From NCBI GenBank assembly GCA_013003065.1, contig JABDLI010000179.1:1-62839 (forward strand): a stretch of DNA of 62,839 nucleotides, in the 5' to 3' direction. Numbering within the stretch: the first letter of the stretch is position 1; each line of letters opens with the position of its first letter. Below the pieces are notes generated by a model that saw only the letters and a program-made list of their open reading frames with translations, had not been told where the DNA came from and ran no database searches. A program made the translations under genes and the position numbers. This DNA comes from Phycisphaerales bacterium (GTDB lineage Bacteria; Planctomycetota; Phycisphaerae; Phycisphaerales; SM1A02). Shown here piece by piece: positions 1 to 62,839 of the stretch.

Positions 1-15
1 CACCACGCCCCCCCC

Positions 16-729
16 TCACCGCACCAACGTCCCCCACTCCGGACACCGCGCGCTGTACTCCGTCCCCCGCAAGTCGTAATCGCACTTCGCGCACCGCCCG
101 GTCGACGCCCGCTCCACCGCCCGCTCCTTTCGCCGGCCGCGTCGCAGGAGCATGACGAACGCCGCCGCGTAGATCGCGATCGCCGCGGCGAAGAAGAGCA
201 TGACCCACCAGAGCATGACCGTCGCGATCGAGCCCACCCAGTGACGCTGGAGCGTCGCCCCGCGGCCACCGGTGGCCAGGATATGGTGGCCGGCCGCGTT
301 CAGCGTGTCGGCGATCGCGCGACGTTCGGGCGCGTCGGCGGCGAGTTGCGTGCGCACGCCGACCTCGTCGAAGAGGTTCACGACGATGATCGCCTCCTCG
401 CCCCGGGTCGCCGAGACGAGCGGCCAGCCCCGGTGGACGAGCGTATGGTCGACCGCCCATTCCCCGACCGGCGCGGCTTCGATCCACGGTGCGTCCGGGG
501 CGTCGATCGTCGCGACGACCCGGCGATCCTCATCGCGGTGCAAGCGACCGTTGACCGTGTCAACGGTGCGGGAGCGTTCGACGAGCGCTTCGGTCGCGAG
601 CGTCGCGACCGGGGCGAGGATCATCGTGATCGGCAACGCCCACTCCAGGGCCACGTTCACCGGCGTGCGGTGCCGTGTGGCCGAGTAGTAGCGAATGCGG
701 GCGAGCGAGCGTCGAACACGCCGGATCAT
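16..729 (-). CDS. hypothetical membrane protein with C-terminal zinc-ribbon-like motif
   Basis: This is the C-terminal 237 codons of track ORF 16..1362(-). The ATG at 729 forms an ATGA overlap with the stop (726-728) of the upstream GT2 gene. There is one strongly hydrophobic segment (IATVMLWWVMLFFAAAIAIYAAAFVML), followed by CAKCDYDLRG-x7-CPEWG. I recognised no enzyme domain. Confidence 0.55.
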   Translation of the reverse strand: MIRRVRRSLARIRYYSATRHRTPVNVALEWALPITMILAPVATLATEALVERSRTVDTVNGRLHRDEDRRVVATIDAPDAPWIEAAPVGEWAVDHTLVHRGWPLVSATRGEEAIIVVNLFDEVGVRTQLAADAPERRAIADTLNAAGHHILATGGRGATLQRHWVGSIATVMLWWVMLFFAAAIAIYAAAFVMLLRRGRRKERAVERASTGRCAKCDYDLRGTEYSARCPEWGTLVR

Positions 730-1562
730 GACGGCCCGTTCCTCCGGGATGGGGGGGGTGCGGGGGGTGGGGAGAGTGTCGTGGTTGCGTCTGGATTCGC
801 GGCGACGGGGGCGACAGTTCCCGCGGCGTCGGGGTGGGCGGCGGCGGCAACGCGGATGAGGTCGCGTTGCCACCACAGACGCCCGATCGTCGCGATGATC
901 TTGGACCCCGCCGTCACGACGCCGCGGACGGTGCCGGAGATTTTGGACCGTCCGGCGTGCCGGCGGCGGTAGGGCACGTCGACTTCGGCCACCGGGATGT
1001 CCAGGAGCGCCGCCTTCATCTGCATCTCGACCGTCCAGCCCCAGGTCCGATCGGCCATGGCGAGTCGCTGGAGCGTCGTCCACCGGACGGCGCGAAACGG
1101 TCCGAGATCGCTCGGGTGTTTGCCCGTCGCGAGGGCGATGAGCCGGCACGCGAGACCGTTGCCAAACCGCTGCACGAGCGACAACGCCCCCGGTGCGGCG
1201 TGCCGAACCCGCGAGCCGATGACCAGATCCGCGTCGCCCCGCTCGATCGGCGTGACGAGGTCGGGAAGGTGCGACGGGTCGTCGGCCAGATCGGCATCGA
1301 GAAAGACGACGACTTCCGGCGGCGGGTTGATGCGGGCGAGACGCTGCATCGCGCGCAAGCACACGGCGCCGTAGCCGCGGTGGGTTTCGGTGACGACGAT
1401 CGCCCCGCGGGCCGCGGCCCGCGTGGCCGTCGCATCCCGCGAGTCGTTGTCCGCGAGGACGACGTGACGCACGCGGTCTGGCCCGAGCGTGTCGATGGCG
1501 TCGAAGAGGGGATCGATGTTGGCCTCTTCGTCGAGGGCCGGGATGATCAGGTCACACCGCAT
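726..1562 (-). CDS. family 2 glycosyltransferase (polyprenyl-phosphate sugar transferase-like)
   Basis: The translation shows GT-A/GT2 hallmarks: IIPALDEE, VLADNDSRD, FLDADL and a C-terminal basic/amphipathic region. It is the only long ORF here with ordinary protein-like composition. Confidence 0.8.
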   Translation of the reverse strand: MRCDLIIPALDEEANIDPLFDAIDTLGPDRVRHVVLADNDSRDATATRAAARGAIVVTETHRGYGAVCLRAMQRLARINPPPEVVVFLDADLADDPSHLPDLVTPIERGDADLVIGSRVRHAAPGALSLVQRFGNGLACRLIALATGKHPSDLGPFRAVRWTTLQRLAMADRTWGWTVEMQMKAALLDIPVAEVDVPYRRRHAGRSKISGTVRGVVTAGSKIIATIGRLWWQRDLIRVAAAAHPDAAGTVAPVAANPDATTTLSPPPAPPPSRRNGPS

Positions 1563-1571
1563 CGCGTCGGC

Positions 1572-2405
1572 TCAGCCCGTGCCGTCGCGGCTGGGCGTCG
1601 TGCCGAGCAGCTCACGCAACGCGAGACCGGGATCCGGTTGACGCATGAGATGCTCGCCGACGAGCACGATGTTGACGCCGCTGCGACGCAGCCGCGCGAC
1701 GTCGTCGGGCGAGCGGATCCCCGACTCGCTGACGACGATCCGCGGATCCTCGACCATGTCCAGCAGCCGGAACGTGTGGCTGAGGTCGGTCTCCATCGTG
1801 CGGAGGTTGCGGTTGTTGATGCCGAGGAGCGAGTAGCCGGCGTGGGGGAAGCCGATGTGCCGTTTCACCTTGAGGAGGTTCTCGACGTCGTGCACCTCGA
1901 CCAGCGTCGTCATCCGCAGCTTTTGCGAGAGGATCATCAGGTCCAGGAGCTGCCCTTCGCTGAGCGCTTCGGCGATGAGAAGGACGGCGTCCGCCTGGGC
2001 GGCCCGCGACTCCCAGATCTGGTATTCGTCAACGACGAAATCCTTGCGCAAGACGGGCACCCGGACGGCCTGCCGGATCTGCTGGATGTAGCCGAGGTGG
2101 CCGCCGAAGTGATGCTCGTCCGTGAGGCACGAGATCGCCGCGGCTCCCGCTTCCTCGTATTGTCTGGCGATGGCCACCGGATCGAAATCGTCGCGGATGA
2201 CGCCCGCGGACGGGCTGCGTCGCTTGATCTCGGCGATGACGTGCGTCGTGCCCCGCAGCCGGGCATCGACGACGGCAGCGAAGAAATTGCGCGGGTTCGG
2301 CAACGCGGCCACCCGCTGCTTCAGCACCTCGAGCGCCGTGGTCGACTTGGCCTTCGCCACCTCGACCCGCTTGCGGGCAAGGATCTCTTCGAGGACCACC
2401 GCCAT
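1572..2405 (-). CDS. trpC: indole-3-glycerol phosphate synthase
   Basis: MAVVLEEILARKRVEV...VIAEIKRRSPSAG...LLIAEAL...GINNRNL is typical TrpC. The start at ATG 2405 has an AGGAGG (2423..2418) 12 nt upstream. The longer track ORF 1572..2639 has an implausible N-terminus. Confidence 0.9.
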   Translation of the reverse strand: MAVVLEEILARKRVEVAKAKSTTALEVLKQRVAALPNPRNFFAAVVDARLRGTTHVIAEIKRRSPSAGVIRDDFDPVAIARQYEEAGAAAISCLTDEHHFGGHLGYIQQIRQAVRVPVLRKDFVVDEYQIWESRAAQADAVLLIAEALSEGQLLDLMILSQKLRMTTLVEVHDVENLLKVKRHIGFPHAGYSLLGINNRNLRTMETDLSHTFRLLDMVEDPRIVVSESGIRSPDDVARLRRSGVNIVLVGEHLMRQPDPGLALRELLGTTPSRDGTG

Positions 2406-2514
2406 GGCGTGTTCGTGCCTCCTGGGAGCCGTGTGGGCGAGGCCAGTTATAGCCTCGGCGGGGGTGATCGACCAACCCGCCGCGGGGACGGGCTGGGGGT
2501 ACGACGACAGCGTG

Positions 2515-3318
2515 ATGCTGCTCCTCGCGGTCGTCGCGGCGACGGCGATCATCGCCCGCCGGATGACCCGCCTGAGCGACACGCCGCGGCGACCCGTCGT
2601 CTTCGAGCCACCGCTCGCCCTGACGCTCGCGCTCATCATGCTCGTGCTGGGACCGGTCGGCGCGACGCTGGCCGCACGGTTGGCGGGGGTCGACCTGACC
2701 GGTGGTGACGGTGAGCGGCCGTTGGCCGAGCAAACGCAGATCGCCCTGGGAGCGTACGCCGCTCAGATGATCGTCGCCGTCGCCTATGCGGCCCGACTGG
2801 CGACGGCGACCCGCCCCATCCCCGACCGACGCTGCTCGCTGCCGGCGTCGGCCGGCTCCGGGCTGTCGACGATCATCGTGCTGTGGCCGATCCTGAGCAC
2901 CGTGGGCGTCGGGCTCGCGTGGCTCTCGGAACGGGTGGCGGGTGCGCCCCCCGATCCGATCGCCCACGACCTCCTGCGCACGCTGGCGGATGCGTCCCGC
3001 ACGAAGTGGTTCTGGGTGATGAGCATTCTCGCGATCACCGCGGTGCCGCTCTTGGAAGAGCTGCTCTACCGGGCGCTCGTTCAGGGTGGACTGCGGCGGG
3101 CCGGCGCGTCGCCGTGGCTCGCCATCTTCATCACGAGCGTGCTGTTCGCGGGGATGCACGCGACCAACACGACGTTGCCGGCCCTGTCGCTGCTCTTCCT
3201 GCTCTCGCTCGGATTCGGTTGGGTGTACGAACGCACGGGGCGACTGACCGCGTCGATCGTCATGCACGCGGCGTTCAATCTCGCGAACCTCATGCTGGCG
3301 GTCGCGTCCTCCGGATGA
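2515..3318 (+). CDS. CPBP family intramembrane metalloprotease (CAAX protease-like)
   Basis: It has multiple TM segments plus the CPBP motifs EELLYR...F..MH...H..FN (EELLYRALVQ, FAGMHA, MHAAFNL). The start is uncertain; ATG 2515 was chosen within track ORF 2122..3318. Confidence 0.72.
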   Translation: MLLLAVVAATAIIARRMTRLSDTPRRPVVFEPPLALTLALIMLVLGPVGATLAARLAGVDLTGGDGERPLAEQTQIALGAYAAQMIVAVAYAARLATATRPIPDRRCSLPASAGSGLSTIIVLWPILSTVGVGLAWLSERVAGAPPDPIAHDLLRTLADASRTKWFWVMSILAITAVPLLEELLYRALVQGGLRRAGASPWLAIFITSVLFAGMHATNTTLPALSLLFLLSLGFGWVYERTGRLTASIVMHAAFNLANLMLAVASSG

Positions 3319-3360
3319 CCGCGGCGGCGCGCCGTTGCGTTCCTGCTACAGTACGCCGCC

Positions 3361-4422
3361 ATGACCACGCGGCCGCGTATTCTCACCGGTGACACGCCCA
3401 CCGGACCGCTGCATCTCGGGCACTACGTCGGATCAGTCCGGCGTCGGGTCGAGCTGCAGGATACGTACGACTGCTACTTCATCGTCGCGAACATGCACGC
3501 GTACACGACGCGGGCCGACAAACCCGCGGAGATCCGGACGCACGCGCTCGAGATCGTGCGTGATTACCTGGCCATGGGCATCGATCCGGCCCGCTCGACC
3601 ATCTTTCTGCAGACCGAGGTGCCGGCGATCGCGGAGCTGACGTACTTCTTCGCCATGCTCCTGCCCTTCAATCGCGTGATGCGGAATCCCACGCTCAAGG
3701 ACGAGATCCAGGTGAAGGGTCTCGGGGAGACCTACTGCTTCGGCTTCCCCCTCTACGCGGTGGGGCAGACGGCGGACATCCTGGCCTTCCGCGCGCACGC
3801 CGTGCCGGTCGGGGAGGATCAGATCCCGCACATCGAGCTGACCCGCGAGGTCGCCCGACGTTTCAACCAGATGTACTGCGGCGTCTCGGATCAGGCGGAC
3901 GACGACGATCACGAGTCGCTCGGCGGCGTCTTCGCGGTGCCGCGGGCGGACGTCGGGGCGGTCGGGCGTCTCGTCGGAACCGACGGCGTGAACAAGATGA
4001 GCAAGTCGCTCAACAATGCGATCTTCATCACCGACACGCCGAAGCAGGTGAAGAAGAAGCTCGGCAAGCTGTACACGGGCCGGCAGAGTCCGACCGAACC
4101 CGGCGACACGAGCAACGCGCTCTTCGACTATGTCCGAACGTTCATTCCCGATGCGGATCGCGTGCGTGAGCTGGAAACGGCGTACGCCACCGGAGCCGAT
4201 ATCGGCGATGGTCACATCAAGGTCGAAGTCGCGGAGGCGATCAGCGCCCTGCTCGCGCCCATGCAGGAGCGGCGAGCCCGGTACGAGGGCGATGACGATG
4301 CGATCCTCGACATCCTGCGTGACGGCTGCCGGCGCGCGAACGAGTGCGCCGAGGAGACGCTCGCGCTCGCCAAGAAGGCAGCGCACCTGCACTTCTTCGA
4401 TCGGTCGCTGTCGTACCGGTGA
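3361..4422 (+). CDS. trpS: tryptophan--tRNA ligase
   Basis: Class I aaRS motifs are present: HLGHY near the N-terminus and KMSKS. Length and layout are typical of TrpRS. Confidence 0.93.
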   Translation: MTTRPRILTGDTPTGPLHLGHYVGSVRRRVELQDTYDCYFIVANMHAYTTRADKPAEIRTHALEIVRDYLAMGIDPARSTIFLQTEVPAIAELTYFFAMLLPFNRVMRNPTLKDEIQVKGLGETYCFGFPLYAVGQTADILAFRAHAVPVGEDQIPHIELTREVARRFNQMYCGVSDQADDDDHESLGGVFAVPRADVGAVGRLVGTDGVNKMSKSLNNAIFITDTPKQVKKKLGKLYTGRQSPTEPGDTSNALFDYVRTFIPDADRVRELETAYATGADIGDGHIKVEVAEAISALLAPMQERRARYEGDDDAILDILRDGCRRANECAEETLALAKKAAHLHFFDRSLSYR

Positions 4423-4482
4423 GCCACCGGGGGCCGTCCCTTTCGCCGCGCCGGCAAAGGGGGTAGCATCGCCGCTCGCACG

Positions 4483-6102
4483 GTGAGATCGATGGACGTC
4501 ATTGCCTCCAGAATCAATCCGAAGGACGCGGGGTTCCAGGAAAACCTCACGCACATGAACGAGGCGATCCGCACGCTGCGGGAGCGTCTGGGCGTCGCGC
4601 GGGCGGGCGGCGGTCCCCGCGCCCAGGAGAAGCACAAGGGCCGCGGCAAGATCTTCGTCCGCGATCGCATCGAGCGGCTCGTCGATCCCGACAGCCCGTG
4701 GCTCGAGTTCAGCCCGCTGGCGGCGTACGGCATGTACGACGATGCCGCGCCGTGCGCCGGCGTGATCACCGGCATCGGCCGCGTCCACGGACGCCCGTGC
4801 GTCATCGTCGCGAACGACGCGACCGTGAAGGGCGGGACGTACTACCCGATCACCGTCAAGAAGCACTTGCGTGCGCAAGAGATTGCCGCGGAGAACGGTC
4901 TGCCGTGCATCTACCTCGTCGATTCCGGCGGCGCCTACCTGCCGCTGCAGGCGGAGGTGTTCCCCGATCGCGAGCACTTCGGCCGGATCTTCTTCAACCA
5001 GGCGCGGATGAGCGCGGACGGGATTCCGCAGATCGCGGTCGTGATGGGCTCGTGCACGGCGGGCGGCGCGTATGTGCCCGCGATGAGCGACGAGACGGTG
5101 ATCGTCCGTGAGCAGGGGACGATCTTTCTCGGCGGCCCCCCGCTGGTCAAGGCGGCGACCGGGGAGGTCGTCACCGCCGAGGAGCTCGGCGGTGCGGACG
5201 TGCACTGCGGCACGTCCGGGGTCGCCGATCACTACGCCCAGGATGACGAAGACGCCCTCGCGATCACCCGCAACATCGTTTCCCACCTCGGTCGCGTCGA
5301 GCGGACACCGCTGGCGACGACGCCCGTGGAAGAGCCACGCTACGACCCCGCCGAGCTGGGCGGGGTCATTCCCAAGGACGTGCGCAAGCCCTACGACGTG
5401 CGGGAGGTCATCGCTCGCATCGTCGACGGGAGCCGCCTGCACGAATTCAAGCAGCGGTACGGCACGACGCTCGTCACCGGCTTCGCGCACATCTGGGGGC
5501 ACCCGGTCGGCATCCTCGCCAACAACGGGGTGCTGTTCTCCGAAAGCGCGCTCAAGGCCACGCACTTCATCGAGCTGTGCTCCCAGCGTCGCGTCCCGAT
5601 CGTCTTCCTCCAGAATATCACGGGGTTCATGGTCGGCCAGCAATTCGAAGCCGGCGGGATCGCCAAGGACGGGGCCAAGATGGTCGCGGCGGTGTCGAAT
5701 GCGTCGGTGCCGAAGTTCACTGTCGTGATCGGTGGATCGTTCGGCGCCGGCAACTACGGGATGTGCGGTCGTGCCTACGGACCGCGGCAGCTCTGGATGT
5801 GGCCGAACGCCCGGATCAGCGTCATGGGCGGCACCCAGGCGGCCAAGGTGCTCTCCACCGTGAAGCAGGATCAGCTCGCCCATCGCGGGGAGCCGGCGCT
5901 CACGGACGAGCAGGTGGCGGCGTTCGAGCAGCCGATCCTCGACAAGTACGAAGACGAGGGAAGCCCGTACTACAGCACGGCTCGTCTGTGGGACGACGGG
6001 ATCATCGAGCCGTCCGAGACCCGCATGGTGCTCGCCCTGGGCATCGGCGCGAGCTTGAACGCTCCGTTCGAGCCGCGTCGTCACAGTGTCTTCCGGATGT
6101 GA
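4483..6102 (+). CDS. methylcrotonoyl-CoA carboxylase beta subunit (carboxyltransferase)
   Basis: A 539-aa acyl-CoA carboxyltransferase ([33 protein letters not shown]...). It sits next to a hydratase, a biotin carboxylase and HMG-CoA lyase. An in-frame ATG at 4492 is an alternative start. Confidence 0.87.
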
Positions 6103-6116
6103 CGGGAAGGAGCGGG

Positions 6117-6911
6117 ATGGCCGAGTTCGTCGGGCAATCGGTGGAAGAGGGCGTGGCGACGATCCGGATCGATCGCCCGGAGGTTCACAACGCCTTCAAC
6201 GAGGTCGTGATTCGCGAGCTGACCGACGCCTTCGCGAGCGCAGGCGCGGACGATGCGACGCGTCTCGTCGTTCTCGCCAGCGGAGGCCCGTCCTTCAGCG
6301 CCGGGGCGGATGTGAACTGGATGCGTCGGATGATCGACTATTCCGTCGAGGAGAACGTGGCCGACGCGGCGACGATGGCAGCGATGCTCGACGCGATTCG
6401 ATGCTGTCCGAAGCCCGTCATCGCTCGGGTCCATGGGGCCGCGTTCGGCGGAGGCGTGGGTCTCACGGCGGCCTGCGACATCGCCATCGCGGTGAAGACC
6501 GCCATCTTCGCGTTGACCGAGGTGAAGCTCGGCATCCTGCCCGCGGTGATCTCGCCGTACGTCCAGGAGAAGATCGGGCCCGGCGCCCTGCGGCGGTACG
6601 CGCTCACCGCCGAGCGTTTCGACGCGACGGAAGCGCGGCGGCTCGGGCTCGTGTCGGAGGTCGTCGAGACCGAGGCGGAGCTGGACGAGAAGATCGCTTT
6701 TCTGGCAAAGCTCGTTCGCAAGAACGGGCCGGAGGCGGTCGCTGCGTGCAAGGAAGTGCTCCGGGAGATCCAGCCGGTGGACTGGTCCGCCGCGACGGCG
6801 GCGACGACGCGGTTCATCGCCGCCCGCCGGGTCTCGGAGGAGGGGCAGGAGGGGTTGCGGGCATTCCTCGACAAACGCGCGCCGAGCTGGGAGCCCACGA
6901 GGACACGCTGA
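6117..6911 (+). CDS. enoyl-CoA hydratase/isomerase family protein (probable methylglutaconyl-CoA hydratase)
   Basis: Crotonase fold signature (IRIDRPEVHNAFNE...VHGAAFGGGVGL). AAGGAG lies just upstream of ATG 6117. This is the C-terminal part of track ORF 5577..6911. Confidence 0.85.
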   Translation: MAEFVGQSVEEGVATIRIDRPEVHNAFNEVVIRELTDAFASAGADDATRLVVLASGGPSFSAGADVNWMRRMIDYSVEENVADAATMAAMLDAIRCCPKPVIARVHGAAFGGGVGLTAACDIAIAVKTAIFALTEVKLGILPAVISPYVQEKIGPGALRRYALTAERFDATEARRLGLVSEVVETEAELDEKIAFLAKLVRKNGPEAVAACKEVLREIQPVDWSAATAATTRFIAARRVSEEGQEGLRAFLDKRAPSWEPTRTR

Positions 6912-8411
6912 ATGTTTGCCAAGGTGCTCATCGCCAACCGGGGGGAGATCGCGGTGCGGATCATCCGCACGCTGCGGGAGATGGGCGTCGCATCGGTGGC
7001 GGTGTACTCCGATCCCGATCGCACGGCGCTTCACGTTCAGGTTGCGGACGAGGCGTACCCCTTGCCCGGAACGACCGCGGCCGAAACGTATCTGCAGGCG
7101 GCTACGCTCATCGAGATCGCCCGGTCGTGCGGAGCGGACGCGATTCACCCCGGGTACGGGTTCCTCTCGGAGAACGCCGACTTCGCTCGCGCGTGCGTCG
7201 CGGCCGGAATCACGTTCGTCGGCCCGCCGCCGGATGCGATTGCCGCAATGGGTGACAAGATCATCGCCAAGCGGCTCATGGAGGAAGCCGGCGTGCCCGT
7301 CGTGCCGGGGTGGGTCGGCGCCGCCGATGCGAAGGCGGCGACGGTCGCGACCGAAGCGTCAAAGATCGGCTACCCGGTGCTGGTGAAGGCCGCGGCGGGG
7401 GGTGGCGGGAAGGGCATGCGTGTCGTCGAAGACGCCAGCGCCCTCGCCGAGGCGTGCGCGGCCGCGCGACGCGAGGCCGGTGCCGCGTTCGGGGACGACC
7501 GCATCTTCCTGGAAAAGTACCTGCCGCACGCGCGACATGTGGAATTCCAGGTGCTCGCCGACACGCACGGCGCGGTCACGCACCTCGCCGAGCGGGAGTG
7601 CTCGATCCAGCGGCGTCACCAGAAGATCGTCGAGGAAGCGCCCGCGCCCGGGCTCGCTCCCGCCGTGCGCGCACGGATGGCCGAGGCAGCGGTCCGGGCC
7701 GCGGCCGCGATCGGCTATGCGAACGCGGGAACCGTCGAGTTCATGCTGGCGGACGACGGGGCGTTCTATTTCCTCGAGGTCAATACCCGTCTGCAGGTGG
7801 AGCATCCGGTGACCGAGCTGATCCTCGGACGTGATCTCGTCCGCGATCAGATCGAGATTGCCGCCGGCGCCGCCCTGCCGGTGCGCGGCGACGAAACACC
7901 GATCCGCGGTCATGCGATCGAGTGCCGCGTGTACGCGGAGGATCCCGCCCGCAACTTCCTGCCCTCCACCGGACGCATTCACTACATGGAGACGCCGGAC
8001 GGCCCGGGCGTGCGGGTCGACAGCGGTGTGGCCACCGGGTCGGAGGTGTCGGTTCATTACGACCCGATGCTCGCCAAGCTGATCGCGTGGGCGCCCGACC
8101 GCGGGCAGGCCATCACGCGGATGCGGGCGGCGCTCGCGCGGTTCGTCGTGCTCGGGGTCATCACGAACATCGAGTTCCTCCAGGATCTGCTCGGCCACCC
8201 GGCGTTCGTCGCGGGCGATCTGCACACGCGGTTTCTCGAGGAGCATTCGATCGGCGTGACGCCGGGTCCGCCGACGCTCGCGGAGCATGCGGTGGCGGCC
8301 TTCGCGGCGACGAATCGCCGGCGGCCGCCGGCCGGGGCGATCGGTGCGGCGGAGACGACGGCTCCCGATCCCTGGTCATCGGCCGGACGCTGGCGGGGAG
8401 GGCTGTCGTGA
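6912..8411 (+). CDS. biotin carboxylase domain protein (methylcrotonoyl-CoA carboxylase alpha, N-terminal part)
   Basis: MFAKVLIANRGEIAVRIIRT..., ATP-grasp and biotin carboxylase motifs are present. The ORF stops after ...PWSSAGRWRGGLS, where fused alpha subunits normally continue. Confidence 0.88.
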   Translation: MFAKVLIANRGEIAVRIIRTLREMGVASVAVYSDPDRTALHVQVADEAYPLPGTTAAETYLQAATLIEIARSCGADAIHPGYGFLSENADFARACVAAGITFVGPPPDAIAAMGDKIIAKRLMEEAGVPVVPGWVGAADAKAATVATEASKIGYPVLVKAAAGGGGKGMRVVEDASALAEACAAARREAGAAFGDDRIFLEKYLPHARHVEFQVLADTHGAVTHLAERECSIQRRHQKIVEEAPAPGLAPAVRARMAEAAVRAAAAIGYANAGTVEFMLADDGAFYFLEVNTRLQVEHPVTELILGRDLVRDQIEIAAGAALPVRGDETPIRGHAIECRVYAEDPARNFLPSTGRIHYMETPDGPGVRVDSGVATGSEVSVHYDPMLAKLIAWAPDRGQAITRMRAALARFVVLGVITNIEFLQDLLGHPAFVAGDLHTRFLEEHSIGVTPGPPTLAEHAVAAFAATNRRRPPAGAIGAAETTAPDPWSSAGRWRGGLS

Positions 8412-8947
8412 AGGTGCACCTGCGGACACCCGGTGTCGAGGAAGCGATCGCGGTCACGCTCGTGCGCTCCGGCGCCGGGGCCGACGCCCCGCACCTCGTC
8501 ACGGTGGGAGCGGAATCGGGCGAGCTGGAGCTGGAGTGGATCGACGCGGACGGCGGCGTCGTTCGTCATCGCGGCTGCGTTCGTCCCTTCCGCGCGGTCG
8601 TCGAGGACGACGCGGTGATGATCTGGCTCGACGGCCGCACCCGCCGGTTCGAGCGTTGCGACCCGACGGCCCGCCGGGCGGCGGCCGGCGGCGGCGGGGG
8701 CGGCGTGGGGCATCTGCTTGCCCCGATGCCGGGCAAGATCCTCGAGATCGCCGTTCAACCCGGTGAGTCTTTCGAAGCGCACACACCGATCATCATCATG
8801 GAGTCGATGAAGATGGAGATGACGCTGTCCGCCCCGAGCGCGGGACGCGTCGCCCGCGTGCGGTGCGTCGCCGGGGAGCTGGTGGAGATGGGGGCGTGTC
8901 TGGCCGAGCTCGAGCCGGTGACACCCGCGACGGAGTCGGCCCCGTGA
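8408..8947 (+). CDS. biotin carboxyl carrier (biotinyl/lipoyl) domain protein, C-terminal part of carboxylase alpha
   Basis: GTG 8408 overlaps the stop 8409-8411 (GTGA). The C-terminus carries the biotinylation motif IIMESMKMEM within a lipoyl-like fold (GKILEIAVQPGESF...). This is the C-terminal part of track ORF 7922..8947. Confidence 0.75.
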   Translation: MKVHLRTPGVEEAIAVTLVRSGAGADAPHLVTVGAESGELELEWIDADGGVVRHRGCVRPFRAVVEDDAVMIWLDGRTRRFERCDPTARRAAAGGGGGGVGHLLAPMPGKILEIAVQPGESFEAHTPIIIMESMKMEMTLSAPSAGRVARVRCVAGELVEMGACLAELEPVTPATESAP

Positions 8948-9873
8948 CGGAAACGCAGTCCGGGCGCGTGTCGATTCTGGAGGTCGGGCCGCGGGACGGG
9001 CTACAGAACGAACCCACGCCGATCGACACCGCTACGAAGCTCGCGTTCATCGAAGCGCTCGCAGCGTCGGGGCTCGGGCGGATCGAGGCGACGGCGTTCG
9101 TCCATCCCCACGCGGTGCCCCAGCTCGCCGATGCCGCCGCGGTGGCCCGGGGGCTGCCGGTCGACGACTCCATCGAGTACTCGGCGTTGGTGCCGAACCG
9201 GACCGGGCTGCGTCGCGCGATCGACGCCGGCGTGCGACGGGTCGCGGTGTTCACGGCGGCATCGGAGACGTTCGCGCGTCGCAACATCAACATGTCCATC
9301 GCCGAGTCCCTGGCGGAGTTCGAGCGGGTGGTCGCGGATGCGACGGGGCAGGGGCTGACCGTGCGGGGCTACCTCTCGACGTGTTTCGTCTGCCCGTACG
9401 AGGGGGAGATCGCGCCGGACCGGGTGCGCGCGGTGGCGAGCCGGCTGATGGATCTCGGCGTCGACGAGATCGCGATCAGCGACACCATCGGCGCGGCGGT
9501 GCCCACGGACATCGTCGCGTGTCTGGGAGAAGTGCTGCAGGACGTTCCGGTCGAGCGGGTCGCGTTGCACCTGCACGACACGTACGGAACCGCGTTGGCG
9601 AACGTGTGCGCCGCCCTGCCCCTGGGCATCACGCGGTTCGACGCCTCCGCGGGCGGACTGGGCGGTTGTCCCTACGCGCCCGGCGCCGCGGGCAACCTCG
9701 CCACGGAGGATCTCGTTTATCTGCTCGAACGGATGGGCATCGCCACCGGCGTCAGCCTCGAGGGCGTGTTCCGCGCGTCGACCATCGTCGCCAACGCGCT
9801 CGGCCGGCGGCTGCCGGGCAAGCAGTACAACCGCCTGCGGGCGGCCGGGGGTGACGCGGAGCCACCGGCGTGA
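8944..9873 (+). CDS. hydroxymethylglutaryl-CoA lyase
   Basis: VSILEVGPRDGLQNEP and HLHDTYGTALAN are HMGL-like hallmarks. GTG 8944 overlaps the stop of the preceding ORF (GTGA). Confidence 0.88.
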   Translation: MTETQSGRVSILEVGPRDGLQNEPTPIDTATKLAFIEALAASGLGRIEATAFVHPHAVPQLADAAAVARGLPVDDSIEYSALVPNRTGLRRAIDAGVRRVAVFTAASETFARRNINMSIAESLAEFERVVADATGQGLTVRGYLSTCFVCPYEGEIAPDRVRAVASRLMDLGVDEIAISDTIGAAVPTDIVACLGEVLQDVPVERVALHLHDTYGTALANVCAALPLGITRFDASAGGLGGCPYAPGAAGNLATEDLVYLLERMGIATGVSLEGVFRASTIVANALGRRLPGKQYNRLRAAGGDAEPPA

Positions 9874-10493
9874 TCGAGCGGTTCCAGCTCGACCGTGTCG
9901 ACTCGACCAACCTCGAGGCGCGCCGCCGCGTCGAACGCGGGCTGATCACCTCGACGGCGTGGATCACCGCCCGCACGCAGTCGGCCGGTCGGGGCACCCA
10001 CCAACGCCGGTGGGCCTCGCCCCGCGACGCCGGGCTCTACGCGACATTCATCCGGGTCGGGGCGGTTTCCCGCCCGGTGACCGCCGAGTACACCCGGGCC
10101 GCGGGCGTCGCGTGCGTCGAGGCGATCGCGGCGGCGACCGGCGTGAGCGTGCGACTCAAGTCGATCAATGATCTGTGCGCCGGTGGAGGCAAGGTCGGGG
10201 GCATTCTCACCGAGGCGGTGGTCGAGGCCGGCGTCATGAAGACCCTGCTCATCGGCGTCGGGATCAACGTGCTCGCGGCGTTTCGCCCCGTGGCCAAGGG
10301 GGCGTTGCCGGCGATCGCGCTTGCGGATCTGCGTTCGCCGGACGACGCGGCCATCGATCCGGCGGCGCTCGAGAGCGCCGTGCTGAATCGGCTGGCGACG
10401 TGGGTGAGACGCGTGGAGGAGCACGGGGGATGCCAAAGCACCGAGCAAGCGTGGATGCGGCACGCCGTCGACCCCGTCGCCCGGCGCGTGTGA
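9870..10493 (+). CDS. birA: biotin--[acetyl-CoA-carboxylase] ligase, short class I form
   Basis: The motif RTQSAGRGTHQRRWASPRDAGLYATF matches the BPL GRGRxGRxWxSPxG motif. There is no N-terminal HTH. GTG 9870 overlaps the hmgL stop (GTGA). Confidence 0.8.
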   Translation: MIERFQLDRVDSTNLEARRRVERGLITSTAWITARTQSAGRGTHQRRWASPRDAGLYATFIRVGAVSRPVTAEYTRAAGVACVEAIAAATGVSVRLKSINDLCAGGGKVGGILTEAVVEAGVMKTLLIGVGINVLAAFRPVAKGALPAIALADLRSPDDAAIDPAALESAVLNRLATWVRRVEEHGGCQSTEQAWMRHAVDPVARRV

Positions 10494-10570
10494 AGCCTTC
10501 TCAGCGAGCGGCGAGCGTGCTATCGTCCCACATCGACGCGGCCGAAATCGACGCGGCCACTGGAGGTTCC

Positions 10571-11686
10571 ATGCTCGGTGCCCTGACCATCCAACGGCTG
10601 CTCATGAAGATGTCGGAGGTCGAAGCCTCGGATCTGCACATCAAGGCGGGCTCGCCCCCCGTCCTGCGGATCGCCTCGGTGCTGCACAAGATCGATTCGC
10701 CGGCGCTCAACGCCGACGACACGCGGCAACTGCTGGCGCCGCTCATTCCCGATCACTTGCGTTCGATGCTCGAGCAGCGTGGCGGTATCGATTTCTCGCA
10801 CCACGAGGGTGAGGACCACCGCTTTCGGTGCAGCGTCTTCCACGCGGGGCATGGTCTCCATGCGGCGATTCGCCGGGTCAATCCGAAGGTCCCCGACTTC
10901 GACGACCTCAACCTGCCGCCGATCTACGAGACCATGACGTCAGAAACGCACGAGGGGCTCGTCATCGTCTGTGGCGTGACGGGTTCGGGCAAGAGCTCGA
11001 CGCTCGCGGCCATGATCGACCACATCAATCACCGCCGCGGCGTCAACATCCTGACCGTGGAAGATCCGATCGAGTACCTGTTCCGGCCCGACCACGGGTT
11101 CGTGAGCCAGCGGGAGATCGGGATCGACGTCCCGGACTTCCCGACCGCGTTGCGTTCGGCGGTGCGTCAGGATCCGGACGTCCTGATGATCGGCGAGATG
11201 CGTGACCGCGAGACCATGCTCGCCGGCATTCAGGCGGCCGAGACGGGTCACCTCGTCTTCGCAACCCTGCACACCGCCGACACGATGCAGGCCTTCGCCC
11301 GTGTGCTGGAGTTCTTCGACACGCGCGACCACGCCTTCATCCGATCGGGGCTCTCCGCCGGGCTGCGGGCGGTGATGGCCCAGCGGCTCATCCCCTGCGT
11401 CAAGGAAGGCGTGCAACGAGTGCCCGCCACGGAGGTGCTGCTCAACAACTCCACCGTCAGCGACAAAATTCGCGAAGGCGAGGACGAGGATCTCCCGGCC
11501 GTCATCAATGCGTCGGAAGGCGAGGGCATGCACGACTTCACCTCCAGCATCGCCCAACTGGTCAAGCGGGACATGGTCGCGTTGAAGACGGCGGAGAAGT
11601 ACGCGCCAAACGCCGAAGCGCTGAGATCGCGGGTGCGTGGTATCCAGGTGAAGGCGGACACGCTCGTCCAACGCGTCAAGAAGTGA
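10571..11686 (+). CDS. pilT: type IV pilus twitching motility ATPase PilT
   Basis: Walker A GVTGSGKSST, the Asp box, Walker B and His box are present at PilT-like length. GGAGG lies 4 nt upstream of ATG 10571. Confidence 0.9.
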   Translation: MLGALTIQRLLMKMSEVEASDLHIKAGSPPVLRIASVLHKIDSPALNADDTRQLLAPLIPDHLRSMLEQRGGIDFSHHEGEDHRFRCSVFHAGHGLHAAIRRVNPKVPDFDDLNLPPIYETMTSETHEGLVIVCGVTGSGKSSTLAAMIDHINHRRGVNILTVEDPIEYLFRPDHGFVSQREIGIDVPDFPTALRSAVRQDPDVLMIGEMRDRETMLAGIQAAETGHLVFATLHTADTMQAFARVLEFFDTRDHAFIRSGLSAGLRAVMAQRLIPCVKEGVQRVPATEVLLNNSTVSDKIREGEDEDLPAVINASEGEGMHDFTSSIAQLVKRDMVALKTAEKYAPNAEALRSRVRGIQVKADTLVQRVKK

Positions 11687-11721
11687 TCGCGTTTTCGAGC
11701 GGAGCGCCCAAGCGGAGCGCA

Positions 11722-11760
11722 CAAAAAAACTCCGGCGACCGGAAGGACCGGCCGCCGGAG
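11722..11760 (-). terminator. rho-independent terminator (minus strand)
   Basis: On the minus strand: CTCCGGCGGCCGGTCCTTCCGGTCGCCGGAG followed by TTTTTTT. The outer stem is 8 bp (CTCCGGCG/CGCCGGAG) and there is an inner CCGG pairing. Confidence 0.7.
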
Positions 11761-11812
11761 CGTAGTTCTTGGCGGACTGCACAAGCCGTGCAATCCCGTC
11801 GGGTGCACGGAA

Positions 11813-11871
11813 TTACGAGTGCAGTCCCCTCATACAGTCACAACTATTGGTCACTGGATCACCTCCTTCAT
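11813..11871 (-). other. two coupled micro-ORFs behind a 15-nt anti-16S complement (MKEVIQ*, then GTG-initiated MTNSCDCMRGLHS*)
   Basis: On the minus strand, AAGGAGGTGATCCAG (11868..11854) is a perfect complement of the canonical 16S 3' tail CUGGAUCACCUCCUU. GTG 11854 lies 7 nt after GGAGG. The first ORF's stop and the second ORF's start overlap as GTGA. Translation has not been shown. Confidence 0.25.
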
Positions 11872-12193
11872 GAGACAAGGTCTGCTCCGGCCGTCGCGAG
11901 GCTGTGACCCCTCGCCGCTGGAATCCTTTCCCCCTGAGCGTCCCCAGGGGCTCATCGCCCGGACTCCGGGAGCCCGGTCGTCGCGGAGGTCTCGGCTCGC
12001 CCGGCAGGGGGTTCTCCCCTGGTTTGGGCCGAGCGCCGACCGCGATGCTGGACAGTATCGCCCAAAGCCGCCGCAGGCCAACAAAAAAGTCGGGAGCGGA
12101 GACCATTTCCGAAGTGTCCCCGGGCGTCGCCGTCTCCGGGTGGCGGCAAGCACCGCACTGGGGCGAACCGCCGATCCGCCGGACACAACCGAG

Positions 12194-12354
12194 CAGGCCG
12201 CTCAAGAACTCCGACGGCCCCAGATCGGCGAGCTTCCGCCCTGATCGCACCGTCGATTCTCGACGTATCACAGGGGATATGCCTTCGAATCGCCGGCGCA
12301 ATCAGGACGAAACCTCACTCGATCGGGACCGCGCCGGAGTTCTCGAGCGGCCTG
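12194..12354 (-). ncRNA. 161-nt extended RNA hairpin in the ftsK 3' region (unclassified)
   Basis: The 5' arm (12354..12295) pairs with the 3' arm (12251..12194) in about 53 pairs. Eight of these are G.U only on the minus strand. There are three mismatches and two bulges, plus an apical 6-bp helix. Confidence 0.45.
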
Positions 12355-14904
12355 CTAGTGGCGGACGACCTCGCCCGCGCTCGTCTCGATGACCGGTGGT
12401 TCGTCGAGTTCGTCGTCGAGCTCGTCGTCGAGTCCGCCGGACTCCTCGATCGCCCTCATCTGTTCCCACTCCTCGAGCGTGATCATCACCTCGCGGGCGA
12501 CGGACCCCTTGTGATCGCCGAGGATCCCGGCCTGTCCCATCTGGTCGACGAGACGTGACGCGCGGCCGTAGCCGATCGACAGCCGACGCTGCAACAGCGA
12601 CACCGACCCGCGACCGGATTCGATCATCACCCGCACCGCGTCGTCGAAGAGCGGGTCCCGTTCGTCCACCGGAAGTCCATCACCGCCGCTCGAAGCCGTC
12701 TTCACCGCCATGAGGCTGCGTTCGAAGCTCGGGACCGCAACTTGCTTGAGATACCGCGCGACCTTGCGGATCTCGGTGTCCTCGACGAGCGTCCCCTGCG
12801 CTCGCATGATCTCGGACGTGTGCGGGGTGAGGAACATCATGTCGCCCTGACCCAGGAGCAGCTCGGCTCCCTTGGAGTCGAGCACGATCCGCGAGTCCAT
12901 GCCGCTGGCAACCTTGAAGGAGACGCGGCACGGCATGTTGGACTTGATGAGCCCCGTCACCACGTTCGCCTGCGGGCGTTGGGTGGCGAGGATGAGGTGA
13001 ATGCCGACCGCGCGGGCCTTCTGCGCGATCCGAACGATCGAATGCTCGACCTCCTTGCAGGTCATCATCATGTCGGCGAGTTCGTCGACGACGAAGACCA
13101 TGTAGGGGAGCTTCTTGGGGATCCGCGCCTTCTCCTCCTCCGTCTCCGCCTCGAAGAGCTCGTAGAGCTCGCCCTCGGTGAGCTTGTTGTACGCGGCGAT
13201 GTTCTGGACGCGTGCTTCCTGGAGCAGCTCGTAGCGTTCTTCCATACGCTCGACGGCCCACTCCATGATGGCGGTGGCCCGCAACGTCTCGGTCACGACG
13301 GGGCACATGAGGTGCGGGACGTCGGCGAACTGGCTCATCTCGACCATCTTGGGGTCGAAGAGCACGAGCTTGAGCTCGTCCGGCCGCTTCGTGTACAGCC
13401 AGCTCATCAGGATGGAGTTCATGCACACGCTCTTGCCCGAGCCGGTGGTGCCGGCGATCAGCATGTGCGGCATCCGCGTGAGGTCGGCGACGAGCGGCTC
13501 ACCCGACGAGTCCTTGCCGAGGAACATCGGCAGCACCATGCCGTTGGCGTGACCACCGCTCATCAGCTCCTTCAGCCGGACCTTCTCGCGTGTGGCGTTG
13601 GGGACCTCGATGCCGATGGCGGTGCGGCCGACCATGTTGGGCACGATGCGGATGTTCTGCGTGCGAAGGCTCCGGGCGATGTCGCTGGAGATCGCGCTGA
13701 CCTTCGACACCTTGGTACCCGGCGCGAGCTGCACCGAGTAGAGGGTGACGGCGGGGCCGGACTCGATCCCGACCACCTCGGCGTCGATCCCGTAGGTGTG
13801 CAGCGATTCCTCCAGGTGCTCCGCCTGCTTGCGAACGAACGACTCCATACGCTGGGAGAAGTTGGTCTCCGGATCCTTGAGGAGCTCGAGCGTGGGAAAC
13901 TGGTAGTTCTTGAAGTTGTCGGTGCGTGGAATGTCCTCGTCGCGGGCGACCGTCTTGTTTCGAGACGCCATGCGGACGGGGAGCTTCGAGATCTTCTCGC
14001 GGAGCTGCGCAGCCGTCAGCCGGGCACGAGCGGGCTCCGTGCTCTCCTCCGCGGCGACAGCGATCTCGGCGGGCGTCGGCTCGGCCGCCTCGTCCTCGTC
14101 GGCCTCGTCGTCTTCGTATTCGTCCTCGTACTCGTATTCGTCGTCTTCGTCGCCCTCGTATTCGTCCTCGTATTCGTACTCGTCGTCTTCGTCATCAGCG
14201 TGATCGGCGTGCTCCGGGTCATCAGGGCGACGCAGCCGGGCCGCGCCCGCCGCCAGGACGGCGCGGGGGCGTTCGAACAACGCGGTCGCGCCGTCGGCGA
14301 TCGCCTGGGGCCACGCCGTGATCAAGCGAATCGTCCGGCCGAGGAGCCGCGGCACTGCCAGCACCGCCCGGTCGGCGGCGACGATCCCCCCGACGCCCAG
14401 ACCGGCGGCGAGGGCGAGCAGCGTGCCGACGGTCGCAAACCGCGGCAGCAGCGACGCGACGATCGTCTGGGCCAGCAGCCCCGGCTCGGTCGCGGCCAGC
14501 GGACCGGTGCGGGGAAAAAGGACGGCATGGAAGCCCGACACGCACACGGCCGCCAGCGCCCAGCCCAGCAACCGAAGCGGAACATGCCCCATCGCCCGTC
14601 CGCGGGCGAGCTGAGTCAGCCCGGCGGCAGCCCCGAGCAGCAGGACCCAGACCCCGATGCCGATGACGTGGTACCCACCGTAGGCCACGACCGCGCCGGC
14701 CGTGCCGCAGAGGTTGGCCGTGGGATCGTTGTGCACCGCCACGGCGTGGGACGGCCAGTCCGCCGAGTCGAACGTGGCGAAGGCAACCACCGCGAACAGC
14801 CACACGACGGCCGTGGCAAGCCAGCCAGCGCGGCCGACCAGCTCGACGGGGGTCAGCTCGTCCTCGGTCGCGATGCGGCGCGCATTGACAGCTCGCTTGG
14901 CCAT
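12355..14904 (-). CDS. ftsK: DNA translocase FtsK/SpoIIIE
   Basis: It has N-terminal TM segments, an acidic linker, a motor domain with P-loop GTTGSGKSV, and a C-terminal gamma-like wHTH (SVSLLQRRLSIGYGRASRLVD). Confidence 0.92.
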   Translation of the reverse strand: MAKRAVNARRIATEDELTPVELVGRAGWLATAVVWLFAVVAFATFDSADWPSHAVAVHNDPTANLCGTAGAVVAYGGYHVIGIGVWVLLLGAAAGLTQLARGRAMGHVPLRLLGWALAAVCVSGFHAVLFPRTGPLAATEPGLLAQTIVASLLPRFATVGTLLALAAGLGVGGIVAADRAVLAVPRLLGRTIRLITAWPQAIADGATALFERPRAVLAAGAARLRRPDDPEHADHADDEDDEYEYEDEYEGDEDDEYEYEDEYEDDEADEDEAAEPTPAEIAVAAEESTEPARARLTAAQLREKISKLPVRMASRNKTVARDEDIPRTDNFKNYQFPTLELLKDPETNFSQRMESFVRKQAEHLEESLHTYGIDAEVVGIESGPAVTLYSVQLAPGTKVSKVSAISSDIARSLRTQNIRIVPNMVGRTAIGIEVPNATREKVRLKELMSGGHANGMVLPMFLGKDSSGEPLVADLTRMPHMLIAGTTGSGKSVCMNSILMSWLYTKRPDELKLVLFDPKMVEMSQFADVPHLMCPVVTETLRATAIMEWAVERMEERYELLQEARVQNIAAYNKLTEGELYELFEAETEEEKARIPKKLPYMVFVVDELADMMMTCKEVEHSIVRIAQKARAVGIHLILATQRPQANVVTGLIKSNMPCRVSFKVASGMDSRIVLDSKGAELLLGQGDMMFLTPHTSEIMRAQGTLVEDTEIRKVARYLKQVAVPSFERSLMAVKTASSGGDGLPVDERDPLFDDAVRVMIESGRGSVSLLQRRLSIGYGRASRLVDQMGQAGILGDHKGSVAREVMITLEEWEQMRAIEESGGLDDELDDELDEPPVIETSAGEVVRH
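14090..14215 (-). repeat. in-frame acidic tandem repeat in the FtsK linker
   Basis: It encodes DEDDEYEYEDEYEG / DEDDEYEYEDEYED, a 14-aa unit present twice, flanked by further D/E runs. The DNA repeat ttcgtcctcgta.tcgta.tcgtcgtcttcgtc is visible on the plus strand. Confidence 0.6.
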
Positions 14905-14947
14905 AGCGGTTGGTGTATCGACCGCACGGGCGTCCGGGGGTCAAGAT

Positions 14948-16603
14948 TCAGGTTGCCGATCCGGCGGCCTTCCGCGTGAGCAGCGACCGGCCCGTCATCT
15001 CCGGTGGCGGCTCGAGCCCGAGCAGGTCCAGCAGGGTGGGGGCGACGTCGCTCAGGCCGCCCCCGGTGCGCAACCGTTGCCCGTCCAGGCCCTCGCCGCA
15101 CACGATGAGCGGGACGTCGTACGTCGTGTGCGCCGTGTGGGGAATCTCCTCGACCGGATCCCACATCTGCTCGGCATTGCCGTGGTCGGCGGTCACGATC
15201 GCGCGGCCGCCTCGCGTGGCCAGCGTTTCCAGGATGTGCCCCGTGCCGGCGTCCGTCGCTTCCACGGCCCGGATGGTCGCCGCAAGATTGCCCGTGTGAC
15301 CCACCATGTCGGGGTTGGCGAAGTTCACGATGATCACCGGCTCGCCCGCCGCGTCCCGGAGCCGGCCTATGACCGCCTCGGTCACGCCGGCCGCCGACAT
15401 CTCCGGTCGCTGGTCGTAGGTGCGGACGTCCCGCGGGCTCGGAATCAGGCAACGCGACTCGCCGTCGAAGGGCTCCTCGCGGTAGTCGTTGAGAAAGAAC
15501 GTGACGTGCGCGAACTTCTCCGTCTCCGCGCACCGGAACTGCCGGATGCCGTGATCGGCGAGAACCCCGCCCAAGATGTTGACCATGTTCGGCGCGCGTT
15601 CGAAGACCACCCGAACGGGAAGACCCTGCTCGTACGTGGTCAGCGTCGCGAAGTAGAGATCCTCGAGCGGGCGACCCCGGCGGAACCCACCGCCTTCGAC
15701 CCGTTGCCACGCCGCATCGGGGAGGACGAACGACCGGGTGATCTCACGGGGCCGGTCTCCGCGGAAGTTGAAGAAGATGACGGCGTCACCGGATCGGATT
15801 CGACCGTTCGCCGCGTCGCCGTCGGGTGGGCACACCTGCGTCGGCGGCAGAAACTCGTCCCCGCTCATGCCCGTCGCGGGCGTCGCGGCGTAGTGCCGCT
15901 CGAGAATCTCGCGAGCGTTGTCGCCGGTGCGGGGCGTCACGAGCGCTTCGGGAACATCGTTGCCGGTCAGGCAGGCGTACGCCGCGGCCACCCGATCCCA
16001 CCGGTGGTCGCGGTCCATCGCGTAGTAGCGTCCGATCACCGACGCGATCCGGCCACCGCCGGCGGCGGCCAGACGCTGCTCGACCCGGGCGACGTAGATG
16101 AGCCCACCGGTCGGCGCCGTATCCCGACCGTCGGTGATCACGTGCACGAACAGGCGGTCGGCCGCCACGTGCTTGACCGCGAGGTCGATGAGCTTCTCCA
16201 GATGCGACAGATCGCTGTGCACCTTGCCGTCGCTGACGAGACCGAGCAGATGCACGCTTCCATCGTGGCGACGAGCATGTTCGAACGCTTCGAGAAAACC
16301 GGGCTTGCGTTTGAACGAGCCGTCGGCGATGGCCTTGTTGATCCGCTGGATCTCCTGGTCCACCACGCGACCGGCCCCGATGTTCTGGTGACCGACTTCC
16401 GAGTTGCCCATCGTGCCGGGGGGGAGACCCACCGCTTCGCCGCACGTGCGCACGAGCGTCGTGGGCCAGCGTCCGACGAGCTCGTCGTCGACGGGCGTGC
16501 GGGCGAGGCTCACGGCATCGAACTGCCGGTGCTCCGGGTTGGGGTTGCGGCCCCACCCGTCGCGGATGATGAGAACGACCGGCGTCCTCGGTGTCGCAGA
16601 CAT
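14948..16603 (-). CDS. gpmI: 2,3-bisphosphoglycerate-independent phosphoglycerate mutase
   Basis: A 551-aa iPGM (VLIIRDGWG..., SEVGHQNIGAGR, TADHGNAE). Confidence 0.93.
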   Translation of the reverse strand: MSATPRTPVVLIIRDGWGRNPNPEHRQFDAVSLARTPVDDELVGRWPTTLVRTCGEAVGLPPGTMGNSEVGHQNIGAGRVVDQEIQRINKAIADGSFKRKPGFLEAFEHARRHDGSVHLLGLVSDGKVHSDLSHLEKLIDLAVKHVAADRLFVHVITDGRDTAPTGGLIYVARVEQRLAAAGGGRIASVIGRYYAMDRDHRWDRVAAAYACLTGNDVPEALVTPRTGDNAREILERHYAATPATGMSGDEFLPPTQVCPPDGDAANGRIRSGDAVIFFNFRGDRPREITRSFVLPDAAWQRVEGGGFRRGRPLEDLYFATLTTYEQGLPVRVVFERAPNMVNILGGVLADHGIRQFRCAETEKFAHVTFFLNDYREEPFDGESRCLIPSPRDVRTYDQRPEMSAAGVTEAVIGRLRDAAGEPVIIVNFANPDMVGHTGNLAATIRAVEATDAGTGHILETLATRGGRAIVTADHGNAEQMWDPVEEIPHTAHTTYDVPLIVCGEGLDGQRLRTGGGLSDVAPTLLDLLGLEPPPEMTGRSLLTRKAAGSAT

Positions 16604-16610
16604 GCTTCAG

Positions 16611-16616
16611 AGGATA
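16611..16616 (-). promoter_or_regulatory. -10-like TATCCT 7 nt upstream of the gpmI ATG (leaderless candidate)
   Basis: On the minus strand: GCTATCCT-CTGAAGC-ATG(16603). There is no SD in the gap. Confidence 0.35.
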
Positions 16617-16711
16617 GCACGACGCTCCCGCCGACCGGCCGCACCCGACCCCCCCGTGACGCGTCAGGATTCGCGCAAGAACCGCGGAGAGCCCGCCCCG
16701 CGCGGCGGTCG

Positions 16712-16740
16712 TTGCCACCGGTGCAGTTCGCCCCTATCCT
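16712..16740 (+). promoter_or_regulatory. sigma70-like promoter TTGCCA-N17-TATCCT, 7 nt upstream of the yggS ATG (leaderless candidate)
   Basis: TTGCCA is at 16712-16717, TATCCT at 16735-16740 and the ATG at 16748. Confidence 0.45.
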
Positions 16741-16747
16741 CGGAGCC

Positions 16748-17563
16748 ATGGCGACGGTCTCTCGCGAACGAGAAACGATGCCCGGACGCGACTCCCTCAA
16801 GGCGCGGTACGAGGCGGTGCAGACACGCGTTGCCGAAGCGGCGACGCGGGGCGGCCGGAACGGTGGCGACATCGTGGTGGTGGCCGTCACCAAGCACGCG
16901 GCGATCGACCAGATCCGCGAGCTGATCGCGCTCGGGCACCGCGACTTCGGCGAGAATCGCACGCAGACCCTCGTTCAGCACGCCGCTCAAGTCGAGGATT
17001 ACCTCGATCGCAGGCGGCAACTGCGTCGCGCGAGCGGCGGGGAGCTGCCCGCCGACATCCGGTGGCACATGATCGGCCACCTGCAACGCAACAAGGTGCG
17101 CAAGACGCTGGAGCTCGTCCGGCTCGTTCACTCCGTCGACTCGCTGCGGCTGGCGGAGGAGATCCAGCAGGCCGCGGCCGCGGTGCTCGACAAGCCGGCC
17201 GAGGTGCTCATTCAGGTCAACATCGGGGCGGAGAAGCAAAAGCACGGCATCGCACCCGCCGCCACGCGGCACCTGATCGAGCAGATCGACACGATGTTCA
17301 ACGTTCGCGTTCGCGGGCTCATGACCATGGCCCCCCTCACCGAGGACCGCGCCGTGATCCGCTCGGTCTTCCAGCGGGGACGCGAGCTGTTCGAGGACAT
17401 CCGACGCAGCGGTGGCGTGAACGAGCGGTTCAACATCCTCTCCATGGGGATGAGCAGCGACTACGAGCTGGCCGTCGAGTGCGGCGCGAACATCGTGCGG
17501 GTCGGCACGGCCATCTTCGGTCCGCCCGCCGATGGCGACGATGCCGCCGACGACCTGAGCTAG
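16748..17563 (+). CDS. yggS: YggS family pyridoxal-phosphate homeostasis protein
   Basis: VAVTKHAAIDQIRELIALGHRDFGENRTQ...WHMIGHLQRNK...MGMSSDYELAVECGANIVRVGTAIFG is typical of the YggS/PROSC family. This is the C-terminal part of track ORF 14702..17563. Confidence 0.88.
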   Translation: MATVSRERETMPGRDSLKARYEAVQTRVAEAATRGGRNGGDIVVVAVTKHAAIDQIRELIALGHRDFGENRTQTLVQHAAQVEDYLDRRRQLRRASGGELPADIRWHMIGHLQRNKVRKTLELVRLVHSVDSLRLAEEIQQAAAAVLDKPAEVLIQVNIGAEKQKHGIAPAATRHLIEQIDTMFNVRVRGLMTMAPLTEDRAVIRSVFQRGRELFEDIRRSGGVNERFNILSMGMSSDYELAVECGANIVRVGTAIFGPPADGDDAADDLS

Positions 17564-17585
17564 GTCCTGTCGGACAGGACCTAGC
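17559..17585. other. perfect 27-nt palindrome containing both convergent stop codons (yggS TAG, rex TAG)
   Basis: gctaggtcctgtcggacaggacctagc has an 11-bp stem and a 5-nt loop. Neither side has a U-tract. Confidence 0.6.
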
Positions 17586-18273
17586 GGGCGTCGTCCGGCT
17601 CGGTGTCGGCACCCGCATCCGCCCGCGTCGATCCCGGCAACCCGTCCCGCAACGAGATGCTGAACGCGAGCTGCTCGAGCGAGACGCTCAGGTCGACGCT
17701 CACGATCGCAACGTCTTTGGCCACCGTGAGACGGGCGGGCGCGAAATTGAGGATGCCCTGCACCCCCGCGTCCATCAACGCGTCGGCGACCGCTTGGGCC
17801 GACTCCGCCGGAACGGCAATCAGGCCGATTCGCGCATCGGAGCGGCGCACAACCGCGGCGAGCTGCTCCACCGGCTGAACGGTGGTCTCGGCGATTCGTG
17901 TCCCGACGAGCGTCGGATCGGCGTCGAAGATCGCCACGACATCGAACCCGCGACGCCGGAGACGCCCGTAACTCATCAGGGCCCGACCGATGTTGCCGGC
18001 CCCCACGATGACCGCCCGCCAGCGGTGATCGACCCCGAGGATCCGCCGCAAGGCGGTGATGAGCTCTTCGACGTCATATCCGATGCCCGGGTGTCCGAAC
18101 TGCCCGAAGTAGGCCAGGTCCTTGCGCACCTGGGCGTCCGTGAGGTCCAGCACTTTCCCGAGCTGACGCGAGTTGATGCGATGTTCGCCGCCGGTCAGAC
18201 GCCCTTCCAACTCGCGGAGGTACAGGCTCAGCCGTTTGATCGTGGGGCGGGGGATCTTGCCGCGTGCTGGCAT
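17581..18273 (-). CDS. rex: redox-sensing transcriptional repressor Rex
   Basis: IPRPTIKRLSLYLRELE (wHTH), then a Rossmann fold VIVGAGNIGRAL. The internal ATG at 18273 of track ORF 17581..18309 was chosen as the start. Confidence 0.88.
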   Translation of the reverse strand: MPARGKIPRPTIKRLSLYLRELEGRLTGGEHRINSRQLGKVLDLTDAQVRKDLAYFGQFGHPGIGYDVEELITALRRILGVDHRWRAVIVGAGNIGRALMSYGRLRRRGFDVVAIFDADPTLVGTRIAETTVQPVEQLAAVVRRSDARIGLIAVPAESAQAVADALMDAGVQGILNFAPARLTVAKDVAIVSVDLSVSLEQLAFSISLRDGLPGSTRADAGADTEPDDAR

Positions 18274-18404
18274 GGGGCGGCGCGCTCCTGCGGGGCGGCT
18301 CGACGCCACGCTCCGCGGCGGTCAGTGTAATCTCGATTGGAGCCAACCGCGCCTTCGTCTACCATTTGATGTGCGCCCGACGCCCCGCTCACCCCGGATC
18401 CCCC

Positions 18405-19319
18405 ATGCACGTCAACGAGATCTTCGAACGCGACTCGACCACCTTCAGCTTCGAGTTCTTCCCCCCGAAGAGCGATGAGGCGTGGGGGCTGCTCTTCGAA
18501 CGCATCCGCGTCTTCAAGCGGCTGGCGCCGTCCTTCGTGTCGGTCACCTATGGCGCGGGCGGGTCCACACGCGAGCAGACGCACGACCTCGTCGTCCGTC
18601 TGCACGAAGAGGCCGGACTCGACGCCGTGCCCCACCTCACCTGCGTGTGTCACCGGGAGGCGGAGATCGACGGGGTCCTGCGGCGGTACGCGGACGCCGG
18701 CATCAGCAACATCCTCGCCTTGCACGGTGACCCGCCCCGCGGCATGGTCGGGTACGACCGGAGCCAAGACGACTTCAAGTACGCCGCCGATCTCGTTCGG
18801 CACATTCGGGTCTTCAACGAACGCGGTGAGCACCCACATCCAAAGGGCTTCGGGGTCGGCGTCGCGGGCTTTCCGGAAGGGCACCCCGAAACGCTCAACC
18901 GTTTGCGTGAGATGGAGTACCTCAAGGCGAAGGTCGATGCCGGCGCGGACTACGTGTGCACGCAAATGTTCTTCGACAACAACGAGTTCTACGACTGGCG
19001 CGAGCGGTGCGAGCTGGCCGGTATCGACGTGCCGCTCATCGCCGGGATCATGCCGATCGCCTCGTTGCGGAACATGGAGCGGATGGCGGAGCTCTCGGGC
19101 GGGACGCGGTTTCCCGCCAAGCTCCTGAAGGGCATCTACAAACGCCAGGACGATCCGGAAGCCGTCGCCCAGTTCGGCGTGCTGTGGGCCACCGAACAGT
19201 GCCGCGACCTGCTCGATCACGATGTCCGGGGCATCCACTTCTACACGCTCAATCGCTCCGACGCGACGCGGCGGATCTTCGAGACCCTCGGTGCGAAGGA
19301 TTCGACCGCGCTGCGCTGA
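18405..19319 (+). CDS. metF: methylenetetrahydrofolate reductase
   Basis: FSFEFFPPKSDE...SVTYGAGGSTR...HLTCV are MTHFR hallmarks. An in-frame ATG at 18369 is an alternative start. Confidence 0.88.
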   Translation: MHVNEIFERDSTTFSFEFFPPKSDEAWGLLFERIRVFKRLAPSFVSVTYGAGGSTREQTHDLVVRLHEEAGLDAVPHLTCVCHREAEIDGVLRRYADAGISNILALHGDPPRGMVGYDRSQDDFKYAADLVRHIRVFNERGEHPHPKGFGVGVAGFPEGHPETLNRLREMEYLKAKVDAGADYVCTQMFFDNNEFYDWRERCELAGIDVPLIAGIMPIASLRNMERMAELSGGTRFPAKLLKGIYKRQDDPEAVAQFGVLWATEQCRDLLDHDVRGIHFYTLNRSDATRRIFETLGAKDSTALR

Positions 19320-19368
19320 GTCGAGGGGTGGACGCGAGAGGGCGGCTCGTGACGTTTTCGCCTCGTCC

Positions 19369-19397
19369 TTGCGGGGCTCCGGAGCGGCCCCTATCCT
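19369..19397 (+). promoter_or_regulatory. sigma70-like promoter TTGCGG-N17-TATCCT, 7 nt upstream of ATG 19405 (leaderless candidate)
   Basis: It has the same CCCCTATCCT box and the same spacing as the yggS promoter. Confidence 0.45.
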
Positions 19398-19404
19398 TCA
19401 TCGC

Positions 19405-19635
19405 ATGCGACGGATCCGAAGAATCCTCGGGCGACACGCGACGATCGGCCGCCGGCTGCTCCCGCTGCTCGCGTGGTTGACCCCGGCGGTGGCCTTCGCG
19501 CAGGAAACCGCGCCGCCACAGCCGAGCCTCGGTCGGTACCCCGCGATCTGGGTCGGGTACCTCGTGATCATGGTGCTGCTCGCCATCGTGGTTGCCGTCA
19601 GCCTCATGCCGAGCAAACGAGGCCACCAGGACTAG
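19405..19635 (+). CDS. small membrane protein (signal peptide plus C-terminal TM), function unknown
   Basis: 76 aa: MRRIRRILG..LLPLLAWLTPAVAFAQE...IWVGYLVIMVLLAIVVAVSLM. It has a leaderless-type promoter. The reading frame is the 3' part of track ORF 19222..19635. Confidence 0.5.
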   Translation: MRRIRRILGRHATIGRRLLPLLAWLTPAVAFAQETAPPQPSLGRYPAIWVGYLVIMVLLAIVVAVSLMPSKRGHQD

Positions 19636-19697
19636 CCCATTCAGGGCGATCCCGCCCGGGCGACCCCTCCGGCCAAACCCCCGCCAGGAGCCACCCC

Positions 19698-20015
19698 ATG
19701 ACGTCGACGACGACACGAACGCACGGCCGAACGCGACTTCGCGCCTTGCTTGTCCTGAACGGGTGCCTGCTGCTGTTGCTCGGCATCGTTTCGTTCAGCC
19801 CTCCGGCCGATGCCCAGTATCGCGTCCGCGGGAAGTACATGATGGCCGCCGGCGGCATCAACGGGTCCATCAGCGACGCCGTGTACATACTCGACACGAC
19901 CAACCGCGAGCTCATCGCGTTGACGTACGAGCCGAGCACGAAGGAGCTGATCGGCATCGGGTACCGCAACCTCGTCTCCGATACGGCCAACGTTCGATCT
20001 GGAATCAACCGGTGA
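19698..20015 (+). CDS. small N-terminally anchored protein, paralogue of the next ORF
   Basis: 105 aa. AGGAG lies 7 nt upstream of ATG 19698. It has a TM/signal segment LRALLVLNGCLLLLLGIVSF, then YILDTTNRELIALTYEPSTKELIGIGYRNL. Confidence 0.55.
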   Translation: MTSTTTRTHGRTRLRALLVLNGCLLLLLGIVSFSPPADAQYRVRGKYMMAAGGINGSISDAVYILDTTNRELIALTYEPSTKELIGIGYRNLVSDTANVRSGINR

Positions 20016-20365
20016 TGGAGGGGCCCACCATGGACAGCCGAACGCGCAGTCGAACATCGATCAACCCGGCCTCCGCCATCCTCTGGACGTGTGCGTTCGC
20101 GCTCGCAGCGCTCGTGATCGTGCAAGCGGGCAAGCTGCCCGGCAACCCGGCCTACGCCGAGATGGGTGTCGAGAGCGAGGGGTTCACGCTGGTGACCGCC
20201 AGCTCCGGTCGTGGGGATGATGCCGATCCGTACGAGCTCCTGTACGTTCTCGACAGTCGAGATGAAGTGCTTCTCGTCTACGAGATCGAGGATGCCCGCC
20301 AGAAGCAGGTCGTGTTTCGGTACGGGCACTTCCTTCCCGCCTGGTTCCGGACGGCGCGACGCTGA
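20015..20365 (+). CDS. small N-terminally anchored protein, paralogue of the previous ORF
   Basis: 116 aa. The start overlaps the preceding stop (TGATG). It has a TM segment ILWTCAFALAALVIV, then YVLDSRDEVLLVYEIEDARQKQVVFRYGHFL, which aligns with the preceding protein. Confidence 0.55.
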   Translation: MEGPTMDSRTRSRTSINPASAILWTCAFALAALVIVQAGKLPGNPAYAEMGVESEGFTLVTASSGRGDDADPYELLYVLDSRDEVLLVYEIEDARQKQVVFRYGHFLPAWFRTARR

Positions 20366-20373
20366 TCGAATCG

Positions 20374-22320
20374 GTGAATGCGTTTGCTCCCGACGCTGCC
20401 GATGCCTGGCTGTCGCGGGAGTTCCTGCTGACCGACGGGCTCGGGGGCTCGACGCTCCTCTCGCCGATCGGTGCGTGCACCCGTCGCTACCACGGTCTCC
20501 TCGTCGCCGCCGCGTGTCCTCCGGTCGGACGGCGGGTCGTCCTCAAGACGCTCATCGAGCGATTCGAGCCCGCGCACGACCCGCCGGTCGAGCTGTCCAC
20601 GCATGAGTTCGGCCCCGACCGGCTCCGCCATCCCGACGGGTGGCGTGCGCTCGCATCGTTCGAGCTGATGCCGCCCCACGCTTGCGTGTGGACGTACCGG
20701 CTGCGCGAAGGGGTGCTGCGTCGACACGTGGAACGCGACCGGGGCCGCGCGCGGGTGACGGTCACGTACGCGTTGACGGGCGCGGCCACCTCCGGTCGGC
20801 TCGTCCTCCGCCCGATCACGCCAATGCGTGGCGTTCACGAAGTCGCGAGCGATCCGGTGGAGGCGCGGTTGCTCGACGCGCGCACGCTCGAGGTCGCTTC
20901 GCCCGCCGGCGTCGCGCGACTCATCCACGACGGTGACGGCGTCTGGCAGATCGAGCCGGAACGCTGGCGCGACTTCCACCACCGCCTGGATGCGGAACGG
21001 GGCTTCTTCGAGCGGGAGGACGCGTTCTGCCCCGGGCGGTTGCAGGCGGTCATCGCCCCGGACGTCCCGCTGACGCTGACCTGCGAGCTCCTCGGGGCGT
21101 CGCCCCCGCGGTCCGTCGTCACCGGCCTCGGCCCGCCGCCGACGTGCGCTCCGCGCGCGGCCGCCGATCAGTTCGTGACGCTCCGACGCGACGGTGAACG
21201 GTGGACGACGACGATCATGGCCGGGTACCCCTGGTTCGCCGACTGGGGTCGCGACGCGATGATCAGTCTGCCGGGGTTGCTGCTGGAAACGGGCCGGTAC
21301 GACGCCGCCCGGTCCGTGCTCGAGACCTTCGCGTCCCACGAGCGGGACGGATTGCTTCCAAACTGCTTCCTCGACGATCGACCGACGCAGTACAACGCCG
21401 CGGACGCGCCCCTCTGGTTCGTCCACGCCTTGTGGGCGTATGCTCGCGTCAGCGGCGACGATGCGATCGATCCGTTGCTCGACACCGCCCGGGCCATCGT
21501 CGCGGCCTACCGGCGTGGCACCGATTTCGACATCGGTTGCGACGACGATGGGCTCGTGAACGCCGGGGACGGGTCGGTGCCGTTGACGTGGATGGACGCC
21601 TACCGCGACGGCGTCGCCATGACGCCGCGGGCGGGCAAGCCCGTCGAGCTGAGCGCACTGTGGTATCACGCCCTGAACGCCCTGGCCGAGCTGGTTCCCG
21701 GCGACGCCGAGCGTCGCGATCTGGAGCGGCAGGCCCGCCGAACCCGCGGGAGCTTCGCACGATTCTGGTGGCCCGAGCGACGGTGCCTCTGCGACGGTCT
21801 CGGATCCGCGGGACCCGACACGACGCTCAGGCCGAACCAGCTCTTCGCCGTCGGTCTGCCGCACTCGCCCCTCGACGCCGCCCAGCAGCGTGGCGTGGTC
21901 GACGTCGTCGAGCGGATGCTCCTGACCCCGTACGGCCTCCGCACGCTCGCCCCGGACGATCCGCGCTACGTCGGGCGGTTCGAGGGCGACCTGTGGCAAC
22001 GGGACCAGGCCTATCACAACGGCACGGTGTGGCCGTGGCTCATCGGTGTCTACGTCGACGCCGTCCTGCGGGTCGCCGGCAAGGCCGGGCGGCAACGGGC
22101 CGCGGCGGCGCTCGCGCCGCTGCTCGCCACGCAGGCGGAGGGGATGGGGCAGATCGCCGAGGTCTACGACGGTGACGCTCCCCACCGGCCGGGGGGCTGT
22201 CCGGCCCAGGCGTGGTCGGTGGCCGAGGTCAACCGTGCGCAGGCGACCATCACGACGACGCAGAAAAAAAACGCGGGCCCGCGAAGCGAACTTCGCGGGC
22301 CCGGCGTCGGTTCCGAGTGA
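20374..22320 (+). CDS. glycogen debranching enzyme family protein (amylo-alpha-1,6-glucosidase type)
   Basis: A 648-aa protein with the N-terminal GDE-type domain and a C-terminal (alpha/alpha)6 domain (GYPWFADWGRDAMISLPGLLL..., YHNGTVWPWLIG, AQAWSVAEV). The last ~20 codons run through the terminator of the convergent gene. Confidence 0.8.
   Translation: MNAFAPDAADAWLSREFLLTDGLGGSTLLSPIGACTRRYHGLLVAAACPPVGRRVVLKTLIERFEPAHDPPVELSTHEFGPDRLRHPDGWRALASFELMPPHACVWTYRLREGVLRRHVERDRGRARVTVTYALTGAATSGRLVLRPITPMRGVHEVASDPVEARLLDARTLEVASPAGVARLIHDGDGVWQIEPERWRDFHHRLDAERGFFEREDAFCPGRLQAVIAPDVPLTLTCELLGASPPRSVVTGLGPPPTCAPRAAADQFVTLRRDGERWTTTIMAGYPWFADWGRDAMISLPGLLLETGRYDAARSVLETFASHERDGLLPNCFLDDRPTQYNAADAPLWFVHALWAYARVSGDDAIDPLLDTARAIVAAYRRGTDFDIGCDDDGLVNAGDGSVPLTWMDAYRDGVAMTPRAGKPVELSALWYHALNALAELVPGDAERRDLERQARRTRGSFARFWWPERRCLCDGLGSAGPDTTLRPNQLFAVGLPHSPLDAAQQRGVVDVVERMLLTPYGLRTLAPDDPRYVGRFEGDLWQRDQAYHNGTVWPWLIGVYVDAVLRVAGKAGRQRAAAALAPLLATQAEGMGQIAEVYDGDAPHRPGGCPAQAWSVAEVNRAQATITTTQKKNAGPRSELRGPGVGSE
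22262..22303 (-). terminator. rho-independent terminator of the coiled-coil gene (minus strand)
   Basis: A 13-bp stem (GGGCCCGCGAAG/CTTCGCGGGCCC plus one C-G pair) with a CGAA/TTCG loop, followed on the minus strand by T8. Confidence 0.75.
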
Positions 22321-22331
22321 GGCTCGGTGGC

Positions 22332-23264
22332 TTACTCGATCACGATCGGTCCGAGGAAGGCGACCGACTTGTCCTCGACCGTCGGCTCGTCTTCGTCGAT
22401 CTCGATCTCCTGGAGGGTTCCGAAGGGAGAGACCGCGTCACCTTCGCTGTCGAGCTCGAAGGCAGCCTGGGCTTCGTAGTCGTCCCGGATGCCGCTCTTG
22501 GCGAGCGTCTGAAGCTGGGACTCCTGGATCGCCCGGATCTCGGCCAGCTTGGCTTCGATCTGCTTGAGGTTCTGGACCTTGCCGAAGCGGTCGTAGCTGT
22601 CCAGCGTGGCCTGCTGAGCTTCGGTCAGCTCGATCAGACGCTCGTTCCGTTGGATGGCGTCGATCTGCCGGTCAAGCTGCCAGAGCTGTCCCTGGTAGGT
22701 GTCGTACTCTTCCTCGAGCTTGGTGAGGATCTCGGTGAGCCGGCCCTTCTGCTCGTGGAGGAACTTCAGCTGGACGTTGTCGTGCGCCAGGCGATCCTGG
22801 TAGTTGCCGCGGACGTTGTTGATCCGCCGTCCTTCGGTGTAGGCCTCCTCGAGATCGAAACGCACGCCCCCGTAGCGGATCGCGACGGGACGAGCCGACG
22901 TCGCGGCTTCGGCCTCGGCGCGGGCCACGAGCGTCTTCAGCTCGCTCAAATCTTCGGTCGTCATCGCGACGACCCGCGTGGCGATCTCGACGTCCCGCTC
23001 GAATTGGCTGATCTGGTGATCGACCTCGGCGACCTCGCCGCGCACTTCGGCGATGCGATCGGGATACTGGTCCGCCAGCTGCTCGAGCTGGTGACGAAGG
23101 GCGATCGGGTCATCGACGACATGATCGACGACGTTCTGGGCTTTGGTGCGGACCTGCGAGAGGCCGGCCATCATGCGATCCGGACCCACCAGCGCGGTGA
23201 CGCCACCAAGAGCCAGGGTGCCAAGCAGGCCGTATCGCAATACGCAACGGGTGATGCAGCTCAT
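22332..23264 (-). CDS. membrane-anchored coiled-coil protein (possibly PspA/IM30-like)
   Basis: AAAGGAG lies upstream of ATG 23264. An N-terminal hydrophobic segment (VLRYGLLGTLALGGVTALV) is followed by ~250 aa of heptad-like E/Q/R/L-rich sequence and an acidic tail. The resemblance to PspA is weak. Confidence 0.6.
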   Translation of the reverse strand: MSCITRCVLRYGLLGTLALGGVTALVGPDRMMAGLSQVRTKAQNVVDHVVDDPIALRHQLEQLADQYPDRIAEVRGEVAEVDHQISQFERDVEIATRVVAMTTEDLSELKTLVARAEAEAATSARPVAIRYGGVRFDLEEAYTEGRRINNVRGNYQDRLAHDNVQLKFLHEQKGRLTEILTKLEEEYDTYQGQLWQLDRQIDAIQRNERLIELTEAQQATLDSYDRFGKVQNLKQIEAKLAEIRAIQESQLQTLAKSGIRDDYEAQAAFELDSEGDAVSPFGTLQEIEIDEDEPTVEDKSVAFLGPIVIE

Positions 23265-23586
23265 GGTTGCTCCTTTCGTGATCAGCCGACCAAGCGACTG
23301 ATTTCGTGCTTGCCTTTGGTCGCGGCCGCCGGGGGCCGCCGACTCCACAGCATCCTTGGGAGGGGGGCCGGAGCGGTTTCAGGCCCTGTGGCCGGAAGCG
23401 GGGCTCCCGCCCCCGCCAGCCCGCGTCGGGCCCCTTCGAGGTCCCGAAAAGAGGCAGCCGGGACGCTTCCGGCCCCCAGGAGCGTCGTAGACTTGGGTTG
23501 GCAGGAATCGGCGGGCCCGCGGGGGGCATGCGGCCGGCCTGCGGGGCCCTGAAAGGGCCACCGGCTCGAACCGTACAAGGGGTGCC

Positions 23587-24360
23587 GTGATGAATACGCT
23601 GACCACTTCGTTCGTGCGCCGACTCCGCGAGCGCGACGAGTCGGCGTGGTTCGAGCTGTGGGAGATCTTCGGCCCCGTCCTTCGGGCCCAGCTCACGAAG
23701 TGGGGGAGAGGCCGAATCGGTGTCGAGACCGTGCGTGACTTGACGCAAGAGACGCTTGCGGCGCTCTCAGGGTCGATCGATCGGTACGACCCCAACCGCG
23801 GGGCGCGGTTCAGCACCTGGCTGTTGTCGATCGCCAAGCACGCGCTCGGGGACGAGATCGACCGCCGGATGGCGCTCAAGCGAGGTGGCGGCACGAAACC
23901 GGCCGAGCTGGACGAGCGTTATATGGGCAGCGCGGCCGTGGTCGAGGCCGACGAGCGGTATCAACAGAACATCTTCCGGGCCAAGGTCTACGCCGCCATC
24001 CGCAAGACGGAGGGCGAGGCGGAGTTCATGCACTTTCAGGTGTACCGCATGCGGGTCTTCGATGGCGTGGCCGGTAAGAACGTCGCCGAGCAGCTCGGGG
24101 TCAGCGAGCCGACCGTGAGCCGCTATCTCCAGCGGGTTCGGGGTCTTCTTCGGAAGCGAGTGAGCGAGTTGGTTGCAACCTACAGCTTCACTCCCGAAGA
24201 AGTAGCTGAGGCGGAGCACGCCGGCCTCGGAGGCGAAGACGCGATGTTCGACGACGCATTGGGCGAGATCTACCACACCCAGTCCCGCCTCGTGCTCGAG
24301 GATGACGCCGGCGTCTCCGGTGCCTTCATCGACGACTTCTCCCCGCCCGAGCGGGGTTGA
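23587..24360 (+). CDS. ECF-type RNA polymerase sigma factor
   Basis: Region 2 (DLTQETLAAL...RFSTWLLSIAKHAL) and region 4 HTH (NVAEQLGVSEPTVSRYLQRVRGLLRKRV) are present. There is an extended C-terminal tail. Confidence 0.85.
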   Translation: MMNTLTTSFVRRLRERDESAWFELWEIFGPVLRAQLTKWGRGRIGVETVRDLTQETLAALSGSIDRYDPNRGARFSTWLLSIAKHALGDEIDRRMALKRGGGTKPAELDERYMGSAAVVEADERYQQNIFRAKVYAAIRKTEGEAEFMHFQVYRMRVFDGVAGKNVAEQLGVSEPTVSRYLQRVRGLLRKRVSELVATYSFTPEEVAEAEHAGLGGEDAMFDDALGEIYHTQSRLVLEDDAGVSGAFIDDFSPPERG

Positions 24361-24380
24361 TCGACTGAGGAGACGAAGCC

Positions 24381-26954
24381 ATGACCGTTCCCAGCACACT
24401 TGCCGGCGTCCTGCTGTTCTGCCTGGCGTTGGCAGCGGCGACGATGCTGCTCGTCTTCGTGCTCGTCCCTCTCTTCAAGGGTCTCGGCTACCTGATCGGG
24501 ATGCTCTTCCGCGGCATCGGTTGGCTCGTCGCCCACCTCTTCGAGTTCGTGGCCGGCACGATCGGCGACGCGGTCCGGTTCATCGGTGCGATCCTGGCCT
24601 CGGTGCTGCTGGCGCCGCTGGCGGTTCTGAACGTCCTCATCGGCCGATGGTCGGCCGCCGGTCACTTCGCCGACTCCGTCAGCCGCGAGTGCAAGGTCGG
24701 GGCGGGCTGCATATACCGGATGCTGATTCGACGGCCGCTCAAGCTCGTCATGCTGCACGGTCTCCTCGAAGGCGTGGAGCAACGCGTGCCCGAGGCGATG
24801 GCGGCGGCGCCCACGTCGGACAAGCCCCGCAAGCGTCTCGGTCAGTTCCCCGGATACACGATCGTCGGCTCCCTCCGGGGCGGCGGCTCCGGCGCGAAGC
24901 TGTTCATCGCGACCCCCGACCCCGCGATGCGTGCGCGGTACGCCTCCATGCCCGAGCGTGTCGTCATCAAGTGCTTCGCCCTCAGCGAGGGTTCGAGCCT
25001 TCCGCAGATGCTCCGCGAATCACGCGCGCTCGAGTCGGCCAAGCAGCTCGGTCTCGTGTTCGACCACGCGATGGAAGAGCATCGCTTCTACTACGTGATG
25101 CCGTACCACGCCGGGGACCACCTCTCGATCGTCACCCGCCAGCTCCACGGTGAGTCGGACACTGCCGGCCTCGAAGGCGATCGTCTCCGCACGGCCATCG
25201 GCTACCTGTGCGATCTCGTCCACACGCTCGCGGTCTATCACCGCGGTGGTCTCTGGCACAAGGACGTGAAACCCGAGAACATCATCATCCACAGCGGGCA
25301 TGCGCACCTCGTCGACCTCGGCCTGGTCACCCCGCTGCGATCGGCGATGACGCTCACCACGCACGGCACCGAATACTTCCGCGATCCCGAGCTCGTGCGG
25401 CAAGCCCTCCGCGGCGTCAAGGTCCATCAGGTCAACGGCGCGAAGTTCGACATCTACGCCGCCGGCGCCGTGGCGTACTTCATCGCCGAGAACACCTTCC
25501 CGCCCCATGGCGCGCTCAGCCGCTTCGGACGCCGCAGCCCGGATGCGTTGCGTTGGATCATCCGTCGTGCCATGGCCGACTACACCCATCGCTACGAGCA
25601 CGCCGACGAAATGCTCGCGGATCTTCGGTACGTCGCCGGCGCCTCCGACCCGTTCGCCGTGAAACCCGCCGACCTGCCGTCGCTGCGTGGTGCCGCCGTC
25701 GAGCCGCCTCCGCTTCCGTCCCCCCCGGACGCCGTGGCCGCCCGCGTCGGTTCGCCGGTGCCCCCGCCCCCGCCCCCGCCGACGCCGACTCCGGTTTTCA
25801 ATCCCGAGCCGGCCCGACCGGCCGCCATGGGCACGCCCGAGATCACGGTGACGAACTGGTGGACCGGCGCGTATCGCGTGGAATCTTCGGCGGACGCGGT
25901 CGTTCCGCCGGCCCCCACGCCGTCGATCCGCGACCAGGCGCGTGCGATGCGGCACGAGACCGCGAAGCTGCGTCGCGACATCCGGTCCGGGCGTCTCAGC
26001 GCCCGGAAAGCCGCTCGCGCGCAGGTGAAGGCCGCACGCTCGCGGGCCCGCGAGGTCCGCGCACGGGCTCGGTCCCACCGGCATCGTGCGGTGGCGGAGC
26101 GGCAGCCGTCGTTGGCGCTCATCGCGCTCGGCCTGGTGGCCGTGCTCTTCTTCGGCGCCATCACGGCCGGCGTCGTCCTGGCCCGCTCCTCCTCCAACCG
26201 CAGCTACGCCAAGACCACCGTGTCGACACCCGGATCCAACCTGCCGGTTCTCATCGTCGACGATGGCCGCAACGCGACCGAAGCGCACCTGCAGCGGCTC
26301 GAGAAGGTGGCGGAGTCGTACGAGCGTCGCGGGTTCGACGTCGTGCCCGGTCTGGTTCCCGATCGGGGCACCCTCCACGGTTGGCTGGAGACCTGGGAGC
26401 AGGCGAAGTCGGGCAGCGCTGAGCGGAAGGCGGCCGACGATCTCATCGAAGCGGCGATGGCCGAGATGAACGTCTACGGGCTCGTCCTCGTGAGCGAAAC
26501 CGACAGCGGCCGGCTCGACCACAACCTCATTCGCTCGACGGCGCCGGGCGCCAAGCAACGCCGCCACCTCGAGCTGCCGGCCCCGCCGTCGTCGCTGCCG
26601 TTTCTGGTCGTGAACGATCATCCCACCCGGTACGCGCCCGAGACGTCCGAACGGGTCGAGCAACGGCTTGCGGAATATCGCCTCCACGGCTGGAACATCG
26701 TGAGCGACGACGCCCTCGAGGCGGACATGCGTCCGCTGCTGCCCGCGGGCCCGGTCGCCGCCGCCGCCGCGTTTCCTGCCCGCTTTCATCTCCGGCTCGC
26801 CCAGGACGGTTTCGCAGGGATCCTGCACGTCTCCGCGCCCGGCGGTGCCGGCCCCGTGGCGGAGCGGATCGAGGTGAAGGTGATCGAGGCCGAGTCGACG
26901 CCGGCGCTTCCCGATGGCGACGCACGGGCCCACCGGCACCGCGACGCGGCCTGA
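24381..26954 (+). CDS. membrane Ser/Thr protein kinase with duplicated C-terminal extracytoplasmic module
   Basis: GAGGAG lies 8 nt upstream. It has N-terminal TM segments and a Hanks kinase core (HKDVKPENIII, DLGLV, GTEYFRDPE). A Pro-rich linker, a further TM (LALIALGLVAVLFFGAITAGVVLA) and a ~250-aa C-terminal region follow. Confidence 0.85.
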   Translation: MTVPSTLAGVLLFCLALAAATMLLVFVLVPLFKGLGYLIGMLFRGIGWLVAHLFEFVAGTIGDAVRFIGAILASVLLAPLAVLNVLIGRWSAAGHFADSVSRECKVGAGCIYRMLIRRPLKLVMLHGLLEGVEQRVPEAMAAAPTSDKPRKRLGQFPGYTIVGSLRGGGSGAKLFIATPDPAMRARYASMPERVVIKCFALSEGSSLPQMLRESRALESAKQLGLVFDHAMEEHRFYYVMPYHAGDHLSIVTRQLHGESDTAGLEGDRLRTAIGYLCDLVHTLAVYHRGGLWHKDVKPENIIIHSGHAHLVDLGLVTPLRSAMTLTTHGTEYFRDPELVRQALRGVKVHQVNGAKFDIYAAGAVAYFIAENTFPPHGALSRFGRRSPDALRWIIRRAMADYTHRYEHADEMLADLRYVAGASDPFAVKPADLPSLRGAAVEPPPLPSPPDAVAARVGSPVPPPPPPPTPTPVFNPEPARPAAMGTPEITVTNWWTGAYRVESSADAVVPPAPTPSIRDQARAMRHETAKLRRDIRSGRLSARKAARAQVKAARSRAREVRARARSHRHRAVAERQPSLALIALGLVAVLFFGAITAGVVLARSSSNRSYAKTTVSTPGSNLPVLIVDDGRNATEAHLQRLEKVAESYERRGFDVVPGLVPDRGTLHGWLETWEQAKSGSAERKAADDLIEAAMAEMNVYGLVLVSETDSGRLDHNLIRSTAPGAKQRRHLELPAPPSSLPFLVVNDHPTRYAPETSERVEQRLAEYRLHGWNIVSDDALEADMRPLLPAGPVAAAAAFPARFHLRLAQDGFAGILHVSAPGGAGPVAERIEVKVIEAESTPALPDGDARAHRHRDAA

Positions 26955-26983
26955 GCTGATCGCCCGATCTCATGCAAACAAGC

Positions 26984-27015
26984 ACGCCCCGCCGGGAGCC
27001 CGGCGGGGCGTTTTC
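26984..27015. terminator. bidirectional intrinsic terminator between the kinase gene and flgH
   Basis: ACGCCCCGCCGG-GAGC-CCGGCGGGGCGT has an 11-12-bp stem. It is followed by TTTTCGG on the plus strand and GCTTGTTTG on the minus strand. Confidence 0.7.
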
Positions 27016-27038
27016 GGTTGCGCGGCGTTTGGCTTTCC

Positions 27039-27758
27039 TCAGAAGGCGAATATCGTGTCCAGGATCTTCGCGATGATTCCCTTCTCGCTGCTCTTCTTCA
27101 GCTCTCCCTCGTGCACCTTCTCGATCGCGAGATCGTGAAGCTGCGTGGAGAGCACCGTGTTGACGGCCGTCACGTCGATCGGGCGACACACGCCGGTCAC
27201 CTTGAGCAGCGACTGCTCCTCGTCGGTCTGGATTCGGGTGCGGGCCTCCAGGATCAAGTTGCCGTTCGGCAGGACGTCGATCACCTCGGCCGTGAGCCGC
27301 GCGGTGAACTCGTCCTCGCGTTTGTAATCACCCTCGCCCTGGAAGTCCTTCGTCAGGCCGACGTCGACCCGCGGAAGACCCGTCGTGCGGCCGGCATTGA
27401 TCTGGAGATTCAGCAAGTCCGAGAGCTGCAGGTCCGGCCAGGCCGCGATGCGGCCGTTGAGGTCGTAGTCTTTCTGGGTTTCCAACTCCTGGGAGCTCTC
27501 GGCCCGGCTCGACTCCCGCACGACGATCACGATGAGGTCGTGCTTGTTGAAGACCCGCAGCTCGGGCGGTGAGATCGCGAACATGCTGACGTCCAGAAGT
27601 GCGTGCGGTTCGCGGCCGTCGGTGCGCGGCAGCGAACGGCTGGCGGCGCGGGCGAGCAGGCCGCTCGTCGGCGCCGGCGTCGACGCAAGCGTGACGCCGG
27701 GAACTGCGATTGCCGTGGTCGCGGCCAGGGCGATGAGGGTCTTGCGGGGGTCGTTCAT
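27039..27758 (-). CDS. flgH: flagellar L-ring protein FlgH
   Basis: It has a signal peptide and FlgH-typical sequence (DLIVIVVRESS...LTAEVIDVLPNGNLILEARTRIQTDEEQSLLKVTGVCRPIDV). ATG 27758 overlaps the flgA stop (ATGA). Confidence 0.88.
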   Translation of the reverse strand: MNDPRKTLIALAATTAIAVPGVTLASTPAPTSGLLARAASRSLPRTDGREPHALLDVSMFAISPPELRVFNKHDLIVIVVRESSRAESSQELETQKDYDLNGRIAAWPDLQLSDLLNLQINAGRTTGLPRVDVGLTKDFQGEGDYKREDEFTARLTAEVIDVLPNGNLILEARTRIQTDEEQSLLKVTGVCRPIDVTAVNTVLSTQLHDLAIEKVHEGELKKSSEKGIIAKILDTIFAF

Positions 27759-28861
27759 GAGCCTCTTCCTTCCGAGGGGTTGCGGGCAGCGGCGGTCCCG
27801 GAGGCCGTGCTGAGGTCGAGCGTCAGTTCGCCGGGGGCGATGACGGTGGCCGTGAAGACCGAGCGTTCGCCGGGGCGACGCAGCTCGACCGGCTCGCCGA
27901 GGGCTCCATCTTCGAGTGCTTCGGCGTTCATCCGGATCACCATGCCGCCCACGAGGCACTGCACGTTGACGCGGTCACCGCGTTGAACGAGCGCGCGTTG
28001 CCGCACGTGCTTGGACCGCACGATCGCGCCGGCCTTCAATCGTTGGGTCGTCACGCGGCCGGCGATCGCCCCCGGCGTCGCGGCGATGGCGTGTTGACTC
28101 GGGGGAAGCCACCGCGTCTCCGTCCCGAAGTCATCGGCCGTCAGGACACCGCTGCGTGGCACCTCCCGACGCATGAATGCGACGGGCGCTTCGACGAGAG
28201 GCTCGAAGGAAACACGCGTGCGGTCGACGATACGCCCGTTCTCCCAGATCCGCACCTGCAGGCCGACGCGATCGCTGCCGTAGTCCGTCTGCGGGATGAG
28301 CTCGAAGTCGGCGCCATGGGAGGGACGCTCGAGCGTGGCAGCGTCCCGGGATTCGAATCGCAGCCGCAGCGAGCCCGGCGTCACGCCGAGTGCCAGCGCG
28401 GTCTGGCGGGCAATCGCCCCGCCCAGATCGTTGCCGGCGGCCAGATCGGCCGCGTTCACCTCGAGCGCGTTCGACACGCGTTCGCCGCGACGGACGGGCG
28501 GGTTGACGGCGACCGCCCGCATCGCGCCGGGCGCGGCCGTGCCGGCGGCGGCCGCCGGACGCACGAGGATCGCCCGTCCGCTCAGGTTCACACGGCCCCA
28601 GTGGACGCCCGCGTTGTCGAGCCGGCGTTTGACGTCGTCGACCGAGATCTCCAGCAGCGTTGCCGGATCGCGCTCGGCAATGACGGTCGAGGCGAGGGCG
28701 GCGGCCTCCGCGCCGTCGAGGCGGGCGATGGCTCCGAGCGTGACGCTCGTCTGCTGTGCGTCCAGCCGGACCGATGAACGCAGACGAATGGTGTCGGCGG
28801 AGGCGGGCAGGGTCGCCAGCAGGCCGAGGGCGGCGGCGGTCAGTGACGTAAGACGCATCAC
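27755..28861 (-). CDS. flgA: flagellar basal-body P-ring formation chaperone FlgA (long form)
   Basis: It has a signal peptide MMRLTSLTAAALGLLATLPASA and a C-terminal SAF/FlgA region (TQRLKAGAIVRSKHVRQRALVQRGDRVNV...GEPVELRRPGERSVFTATV). It sits between flgG and flgH. Confidence 0.78.
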   Translation of the reverse strand: MMRLTSLTAAALGLLATLPASADTIRLRSSVRLDAQQTSVTLGAIARLDGAEAAALASTVIAERDPATLLEISVDDVKRRLDNAGVHWGRVNLSGRAILVRPAAAAGTAAPGAMRAVAVNPPVRRGERVSNALEVNAADLAAGNDLGGAIARQTALALGVTPGSLRLRFESRDAATLERPSHGADFELIPQTDYGSDRVGLQVRIWENGRIVDRTRVSFEPLVEAPVAFMRREVPRSGVLTADDFGTETRWLPPSQHAIAATPGAIAGRVTTQRLKAGAIVRSKHVRQRALVQRGDRVNVQCLVGGMVIRMNAEALEDGALGEPVELRRPGERSVFTATVIAPGELTLDLSTASGTAAARNPSEGRGS

Positions 28862-28891
28862 GATGCAAACTCCCAGACGAATCAGCGTGAA

Positions 28892-29701
28892 TCAGAAGGA
28901 ACGGAGACGGCCGACGTTCTGCAGGACCTCGTCCGCGGCTTGGATGGACTGGCTGTTGATCTCGAAGGCCCGCTGGGTCTTGATGAGCGAGACCAGCTCG
29001 ATCACCGGATCGACGTTCGAGCCCTCCAGGAACCCCTGCGTCAGGCGTCCCCGGTCGCCTTCGGTCGGCGTGCCGAGCTGGGCCGGCCCCGACGCGGCGC
29101 TCGGGATGTACAGGTTGTCGCCGACCTGCTGGAGCCCGGCGGGGTTGATGAAGCTGGCGAGCTCGATGTTGCCGATCTCGCTGGGCTCGGTGTCGCCCGG
29201 AAGGTCGACCTGCACCGTGCCGTCGGGGAGGATCGCGATGCCCGTTGCCTCCTGCGGCACGGTCACCCCCGGGTCGAGCCGGCGTCCGTCGTCGTTGGCC
29301 ATCACCAGCTCGCCGTCGCTGTTGAGCGTGAAGTTGCCGGCCCGGGTGTACGCCAGCCCGCCGCCGAGATCGTCTTCGACCTGCACCTGAAAGAACCCCG
29401 GGCCCTCGATCATGACGTCGAGCGGTCGCTCGGTGACTTGGGCGGGTCCCTGGCTGAAGTCGAGATGCGTGCCGGAGACGCGGACGCCGTGACCGACGTA
29501 CAGGCCGATGGGACGCTGATCGCCGTTGAGGTTCTCGACGCCGGGCTGCGCCCGCTCTTCGTAGAGCAGATCCTGGAAGTTCACCCGGCTGCCCTTGAAG
29601 CCGTCCGTGTTGATGTTGGCGAGGTTGTGGGCGGTCACGTCGAGCGCCGTGCTCAACGCGTTCAGGGCGGTCGAAGCGGAATGGAGAGAGGCGATCGCCA
29701 T
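28892..29701 (-). CDS. flgG: flagellar basal-body rod protein FlgG
   Basis: The N-terminal (LDVTAHNLANINTDGFK) and C-terminal (GFLEGSNVDPVIELVSLIKTQRAFEINS) rod-protein motifs are present. Confidence 0.92.
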   Translation of the reverse strand: MAIASLHSASTALNALSTALDVTAHNLANINTDGFKGSRVNFQDLLYEERAQPGVENLNGDQRPIGLYVGHGVRVSGTHLDFSQGPAQVTERPLDVMIEGPGFFQVQVEDDLGGGLAYTRAGNFTLNSDGELVMANDDGRRLDPGVTVPQEATGIAILPDGTVQVDLPGDTEPSEIGNIELASFINPAGLQQVGDNLYIPSAASGPAQLGTPTEGDRGRLTQGFLEGSNVDPVIELVSLIKTQRAFEINSQSIQAADEVLQNVGRLRSF

Positions 29702-29714
29702 GGGAAGACTCCTG

Positions 29715-30497
29715 TCAGGCCACGCGGCCGAACGTGTTGATGGCCTGGCCGAGGGCCTGATCGTGGTACTGCATCATCTTGAGGTTGCTCTGTGCGGCCT
29801 TGGCGGCCGCCAGCATCGCGGTCATGGTCTGGATGGGGTCGACCGCGCTCGCTTCGGTGAAGTTCTGGCGGACGCTGCCGGTCGCGGAGGCGAGGCTCGC
29901 GACGTCGCCGCCATCACGCAGGCGGTAGAGATTGTCGCCGAGCTTCTCGAGCGCCCCCGCATCGGGCACGTGCCGGAGGGCGATGCGGCTGACGATGGCC
30001 CCGCTCTGGATGACATCACCGTTGCCGTTGACCTTCACCGGCGCGGTGGGGTCGAGACGAATCGGTTGCAGGCTGCGGTCGAGGACGCGGTGGCCGTCGG
30101 CCGCCGTCACCAACTCGCCCCGCGCCGACAGCGCGAAACGCCCGTCCCGCGTCAGCCGATGGTGATCGGGGCCGACCGTGCGACCGTCGTTGACGACGAA
30201 CAGGCCGTCGCCCTGGATGCCGAAGTCGAGCTCGCTCGCGCTCGCCGTCAACGCGGCCGGCGCGAGATCGACCCGCGTGGGATCCATGAAGAGCCCGCCC
30301 CCGAGACGCTCGAGCAGCCACTGCGGGTCGGCAGTGAGCACCGATCCCTCCAGCCGCTCGGGCAGCCGCTCGCGTGTCGTGACCCGATCGGGCTTGAACG
30401 CGGTCGTGTTCATGTTCGCGAGGTTGTTCGCGAGGACGTCCTGGCGGTACATGCTCGACAACGCGCCGCCGGCGGACAGATAGAGGCCGTAGTTCAT
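29715..30497 (-). CDS. flgF: flagellar basal-body rod protein FlgF
   Basis: Rod-protein N-terminus (QDVLANNLANMNTTAFK) and C-terminus (FTEASAVDPIQTMTAMLAAAKAAQSN). It lies immediately upstream of flgG. Confidence 0.88.
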   Translation of the reverse strand: MNYGLYLSAGGALSSMYRQDVLANNLANMNTTAFKPDRVTTRERLPERLEGSVLTADPQWLLERLGGGLFMDPTRVDLAPAALTASASELDFGIQGDGLFVVNDGRTVGPDHHRLTRDGRFALSARGELVTAADGHRVLDRSLQPIRLDPTAPVKVNGNGDVIQSGAIVSRIALRHVPDAGALEKLGDNLYRLRDGGDVASLASATGSVRQNFTEASAVDPIQTMTAMLAAAKAAQSNLKMMQYHDQALGQAINTFGRVA

Positions 30498-30712
30498 CGA
30501 ACAGGCTCCCGCGCTGGCATTCGACGATCCGCGTGACCATCGGTCTCGACGACGCGTCGAGCCGACTCGGCCAGATGGATCGACGTGGCCAGGCGGGCGA
30601 GGCGGATCGTGTCCGCCCCGAGCGTGGAAACCGCGTCCCTTCGTCCATCCACGCCGATCCGGTCCCCGGATCGCAGTGCGTGTTCAACCGTGCTCTTGAT
30701 CAAGTCCCGCAT
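30494..30712 (-). CDS. small hypothetical protein, first ORF of the flagellar operon
   Basis: 72 codons. AAGGAG (30724..30719) lies 6 nt upstream of ATG 30712. Its stop overlaps the flgF ATG (ATGA). Third codon positions are GC-rich. It lies downstream of the sigma54 promoter. Confidence 0.45.
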   Translation of the reverse strand: MRDLIKSTVEHALRSGDRIGVDGRRDAVSTLGADTIRLARLATSIHLAESARRVVETDGHADRRMPAREPVR

Positions 30713-30754
30713 TCGGCACTCCTTGCCATTGGGGAGAGCGTGTTCCCCACGCGG

Positions 30755-30771
30755 GGCAACGAGCGTGCCAA
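30755..30771 (-). promoter_or_regulatory. sigma54 (RpoN) -24/-12 promoter of the flagellar operon
   Basis: On the minus strand, TTGGCACGCTCGTTGCC matches TGGCAC-N5-TTGC exactly. It lies ~45-60 nt upstream of ATG 30712. Confidence 0.62.
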
Positions 30772-30976
30772 CCCCTGACGCGAGCGCCGACGAGCGCCAG
30801 CGGGCGTCGGGCGCAGCAACGGCAGGAGCAACCGATGCCAAAGCGCAATGTTTGCTCGCCCCCGGTCGGTCCGGCGTCGAGCGACCGCGGACCGGGTCAG
30901 GAGTCGATTCGCACATTTGTGCGGGAGGCACCGAGACGCAGTCGATGACCAGGAGGCACCTGGACAAGGGACGGTC

Positions 30977-31234
30977 ATGGAAGACGAGCGACTGCGAGCC
31001 GCCGAACGAAATGGCGCATGCCCCCACATCGATCGCAACGATCCGCGTTGCGCGACGCGATTCTGCCTGGGCCGAATCGAGCAAGCGTTCTCGGTGTGTT
31101 TCGGCGCGTTCCACGGCTGCCCGATGTTCCACCGGATCAACTGCGAGGAGACCGACGTCGCACCGGTTCCGGCCCTGGTGACGATCACGGTGGCCCGCCA
31201 TGCCGTCGAGCCCCTTCGACCAACCGGTACGTGA
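30977..31234 (+). CDS. small Cys/His-rich hypothetical protein
   Basis: 85 codons (MEDERLRAAERNGACPHIDRNDPRCATRFCLGRIEQAFSVCFGAFHGCPMFHRINCEE...). Third codon positions are GC-rich. Its 3' end overlaps the xerD start by 35 nt. Support is weak. Confidence 0.3.
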   Translation: MEDERLRAAERNGACPHIDRNDPRCATRFCLGRIEQAFSVCFGAFHGCPMFHRINCEETDVAPVPALVTITVARHAVEPLRPTGT

Positions 31235-32108
31235 GTTTCTGACCTATTTGCGGATCGAGGCCGGGCTCGCGCCGGCAACGCTCGATGCGTACGGTCGTGA
31301 TCTTCGCGATCTCGTCGATGACCTGGGAGGTGTCGCGGGGCCCGCCGCGGTGACGCCACGCAATCTGTCCGAGCACGTGCGACGCCTGCACCGCGACCGC
31401 AACCTGCAACCGTCTTCGATCGCGCGGCACATCGTGACGATTCGCGTGTTCTTCCGGTACCTCGGCGCGAACGGCGGGCTGGACGAAGATCCGACCCGCA
31501 TCCTCGAGACACCGACGCGGTGGAAGCGGCTGCCGGGAGTGCTGACGCCGAAACAGATGAAGCAGCTCCTCGCCGGACCGGAGCCCGCCCACGGACGTCT
31601 GTGGCGACGGGACCGCGCGATGCTGGAGCTGATGTACGCAGCCGGGCTCCGCGCCACCGAGGTCGCCACGCTCCGCGTCGATGAGTACAACGCCACCCTC
31701 GGCGTGGTGCTCGTGACCGGCAAGGGCCGAAAGCAGCGGCTGGTTCCCGTCGGCGTGCCGGCGCAGCAGCACGTCGCCGCATACCTGACGGAGCTGCGTC
31801 CCCAGCTCGTGCATATCGAGGATGACCGCGACGAAGGACGTCTGCTCCTGTCCAACAGCGGACGCCCGCTGGAGCGGGTGGCAGTGTGGCAGATCGTTCG
31901 CCGTGTCGCGGGCCGAGCGGGGCTCGGGCATGTCCACCCGCACATGCTCCGCCACAGCTTCGCCACGCATCTTCTCGCCGGAGGCGCCGACCTGCGGGTC
32001 GTGCAGGAGTTGCTGGGACACCGCGACATCGCGACCACGCAGGTGTACACGCACGTCGACCGCAGCCGCCTGCGGGCCGTCGTGAAGAGCTTTCATCCGC
32101 GGGGCTGA
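31200..32108 (+). CDS. xerD: site-specific tyrosine recombinase XerD/XerC family
   Basis: It has an N-terminal SAM-like domain (FLTYLRIEAGLAPATLDAYGRDL) and catalytic R..HxxR..Y residues (HMLRHSFATHLL...TTQVYTHV). Confidence 0.87.
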   Translation: MPSSPFDQPVREFLTYLRIEAGLAPATLDAYGRDLRDLVDDLGGVAGPAAVTPRNLSEHVRRLHRDRNLQPSSIARHIVTIRVFFRYLGANGGLDEDPTRILETPTRWKRLPGVLTPKQMKQLLAGPEPAHGRLWRRDRAMLELMYAAGLRATEVATLRVDEYNATLGVVLVTGKGRKQRLVPVGVPAQQHVAAYLTELRPQLVHIEDDRDEGRLLLSNSGRPLERVAVWQIVRRVAGRAGLGHVHPHMLRHSFATHLLAGGADLRVVQELLGHRDIATTQVYTHVDRSRLRAVVKSFHPRG

Positions 32109-32217
32109 CGCCCGGCCGGGCCGCCCGTCCCCGCCCGCCCCGGACCCCCGGACTCCCCGACCCCCCGGGGGAGCGGCCTACAATCGCACCCGCGATTCGA
32201 TTCCAGGCACGTACCGC

Positions 32218-33489
32218 ATGAACCAACGTCTCTTCCGGCCGTCTTCGCCCGACCCGCGTGGCGTGCCGACTCTGCGCTTGGTCGTGCTGATGCTGCTGCT
32301 CTCGACGGTCCGCGTCGAAGCATCGTCGCCGGCGATGCTGATCGACCCGTGGGCACCGCGGGCGATCTACGACCGACTCATCGATCGCCTTGGCCTCGAC
32401 GCTGACCGCCGCGTGGTCGCCGAGGTGCTGTACGAAGATTACGCCGCCGACGTCGCTGACCTCGGAGCCCGCGTCGCGGAACACGCCGCCGCCGCCGGTC
32501 AGGCGAAGGTGCAGGATGCGTTGGCCGGCCGCGTGCTGGTGCCCGCCGATGAGCTGCGGGAGATGCGGGTGTCCGTCGCCGCGGCGGAGCGTTCGGTCTG
32601 GCCCGAGGCGGACCGGCTCTTCAGCGAGCTGCGATTCAACACGGCCAGCCTCATGTTGAGCGGCGAGACCGGCGTCACCGGTGCGCTCGCCGCATTCGAT
32701 CGCGCGGTGTACGGCGCGCCGCGACGTCGCGATCGGTCCGAGCCGTGGTACGCCGGCGACGGTGTGGATGTGATCGCGCTGCTCGCAGCGGCCCGGCGGC
32801 GGGGTGGCGAGCTGGCAACGCTCGACCTCGCGGGCGGGGAGGAACGAATCGCAGCGTACGAAGCGGCGCTCGTGACCTTTCTGACCGAGACGGCCGCGGC
32901 GGATCGCGCAGCGCGACTCGAACGCCGGATCGCGAAGATCGAGCGTGACCGCGACCGCCTCACCGAGATCGATCGCGACGCGGTGGTACGCTGGCGGCGG
33001 CTTCACACGCTCAACGAAGCCATGATCACCGTGATCGCGGAGATGGCGGCCGCGCAACTCGGCCCGTCGGCCGCCACCGCGTGGCGCGAGCGATTCGATC
33101 GCGCGTGTTTCCCGACGCTCTTTGCAACGCCGCGGGTGGAGCACGAGGCGGCGTGGATTCTCCGTCACGATCGTCGCGCGGACGTACGCGCTCAGGTCGA
33201 GCGGATCCTGGCCGGTGATCGATCAGAACGCGCGCGATTGCTCGCCGCGACGATGCGTCTGCAGCGGTCGGCCCGCCAGGTTGGCGGGCTTCTGCTGTAC
33301 GCCGGCATCGACCCCGCCCGCCTCGGCGATCCGGCCAGCCGGCTGTCGCATCAGGAGCTGCTCAAGATCTCGGGCGCGCGGGCGCAGCTCGACGCGACGA
33401 CGTCGGCGGCGTTCGCGGCGCTGCTCACCGAGCGACAGCGGAAGCAGATGCGGGCCGACCTTGCCGCGGCGGCGACGCGGCGGGGCTGA
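32218..33489 (+). CDS. hypothetical secreted protein (Ala/Arg-rich, helical)
   Basis: It has a signal-like N-terminus (LRLVVLMLLLSTVRVEASS) and protein-like composition with GC-rich third positions. I recognised no domain. Confidence 0.6.
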   Translation: MNQRLFRPSSPDPRGVPTLRLVVLMLLLSTVRVEASSPAMLIDPWAPRAIYDRLIDRLGLDADRRVVAEVLYEDYAADVADLGARVAEHAAAAGQAKVQDALAGRVLVPADELREMRVSVAAAERSVWPEADRLFSELRFNTASLMLSGETGVTGALAAFDRAVYGAPRRRDRSEPWYAGDGVDVIALLAAARRRGGELATLDLAGGEERIAAYEAALVTFLTETAAADRAARLERRIAKIERDRDRLTEIDRDAVVRWRRLHTLNEAMITVIAEMAAAQLGPSAATAWRERFDRACFPTLFATPRVEHEAAWILRHDRRADVRAQVERILAGDRSERARLLAATMRLQRSARQVGGLLLYAGIDPARLGDPASRLSHQELLKISGARAQLDATTSAAFAALLTERQRKQMRADLAAAATRRG

Positions 33490-35431
33490 GCTGGGGACTC
33501 GGCGGGGGATGCGCCAACAGCCGCAGGCTGTTGGCGACCACGATCAGGGTCGAACCCTCGTGTCCCAGCACCCCGATGTAGAGGGGCACGCGGCCGAGGA
33601 TCGTCAGCACCGCGAGCACCGCGATCACGAGCGTCGCGAGGGCCAGGTTGGCGATCATGACCCGCTTGACGCGACGCGCGAGCCCGAACGACCACGGGAT
33701 TCGGTCGAGATCGTCGTGCAAGAGGATGACATCGGCCGTCTCGAGCGCCGCGTCAGCGCCGATTCTTCCCATGGCCAGACCCACGTCGGCGACGGCGAGC
33801 GCAGGGGCGTCGTTCACGCCGTCGCCGACGACGGCGAGACCGCCGCCGCCCTCGTTCTCCCGCATGCTTCGAATGCGATCGACCTTCTCCTCGGGAAGCA
33901 AATCCGCCTCCACGCGGTCGATCCCCAGCTCCGCCGCCAGACGCTCCGCGATCACCGGATGGTCGCCGGTCAGCATCGCCATCCGGTCGACTCCGACCGA
34001 CCGCAAGCGTTCCCGGAGCTGTTGGGCCCCGGCGCGAGGCTGATCGGCCAGCGCCAGAACCATCGCACCATCCTCGTGGGCGATCACGACCGGGATCCCT
34101 CCGTCGGCGCGGATCTGATCGACCATCCGCTCCGTGTGCCGCCGAAAACAGACGGGGATGAGCGGCTCGCAGAAATCGAACGCCCCGATACGCAAACGTC
34201 GCTCGCCGCTGCGGCCCTCGATGCCGCTGCCGGGGACGTTCTGGATCGCCGCGACGTCCGCCGGACGCAAGCGGCGTTCGCGGGCAAGCCGCACGATCGC
34301 GGCGGCGATGGGGTGCGTGGACTGCTCCTCGGCGCCGAACGCGATGCTCAGCAGAGCATCGGTGTCCGCCGCGGCGACGGGATGGACGTGCATCACCTCG
34401 ATCTGACCCTTGGTGAGGGTGCCGGTCTTGTCCATGACGATCCGGCTCACGTTCGACAGACGCTCGAGCGCGTCACCGCCCTTGATCAGGACGCCGGCTC
34501 GCGCCGCGCGGCTCAGACCGCACAGCGTGGCGGTGGGGGTCGAGATCACCAACGCGCACGGGCTCGCGACCACCAGCAGCGTGATCGCCCGGTACGCCGC
34601 CGCTGTGGCGGACAGCTCGGCGACGACGACGAAGCCGATGAGCGCGGCCACCGCCACGACCATGACGGTGAGGGTGTACGGGGTGGAGAAACGATCGATG
34701 ACCCGTTGCACCGGTTGCCGGCTCTCGTGCGCTTCGAGGACGAGGTCGAGGATGCGTTGGAGGCTGGATTCGCCAACGGGGCGGGTTACCCGGATCTCGA
34801 GCGCGCCGTCCTGGTTGAGCGTCCCAGCGAAGACTTCCTCGTCCTCCGTCACCGCGCGGGGCAACGACTCGCCGGTCAGCGTCGACTGGTCGACCGAGCT
34901 GCGGCCGACGATCACGACGCCGTCGGCGGGGATCGTCTCGCCGGGGCGCACGAGGACTTCGTCGCCCGGCTTCAGCGACTCAGGATCGGTCGGCGCCCAG
35001 CCCACGCCGGTGCGGATCAACGCATCGCGGGGCATGAGCTTGTTGAGCCGCGAGACGGCGTCGCGGGTCTTCTCCATCGCGCGGTGCTCGAGCGCGCCGG
35101 CCAACGTGAACATGAAGAGCAGCAAGGCGCCTTCGGCGGGATGTCCGATGGCGGCGGACAAGCCAGCGCCGACCACCATCAGCACGTCGATGTCGGGTCG
35201 CAGTTCGCGGATGGCCTCCCACGCGGCGTGCAGACCGTGGACGGCGCCGAGTCCGAGGCTGACCCAGAGGAGCACGCGGCCGATCTGGCCGACGACGGTC
35301 TCCGGTGACATCCACGCGAGCAGAAAGCCGGCCAAGAGCGTGATGCCCGCGGCGAGCGCGAGCGGAAGCTGCGTCTCGTCGCTGACGAGACGAGCAAGCC
35401 CGGTGCGGCCAGTTGTCGTCGGACCATCCAC
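33425..35431 (-). CDS. heavy-metal translocating P1B-type ATPase (SPC / HEGxT subtype, no N-terminal metal-binding domain)
   Basis: DKTGTLT, TGD/GDGVNDAP, the TM motif ASPCAL and the C-terminal HEGSTLIVVANSLRLL are present. The start is GTG 35431. At 668 aa there is no CxxC ferredoxin-like N-terminal domain. Confidence 0.9.
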   Translation of the reverse strand: MDGPTTTGRTGLARLVSDETQLPLALAAGITLLAGFLLAWMSPETVVGQIGRVLLWVSLGLGAVHGLHAAWEAIRELRPDIDVLMVVGAGLSAAIGHPAEGALLLFMFTLAGALEHRAMEKTRDAVSRLNKLMPRDALIRTGVGWAPTDPESLKPGDEVLVRPGETIPADGVVIVGRSSVDQSTLTGESLPRAVTEDEEVFAGTLNQDGALEIRVTRPVGESSLQRILDLVLEAHESRQPVQRVIDRFSTPYTLTVMVVAVAALIGFVVVAELSATAAAYRAITLLVVASPCALVISTPTATLCGLSRAARAGVLIKGGDALERLSNVSRIVMDKTGTLTKGQIEVMHVHPVAAADTDALLSIAFGAEEQSTHPIAAAIVRLARERRLRPADVAAIQNVPGSGIEGRSGERRLRIGAFDFCEPLIPVCFRRHTERMVDQIRADGGIPVVIAHEDGAMVLALADQPRAGAQQLRERLRSVGVDRMAMLTGDHPVIAERLAAELGIDRVEADLLPEEKVDRIRSMRENEGGGGLAVVGDGVNDAPALAVADVGLAMGRIGADAALETADVILLHDDLDRIPWSFGLARRVKRVMIANLALATLVIAVLAVLTILGRVPLYIGVLGHEGSTLIVVANSLRLLAHPPPSPQLSPAASPPRQGRPASASAVAR

Positions 35432-35447
35432 GGTGCGAAGATCTTAG

Positions 35448-36860
<1,413 letters not shown>

Positions 36861-36863
36861 CGC

Positions 36864-37490
36864 TTACTTCGCCTTGCCTTCCATGCTGACGATGATCAGC
36901 GTCTCGTCGCCGAGCATGCCGTTGCTGACGCCGTAGGTCATCCCGTACTCCGACCGTTTGATCGTGAAGTGCGTCTCGAATCCACCGCGTCGGCCGCGAC
37001 CGAGGTCGGCGCTGCCCGTCAACTCGACGGGGACGGTGATCGTCTTCGTCACGCCGTGGATGCTGAGGTCACCCGTCACGTCGTAGCGGTCCTCCGCCGT
37101 GCGGCGGGCCGACGTGCTCTTGAACGTCATCGCCTCGAACTCGCGGGCGTTGAAGAAGTCGGGGCTCTTGAGGTGTCCGTCGAGGCTCGCGTTGTTCGTG
37201 TCGACGCTCTCGATCGGAATCGTCACGTCGAAGGCCAGACCACGCTCGCTGCCCGGCGTGTGCTCGATCGTGCCGTCGAGGGTGTTGAAACGCCCGTAGA
37301 AGCGACCGGCACCGAGGTGATGCACGCGGAAGAGCGCAGTCGAGTGGACCGAGTCGATCTCGTACGAGTGGGTGGTGGTGGGCTGCGGGGCTGCCGTCGT
37401 CGCGCCGGGCGTGTTCTGCGGTGCGAATCCGAGGCTGACGCCGAGTCCGGTGACGAGCAGCAGCGATGCGATGAGAGGCGTGGTCTTCAT
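36864..37490 (-). CDS. YceI family periplasmic protein
   Basis: It has a signal peptide and YceI-like sequence (YEIDSVHSTALFRVHHLG...VTGDLSIHGVTKTITVPV). Confidence 0.87.
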   Translation of the reverse strand: MKTTPLIASLLLVTGLGVSLGFAPQNTPGATTAAPQPTTTHSYEIDSVHSTALFRVHHLGAGRFYGRFNTLDGTIEHTPGSERGLAFDVTIPIESVDTNNASLDGHLKSPDFFNAREFEAMTFKSTSARRTAEDRYDVTGDLSIHGVTKTITVPVELTGSADLGRGRRGGFETHFTIKRSEYGMTYGVSNGMLGDETLIIVSMEGKAK

Positions 37491-37532
37491 GGCGGGGGCT
37501 CCGGTGGGTCGGGAAGGTTGGCGGTGACTCTA

Positions 37533-37653
37533 GGTCCTGTCTGATGGCTCGGGATTCGCATGGGCACGAATCGTCAAATACGGCGTCGGTGCGACTCCTG
37601 GCCACGACGAGAAGCATCGCACTCATGCGAATCCTGAGCCATCAGACACGACC
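37533..37653. repeat. 30-bp inverted repeat (28 WC, 1 G.U, 1 mismatch) separated by 61 nt in the yceI / zinc-ribbon-gene divergent region
   Basis: Arm 37533..37562 is ggtcctgtctgatggctcgggattcgcatg. Arm 37624..37653 is catgcgaatcctgagccatcagacacgacc. Confidence 0.7.
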
Positions 37654-37701
37654 TCGGCGATGCGATCAGGCGCTCGCCACCGGGCCGGATGGAGGCTCGG
37701 A

Positions 37702-37707
37702 TACACT
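37702..37707 (+). promoter_or_regulatory. -10-like TACACT 7 nt upstream of ATG 37715 (leaderless candidate)
   Basis: GATACACTG-ACGGCA-ATG. The same GATACACTG box recurs at three other starts in this window. Confidence 0.35.
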
Positions 37708-37714
37708 GACGGCA

Positions 37715-38446
37715 ATGGAGCGTTCCGAACTGGAGGCGGACGGCGATCGTCAATCCGAATCCGCGGATCCGCTGCCGCTGGAACCGGTGGTCGAGCCGAG
37801 GGTGGCCTGTCCGGAGTGCGGGGCGACGTGGCGAGGCGACCCGGGCGATCCGTGCATCCGCTGCGGGTTCGATCCCCATCCCCCCACGCCGGCGGCGGCG
37901 ACGGCCGCGTCGGTGGAGCCAGCGCCGGCGGCATCGACCGTCTCTCCGGACACCGCGTTGCCCCGGCCGCGTACGCTCGGGCGTTGGCTCTGGGGGCTGG
38001 GGCTGATCGCGCTCGCCGTCCCCGCGATCGGCGCGTTGGCCGGCGCGCGGGGCCTCGTGCCTGCGAGCGATCCCGTCGACTGGCCCGACCGCATCGAGAC
38101 CTTCGCCCGCGGTCCGCTTCTGGTCGGGCTGTGGGGTCTGAGCGGAGTGCTCGCGTTGGGCACGGTCGCGTGGCTCCGGGCGCGACCGCTCGGCGATCCG
38201 GCGGTGGTCCTGGGTCGCGTCCTGGCGGTCGTCGCGGTGGGCCGGACCGCCGCCCTGATCGCGGCGCCGTGGCCCTTCGTCGAGTTCGCCGCCGAAGCGC
38301 TGTTGCAAGCGGCCGTCTACGCCGGCGGGCTCTGGCTCCTCTTCCGGCTCGCGTGGCGGGATGTCTTCCTGACGCTGGGGCTGACGGTCGGCGTCTTCAT
38401 GGTGCTGTCCGCGGGCGCGCACCTGATCACCTGGATCGCGTCGTGA
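37715..38446 (+). CDS. zinc-ribbon membrane protein, function unknown
   Basis: It has an N-terminal CPECG-x..-CIRCG ribbon, a Pro/Ala linker, then about 5 TM segments. ATG 37715 lies within track ORF 37544..38446. Confidence 0.6.
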   Translation: MERSELEADGDRQSESADPLPLEPVVEPRVACPECGATWRGDPGDPCIRCGFDPHPPTPAAATAASVEPAPAASTVSPDTALPRPRTLGRWLWGLGLIALAVPAIGALAGARGLVPASDPVDWPDRIETFARGPLLVGLWGLSGVLALGTVAWLRARPLGDPAVVLGRVLAVVAVGRTAALIAAPWPFVEFAAEALLQAAVYAGGLWLLFRLAWRDVFLTLGLTVGVFMVLSAGAHLITWIAS

Positions 38447-38453
38447 CAGCGGT

Positions 38454-40652
38454 CTACTGTCCGAATCGGCGGTAGAGTTCGTCGTCGATGAAGACGCGGA
38501 GCCTCTGGGCGCTGGGGTCGTCGTCACCCGCGTCGATGGCCGCGTCGATGGCATGGAAGGCGAGCGCGGGGTCGTCCAGGATCATCTGCAACGCCGCGGA
38601 CATGAACAACGCATCGATGTCACTGCGATCCGAACGCAGCCGTTCGCGGTAAACGTCCAGCAGACGCTGCACCTGATCGAGCACCAGTGCATCGGTCGGG
38701 ACGTCGAAGAGCGCCGACGCGTCGTCGACCATTGCTCGCCGCATCGCCATGGCCGCGTCGATGTCGTAGCCGAGCCGTCCGGCCGCGATCGCGTAGCCGA
38801 TCCGGGCGGCCGCGTCGTGGGGAACGGCGTACACGAGGTCGGCGAACGTCGCGAGCGCCGCCTCGAGCTGATCGTCGGCCAGCTGGTCCCACCCCTGGTC
38901 GATGGTCGGCACGAGCGGCACGTAAGTCGACTGCGCCGGCGCATAGACCGGCGTCGACGTCCGGTACGAGGAGTACCAGTACGGGCGTACGTAGGTCGTG
39001 CAATAGCCGCAGTCACATCCGAAGCCGTGACCGGCGCGGTAGACGTGCCGGAAGCGGGGGCCGTGGTATCCGTACCCGCCATACGAGCGGTGGTACGACC
39101 GCCAGGGGCGGGCGTAGGAGATCGAGCAGGTGCGATAGTGCAGCCGGTAGTGATGCCAGGGCCGGTGAAAGCCGTGCCCGAAATGGAATCGATGACCGTG
39201 GTGACCGAAGCCGATGCTGAACCACCACGGGGCGTGGTCTGCGTAGTACCCGAACGAGAACGACCAGCCGTGCCAGCGGGAGCCGTAGTAGTAATCCAGG
39301 TGGTGCCCGTGGTGTCGGTGGTGTCCGTGGTGTCCCCCGCCGCCGTGCCACCAGTGCCAGTCCGGCCAGTCGTCGTCGTGGTGGTCGCGTCGCTCGGTCT
39401 CGTCGAAACCCGTGTGGTAGGTCGTGTCGTGGGCGTCGTCCGGTGCGGTCGGCGGCGAGCCGGAAGACCCGACGCTGCCACCGGGACTCGGTGGCCGTCG
39501 GTTCGGGCGTGATCCGGGCACGCCAGGAATCGTCGGGAGGTTGTGGCCACGCATCCCCGGCGTCAGCGATCGCGTCGCGTCGCGGACGCGAGGCGGACGG
39601 CTCGGCTGGTTGCCGCCGAACGACCGATTGCTTCGGCCCGATCGGTTGGTCGCGGCGGGCGACCGGTCCGGCCGGCGGGGGTTGAGGTCGATCGTTCGGC
39701 GTGAGACGTCGCGATTCGACGTGGTGGGATACGGCCGTTGCGGTTGAGGAGACGGACGCTGCCACGTGCGGTTGCGTGAGGAGTTGCTTCTCGTGCGTGG
39801 CATGGAGGGCCGCTGGAGCCGGCTCGGTGAGAGGTCACGCTGGCTCGGGCGGTTGAACCGCTGACGCGATGGGGAGCGGCTCGGCTGCTGCCGGTCCGAC
39901 GTTCGCGGGGGCGGGCTCTGGGCGCGGCGACTCGAGGGCGGTGCCACGCGGGTCGGACGCTGGGCGCTCTTGCCCCGGTTGGACGGCGGCGCGGCTCGCG
40001 TGGGACGCTGGGGGCTGTTGCTCCGTCCCGACTGCGTGCGGCTGGAGCTCCTGGGGGGGCTCTGCGCGCTCTTGCGGCTGGGGCTGGACGACGAGCGGCT
40101 GGCGTTCTTGCTTCGGCTCGCCTGCGCGCGGCTGGAGCTCTTCGGGGGGCTCTTCACGCTCTTGCGGCTGGGGCTGGATGACGCGCGGCTGGCGTTCTTG
40201 CTGCGGCTCGCCTGCGCGCGGCTGGAGCTCTTCGGGGGCTTCACGCTCTTGCGGCTGGGGCTGGACGACGCGCGGCTGGCGTTCTTGCTGCGGCTCGCCT
40301 GCGCGCGGCTGGAGCTCTTCGGGGGGCTCTTCACACTCTTGCTGCTGCGGCTGGACGACGAGCTCGCGTTCTTGCTGCGGCTCGGCTTCGACCGGCTCGA
40401 GCTGGGCGGGCTCTTCGCGTTCTTGCTGCTCCGGTTCGAAGACGACCGGCTGGCTCGCGACTTGGCCTGCTTCGGCGGCCCGTCGACCGCCATCGCGGGT
40501 GGGTCGCCGGACCCGATGCCCGGCCCCATCGAGTCGGCTGCCGCCGCCTCCGGGCTCAGGGTCAGTCCGAAGAGGGCCACGATCACCAGCAGGGACGCCC
40601 CCGCGATCCTTCGTCGCCCTGCCCACCCGATCATTCGCGCGTTGTGCATCAC
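38454..40652 (-). CDS. secreted low-complexity protein: Ser/Arg/Lys tandem repeats, His/Trp/Tyr/Gly-rich block, helical C-terminal domain
   Basis: A signal peptide is followed by ~330 aa of S/R/K/P-rich sequence with 29-30-aa repeats. An HGHH/W/Y-rich block follows, then a TPR-like helical C-terminus. Third codon positions are almost all G/C in this frame. Confidence 0.7.
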   Translation of the reverse strand: MMHNARMIGWAGRRRIAGASLLVIVALFGLTLSPEAAAADSMGPGIGSGDPPAMAVDGPPKQAKSRASRSSSNRSSKNAKSPPSSSRSKPSRSKNASSSSSRSSKSVKSPPKSSSRAQASRSKNASRASSSPSRKSVKPPKSSSRAQASRSKNASRASSSPSRKSVKSPPKSSSRAQASRSKNASRSSSSPSRKSAQSPPRSSSRTQSGRSNSPQRPTRAAPPSNRGKSAQRPTRVAPPSSRRAQSPPPRTSDRQQPSRSPSRQRFNRPSQRDLSPSRLQRPSMPRTRSNSSRNRTWQRPSPQPQRPYPTTSNRDVSRRTIDLNPRRPDRSPAATNRSGRSNRSFGGNQPSRPPRVRDATRSLTPGMRGHNLPTIPGVPGSRPNRRPPSPGGSVGSSGSPPTAPDDAHDTTYHTGFDETERRDHHDDDWPDWHWWHGGGGHHGHHRHHGHHLDYYYGSRWHGWSFSFGYYADHAPWWFSIGFGHHGHRFHFGHGFHRPWHHYRLHYRTCSISYARPWRSYHRSYGGYGYHGPRFRHVYRAGHGFGCDCGYCTTYVRPYWYSSYRTSTPVYAPAQSTYVPLVPTIDQGWDQLADDQLEAALATFADLVYAVPHDAAARIGYAIAAGRLGYDIDAAMAMRRAMVDDASALFDVPTDALVLDQVQRLLDVYRERLRSDRSDIDALFMSAALQMILDDPALAFHAIDAAIDAGDDDPSAQRLRVFIDDELYRRFGQ
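40038..40392 (-). repeat. in-frame tandem repeat (periods 90, 90, 87 nt, then a degenerate copy)
   Basis: Units start at 40038, 40128, 40218 and 40305 (plus-strand gcggctggagctc...). Each encodes ~KSPPKSSSRAQASRSKNASRASSSPSRKSV. Confidence 0.8.
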
Positions 40653-40794
40653 AAAGCCTCCCGGGGCCCGATGCCGCCCTCCGGGCGGAGGGGCCCATTG
40701 GGATTGCGACCCGGGTGAACTCCGTCCATTCCTTGCATTCCGCAGAATTATTGGCCGCAGACCGCCGCGGTGGGCGGCAGGGGCGATCCGGATT

Positions 40795-40800
40795 TACAAT
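40795..40800 (+). promoter_or_regulatory. -10 TACAAT 9 nt upstream of ATG 40810 (leaderless or near-leaderless candidate)
   Basis: GATTTACAAT-TCGTCCCCC-ATG. Confidence 0.35.
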
Positions 40801-40809
40801 TCGTCCCCC

Positions 40810-41850
40810 ATGCGAGCCGCCGTTCTCACCACCCAGGGTCAGCCGGTCGCGGCCAACGTCGAGCTGAGGGAGTGGCACGACGTCGAGCCCGGTCCGGGAG
40901 AGGTTCGGGTCCGCACCGAGGCCTCCGCGCTCAACCACCTCGACCTCTGGGTCGGGCGGGGCGTGCCGGGCGCGGATTTGGAGTTCCCGCGGATCTCGGG
41001 CTCGGACGGGTGCGGCATCGTGGATGCGGTGGGCGAAGAAGTGGATGCGGCGTGGGAGGGCCAACGCGTGGTCCTGAACGCGGCCGTGATGGCCGACGCG
41101 CCACCGCGTCCCGGCGTGACACCCACGAGCGGAGTCCCGGCCGTCATCGGCGAACACAGCCACGGCACGATGGCCGCCAGGTTCCTCGCGCCCGTCCGCA
41201 ACGTGCTGGCGATCGGCGATGCGGATCCCGTGGCGGCCGCGGCGTTCGCGCTCAGCCACCTGACCGCGTGGCGGATGCTCGTGACCCGCGCCCGCCTTCG
41301 CGCTGGTCAGTCGGTGCTGATCCCGGGCATCGGGGGCGGGGTGGCGTTGGCCCTCCTCGGCATCGCTCGCCACTTCGGCTGTCACATCATCGTGACGAGC
41401 CGCTCCCCCGAGAAGCTGGCACGCGCACAGGAGCTCGGCGCCCACGCGGGCGTGCTGGACGCGGGGGAAGACTTCTCCCGCGAAGTGCGTCGCCTCACCG
41501 GACGACGCGGGGTCGATGTCTGCGCCGACTCCGTCGGCAAGGCGATCCACGGCTCTTGCCTGCGCGCCCTCGCGCGGGGGGGGACATTCGTGACGTGCGG
41601 CTGCACGACCGGACCGGACGCGACGACCGATCTCGCCCGCATCTTCTGGAACCAGCTCTCCGTCCTGGGATCGACGATGGGTGACATGGCCGAGTTTCGC
41701 GCCGTCACGAGTCTCTTTTCGAGCGGTGCCCTCTCCCCTGTCATCGATTCGTGCCACACCCCCGACGCCGCTCCCGCCGCGTACGCCCGCCTCGAATCGG
41801 GGGAGCACTTCGGGAAGGTCGTCATCGACTGGCGATCGGGAGCCTCCTGA
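40810..41850 (+). CDS. zinc-binding alcohol dehydrogenase / quinone oxidoreductase family (MDR) protein
   Basis: It has a GroES-like N-domain (EVRVRTEASALNHLDLW...SGSDGCGIVDAVGEEV) and a Rossmann fold (GQSVLIPGIGGGVALALLGIA). Confidence 0.85.
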   Translation: MRAAVLTTQGQPVAANVELREWHDVEPGPGEVRVRTEASALNHLDLWVGRGVPGADLEFPRISGSDGCGIVDAVGEEVDAAWEGQRVVLNAAVMADAPPRPGVTPTSGVPAVIGEHSHGTMAARFLAPVRNVLAIGDADPVAAAAFALSHLTAWRMLVTRARLRAGQSVLIPGIGGGVALALLGIARHFGCHIIVTSRSPEKLARAQELGAHAGVLDAGEDFSREVRRLTGRRGVDVCADSVGKAIHGSCLRALARGGTFVTCGCTTGPDATTDLARIFWNQLSVLGSTMGDMAEFRAVTSLFSSGALSPVIDSCHTPDAAPAAYARLESGEHFGKVVIDWRSGAS

Positions 41851-41926
41851 GGGCCACCGCGATCGATGTCCGGCGATGGACGCGGGTTGGTTTTGGCCAT
41901 CCCGTGCGGTAGTCTGGGGTTGACCT

Positions 41927-43222
41927 ATGTTCACCGAAGAAGACCGCATCTCGTTTGCCCGCAGCGCGGGAGGCGGATCCGCCTCCCCGGGCGGGTCGCC
42001 CGTGTCCGAGCTTCAAGTCGAGCTGGATCGCCTGATCGACGGCCGCCAGGATCGGCTGATCCAGCTCCGGCGTCGTTTTCACGCGACCCCGGAGTCGTCC
42101 GGCGAAGAGCGGCAGACCAGCGCTCTCGTCGCCGAGACGTTGCGTGAACACGGATACGAGCCGCGGCTCGGCCCCGAAGGAATCGGGGTGACGGCCGAGC
42201 TCGACCTCGGAGCCGAACGCGACACGTTCATCGCCGTGCGATCGGAGCTCGACTGCGTCGACGTCAACGACGACAAGCAGGTGCCGTACGCCTCGACGCA
42301 GCCTGGTCGATGTCATGCCTGCGGACACGATGCCCACACGACGATCAACCTCGCGACCGCCTCGGTGCTGGCGGAAGCGCGGGCGCGTCTCGCGTCGTTG
42401 CCGTTCCGCCACAACCTCCGGTTCCTGTTTCAACCGGCGGAAGAGGCAGCCACCGGCGCGCGATCGATGATCAAGGACGGCGCGTTGAATGGCGTCGAAG
42501 CCATCATCGCCCTGCATGTCGATCCCACGCTCGAGACCGGCCATGTGGGCGTACGGAACGGGGCGTTGACGAGTGCGTGCAAGCTCTTCGAGGTGACGGT
42601 GCGGGGTCGCAGCGGCCACACCGCCCGTCCGTTCGAGGCGGTCGATCCGATCCCCGCTGCGACGAATCTGGTGAGCCTCTTCTACCAGCTTGCGCCACGC
42701 AGCATCGACAGTCGCTACCCGCTCGCGTTGACCGTGGCGTCGATCCACACCGGGATGGCTCGGAATGCGATTCCCGACGCCGCCACCATCTTCGGGACCC
42801 TCCGGGCCGCTCGGGTCGAGGAGCTGGAGGCGGTCCAGAAACGCATGCACGCCGTCGCGGAGGGCATGGAGCGGGCGACGGGGTGCGACATCGACCTCGA
42901 CTTCCACCACGCCTGTCCGGCGACACGCAACGACGAGATCGTCACCCGCCGCTTCGCCGCCGTGGCGGCCGATCGGCTGGGCGTCGATCGCGTGCAATGG
43001 CTCGAGGTGCCGAGCCTGGGCGGGGAGGACTTTGCCTTCTACCAGGAGCTGGTGCCCGGCTCGATCATCCGGCTCGGCGCCGCCATGCCGGACGCCCGGG
43101 CCCGCCGCCCGCTGCACTCCAGCCTGTTCGACATCGACGAAGGGGCGTTGACCGTGGGGGCGAAGGTGTTGACCGCCGCGTCACTCGATCTCGCCGCCGA
43201 GTACATCGGATCGCACGCTTGA
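41927..43222 (+). CDS. M20 family amidohydrolase (N-acyl-amino-acid / hippurate hydrolase-like)
   Basis: LRRRFHATPESSGEERQTS...HACGHDAHT...FQPAEE...GHTARP are M20D hallmarks. Confidence 0.84.
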   Translation: MFTEEDRISFARSAGGGSASPGGSPVSELQVELDRLIDGRQDRLIQLRRRFHATPESSGEERQTSALVAETLREHGYEPRLGPEGIGVTAELDLGAERDTFIAVRSELDCVDVNDDKQVPYASTQPGRCHACGHDAHTTINLATASVLAEARARLASLPFRHNLRFLFQPAEEAATGARSMIKDGALNGVEAIIALHVDPTLETGHVGVRNGALTSACKLFEVTVRGRSGHTARPFEAVDPIPAATNLVSLFYQLAPRSIDSRYPLALTVASIHTGMARNAIPDAATIFGTLRAARVEELEAVQKRMHAVAEGMERATGCDIDLDFHHACPATRNDEIVTRRFAAVAADRLGVDRVQWLEVPSLGGEDFAFYQELVPGSIIRLGAAMPDARARRPLHSSLFDIDEGALTVGAKVLTAASLDLAAEYIGSHA

Positions 43223-43241
43223 GAACCGCCGAGGGGCCTCG

Positions 43242-44396
43242 ATGCCGTATCTCTTCACGGGAAACGATCGCCACACGCTGGGTGTCGAGATCGAGCTGCA
43301 GCTCGTCGATGCCGAGACTCTCGCGCTGACGAACTCGATCCAGCCGTTTCTCGAAAGCGTGCCCGAGCATTGGCAGCCGTTCTTCAAGCCGGAGTTCATG
43401 CAGTCGTACTGCGAGATCAACACCGCGGTCTGTGAATCGGTCAAGGATGTCGAGCGTGACCTGACCGCGAAGCTCCAGTGGGCGAACGACGAAGCGGCCC
43501 GCATGGGTCTGCGTCTGTTGTGGAGCGGCGCACATCCTTTCAGCCGGTGGGAAGAGCAGCACATCAGCCCCGGCGATCGCTACGCGTGGCTCATGGAGAC
43601 GATGCAGTACGTCGCGCGGCGTCTGGTGGTCTTCGGGCTCCACGTGCACGTCGGTGTCGATTCCGGCGACAAGGCGATCCAGATGTGCGATCGTCTGCTG
43701 CGTCACCTGCCGACGCTGCTCGCGCTCTCCGCCAACAGCCCCATGTGGTGCGGCCGCGACACCGGGATGGAGTCGTACCGCTCCAAGATCATGGAAGCGT
43801 TGCCGACGGCCGGGTTGCCGCCGATGCTCCGGAACTGGTCGGAGTACGTCTGGCTGATCGATCACCTGGCCGAGACCGGTTTCATCCAGTCGATTCGCGA
43901 GATCTGGTGGGACGTGCGGCCGCACGCGAGCTTCGGCACGGTCGAGATCCGCATCATGGACCAACCGCTGTGCATGCGGCACTTGCTCGGCCTCGTCGCC
44001 CTGACCCAGTCGCTCGTGGCCGGGATCTCCGAGGACATCGACAAGGGCGCTTATCTCTACGACAGCCACCCGATGATCGCCAAGCAGAACAAATGGCACG
44101 CCGCCCGCTGGGGGATGGACGCGAGCTTCGTGGACTTCGACACCATGTCGGCGGTGCCCGCCCGCCAGGTCGCCCGCCGGCTGATCGAGCGATGCCGGAT
44201 CCACGCCGAGCGGCTTGGTTGCCTGGAGGAGCTGGGTTATCTCGACGATATACTGAGGAATGGAACCGGAGCCGATCGGCAACGCCGGGTCCTCCGGGAG
44301 TCGGGGCAGATGGGCGACGTCGTGCGGTACCTGCTCGAGCAGTCGAGCGGGAGCGGGACGGCGGAGCCTGTCGACGAACGGAGCTTGCAATCATGA
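43242..44396 (+). CDS. carboxylate-amine ligase, glutamate--cysteine ligase family 2 (YbdK-like)
   Basis: LGVEIELQLVD...HVHVGV...WWDVRPH..FGTVEIRIMD are GCS2 hallmarks. Confidence 0.85.
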   Translation: MPYLFTGNDRHTLGVEIELQLVDAETLALTNSIQPFLESVPEHWQPFFKPEFMQSYCEINTAVCESVKDVERDLTAKLQWANDEAARMGLRLLWSGAHPFSRWEEQHISPGDRYAWLMETMQYVARRLVVFGLHVHVGVDSGDKAIQMCDRLLRHLPTLLALSANSPMWCGRDTGMESYRSKIMEALPTAGLPPMLRNWSEYVWLIDHLAETGFIQSIREIWWDVRPHASFGTVEIRIMDQPLCMRHLLGLVALTQSLVAGISEDIDKGAYLYDSHPMIAKQNKWHAARWGMDASFVDFDTMSAVPARQVARRLIERCRIHAERLGCLEELGYLDDILRNGTGADRQRRVLRESGQMGDVVRYLLEQSSGSGTAEPVDERSLQS

Positions 44397-44719
44397 GCGA
44401 GCGTGACATCAGGCAGGAACGGGAGCCCGAGGGTGGGACCGCGGTTCTCGAGCGACCCCAGGAGACGCCGGTCAAGCTCGACCGAATGCCCCCCTGGAAG
44501 GTCCTGCTGCACAACGACGAGGTGAACGAGATGGGCGACGTCGTCGCCGCCATCCTCGATCTCACCCCGTTGCGGCGGGGCGAGGCCGTGCAGCGGATGC
44601 TCGAGGCCCACACCCGAGGGTGTGCGTTGCTGCTGTGCACCCACCGCGAGCACGCCGAGCTGCTCGTCGAGCAGTTTGCGACCAAGCGGATGACGATCAC
44701 GATCGAAGCGGACGCCTGA
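44393..44719 (+). CDS. clpS: ATP-dependent Clp protease adaptor ClpS
   Basis: PPWKVLLHNDEVNEMGDVV...AHTRGCALLLCTHREHAE is typical ClpS. ATG 44393 overlaps the ybdK-like stop (ATGA). Confidence 0.88.
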   Translation: MSERDIRQEREPEGGTAVLERPQETPVKLDRMPPWKVLLHNDEVNEMGDVVAAILDLTPLRRGEAVQRMLEAHTRGCALLLCTHREHAELLVEQFATKRMTITIEADA

Positions 44720-44757
44720 AGCCGGCCGAGGTTCGCGTGGCGGGCCGGGGGGACGGC

Positions 44758-44763
44758 TACAAT
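44758..44763 (+). promoter_or_regulatory. -10 TACAAT 6 nt upstream of GTG 44770 (leaderless candidate for der)
   Basis: GGCTACAAT-CCGCCC-GTG. Confidence 0.35.
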
Positions 44764-44769
44764 CCGCCC

Positions 44770-46206
44770 GTGCCCCTTCCGCAAATTGCCATCGTCGGAC
44801 GGCCCAACGTGGGCAAGTCCAGCTTGCTCAACCGGCTCGCGCGGCGACGGGTGTCGATCGTCGACCCCACCCCCGGCGTGACACGCGATCGGGTGTCCGT
44901 GGTCATCGAGGTCGACCCGCCGGCGGAGTGGCCGGGCGATCCGGCCCCGCGATACGCGGAGCTCGTCGACACCGGCGGCTACGGCGTCTACACCGCGGAC
45001 GGGAAACGCTACGACGACGCGGGAGCCGATCTCTCGATGCTCACCGACGACATCGAGTCGCAGATCCACGTCGCGCGGGAGCAGGCCGAGGTCATCCTCT
45101 TCGTCATCGACGCCCAGGTCGGTCTGACCGCGCTCGACGAACAGATCGCACGTCTGCTGCGTGAGAGCGGAAGCGGGGACAAGGTGATCGCCGTCGCCAA
45201 CAAGGTGGACGGGGAATCATGGGAAGCCCACGGGCTCGAGGTTGCGACGCTGGCGTTGGGGGCCGGCATCTGCGTTTCGGCGTCCAACGGGTATGGGATC
45301 CGCGGGCTGCTCGCCGCCCTGTACGAGGCGATCGAAGGCCTCCCGCCGGCCGAGACGACCGAGCCGGAGCTGCGGCTGGCGATCGTGGGCAAACGCAACG
45401 CGGGCAAGAGCACGCTGATCAACGCGCTCGCCGGCGAAGATCGGGTGATCGTCAGCGAGATCGCCGGCACCACCCGCGACTCGGTCGATGTCCGATTCGA
45501 GGTCGAGGGTCGCAGCCTGATCGCGATCGACACCGCCGGCGTCCGCAAACGCAAGAGCTTCGCCGACGACGTCGAGTACTACGCCTACCACCGGATGCTC
45601 CAGGCGATCCGGCGGGCGGATGTCGTCGCGTTGCTCGTGGACGCCACCGAAGAGATCTCGCAGGTGGACAAGAAGCTCACGCAGGAGCTCCAGCGTCAGT
45701 TCAAGCCGACGGTCATCGTCGTCAACAAGTGCGACCGGCTCGCCGAGACGAGCGTCACGCCGGAGGACTACCACCAGTACCTGCTCGAGCAGCTCCGCGG
45801 TCTCGACTTTGCGCCCGTGGTCTTCATCAGCGCGCACGAAGGCGACGGGCTCCGGGACGTCGTGGCGTTGGCGTTCAACGTCCACGCGCAGGCTTCTCAC
45901 CGCGTCGGCACGGGGGAGCTGAATCGCCTCTTGAAGGCGATCTTCGCGGCGCGGGGTCCGTCCCCGCGTCTGGGGCTCGAGGCGAAGCTGTACTACGCGA
46001 ACCAGGTGGATGTCTGCCCGCCCACGATCGTGTGCATGGTCAATCGGCCGGATCTCTTCTCAGCGGGATACCAGCGGTATCTCATGAACCGACTGCGTGA
46101 GGAGCTGCCCTTCAGCGAGGTGCCGATCCGGCTCGTCTTCTCCGCCCGCGAACGCATGTCGGTGGGGGAGATGAAGCACCGCGGGAAGACCCGCGAATCC
46201 GGGTAG
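44770..46206 (+). CDS. der: ribosome biogenesis GTPase Der (EngA)
   Basis: It has two tandem G domains (GRPNVGKSSL; GKRNAGKSTL) and a KH-like C-terminus. The start was set at GTG 44770 inside track ORF 44620..46206. Confidence 0.9.
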   Translation: MPLPQIAIVGRPNVGKSSLLNRLARRRVSIVDPTPGVTRDRVSVVIEVDPPAEWPGDPAPRYAELVDTGGYGVYTADGKRYDDAGADLSMLTDDIESQIHVAREQAEVILFVIDAQVGLTALDEQIARLLRESGSGDKVIAVANKVDGESWEAHGLEVATLALGAGICVSASNGYGIRGLLAALYEAIEGLPPAETTEPELRLAIVGKRNAGKSTLINALAGEDRVIVSEIAGTTRDSVDVRFEVEGRSLIAIDTAGVRKRKSFADDVEYYAYHRMLQAIRRADVVALLVDATEEISQVDKKLTQELQRQFKPTVIVVNKCDRLAETSVTPEDYHQYLLEQLRGLDFAPVVFISAHEGDGLRDVVALAFNVHAQASHRVGTGELNRLLKAIFAARGPSPRLGLEAKLYYANQVDVCPPTIVCMVNRPDLFSAGYQRYLMNRLREELPFSEVPIRLVFSARERMSVGEMKHRGKTRESG

Positions 46207-46397
46207 GGCAGCGTCGTCTCACGCGGCGTCCGTTCCCTGGTCGCCCGTGGCTGTGGTAGCATGCTCGGCACTCATCACACGTGGAGCCGCCGTTCGGTCA
46301 GGGGACGCCGGTCGTTGAAAACCCAAGCCTGACGACATGCCGGGTGGTTGATCCGCGGGACACCGTCTCCCGTGATCTGTGTGGTGAGTCCTTATCG

Positions 46398-47711
46398 ATG
46401 TCGATTTTTCCGCTTCCGGTGTTCGAGGCCGACGCCGACCCGCATCATCGCTCCGCGTTGACCGACGAGGAGATCTACGCCCAGCTTGCTCCGCCGACCA
46501 CCATCGTGGTGCGGTTCGGGGCGATGAAGCTGGTCGGCGAGTTCCGCTACAGCGGTGACGCGAAGCCGGGATGCGGCACGAAGCTGGTCGTGCGCACGCA
46601 CCGAGGCACCGAGCTTGCGGAGATGCTCACCACCACCTGCGAGAACGCGGGATGCAGCAAATCCGTCACGCGCAAGGAGCTGCTCGGATACGTCGAGAAC
46701 TCCGGTGGCCGCGACTTTCCCTTCCACGGCAAGGGGCGGGTGCTCCGGGTCGCGACCGTCGAGGACCTCAACCGGCACTCCGCCCTGCAGTCGGACAAGC
46801 CGAAACAGATTCGCGTCTGCCGGGAATTGATCACGGAGCTCGGGCTGGACATGAAGCTCGTGGAGGTCGAGCCCATCCTCGGCGGCGAGCTGTTGACCTT
46901 CTACTACATGGCCGAGGAACGCGTCGATTTTCGCGAGCTCGTGCGGCGGCTCGCCGCGGAGTTTCGCGCCCGCATCGAGATGCGGCAGGTCGGCGCGCGG
47001 GACGAGGCACGTCTCGTCGCCGACTACGAGCGGTGCGGGCAGTACTGCTGCTGCAAGAACTTCCTGAAGGTGCTCAAGCCGGTCTCGATGAAGTCGGCGA
47101 AGGTGCAGAAGGCCACGCTCGATCCCCTGAAGATTTCCGGCCGATGCGGCCGGCTCATGTGCTGCCTGCGGTACGAGGATCAGACCTACAAGGAGCTGCG
47201 CGCCAAGCTTCCCCGCAAGAACACGCGGGTCGGCACGAGCGAAGGACCGGGCGTCGTGGTGGACACCAAGACGCTCGTCCAGCTTGCGCTCGTGCGGCTG
47301 GAGCACGATCGCCGCGAGATCGCCGTCCCGATCGAGGAGCTCATGGACCCGGAGACCTGCCCGCGTCCGGGCGAGCGGGTCGAGGAGCCGCTTCCCGACC
47401 CCCTGCGGGGCATGCCGCCGGAGCGGGTGCGTGAGAAGTCGGGCGACGGGCTCGCACCGGATGAGCGTCGGAAGAAACGCCGGCGTCGCCGCCGTAAACG
47501 CAAGGGCGAGGGAAGCCCGGGCGCAACGGAGAGCGGTCCGACCGGTCCGACGTCGGCGGCGTCCTCCGACGAGAAGTCGGACACACCAAAGCGGAAACGT
47601 CGCCGCCGGGGCGGACGCCGCGGCAAACGGCGTGGTGGCGGTGGTGGTGGTGGCGACGGTCCCGGTGGTGGCGGCGACGCTGGCGGCGGGGGCGGGGGTG
47701 AGACCGGCTGA
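46398..47711 (+). CDS. PSP1 domain protein (RicT/YaaT-like) with basic Gly-rich tail
   Basis: PSP1 C-terminal region with conserved Cys (CGQYCCCKNFL...GRCGRLMCCLRYED). The tail is rich in K/R/G. The start is uncertain (ATG 46398 or GTG 46281). Confidence 0.78.
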   Translation: MSIFPLPVFEADADPHHRSALTDEEIYAQLAPPTTIVVRFGAMKLVGEFRYSGDAKPGCGTKLVVRTHRGTELAEMLTTTCENAGCSKSVTRKELLGYVENSGGRDFPFHGKGRVLRVATVEDLNRHSALQSDKPKQIRVCRELITELGLDMKLVEVEPILGGELLTFYYMAEERVDFRELVRRLAAEFRARIEMRQVGARDEARLVADYERCGQYCCCKNFLKVLKPVSMKSAKVQKATLDPLKISGRCGRLMCCLRYEDQTYKELRAKLPRKNTRVGTSEGPGVVVDTKTLVQLALVRLEHDRREIAVPIEELMDPETCPRPGERVEEPLPDPLRGMPPERVREKSGDGLAPDERRKKRRRRRRKRKGEGSPGATESGPTGPTSAASSDEKSDTPKRKRRRRGGRRGKRRGGGGGGGDGPGGGGDAGGGGGGETG

Positions 47712-47755
47712 CGAGACCCCGCGCCTGGCCTCGGACGAACCACTACCATCCCCTC

Positions 47756-49378
47756 ATGCCGCCCACGTCATCCGCCGCTGCTGCTGCATCGCAGCCGCGT
47801 GAACACACCGTCATCGAGTCGCTGCAGTCGCTCATCGTCGCGTTCGTGCTGGCGATGACGTTCCGCGGGTTCGTCACCGAGGGGTTCGTCATTCCCACCG
47901 GCTCGATGGCCCCCACTCTGCTCGGCCAGCACAAACGCCTGCGGTCGGAGCAGACCGGATGGGAGTACGCGGTCGGAATCGACCCGCGTCGTCCGGACAC
48001 GACCCTCGAAGGCATCTCCGACCCCATGCTCGGGCCGGAGTTCGTGGGCTCCGGCACGCCAAAGCGGAACGCCCGGACCCGGATGGGCGATCGCATCCTC
48101 GTCCTGAAGAGCCTGTACCCGTTCTCCGCCCCGCATCGGTACGACGTCGTGGTCTTCAAGAACCCGACCAATCCGAACGGCGAGGACGGCAACTACATCA
48201 AGCGGCTGATCGGTCTCCCGAGCGAGTCCATCTGGCTGGTCGACGGCGACGTCTTCGCCGCCCCCGCCGACTCGGCAGAAGACGACACCCGGTACGCGAT
48301 CCAGCGCAAGCCCGAGCATGTGCAGCGGGCGGTCTGGCGACGGGTGACCTCAAGCGACTTCTTCCCCCGCGAGCCCGAACGGCTCGACGCGTACTACCGC
48401 GGCGTGCCCTGGCAGGGCGCGCGGTGGGACACGGGCCCGCAGCCCACGTACCGGTGTGACACCGCAGACCCCACGGTGCTCGAATGGGACATTCGCGCCC
48501 GCGTGATCGACGACTGGACGCCCTACAACATGCTCGTTCACCGCGCCCACGGGCCACAACGCGTGCCGGTCGGGGATGTGCGGATCACCGGAGCCGTCGT
48601 GCCGGACCAGACGGGGCTCGACACCCGGTTCGAGCTGCGGACACGGAACCATGTCTTCCAGTATCGCGTCGGGAACGGCATCGCCGAGGTGCGGTACCGC
48701 TCGAACGCCTACGACGGCACGGGACCCGAGGAAGGCTGGCTCGGGCCCGGCCCGATCGAGATCGATCCGCTGCCGGCCGGACGGCCGACCGCGCTGGAGT
48801 TCTGGCACGTCGACCAGGCCATGGCGTTGTACGTCGACGGCGAACGCGTCACCGAGCTCACCTACGACTGGAGTCCGCAGGTACGCCTCGAGCATGCGAC
48901 CGGACAGATGGATGACGCGGCGACGCTCGTCGGCCTGCCGGCGGCAACCGTCACGGAGATCAGGTGGCGTTTCAGTGGTTCTCCGTTGTCGCTGAATCAC
49001 GTCAACGTCGATCGCGATCTGTTCTACCGCGTCGATCGGCTGAACGAGCACGCGCGACGCAACCCGACCAATCCCGGATTCGAGTCGATGGTGGCGAGCC
49101 GGACGTGGGCACGGGGGACCCATCCGGACGCTCGCGCCGTGCTCGGACCCGACCACTTCTTCATGGCCGGTGACAACAGCACGGCATCGAGCGACTCGCG
49201 GCTGTGGGGGAATCCGCATCCGCTGGTCGCAACGCAGATCGACCAGACGCCGTTCTACGTGCACCGGAAGCTGATGCTCGGCAAAGCGTGGGTTGTCTAT
49301 TTCCCGGCGCCCTATTCGGCCGTCGACGACGGGCGCGCGTTCATCCCCGACTTCGGTCGGTTGCGATTCATTCGCTGA
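47756..49378 (+). CDS. lepB: signal peptidase I (long form)
   Basis: S26 boxes are present: IPTGSMAPTLLG, GDRILV, KRLIGLPSE and GDNSTASSDSRLWG. A large insertion lies between boxes D and E. Confidence 0.85.
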   Translation: MPPTSSAAAAASQPREHTVIESLQSLIVAFVLAMTFRGFVTEGFVIPTGSMAPTLLGQHKRLRSEQTGWEYAVGIDPRRPDTTLEGISDPMLGPEFVGSGTPKRNARTRMGDRILVLKSLYPFSAPHRYDVVVFKNPTNPNGEDGNYIKRLIGLPSESIWLVDGDVFAAPADSAEDDTRYAIQRKPEHVQRAVWRRVTSSDFFPREPERLDAYYRGVPWQGARWDTGPQPTYRCDTADPTVLEWDIRARVIDDWTPYNMLVHRAHGPQRVPVGDVRITGAVVPDQTGLDTRFELRTRNHVFQYRVGNGIAEVRYRSNAYDGTGPEEGWLGPGPIEIDPLPAGRPTALEFWHVDQAMALYVDGERVTELTYDWSPQVRLEHATGQMDDAATLVGLPAATVTEIRWRFSGSPLSLNHVNVDRDLFYRVDRLNEHARRNPTNPGFESMVASRTWARGTHPDARAVLGPDHFFMAGDNSTASSDSRLWGNPHPLVATQIDQTPFYVHRKLMLGKAWVVYFPAPYSAVDDGRAFIPDFGRLRFIR

Positions 49379-50348
49379 GCGGCGCGCCGAGGCCGGGCGC
49401 GGGAAAACGCGGCGCCCGATCTTCGAGCACCGCGACCACATCCCGAACGACCCAGCTCATCGATTCCAACGCCGTCGCCGTGCGGGCGGCGAGGTGTGGA
49501 TACAGCCAGGCGTTCGGGGTCGCGAGCAGCGGATTGTCGGCGGCGATCGGTTCCGGCTCGTGCACATCGAGGTGGGCCTGTGCGTTCGTGTGGCCTTCGA
49601 GGAACTCTGCCAACGCGACGTTATCCACAACGAATCCCCGGCTCGTGTTCACCAGGATCACATTGTCTTTCATGCAATTGAGAAGCGAGGTGCTCACGAA
49701 ATCACGGTTCGAGGCACGGCCATCCACATGGATGCTGACCACGTCCGAGGATGCGAACAGCGTCCGGGCATCGACCGACCGGGCGCTCCCGCGTGCCTCG
49801 GGCGGGATCTCCCGGAGGTCGCAGTAACAGGTCTCGAAGCCGATTGACCGGGCGACCCGGAGCAGACGGCGGCCGATGCGGCCACAGCCCAGAACGCCGA
49901 AAACCAGCGTGTCCATCTGCCGGGCGGCCAACGCCGGAGCCCGCAAGGCGGCCCATTGCGTGTGATCGAGGGACGCCTGCACCCGCGTGCGGGGCCGCAG
50001 TGCGTCCGCGACGATGGTCATGGTGTATTCCACCACGGCTTGGGTGTTGGCCTCCGGGGCATACACGACCTCGACGCCCCGCGTGCGGCACGCCGTGACA
50101 TCGACGTTGTCGAGCCCGACGCCGGCGCGGCCCACGACCCGCAGCTGCAGAGCGCGATCGAGCACCTCCCGGTCAACCCGCGTGTGCGTTCTCAGGACGA
50201 GGCCGTCCGCTTCTATCGCCCCCCGGGGCGGCAGTGGCCCCTCACGCGTGTCGACGTGTCGGCCCAGCCAATCGCACGCTGCCGGGGCGATCGGTTCGCA
50301 CACGAGAACTCGAGGACGCCGCGTCACGACACGCATGCTCCCACGCAT
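49368..50348 (-). CDS. D-isomer-specific 2-hydroxyacid dehydrogenase family protein
   Basis: NAD-binding GVLGCGRIGRRL and catalytic-domain layout (RAGVGLDNVD...NTSRG...LDVHEPEP) are present. Confidence 0.8.
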   Translation of the reverse strand: MRGSMRVVTRRPRVLVCEPIAPAACDWLGRHVDTREGPLPPRGAIEADGLVLRTHTRVDREVLDRALQLRVVGRAGVGLDNVDVTACRTRGVEVVYAPEANTQAVVEYTMTIVADALRPRTRVQASLDHTQWAALRAPALAARQMDTLVFGVLGCGRIGRRLLRVARSIGFETCYCDLREIPPEARGSARSVDARTLFASSDVVSIHVDGRASNRDFVSTSLLNCMKDNVILVNTSRGFVVDNVALAEFLEGHTNAQAHLDVHEPEPIAADNPLLATPNAWLYPHLAARTATALESMSWVVRDVVAVLEDRAPRFPAPGLGAPLSE

Positions 50349-50412
50349 CTGTCCACAAAGGACGTCGTCGATCGGAGAGCATCGGCGCGCGAGCGACTAG
50401 GGAAAGATCCCA

Positions 50413-50440
50413 TTGACACGATTTGGTCGAGGAGTAAATT
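50413..50440 (+). promoter_or_regulatory. sigma70-like promoter TTGACA-N16-TAAATT for the HU gene
   Basis: A perfect -35 lies at 50413-50418 and a -10-like box at 50435-50440 in a locally AT-richer patch. There is a ~90-nt leader with GGAG 9 nt before ATG 50536. Confidence 0.5.
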
Positions 50441-50535
50441 CGCGCCGCTCGTCATCGGAGCAATCCCCACCAACCCGCCCGACTCGTCTTTCGCGGGACG
50501 CCGACGGCCCAGCTCAAGTGGAATGGAGTCTGCGT

Positions 50536-50826
50536 ATGAACAAGGGCCAACTGATCGAGGTGGTGGCATCGGAGCAGGGTATCTCGAAGGCAGCGGCAGC
50601 GCGAGCGGTCGAAGCGGTCTTCAACGCCGTGGTCACCGGGCTGAAGGGCGACGGCTCCGTCACGCTTGCCGGCTTCGGCTCGTTCGCCACCAAGGACCGC
50701 GCCGCCCGGCCCGTACGCAACCCGTCGACCGGACTCCTGATGACGATCGAGCCCTCCGTGACCGTCCGCTTCCGCCCCAGTCAGGCGTTGAAGGACGGGT
50801 TGATGCCGCAACTCACCGGGCAATGA
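50536..50826 (+). CDS. HU family DNA-binding protein
   Basis: MNKGQLIEVVA...GFGSFATKDRAARPVRNPSTG is canonical HU/IHF. Confidence 0.9.
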   Translation: MNKGQLIEVVASEQGISKAAAARAVEAVFNAVVTGLKGDGSVTLAGFGSFATKDRAARPVRNPSTGLLMTIEPSVTVRFRPSQALKDGLMPQLTGQ

Positions 50827-53779
50827 TGTTCACGATCTTCCCCGGCACGACAATGAGCTTGCGCACGGTCAGCCCCTCGAGCAGCGACTGAACCCGCTCG
50901 TCCGCCAGTGCATGCTCGCGGACGGCCTCCTCGTTGGCGTCGGCGGGCACCGAGACGCGGCTTCGGACCTTGCCGTTGATCTGAATCGGCAGCTCGATCG
51001 TGTCGTCGTGAAGCATCGACCCGTCGAAGGATGGCCACGTCGCGTGGGCGATCAGGCTCTCGTGCCCCAGGCGTGAGAACAGCTCCTCGGCGAGGTGCGG
51101 CGCGAACGGCGAGAGGATGATCAAGAACCGTTCCGCGATGTCGAATGGCACGGGCTCGGGCGTCGCGACGAGCTCGTTCGTCAGCTCGATGATCTTGGCG
51201 ATCGCTGTGTTCAGCCGGATCCGGTCGATGTCCTGCTCGACTCCGGCGATCGTCCGGTGCAGGAGCCGCTCGAGGTCTTCGTTCTGCCGGTCGTCACCAC
51301 GCGGGGCGATCCGCCCGCTCGCCGCCCCCGTCTCCTCATCCACGAACAGCCGCCAGATCCGCTGGAGGACCCGGAAGAGGCCCACCATATCCCTTGTATT
51401 CCAGGGTTTGCTGGCCTCCAGCGGGCCCATGTACATCTCGTACAGACGGAACGTGTCGGCCCCGTACTCGGCGATCACGTCATCGGGGTTGACGACGTTC
51501 TTCAGCGACTTGCTCATCTTCGCGACCGTGCGGATGACCGGCTCGCCGGTCTCGATCTCGACGATCCGGTCACCGTCCTCGCGCACGGCGTCGACCGGCA
51601 CGAGCGACTTGTCGGGACGCTGGTAGGCGTGAGCGGTGATCATCCCCTGGTGGAAGAGCTGGCCGAACGGCTCGGGCGTCGAGATCAGGCCGTGGTCGTA
51701 GAGCAGCTTGTGCCAGAACCGCGCGTAGAGCAGGTGCAACACCGCGTGCTCGGCGCCGCCGATGTACAGGTCGACGCCGCCGACGTGGTGCGTGTCCGGG
51801 TCGAACGCGTCCGGTTCGGTGTCGGCTCGCGCACCGTCCCGTCGGGACAGCATCCAATAGCGCTCGGCCTCCCGGTCCACGAGCCGATCCTCGCAACGGG
51901 GGGAGCAGAACCGCAGGTAGTACCAGCACGAGCCGGCCCATCCCGGCATCGTGTTCGCCTCGCGGCGGACCGGCGTCGTCGGCGTCAACGCGGCCGACGT
52001 GACGCCCGCCTCGGCCGCGGTCGTGTTCACCCACGCCGTCGCCTTGCCGAGAAGCGGTGTCGGCGTCTCCGACTCGATCGGCGCGTAATCGTCCATTTCC
52101 GGCAGTGTCACCGGCAGATGATCGGCGTCCACCGGGTGGTGCATGCCGCTGTTGTCGAAGACCACCGGGAACGGCTCGCCCCAGTACCGCTGCCGGCTGA
52201 ACAGCCAATCACGCAGCTTGTAGTTCACCCGCGCGCGGCCGCTGCCGCTGGTCGCGAGCCACTCGATGATGCGTGTCTTCGCCGCGGCGGTTTCCAATCC
52301 ATCGAGCGAGACGCCGGCCCCGCTCGAGTTCACGGCCCGACCGGCGCCGCTGAAGAGCGTGTCGGGATCGTCGAGCGGCTCGATGGGCTCGACGACCGTG
52401 ACGATCGGAAGCTCGAACGCCCGCGCGAACTCGAAGTCTCGTTCGTCGTGCGCCGGCACCGCCATGATGGCGCCGTGCCCGTACCCCATCAGCACGTAGT
52501 CGGCGATCCAGATCGGAATGGCCGCTCCGGTCGCGGGGTTGCGGGCCGTGAACCCGGTGGGCACACCGGTCTTCACCTTGCTCTCCGCCTGGCGGTCGAT
52601 GTCCGACCGGTTGGCGGCGGTCTCGACGTACGCGCGGATGGCCGCCACGTCCGTTCCGGGGCGGGGCGTCGCCAGCATTCCGGCCACGAGAGGGTGTTCG
52701 GGAGCCAGCACCATGTACGTCGCCCCGAAGATCGTGTCGGGACGGGTGGTGTAGACCCGAAGCGTGTCCGGGGCATCCGGGGGCCCGTCGATCAGCGGAA
52801 AGTCGATCTCGGCCCCCTCGCTGCGACCGATCCACTCCCGCTGCATCGTGCGGGTGGACTCCGGCCACGAGACCCGGTCGAGATCTTCGAGCAGCCGTTC
52901 GGCGTACGCGGTGATGCGGAACATCCACTGCTTCAGCGGCTGGCGAACGACGGGATACCCGCCGCGTTCGCTTCGCCCGTCGATCACCTCTTCGTTCGCG
53001 AGCGCGGTGCCCAGCTTCGGGCACCAGTTGACGGTCTGGGTGGCGACATAGGCGAGCCGGTAGGAGTCGAGGATCACGCGACGCGTCGCGGGGTCGACCG
53101 CGTTCCAGTCCGGCCACCGGCCCTCGCCGGCGTGCGGGTCGGCATCAGCCGCGTGCTCGGGGTTCATCGCGATCACCCGATCGCCGCGGGCAAAGGCGGC
53201 TTCGAGATCGGCGATCGGCCGCGCTCGGTTGGCGTCGGGATCGAACCACGAGTCGTACGCCTTCAGCCAGATCCACTGCGTCCACCGGTAGTAGTCCTCG
53301 TCGATGGTGGCGAACTCACGTGACCAGTCGTAGCTGAAGCCGAAGCGTTTGAGCTGGCGGCGGAAGTTGTCGATCGCCTTGCGGGTCGTGATCGCCGGAT
53401 GGACGCCGGTCTGGATCGCGTACTGTTCGGCGGGAAGTCCGAACGCGTCCCACCCCATCGGGTGGAGCACGTTCGCGCCGCGGAGCCGGTGAAAGCGGCA
53501 GATGATGTCGCTCGCGGTGTAGCCCTCCGGATGTCCGACGTGCAGACCCGCGCCGGAGGGATACGGGAACATGTCCAGGCAGTAGAACTTCCGCTGCTGC
53601 GGGTCGAACCCCGCGTCGCCGGGATTGAGCGCGCGAAATGCGTCCGCCTGCTCCCAACGCTCCTGCCAGCGGGGCTCGATCTCGTTCGCGACGGCAGCGG
53701 AGTAACGATGGGGCGGCTGTTCGCGGCCGCGGGACGCCGCGTCGGCGGTGTCGGGCTTGGCAGAAGCGGGCTGGCTCAT
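50813..53779 (-). CDS. leuS: leucine--tRNA ligase
   Basis: A 988-aa class Ia aaRS with HVGHPEGY (HIGH) and KMSKS, a CP1 editing domain and LeuRS-typical layout. Confidence 0.95.
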   Translation of the reverse strand: MSQPASAKPDTADAASRGREQPPHRYSAAVANEIEPRWQERWEQADAFRALNPGDAGFDPQQRKFYCLDMFPYPSGAGLHVGHPEGYTASDIICRFHRLRGANVLHPMGWDAFGLPAEQYAIQTGVHPAITTRKAIDNFRRQLKRFGFSYDWSREFATIDEDYYRWTQWIWLKAYDSWFDPDANRARPIADLEAAFARGDRVIAMNPEHAADADPHAGEGRWPDWNAVDPATRRVILDSYRLAYVATQTVNWCPKLGTALANEEVIDGRSERGGYPVVRQPLKQWMFRITAYAERLLEDLDRVSWPESTRTMQREWIGRSEGAEIDFPLIDGPPDAPDTLRVYTTRPDTIFGATYMVLAPEHPLVAGMLATPRPGTDVAAIRAYVETAANRSDIDRQAESKVKTGVPTGFTARNPATGAAIPIWIADYVLMGYGHGAIMAVPAHDERDFEFARAFELPIVTVVEPIEPLDDPDTLFSGAGRAVNSSGAGVSLDGLETAAAKTRIIEWLATSGSGRARVNYKLRDWLFSRQRYWGEPFPVVFDNSGMHHPVDADHLPVTLPEMDDYAPIESETPTPLLGKATAWVNTTAAEAGVTSAALTPTTPVRREANTMPGWAGSCWYYLRFCSPRCEDRLVDREAERYWMLSRRDGARADTEPDAFDPDTHHVGGVDLYIGGAEHAVLHLLYARFWHKLLYDHGLISTPEPFGQLFHQGMITAHAYQRPDKSLVPVDAVREDGDRIVEIETGEPVIRTVAKMSKSLKNVVNPDDVIAEYGADTFRLYEMYMGPLEASKPWNTRDMVGLFRVLQRIWRLFVDEETGAASGRIAPRGDDRQNEDLERLLHRTIAGVEQDIDRIRLNTAIAKIIELTNELVATPEPVPFDIAERFLIILSPFAPHLAEELFSRLGHESLIAHATWPSFDGSMLHDDTIELPIQINGKVRSRVSVPADANEEAVREHALADERVQSLLEGLTVRKLIVVPGKIVNIIAR

Positions 53780-53810
53780 GGTCGGTTCGGCTCGAGCGAA
53801 GATGAAGGGG

Positions 53811-53847
53811 TGAAACGCAACAGGGCCCCGCGTGCGCGAGGCCCTGG
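53811..53847 (-). terminator. candidate attenuator terminator in the leuS leader
   Basis: On the minus strand, CAGGGCCUCGC-GCAC-GCGGGGCCCUG has an 11-bp stem and a tetraloop. It is followed by UUGCGUUUC and ends 32 nt before the leuS ATG. Confidence 0.45.
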
Positions 53848-53872
53848 AAGAGGCGATCGATCGCGCACCCGG

Positions 53873-53920
53873 TCAACGCCGGTCAAGACGAAGGAGAAGC
53901 TGGGTCAGGTGCGCTGTCAT
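53873..53920 (-). CDS. candidate Leu-rich leader peptide (MTAHLTQLLLRLDRR)
   Basis: 15 codons, 5 of them Leu (CTG, CTT, CTC, CTT, CTT). The ATG lies 7 nt after a GATACACTG -10-like box. It lies upstream of leuS and is flanked by alternative pairing segments. Confidence 0.35.
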   Translation of the reverse strand: MTAHLTQLLLRLDRR

Positions 53921-53927
53921 GACCGGC

Positions 53928-53933
53928 AGTGTA
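53928..53933 (-). promoter_or_regulatory. -10-like TACACT 7 nt upstream of the leader-peptide ATG 53920
   Basis: On the minus strand: GATACACTG-CCGGTC-ATG. Confidence 0.35.
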
Positions 53934-54008
53934 TCGGTCAGGAGCGTCGCCGCCAATCAGCGAATTCGCGATGCCGCCCGTATTCCGCTGCCCGTGGTCG
54001 GAGCCACG

Positions 54009-55415
54009 CTACCGCTGCCGTTTGCGGTGGACCTCGGTCAGGTACTTCTTGGCCTCGCCCACGAGGTAGAAGCTGCCCGTGACACAGATCAGGTCGTCGC
54101 GTCCGACGGCCCGGGTTGCCAGATCGATGGCATCGGGAAGGTTTCGCGCCACCTGGCTCATCTTGCCGCTGATCTCGGAGAACTGCCGCTGCAGCTCCTC
54201 GGGATCCGCCGCCCGGGGATTGCCCTTCGCGCGGGTGAAGATGATCTTGTCACCCCCGAGGGCCGCCTTCGTGAGCATGCCGGCGACGTCCTTGTCCTCG
54301 CAGCACCCGAACACGCACACCATGGAGTCGTAGGGCACGTGCGCGCCGACGCACCGCATCAGCGCGCCGATGGCGACGGGGTTGTGCGCACCGTCGACGA
54401 GAATCCGCGGCCGGTCCCAGAGCAGCTCCATCCGTCCCGGCACCTGCGTCGCATTCAGCCCCTCGAGCATGGGCACCTCGGGGCACTCGAATCCGGACGA
54501 CTTGAGTGCATCGACCGTGGCCAGCGCGAGCCCGCAGTTGATGGCCTGATGCTCGCCCGGAAGCGGCACCGGCAGGTGCATGAACTGACTGGTCTCCGAG
54601 ACGAGACACACGCGGCTGTGCGGCCCGAGATCGGCGGTGGCGCCGAACCGGCAGCTGAACTCGATGTCCTTGCCGATCATCCGCAGCGGCGCGCCGACCT
54701 CCTCGGCTTTCTGGCGAAGCACTTGCTCCACCGCCTCGCCCTGCGAGAACGTCAGCACCGGCACGCCGCGTTTGATGATGCCGGCCTTCTCGGCGGCGAT
54801 CTCTTCGATCGTCGCGCCGAGCAGGTGCGTGTGATCGAGGTCGATGTGGGTGATCACCGAGACCTCGGGTGTGATGATGTTCGTCGAATCAAGCCGCCCG
54901 CCGAGCCCCGTCTCCACGATGGCGAGGTCGACCGCCTGCTCCGCGAAGTGCTTGAAGGCGATGGCGGTCATGAGCTCGAAGAATGTCGGCTCCAGGCCCT
55001 CCGACGCGACGACCTCGGCCGTCTGCCGCATGAGCTCCGTGAACTCGGCCCGCCCGATCATCTGTCCGTTGATCGCAATCCGCTCGCGCACGTCGATCAG
55101 GTGCGGGCTCGTGTACTGACCGACCGCGTACCCGCAGCCCTTGAGCATCGCGGTGGTCATCGCGACCGTCGAGCCCTTGCCGACCGTGCCGGCGACGTGG
55201 ACCATCCGCACCTGCTCGTGCGGATTGCCGAGCGCGTCCATGAGCGCCCGCATCCGGTCGAGCTTGAACGTCTTTTCGTCGTAGCGCACGACTCGCATCC
55301 GCTCCACGTCCGCGTGCTCGTAGAGGTAGCGGGTCGCGGCGGAATACGTCTTGATCGCGGAGCGGTCGCTCGAGGTGCGACCACCGCGCCGGGAGGAGGA
55401 GGCGGCTGGACTCAT
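54009..55415 (-). CDS. folC: bifunctional folylpolyglutamate synthase / dihydrofolate synthase
   Basis: Mur-ligase P-loop HVAGTVGKGST and FolC-typical layout. Confidence 0.9.
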   Translation of the reverse strand: MSPAASSSRRGGRTSSDRSAIKTYSAATRYLYEHADVERMRVVRYDEKTFKLDRMRALMDALGNPHEQVRMVHVAGTVGKGSTVAMTTAMLKGCGYAVGQYTSPHLIDVRERIAINGQMIGRAEFTELMRQTAEVVASEGLEPTFFELMTAIAFKHFAEQAVDLAIVETGLGGRLDSTNIITPEVSVITHIDLDHTHLLGATIEEIAAEKAGIIKRGVPVLTFSQGEAVEQVLRQKAEEVGAPLRMIGKDIEFSCRFGATADLGPHSRVCLVSETSQFMHLPVPLPGEHQAINCGLALATVDALKSSGFECPEVPMLEGLNATQVPGRMELLWDRPRILVDGAHNPVAIGALMRCVGAHVPYDSMVCVFGCCEDKDVAGMLTKAALGGDKIIFTRAKGNPRAADPEELQRQFSEISGKMSQVARNLPDAIDLATRAVGRDDLICVTGSFYLVGEAKKYLTEVHRKRQR

Positions 55416-55424
55416 GGACCGAGC

Positions 55425-55430
55425 AGTGTA
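55425..55430 (-). promoter_or_regulatory. -10-like TACACT 9 nt upstream of the folC ATG 55415
   Basis: On the minus strand: GTGATACACTG-CTCGGTCC-ATG. Confidence 0.33.
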
Positions 55431-55589
55431 TCACTTTCGCGGATCGCGATCAAATGTGGGCTCGTAATCCGCTGCCAGAGCGGGGCTTACAATCAGAACC
55501 GCGCTTTCTCGGGCCGCGTGGCGATCGAGTAGTATTCACGCCCCGCTTCCATCCGAATCTCACGCCCCGCCCCGACCGAGAGGATCCCG

Positions 55590-56378
55590 ATGTCCGAACC
55601 GAGCCACAAGGAGAACCTGCGGATGGAATCCTGGCGGGTCCTGCGGATCATGAGCGAGTTCGTGGAGTCGTTCGAGACGATGGCCCGGCTCGGCCCGGCG
55701 GTCAGCGTCTTCGGGTCCGCCCGGACCCCGCCGCACGACCGGTACTACCGGCTGGCCGAGCAGTGCGGTCGCGAGCTGGTCAAACGCGACTTCGCGGTGA
55801 TCACCGGTGGGGGGCCGGGCATCATGGAGGCGGCCAACAAGGGCGCGTTCGAAGCCGGCGGGACCTCGGTCGGGCTGAATATCGCGTTGCCCATGGAGCA
55901 GCTTCCGAACCCGTACCAGAACGTCGAGATCGACTACCGCTACTTCTTCATCCGCAAGGTCGGGTTCGTCAAGTATGCGCGTGGCTTCATCATCTTCCCG
56001 GGCGGCTTCGGCACGATGGACGAGTTCTTCGAGTCGCTCACCCTCATGCAGACCCTCAAGATCGCGCCGTTCCCGGTCGTCGTGGTCGGCACGGACTTCT
56101 GGTCCGGATTGCTCGACTGGCTGCGCTCCTGCATGCTCGACACTTTTCAGACCATCGGCGCCGAGGATCTCGACCTCTTCAGCGTGACCGATGACGTCGA
56201 AGAAGCGGTGACGATCATCCACGAGACACACACCGGAAAGCGACAGGTCGCCAAGCAGCTGCCGCGGTTCGAGTCCGACGCCGAGGAAGAAGAGACCGGC
56301 GAAGGCACCCGCATGGGCATCGATCGGCGGAGGGGCGGTCGCGTTCGCGAGAGCTACGACTTGAAGGAAGACGAGTAG
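55590..56378 (+). CDS. LOG family protein (TIGR00730-type nucleotide 5'-monophosphate nucleosidase-like)
   Basis: GGGPGIMEAANKGA and the PGGFGTMDEFFE motif are present. Confidence 0.85.
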   Translation: MSEPSHKENLRMESWRVLRIMSEFVESFETMARLGPAVSVFGSARTPPHDRYYRLAEQCGRELVKRDFAVITGGGPGIMEAANKGAFEAGGTSVGLNIALPMEQLPNPYQNVEIDYRYFFIRKVGFVKYARGFIIFPGGFGTMDEFFESLTLMQTLKIAPFPVVVVGTDFWSGLLDWLRSCMLDTFQTIGAEDLDLFSVTDDVEEAVTIIHETHTGKRQVAKQLPRFESDAEEEETGEGTRMGIDRRRGGRVRESYDLKEDE

Positions 56379-56403
56379 CTCACGGGTTGACGAGCCGGTC
56401 CAT

Positions 56404-56409
56404 TACACT
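56404..56409 (+). promoter_or_regulatory. -10-like TACACT 8 nt upstream of the mgtE ATG 56418 (leaderless candidate)
   Basis: CATTACACTG-CGGTTGA-ATG. Confidence 0.35.
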
Positions 56410-56417
56410 GCGGTTGA

Positions 56418-57908
56418 ATGGAGACGCGTTTCCCCAATCCGCCGAACGAGCCGGATCGGCCCGAGAGACCTGATCGGGCCGATCGGGCCGATCAGCCACG
56501 TTTCGCCGAATCGCCGACACCGGACGGCGAATCGCTCACCGACGACGAGCGTGTCGCCGAGCTGCTCACGCACACGATCGACGTGCCGGTGCTCGCGGAG
56601 GCGGTCGCGCAGCAGGAGCCGGCGGACGCGGCCGACACGCTCGAGCACCTCGAGGAAGAAGCGGCCGAATTGCTCGTCGCGATGGACGACGCCGCGGCGG
56701 CGGAGGCCCTCGCGGAAATGGAAGCGCCGCTGGCGGCCGGGGTCCTCGGCGACCTGCTGGACGAGGGCAACGCCGCCTACGCGGGTCGGCTCGTCGGGCT
56801 CATGGCGCCGGACGACGCGGCGGATCTGCTCCAGTCCGTCGAAGCCCGGGAGCGCGCGGCGGTGTACCGCGAGATGCCGGCGCCCGCCGCGGCGGGGCTG
56901 CAGAAACTCGTCGGCTATGCGGAGACGTCGGCCGGCGGTCTCATGACCACCGACTTCATCGCGCTCGACGAGACGCTGACCGTTGCGGAGGCGACCGACG
57001 TCCTCCGGGGACGCGAGCTGCCCGAGGACATCCACGAACTGCCGGTGATCGACCGACGCGGCGTTCTCGTCGGCACGATCGGCTTGCGCACGCTGCTGGT
57101 TCATGCGGCAACGCGTCGCGTCGGCGAGCTGATGGACGCGGCCGTCAAGTCCATCCGCCACTCGCTCGATCAGGAAGACGTCGCGCGGGAGTTCGACCGG
57201 TACGACCTGCACATGCTGCCCGTCGTCGACGACGCCGATCGCCTGCTCGGCGTGGTGACGGTCGATGACGTCATCGACATCATTCGGGCGGAGCAGACGG
57301 AAGACGTGCAGAAGACGGTCGGCGCCGGTGCCGGGGAGGCCGTGTACTCGAGCATCCTGGAGAAATTCCGCGGCCGCTTTCCGTGGCTCGTCGTCAGCGT
57401 GCTCATCATGATTCCGTCGGCCTGGGTGGTGCTCCAGTTCGAGGAGCTCATCGGCAAGCTTGCCGTCCTTGCGATGCTCATGCCCGTCGTCGCGGCGTTG
57501 GCGGGAAACGCCGGTCATCAGGCGCTCGCGGTGACGCTCCGCGGCATCGTCCTCGAGGAGGTGCGGGCGGACCGGGTCTGGCCGCTCATCCGCCGCGAGG
57601 CGATCGCGGGGCTGTTGACGGGAGCGGCGGTGGGCGTGCTCGTGGGCGGGGCGATCGCTGTCTTGTCGATCCTGGTCGCCGACGTGAGCTGGCGGCTCGG
57701 TCTGATCGCCACGATCTCCATGACGTGCTCGATGGCTGCGGGCACGCTGGCCGGATCGGGGATTCCGCTGCTCATGCGGCGGTGCGGAGCCGATCCCGCG
57801 CAAAGCTCGGCGATCTTCCTCATCATGATCACCGACGCCGTGGCGTTCCTGACGTTTCTGGGGTTGTCCTTCGCGTCGTACCGATGGTTGATCAGCGGGG
57901 AGGCGTAA
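56418..57908 (+). CDS. mgtE: magnesium transporter MgtE
   Basis: It has the MgtE N-domain, a CBS pair and 5 C-terminal TM helices (VVAALAGNAGHQALAV...ITDAVAFLTFLGL). Confidence 0.92.
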   Translation: METRFPNPPNEPDRPERPDRADRADQPRFAESPTPDGESLTDDERVAELLTHTIDVPVLAEAVAQQEPADAADTLEHLEEEAAELLVAMDDAAAAEALAEMEAPLAAGVLGDLLDEGNAAYAGRLVGLMAPDDAADLLQSVEARERAAVYREMPAPAAAGLQKLVGYAETSAGGLMTTDFIALDETLTVAEATDVLRGRELPEDIHELPVIDRRGVLVGTIGLRTLLVHAATRRVGELMDAAVKSIRHSLDQEDVAREFDRYDLHMLPVVDDADRLLGVVTVDDVIDIIRAEQTEDVQKTVGAGAGEAVYSSILEKFRGRFPWLVVSVLIMIPSAWVVLQFEELIGKLAVLAMLMPVVAALAGNAGHQALAVTLRGIVLEEVRADRVWPLIRREAIAGLLTGAAVGVLVGGAIAVLSILVADVSWRLGLIATISMTCSMAAGTLAGSGIPLLMRRCGADPAQSSAIFLIMITDAVAFLTFLGLSFASYRWLISGEA

Positions 57909-57924
57909 CGCCAGCGAGGATCGC

Positions 57925-58512
57925 ATGGTCGAGCTTCACGACAGCGGGACGGATACACTGCGACACGTGCTGGGCGATGTGGAGCGGATACTGATCGACC
58001 GCGGGCGAATCGCCGATCGCATCGAGTCGCTCGGACGCGAGATCAGCGCCGACCTCGCCGCGGTGCCCGGCGATGTCGAGGTGATTCTGATCCCGATTCT
58101 CACCGGGTCGATCATCTTCGTGGCGGATCTGATCCGGCACCTCCCGCAGAAGTTCCGCATCAGTGTGCTCGCCGCGCAGAGCTATCCGGGCCGGAGAACC
58201 GAGTCTGTTGGTGTACCGGTGCTCGGCGTCGTGCCCGACGACCTCGCGGGGAAGTTCGTTCTGATCGTCGATGACATCCTCGACTCGGGGGGCACGATCA
58301 GCCGCATCCGCGCTGAGCTCGAACAACACAATCCCCGCGCGGTGCGGGTGTGCGTGCTCTTGCGCAAACAGCGGGCGAGCGCGCTCACGACGGCGTGCGA
58401 CTACGTCGGCTTCGATATCCCCGACGATTTCGTCGTCGGCTACGGACTCGACTACGACGGCTACTACCGCAACCTGCCCGACATCGGCGTGCTGAAGAAA
58501 GAGGCGTTGTAG
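57925..58512 (+). CDS. hpt: hypoxanthine phosphoribosyltransferase
   Basis: PRTase motif FVLIVDDILDSGGTIS and HPRT layout. An in-frame GTG at 57967 lies 7 nt after a GATACACTG box and is an alternative start. Confidence 0.9.
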   Translation: MVELHDSGTDTLRHVLGDVERILIDRGRIADRIESLGREISADLAAVPGDVEVILIPILTGSIIFVADLIRHLPQKFRISVLAAQSYPGRRTESVGVPVLGVVPDDLAGKFVLIVDDILDSGGTISRIRAELEQHNPRAVRVCVLLRKQRASALTTACDYVGFDIPDDFVVGYGLDYDGYYRNLPDIGVLKKEAL

Positions 58513-58513
58513 C

Positions 58514-59128
58514 GTGCGTCGCGATCGGACGAAGTCCGGCGTCGCGTCGCCCCGGCAGGCCCGGATCGCCAGCTCGGATGCCGCCGGGGTCGAGGCCGAG
58601 GCTGCCTCCGCGGGTCGCGTGGCGGCCCTGCTGCCGGCGGATCTGATCCGCGACGACGAGATCATCCTCCTGATCATCCGACCGAGCGTCCTCTACATTC
58701 CGCTCTCGTGCATCACGAGCCTCGTGTTCATCGCGTTTCTCGCGTGTCTGCTGGCGTACCTCGCGCGCTGGCAGGACTGGATCCCCTGGCGGGATACGCA
58801 GGCGTTCGGGCTCGGTGTGGCCGCGGGGTTCGGCCGGCTGGGGTGGCAGGCGATCGATTGGTACAGCCATGTCTACGTGCTGACCGACCAGCGTGTCATC
58901 CGCCGGATGGGTGTCCTGCGGGTCGCCGTCTTCCAGACCCGGCTCCGGCAGATTCAGCACACGAGCGTCTTCCGCCGTGTGCGCGAGCGGGTCTTCGGGT
59001 TGGGAACGATCGGCTTCGCGACGTCCGGGAGCGACGTGTTCGAGGCGTTCTGGCTGATGGTGCGTCGGCCGTTCGCCGTGCACCGGACGGTCGTCGATGC
59101 CATCGAGCGTTACGGCCGGGGGCGTTGA
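58514..59128 (+). CDS. bacterial PH (bPH_2 / YdbS-YdbT-like) domain membrane protein
   Basis: Two TM segments are followed by YVLTDQRVIRRMGVLRVAVFQTRLRQIQHTSV...FGLGTIGFATSGSD. Confidence 0.68.
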   Translation: MRRDRTKSGVASPRQARIASSDAAGVEAEAASAGRVAALLPADLIRDDEIILLIIRPSVLYIPLSCITSLVFIAFLACLLAYLARWQDWIPWRDTQAFGLGVAAGFGRLGWQAIDWYSHVYVLTDQRVIRRMGVLRVAVFQTRLRQIQHTSVFRRVRERVFGLGTIGFATSGSDVFEAFWLMVRRPFAVHRTVVDAIERYGRGR

Positions 59129-60057
59129 GCCGCGACGTCCTCCAGGAACCCGACGATCGACTGGCGGCCCCGCACCGTGATCGTCTGCGCCGGCGCGTGA
59201 AGCTCGACGGCGGCCTCCGCGTCGTCCATTCGCAACACGGCAAGATGACGCGGCGTCGTGCCGACGATGAGGGCGGGCGTCCCGTCGCCGTCGATCGCGG
59301 CAAGGGTACGCATCGTCGCGACCTGGGTGGCCGCGGTGTTGCTGATCGCCATCGCGACGGTCGCGACGGTCAACGTGAAGAACGCGGCGCTCGCGGCGAT
59401 GGCGCGAAGCCACAGAGGGATCGGCAGCCGCATCACGAGCACCACCCATGTCGCGGCGGCCACCATCGCGAGAACGTCGGCGCCGGCGACGGTCAGCAGG
59501 GCCTGGTGCCACGCCGCGGCTTCGCCGGGATCGGCCGGCAGCATGCCGAGTCGATCGACCCGCAGGCCGCACCCCGTCCACCAGATGATCGCGATGCCGC
59601 TGAGCATCGCGACGACCGCGCCGGTGGACGCCATCGCCACGATGGCGGTCTTGGGGCGAGGTCCGCCGGGCACCGAAGGCCGGGCTGCACCGAGGCCGGC
59701 GGCGGGGAGGGCGATCAGGACGAACCCCGCCATGAGCCAGATCGGCTCGCTGAGCCCGGCCCGAAAGACGGCGTGGGGAATCGACACGAGCACCAGCGTG
59801 CCGATGGCCAGCCCGCTCATCGGTGCCCCCGTGAGATCGGGCACCCGCAGCAGGGGTGCAAACCCGAGGCGGTATCCGAGGTGGCCGATGAGCCACACGA
59901 GCAGGAGGACACCCACCGCCACGATGACGCCGATCGCCAGCCGCACCGGCATGCGGTCGGGCTGATCCTCGCGTCGGACGGACTTCGCAGGGGATCGCAC
60001 GAGCAGCAGCTTGCTCGTAGCGGACGGGCGGGTCGCGGGACGGGTGAGATTGGGCAT
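59110..60057 (-). CDS. hypothetical polytopic membrane protein
   Basis: The frame has ~7 hydrophobic segments. The start was set at ATG 60057 inside track ORF 59110..60402. I recognised no family. Confidence 0.5.
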   Translation of the reverse strand: MPNLTRPATRPSATSKLLLVRSPAKSVRREDQPDRMPVRLAIGVIVAVGVLLLVWLIGHLGYRLGFAPLLRVPDLTGAPMSGLAIGTLVLVSIPHAVFRAGLSEPIWLMAGFVLIALPAAGLGAARPSVPGGPRPKTAIVAMASTGAVVAMLSGIAIIWWTGCGLRVDRLGMLPADPGEAAAWHQALLTVAGADVLAMVAAATWVVLVMRLPIPLWLRAIAASAAFFTLTVATVAMAISNTAATQVATMRTLAAIDGDGTPALIVGTTPRHLAVLRMDDAEAAVELHAPAQTITVRGRQSIVGFLEDVAAQRPRP

Positions 60058-60257
60058 GCGCGGCGGTGAGAGGGTCGAGGTGACGGCAGGAGCGGACGGC
60101 GAGAGCGGCCGTGGGCCGCGGCGACACTGGCTCGGTCGGTCGCCAGTAGAGTATCGGATTCTGAGGCGTGCTTCCTGAGTTGAAGCCAAAGCGACCAACC
60201 CGCGGCCGCGCGCACCGCCGTCACCGAAAAATGGCGAGCGCGGTTGCGTCGCGCAGC

Positions 60258-61202
60258 TCAGGCCGGACTCGGCACCGTCTCCAGCACTTGTTGCATGATG
60301 CGTCGCGCGGAGACGGCATCGCCGGCGTGGAGCGGGGTCTTGGCGACGATCCGGTGCGCACAAACGGGAAGCACGTTCGAGACGATGTCCTCGGGGACGC
60401 AATAGTCGCGATCACGCAGCACCGCGGTCGCCCGCGCGGCCTGCGACAGGGCAAGCGCTCCCCGCGGACTCAACCCCACGTGCAGCTCTTCGTGTTCGCG
60501 CGTCGCCGATGCCAACGCGATGACGTACTCAACCAGCGATCGATCCATGCGGATGGCATCGGCCGCCGCCTGCAACGCCAGCACCTCGTTCGACGTCATC
60601 ACCGGGCTGAGACCCACGAGCGTGCTGCGGGCGGGCTGCTTCTCGATGATGCGGGCTTCGTCGTCGGGCGCCGGGTATCCCAGGTTGATCCGCATGAGAA
60701 AACGGTCGAGCTGGTTCTCCGGCAGAAAGTAGGTGCCCTCGAACTCGTAGGGGTTCTGCGTCGCGACGACGATGAACGGCTGCGGCAGCTCGCGTCGCGT
60801 CCCGTCCACCGAGATCGCCACTTCGCTCATCGCCTCGAGCAGCGCCGATTGGGTGCGCGGCGTCGTGCGGTTGATCTCGTCGACGACGATCACGTTGTGA
60901 AACACCGGCCCGGGTTTGAAGTCGAATTCGCCCGTCCCGCGGTCGTAGACCGTCACGCCGATGATGTCCGACGGCAGCAAGTCGGGCGTGCACTGGATGC
61001 GGGTGAAGGAGCACTCGATCGAGCGGGCCAACGCGCTGGCCAGGACGGTCTTGCCGACGCCGGGAACATCCTCGATCAGGATGTGCCCGCGCGACAGCAG
61101 GCACACGAGCACGCGATCGACGGCCGCGGTGTTGCCCATGTACACCGAGGTGATGTTGTCACGCAGGCGGTGCAGGGCGTCGACGGACACGGCGGAGCGC
61201 AC
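60258..61202 (-). CDS. MoxR family AAA+ ATPase
   Basis: GHILIEDVPGVGKT (Walker A), VVDEINR (Walker B) and ATQNP are typical MoxR/RavA-like. The start is GTG. Confidence 0.9.
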   Translation of the reverse strand: MRSAVSVDALHRLRDNITSVYMGNTAAVDRVLVCLLSRGHILIEDVPGVGKTVLASALARSIECSFTRIQCTPDLLPSDIIGVTVYDRGTGEFDFKPGPVFHNVIVVDEINRTTPRTQSALLEAMSEVAISVDGTRRELPQPFIVVATQNPYEFEGTYFLPENQLDRFLMRINLGYPAPDDEARIIEKQPARSTLVGLSPVMTSNEVLALQAAADAIRMDRSLVEYVIALASATREHEELHVGLSPRGALALSQAARATAVLRDRDYCVPEDIVSNVLPVCAHRIVAKTPLHAGDAVSARRIMQQVLETVPSPA

Positions 61203-61336
61203 TCCTCGGCTCGCGAACGATCCGCGGCCGGGTGGGGCCGGAGGGTGGGGGGCCGGAGTATAGCCGGGGCCCCGGGGGCTTCGTCGACTTCGTCCGTCTC
61301 GCGGGTCTCGCGGGGTGCCGTCCCCGGGGGGCGGCG

Positions 61337-62242
61337 ATGAACGATGCCGGCAAGCGACCGGTGGAGGGCGTCGAAGCGGCCGAGCTCCGTCGGTCGCTGC
61401 CGTGCCGGAAGTGCCGGTACGACCTGCGGGGTCTGGCCATCGGGGGTGTCTGTCCCGAGTGCGGATTGGCGGTCGTCGACTCCGTTCGAGCCGCGATCGA
61501 TCCCATGGCCGGACGGTTGCCGCGTCTCACCAATCCGCGTTCCGTCGGCAATGCGTTGTTGTGGCTGATCATGTGTCTGGACGCGGCCGCGATCGTGCTC
61601 ACTGGTCGGGCGCTCGGTTTGCGGCTCGACGCGCTCGGTCGCCCGCATCTGGTCGACATGATGCCACGCGGCGTCGTGCTGGGGGCGGTGCTCGTGGCCG
61701 TCGCTGCGTTGCCGGCCGTGGTGCTGCTCGCACCGCCGCGGGAGGCGGAGGGCATCGGTGTCGTGCGGCGGAATCTCTGGCGGCTCGGGGGCGGGCTGCT
61801 TGCGCTCGCAGCCGGGGCCGCAACGGCCTGGGCGTTGGCGTCGGAGCTCGCCGCGTTCGCCGAGATCGAGGAATCGCTGCTCTTGATCACGCTTGCGCTC
61901 GGCATCGCGGCCACGATGCTCCCGCTGCGGGGCATCCTTCAGACGATCGGCGAACGCAGCCGGCAGTACCGCACCGCGCGATCGGAGCGGCAACGAGCGA
62001 TCGACATGGTCGCGGCCGCCGTCGGCATGATTGCCGGGGAGACGGTCCGGTTGGCCGTGCGGGGCGGCGACCTCGGGATCCTCGCGACGCTCGGGGGCAC
62101 GATCGCCTGGATCTCCGCGTTGATGGCCCTCATCGGCTTCGGCTACCTGACCGTCAACGCGGTCTGGATTCGCCGGGCCCTCCGCCGCCCGCCGCCCACG
62201 CTGCACGAACTGGTGACCCGGGCGAACACCGACGAGGGCTGA
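61337..62242 (+). CDS. zinc-ribbon membrane protein, function unknown
   Basis: An N-terminal CRKCRYDLRG-x7-CPECG ribbon is followed by ~6 TM segments. ATG 61337 lies inside track ORF 61232..62242. Confidence 0.6.
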   Translation: MNDAGKRPVEGVEAAELRRSLPCRKCRYDLRGLAIGGVCPECGLAVVDSVRAAIDPMAGRLPRLTNPRSVGNALLWLIMCLDAAAIVLTGRALGLRLDALGRPHLVDMMPRGVVLGAVLVAVAALPAVVLLAPPREAEGIGVVRRNLWRLGGGLLALAAGAATAWALASELAAFAEIEESLLLITLALGIAATMLPLRGILQTIGERSRQYRTARSERQRAIDMVAAAVGMIAGETVRLAVRGGDLGILATLGGTIAWISALMALIGFGYLTVNAVWIRRALRRPPPTLHELVTRANTDEG

Positions 62243-62290
62243 CGCCTGCCAGCTTGGCAGGTCGGCCGGCCCCGGCCGCAGGCGTTTGTC
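62242..62290 (+). terminator. hairpin terminator candidate after the zinc-ribbon membrane gene
   Basis: The outer stem ACGCCTGC/GCAGGCGT encloses an inner hairpin CCTGCCA-GCT-TGGCAGG and is followed by TTGTC. The U-tract is weak. Confidence 0.35.
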
Positions 62291-62365
62291 AGACGCGGGG
62301 GCGGGCCGTTGGGCCCGGAACCCCCCAATCGGACCGGAAAGCCGGTTTTTCGGTGGCCCGCGTGA

Positions 62366-62839
<474 letters not shown>

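Follow-up and report, generated by a model that had tools for sequence, protein, structure and literature searches.

What is the role of a short, leucine-rich open reading frame (ORF) and of the terminator-like hairpin that follows it, both of which lie immediately upstream of leuS in a Phycisphaerales bacterium of the phylum Planctomycetota? To our knowledge, almost nothing is known about the regulation of aminoacyl-tRNA synthetase (aaRS) genes outside the Proteobacteria, Firmicutes and Actinobacteria. The DNA analysed (68% G+C) is a stretch of 62.8 kb, referred to in its full length as the window, and all the features of the locus are on its minus strand. The upstream gene, folC (TIGR01499, 385 bits in NCBIfam), ends with a stop codon at 54011..54009, whereas leuS, the gene presumed to be under regulation (TIGR00396, 964.6 bits in NCBIfam), occupies 50813..53779 with its ATG at 53779 and encodes a protein of 988 aa whose N-terminus (MSxP/MTKPT) is alignable with those of relatives. 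A preliminary description of the locus had named both flanking genes correctly and had put the gap between them at 230 nt; it measures 229 nt. The best explanation for the content of this gap appears to be a leucine-responsive, ribosome-mediated transcription attenuator of leuS that would act on a leaderless leader ORF, a reading to which a probability of about 60% can be assigned. Origin from a repeat or a mobile element was considered and rejected, the hairpin sequence being unique in the window and the folC-leuS gap having no match to plasmids in a plasmid search.

The leader was compared with those of three relatives, L162, L163 and L171, which makes four sequences in all. L162 and L163 were found via LeuRS and L171 via a FolC homologue, independently of the preliminary description, which had not selected them. 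Their LeuRS proteins are 69%, 71% and 63% identical, respectively, to that of the window, and the LeuRS proteins of the four leader lineages are 63-72% identical to one another. The closest LeuRS relatives, P0001/L161 (97%) and P0122/L167 (99.9%), stand outside the comparison, as their contigs break off within or shortly before the 5′ end of leuS and contain no leader DNA. A common layout was found in the window and in the three relatives, consisting of a promoter, 7 nt, an ATG, an ORF ending in UGA, a GC box, a hairpin with a U-tract and leuS. Genome and metagenome scans with LeuRS yielded 160 loci, among which no leader was present beyond the loci found through the protein look-ups. Each locus was also searched upstream of leuS for a short ORF with three or more Leu codons and a terminator behind it; the window, L162 and L163 were the only loci recovered.

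The first element of this layout is a promoter. The −10 box TACACT (53928..53933) is embedded in the conserved CCGATACACT, and a −35-like hexamer, TTGGCG (53951..53956), can be read 17 nt upstream of it; at the homologous position L171 has TTGGCC, L162 and L163 have TTGATC, and the spacer measures 16-17 nt. The assignment of the −10 box comes from counts in the window and from the relatives. TACACT occurs only six times in the 62.8-kb window, and five of the six occurrences sit 7-9 nt upstream of an ATG or a GTG; four of these five open long genes, folC included, and the fifth opens the mini-ORF. The looser combination of TANNNT with an ATG or GTG 5-11 nt further on was found in 27 cases, 15 of which mark the start of an ORF with 100 codons or more; 14 of these 15 ORFs display the GC3 of real genes. 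The position of these boxes before start codons indicates that the genes of this genome are, as a rule, leaderless. For this organism TACACT is a genuine −10 box, and the mini-ORF starts in the typical leaderless manner; transcription would begin at A53920 or at an adjacent nucleotide.

Relatives that lack the leader reveal which gene this promoter serves. CCGATACACT is identical in L162, L163, L171 and L166, the last of which has no leader and carries an identical GACCGATACACT 10 nt upstream of the ATG of leuS itself. In L164, L165 and L168, also without a leader, degenerate versions of GACCGATACACT are found at the same place, directly upstream of the leuS ATG. It follows from this position that CCGATACACT is the leuS promoter and, therefore, that leuS is separated from its own promoter by the terminator. 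All four loci with a leader carry a cassette of 126-175 nt between the CCGATACACT promoter and leuS, and no other promoter-like sequence fits into the 18-53 nt that separate the hairpin from the leuS ATG.

The terminator itself was recovered by a terminator scan, which matched the hairpin at 53846..53821 followed by TTGCGTTTC, in agreement with the 11-bp hairpin of the preliminary description. The hairpin (CAGGGCCUCGC-GCAC-GCGGGGCCCUG, 53821..53846) has a stem of 11 bp and a folding energy of −22.8 kcal/mol, and the U-tract behind it (UUGCGUUUC, 53812..53820) is interrupted; the U-tracts of the relatives (UUUCUUUUC, UUCUUUUUUC and UUUUUUUCG) are stronger. In the window, only four hairpins on the two strands combine a T-rich tail with a stem of 11 bp or more, which makes such structures rare. 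Over the four leaders, pairing of the stem is preserved in 44 of 44 cells, with three compensatory pairs and two one-sided changes, and the apical half (GCCYCGC...GCGGGGC) is nearly invariant and occurs, among 171 loci, only in the four leaders. The distance from the stop codon of the ORF to the hairpin is also similar, 26 nt in the window and 27-30 nt in L162, L163 and L171. The combination of hairpin and U-tract suggests that transcription terminates at this site.

These observations bear on a first alternative, namely that the ORF is a product of chance and that the hairpin just serves to terminate folC. The hairpin does lie downstream of folC, and the statistics of the window alone (p about 0.01-0.04) are modest and by themselves no more than suggestive; the weight lies on the conservation in three further lineages. 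Against such a coincidence, the hairpin is also downstream of the conserved leuS promoter, and in L162, where the upstream gene is not folC, that gene has its own terminator located ahead of the CCGATACACT promoter, so that the second hairpin is not the terminator of the upstream gene. Further, four lineages with LeuRS proteins that share only 63-72% identity have kept the layout, and the apical motif of the hairpin is confined to their leaders. The chance explanation is thus strongly disfavoured, to the point of being very improbable, and once the relatives are counted the observation is confirmed as real and beyond chance.

The second element is the leader ORF (MTAHLTQLLLRLDRR plus a UGA stop, 53873..53920), whose position is conserved in the four leaders. 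In the window it runs for 15 codons from the ATG at 53920, 7 nt after TACACT, to the TGA at 53875..53873, and the coordinates first reported for the −10 box (53933..53928), the start and the stop are all correct on the minus strand. The ATG is located exactly 7 nt downstream of the −10 box in the four leader-bearing loci. In L162, L163 and L171 the ORF comprises 16, 23 and 21 codons, respectively, and each time it ends in UGA at the box. All four ORFs are open and in frame, and their length is variable (45-69 nt) between fixed positions of ATG and UGA. A short Leu-rich ORF conserved upstream of leuS in related genomes, which had been put forward as a check of the proposal, was therefore found in frame in the three relatives. 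The leaderless arrangement fits initiation of the ribosome on the 5′-terminal AUG, and the ORF is probably translated.

Five of the 15 codons of the window ORF specify Leu (in order CTG, CTT, CTC, CTT and CTT), compared with 4 of 16 in L162, 3 of 23 in L163 and 5 of 21 in L171. Over the four leaders, Leu is the commonest residue, with 17 of the 71 non-initiator codons. Comparison with nucleotide shuffles of each ORF gave p=0.012 for the window, 0.046 for L162, 0.38 for L163 and 0.036 for L171, and pooling gave p=0.0002 with the four ORFs together and p=0.006 with the window left out. Taken singly, these tests are weak, and L163, with three dispersed Leu in 23 codons, displays no enrichment. 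The choice of codons is also unusual. CTT had been noted as seemingly uncommon in the well-supported genes of the window, and in the 34 long ORFs of the window with high GC3 it indeed represents 5.3% of Leu codons; its share in the leuS and folC genes of these genomes is 0-9%. CTT accounts, by comparison, for 8 of the 17 Leu codons of the pooled leaders and is present at least once in each. The peptide sequence is unconserved except for LRSPL..H.PS, which is common to L163 and L171; leader peptides typically have no conserved peptide sequence.

The third element is a GC-rich box, CCGGGUGCGCGA (53861..53872), which would act as the 5′ strand of an antiterminator (segment 2) by pairing with 53839..53832 over 8 bp and with 53830..53828 over 3 bp. 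The box begins 0-2 nt after the UGA in the four leaders, with the equivalent sequences CCCGCGCGCG(A/G) in L162 and L163 and GCCGCGCGA in L171. A basal helix is added by GCCU (53851..53854), which pairs with GGGC (53844..53841), and it covaries with the 5′ arm of the terminator; where the window has GCCU:GGGC, L162 has CUCU:AGAG and L163 has CGCC:GGCG. Covariation with this arm extends to the last base of the box, which forms an A-U pair in the window and L163 and a G-C pair in L162. In addition, the box can pair with the terminator loop, whose sequence is lineage-specific (window, GUGC:GCAC; L171, UCC:GGA), a complementarity for which the terminator itself has no need. Compensatory changes in both helices had been proposed as a further check; three terminator pairs show them, and in the antiterminator the basal helix covaries as described. 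The MAFFT alignment was wrong at the spacer and at the L162 hairpin.

The antiterminator is thus formed by the box and the spacer together with three parts of the terminator, namely the 5′ arm, the loop and the start of the 3′ arm. When RNA ending 6 nt into the 3′ arm was folded, the antiterminator was obtained with energies of −25.6 kcal/mol in the window, −26.9 in L162 and −26.2 in L163, and the corresponding terminator states have energies of −28.4, −26.9 and −26.4 kcal/mol, so that the gap between the two states is within about 3 kcal/mol in these three leaders. In L171, the antiterminator fold has −21.4 kcal/mol versus −20.1 kcal/mol for the terminator hairpin alone. The two structures exclude each other, and in these leaders their energies are nearly equal. 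Compared with dinucleotide shuffles, the antiterminator duplex gave p=0.011 in the window, 0.002 in L162 and 0.007 in L163, and the z-scores of the fold were −2.0, −2.8 and −2.5, respectively; in L171 the antiterminator was no better than the shuffles (duplex p=0.11, z=−0.9). When each spacer was combined with the terminators of the other lineages, pairing was obtained throughout, without discrimination, because the conserved GC box pairs with every terminator. GC-rich sequence pairs easily, which inflates apparent structure.

The complementarity between box and loop is also of interest for a second alternative, in which promoter, ORF and terminator would together be a small gene in its own right, for an sRNA of ~108 nt or for a functional peptide of 15 residues, read-through into leuS being incidental or constitutive. 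The unit does possess its own promoter and terminator, and attenuator-derived sRNAs and functional leader peptides are known, such as rnTrpL and peTrpL of Sinorhizobium (PMC6614838; PMC7298713). On the other hand, the absence of a second promoter-like sequence that would fit between hairpin and leuS ATG, and the fact that the same promoter directly drives leuS in relatives, tie the unit to leuS. Nor is the peptide conserved apart from the LRSPL of L163 and L171, and the complementarity of the box to the terminator loop would be left unexplained. An independent small gene is therefore considered improbable, and attenuation of leuS is retained as the preferred reading.

The preliminary description had drawn four segments in a classical 1:2, 2:3 and 3:4 geometry. 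The segments exist as given, with GCGCACC at 53914..53908, GGUGCGC at 53869..53863, GUGCGCGA at 53868..53861 and UCGCGCAC at 53839..53832. The choice between 2:3 and 3:4 is the part of that geometry that stands, being conserved and of near-equal energy; the 1:2 helix, formed between the ORF and the box, is neither supported nor contradicted. Minimum-energy folding of the four full leaders does give this helix each time, at non-homologous positions of the ORF. In comparison with shuffles, the 1:2 duplex gave p=0.04 in the window and 0.34, 0.90 and 0.75 in the relatives, and as a conserved element it is not supported, since in the relatives it is no better than shuffled ORFs. Without support for this helix in the relatives, the antiterminator could form after release of the ribosome, which would weaken the switch. 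The interpretation first proposed for the locus is hence partly supported: its core is sound and the 1:2 helix is unproven.

The lack of support for the 1:2 helix is one of the observations that speak for a third alternative, in which the switch is real but is not read through leucine. The box could respond to the general speed of translation or to the availability of ribosomes, as any stall or failed loading would leave it free, or else to a factor acting in trans on the GC box, for instance a small RNA, a ligand or a protein like LeuRS itself. In line with this possibility, the box and the apical part of the hairpin are the best conserved elements, the sequence of the ORF is poorly conserved and L163 lacks Leu enrichment. 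This alternative has to be weighed against the ORF, which is open and in frame with a fixed ATG-to-UGA arrangement in the four leaders in spite of lengths of 45-69 nt, against the pooled Leu enrichment of the relatives (p=0.006) and against the presence of the rare CUU in every leader. The variable 45-69 nt upstream of the box hold no conserved aptamer-like structure, and neither a T-box nor any other Rfam match was obtained. A switch that ignores leucine is consequently seen as unlikely, although clearly less so than an independent small gene.

How would a leucine-responsive attenuator work with these elements? For this organism the mechanism, including its response to leucine, is proposed from sequence comparison. 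RNA polymerase would start at TTGGCG-N17-TACACT, giving a transcript whose 5′ end lies at, or next to, the AUG at 53920. A 70S ribosome would load on this 5′-terminal AUG and translate the 15 codons, five of them for Leu and three of these the rare CUU. A ribosome with UGA in the A site protects about 9-10 nt past the stop codon, as known from footprint and toeprint geometry. With ample Leu-tRNA, the ribosome at the UGA may thus be expected to cover approximately the first 10 nt downstream, that is, most of the box CCGGGUGCGCGA; this masking is deduced from the known ribosome footprint. With the box masked, no antiterminator could be formed, the 11-bp terminator would fold and transcription would end about 40 nt before leuS. 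When charged tRNA-Leu is scarce, the ribosome would stall on Leu codons at least 12 nt upstream of the stop and the box would stay free. Most Leu codons are found 12-27 nt upstream of the stop, the last Leu of L162 being a borderline case at only 9 nt. The freed box would then pair with the 5′ arm, the loop and the first 3′ nucleotides of the terminator (−25.6 kcal/mol), and read-through into leuS would follow. Formation of the antiterminator would precede that of the terminator, since transcription reaches the 3′ strand of the former before the 3′ arm of the latter. Since a stall would free the box and allow leuS to be transcribed, low levels of charged tRNA-Leu would raise LeuRS.

A more specific version of this proposal dispenses with a protector helix altogether. 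The leader would be a minimal two-state attenuator, evolved independently in Planctomycetota, in which the ribosome parked at the UGA is enough to occlude the antiterminator strand. This version is tentative, and clearly less probable than leucine-responsive attenuation in general. If it were true, the phylum would have its first ribosome-mediated attenuator, and the tight coupling of transcription with translation in a Phycisphaerales lineage would be supported by direct genetic evidence. [quoted passage not shown] Even in its general form, a working attenuator would imply that transcription and translation are coupled on leaderless mRNAs in this lineage.

The distribution of the leader gives some indication of its history. 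A neighbour-joining tree of LeuRS groups the window with L162 and L163 in a clade of 100% bootstrap support, to which L164, L165 and L168, which have no leader, also belong. L171 is outside the tree, with a LeuRS only 62-65% identical to every member compared. Presence in this clade and in L171, combined with absence from L164, L165 and L168, indicates that the leader is old and has been lost more than once, and its absence from these sister lineages shows it to be dispensable. Relatives that share the promoter and differ in the presence of the leader constitute a natural experiment on leader gain and loss, and the alignment of four lineages defines a compact, testable element of about 110 nt.

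The element does not correspond to any curated family of leader RNAs. No Rfam family was found in the whole window at the gathering threshold, no T-box (RF00230) or leader family in the region at E up to 10 and none in L162, L163 and L171 at E up to 1; the only Rfam matches, at E above 1, were to unrelated sRNA models. Leu_leader and the other curated leader families were accordingly discarded for want of a covariance-model match, and so was a T-box riboswitch, for which only 45-69 variable nucleotides would be available before the box. The T-boxes of Firmicutes leuS genes resemble the present leader in being located upstream of leuS, in switching between terminator and antiterminator and in responding to uncharged tRNA-Leu. 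In contrast, they bind the tRNA directly, without translation, extend over about 200 nt or more and contain a specifier loop and a T-box sequence, neither of which is present here.

Leader peptides offer closer comparisons. As in the enterobacterial leuL (Rfam Leu_leader), a run of Leu codons would control an intrinsic terminator by way of an alternative antiterminator. In Salmonella, rare Leu codons have been reported to make the leu leader more sensitive (Carter et al., 1986, as cited in PMC1183508). Unlike the leader described here, leuL controls biosynthetic genes rather than a synthetase, is found on a leadered transcript with a Shine-Dalgarno sequence and has a well-defined 1:2 protector/pause helix.

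The E. coli pheM leader of pheST is a leader-peptide attenuator placed before an aaRS gene, in which low levels of charged tRNA lead to more synthetase. In this textbook comparison, the position before an aaRS gene and the logic are the same, whereas pheM uses Phe codons on a leadered transcript and belongs to the Gammaproteobacteria. The pheM/pheST attenuator is also mentioned in PMC1262725. The leaderless polycysteine sORFs of mycobacteria, which act on translation (Canestrari et al., bioRxiv 10.1101/834739), share a leaderless sensory first cistron and the remodelling of downstream RNA by stalling at cognate codons; they differ in that they sense Cys and unmask a downstream ribosome-binding site rather than controlling an intrinsic terminator.

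The nearest precedent is found in Streptomyces, and it contradicts the statement of the preliminary description that no peptide-mediated attenuator had been described for leuS. [quoted passage not shown] The element described here adds to these known leaderless, Leu-rich leuS attenuators and is seemingly the first in Planctomycetota; a literature search retrieved no attenuator described in this phylum, and the survey of attenuators of aaRS genes by Lopatovskaya et al. (2010) may hold further precedents. The similarities with the Streptomyces leaders (leuL2 of S. lividans and the predictions in S. coelicolor and S. avermitilis) are considerable. The transcript starts, or here is predicted to start, at the start codon of the leader, the peptide is short (12 residues in leuL2 and 15 here) with an LLL run, a hairpin and a U-stretch precede a monocistronic leuS, and the genome is of high GC content with common leaderless genes (PMC8079986; PMC1262725). 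The differences concern the phylum, Actinomycetota as opposed to Planctomycetota (Phycisphaerae), and the design, given that in the present leader the antiterminator strand follows directly on the stop codon and the rare CUU is favoured among the Leu codons. Comparison by eye with the published peptide MRAVRLLLSEPR, to which it was confined, disclosed no homology beyond the Leu run, and the shared LLL is what function leads one to expect and is not evidence of homology; the origin of the leader is therefore presumably independent of that of Streptomyces. As a working attenuator it would then be a second, independent instance of a leaderless leuS leader that senses leucine, and with two such cases the design would look recurrent in high-GC genomes that are rich in leaderless genes.

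Comparison of related leuS loci showed that the promoter of this gene can be found without the leader. In four relatives lacking the leader, a homologous promoter of the CCGATACACT type lies 6-13 nt upstream of the leuS ATG (L166:1205-1225; L164:~1450-1470; L165:~1475-1503; L168:~395-423), and in the last of these the -10 box is degraded to TCCCAG. The leader thus has the character of an optional cassette: ~126-175 nt that some loci carry, and others lack, between a leaderless promoter and the leuS start codon. Downstream of the terminator, the sequence CGCT(C)GAGCCGAAYCC(G)AC precedes the leuS ATG both in the window (53783..53800, minus strand) and in one of the leader-bearing relatives (L171:4178-4196), and is absent from the other two, L162 and L163. 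This sequence may be part of the leuS translation-initiation region, which has no Shine-Dalgarno sequence. In L162, folC and the leuS leader are separated by an inserted gene encoding a 696-aa product with a weak P_proprotein domain (668-2758); this gene carries its own strong terminator, CGCCCCCGGCCGCTCGCGCCGGGGGCG followed by CTCTTTTGC, at ~2790-2830, upstream of the leuS promoter. The LeuRS of L161 (GCA_013043745.1, JABDNR010000172.1, 1-61), 97% identical to that of the window, is annotated at 955 aa versus 988 aa. A different leuS start was rejected as the explanation, since the contig begins within the 5′ end of the gene and the shorter protein is thus a contig-edge artefact.

Leaderless gene organisation is pervasive in the window. 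The pattern TANNNT-N5-11-ATG/GTG occurs at 27 sites, 15 of which are the starts of ORFs 100 codons or longer, with high GC3 in 14 of these 15. Starts of this type are located, among others, at 55430 on the minus strand and at 37702, 56404, 57954, 40795, 44758 and 3347 on the plus strand. The folC start lies 9 nt downstream of TACACT, the hexamer that also forms the -10 box of the leader, with TTGATC upstream of it at 17 nt. Another apparently leaderless start, TATCCT-N7-ATG, opens a 76-codon ORF (MRRIRRILGRHATIGRRLLPLLAWLTPAVAFAQ...; 19392..19635, plus strand) whose product resembles a small protein that is either secreted or membrane-bound. ARAGORN predicted an 86-nt tRNA-Pro(CGG) at 38586..38671 on the minus strand, within a long high-GC3 ORF of the same strand (38454..40652); the Rfam tRNA model reached its gathering score nowhere in the window, and the call is probably a false positive. 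Finally, a perfect 12-bp GC hairpin with a T-rich tail on each strand (26984..27011), flanked by a plus-strand gene ending at 26954 and a minus-strand gene at 27755..28861, looks like a bidirectional terminator.
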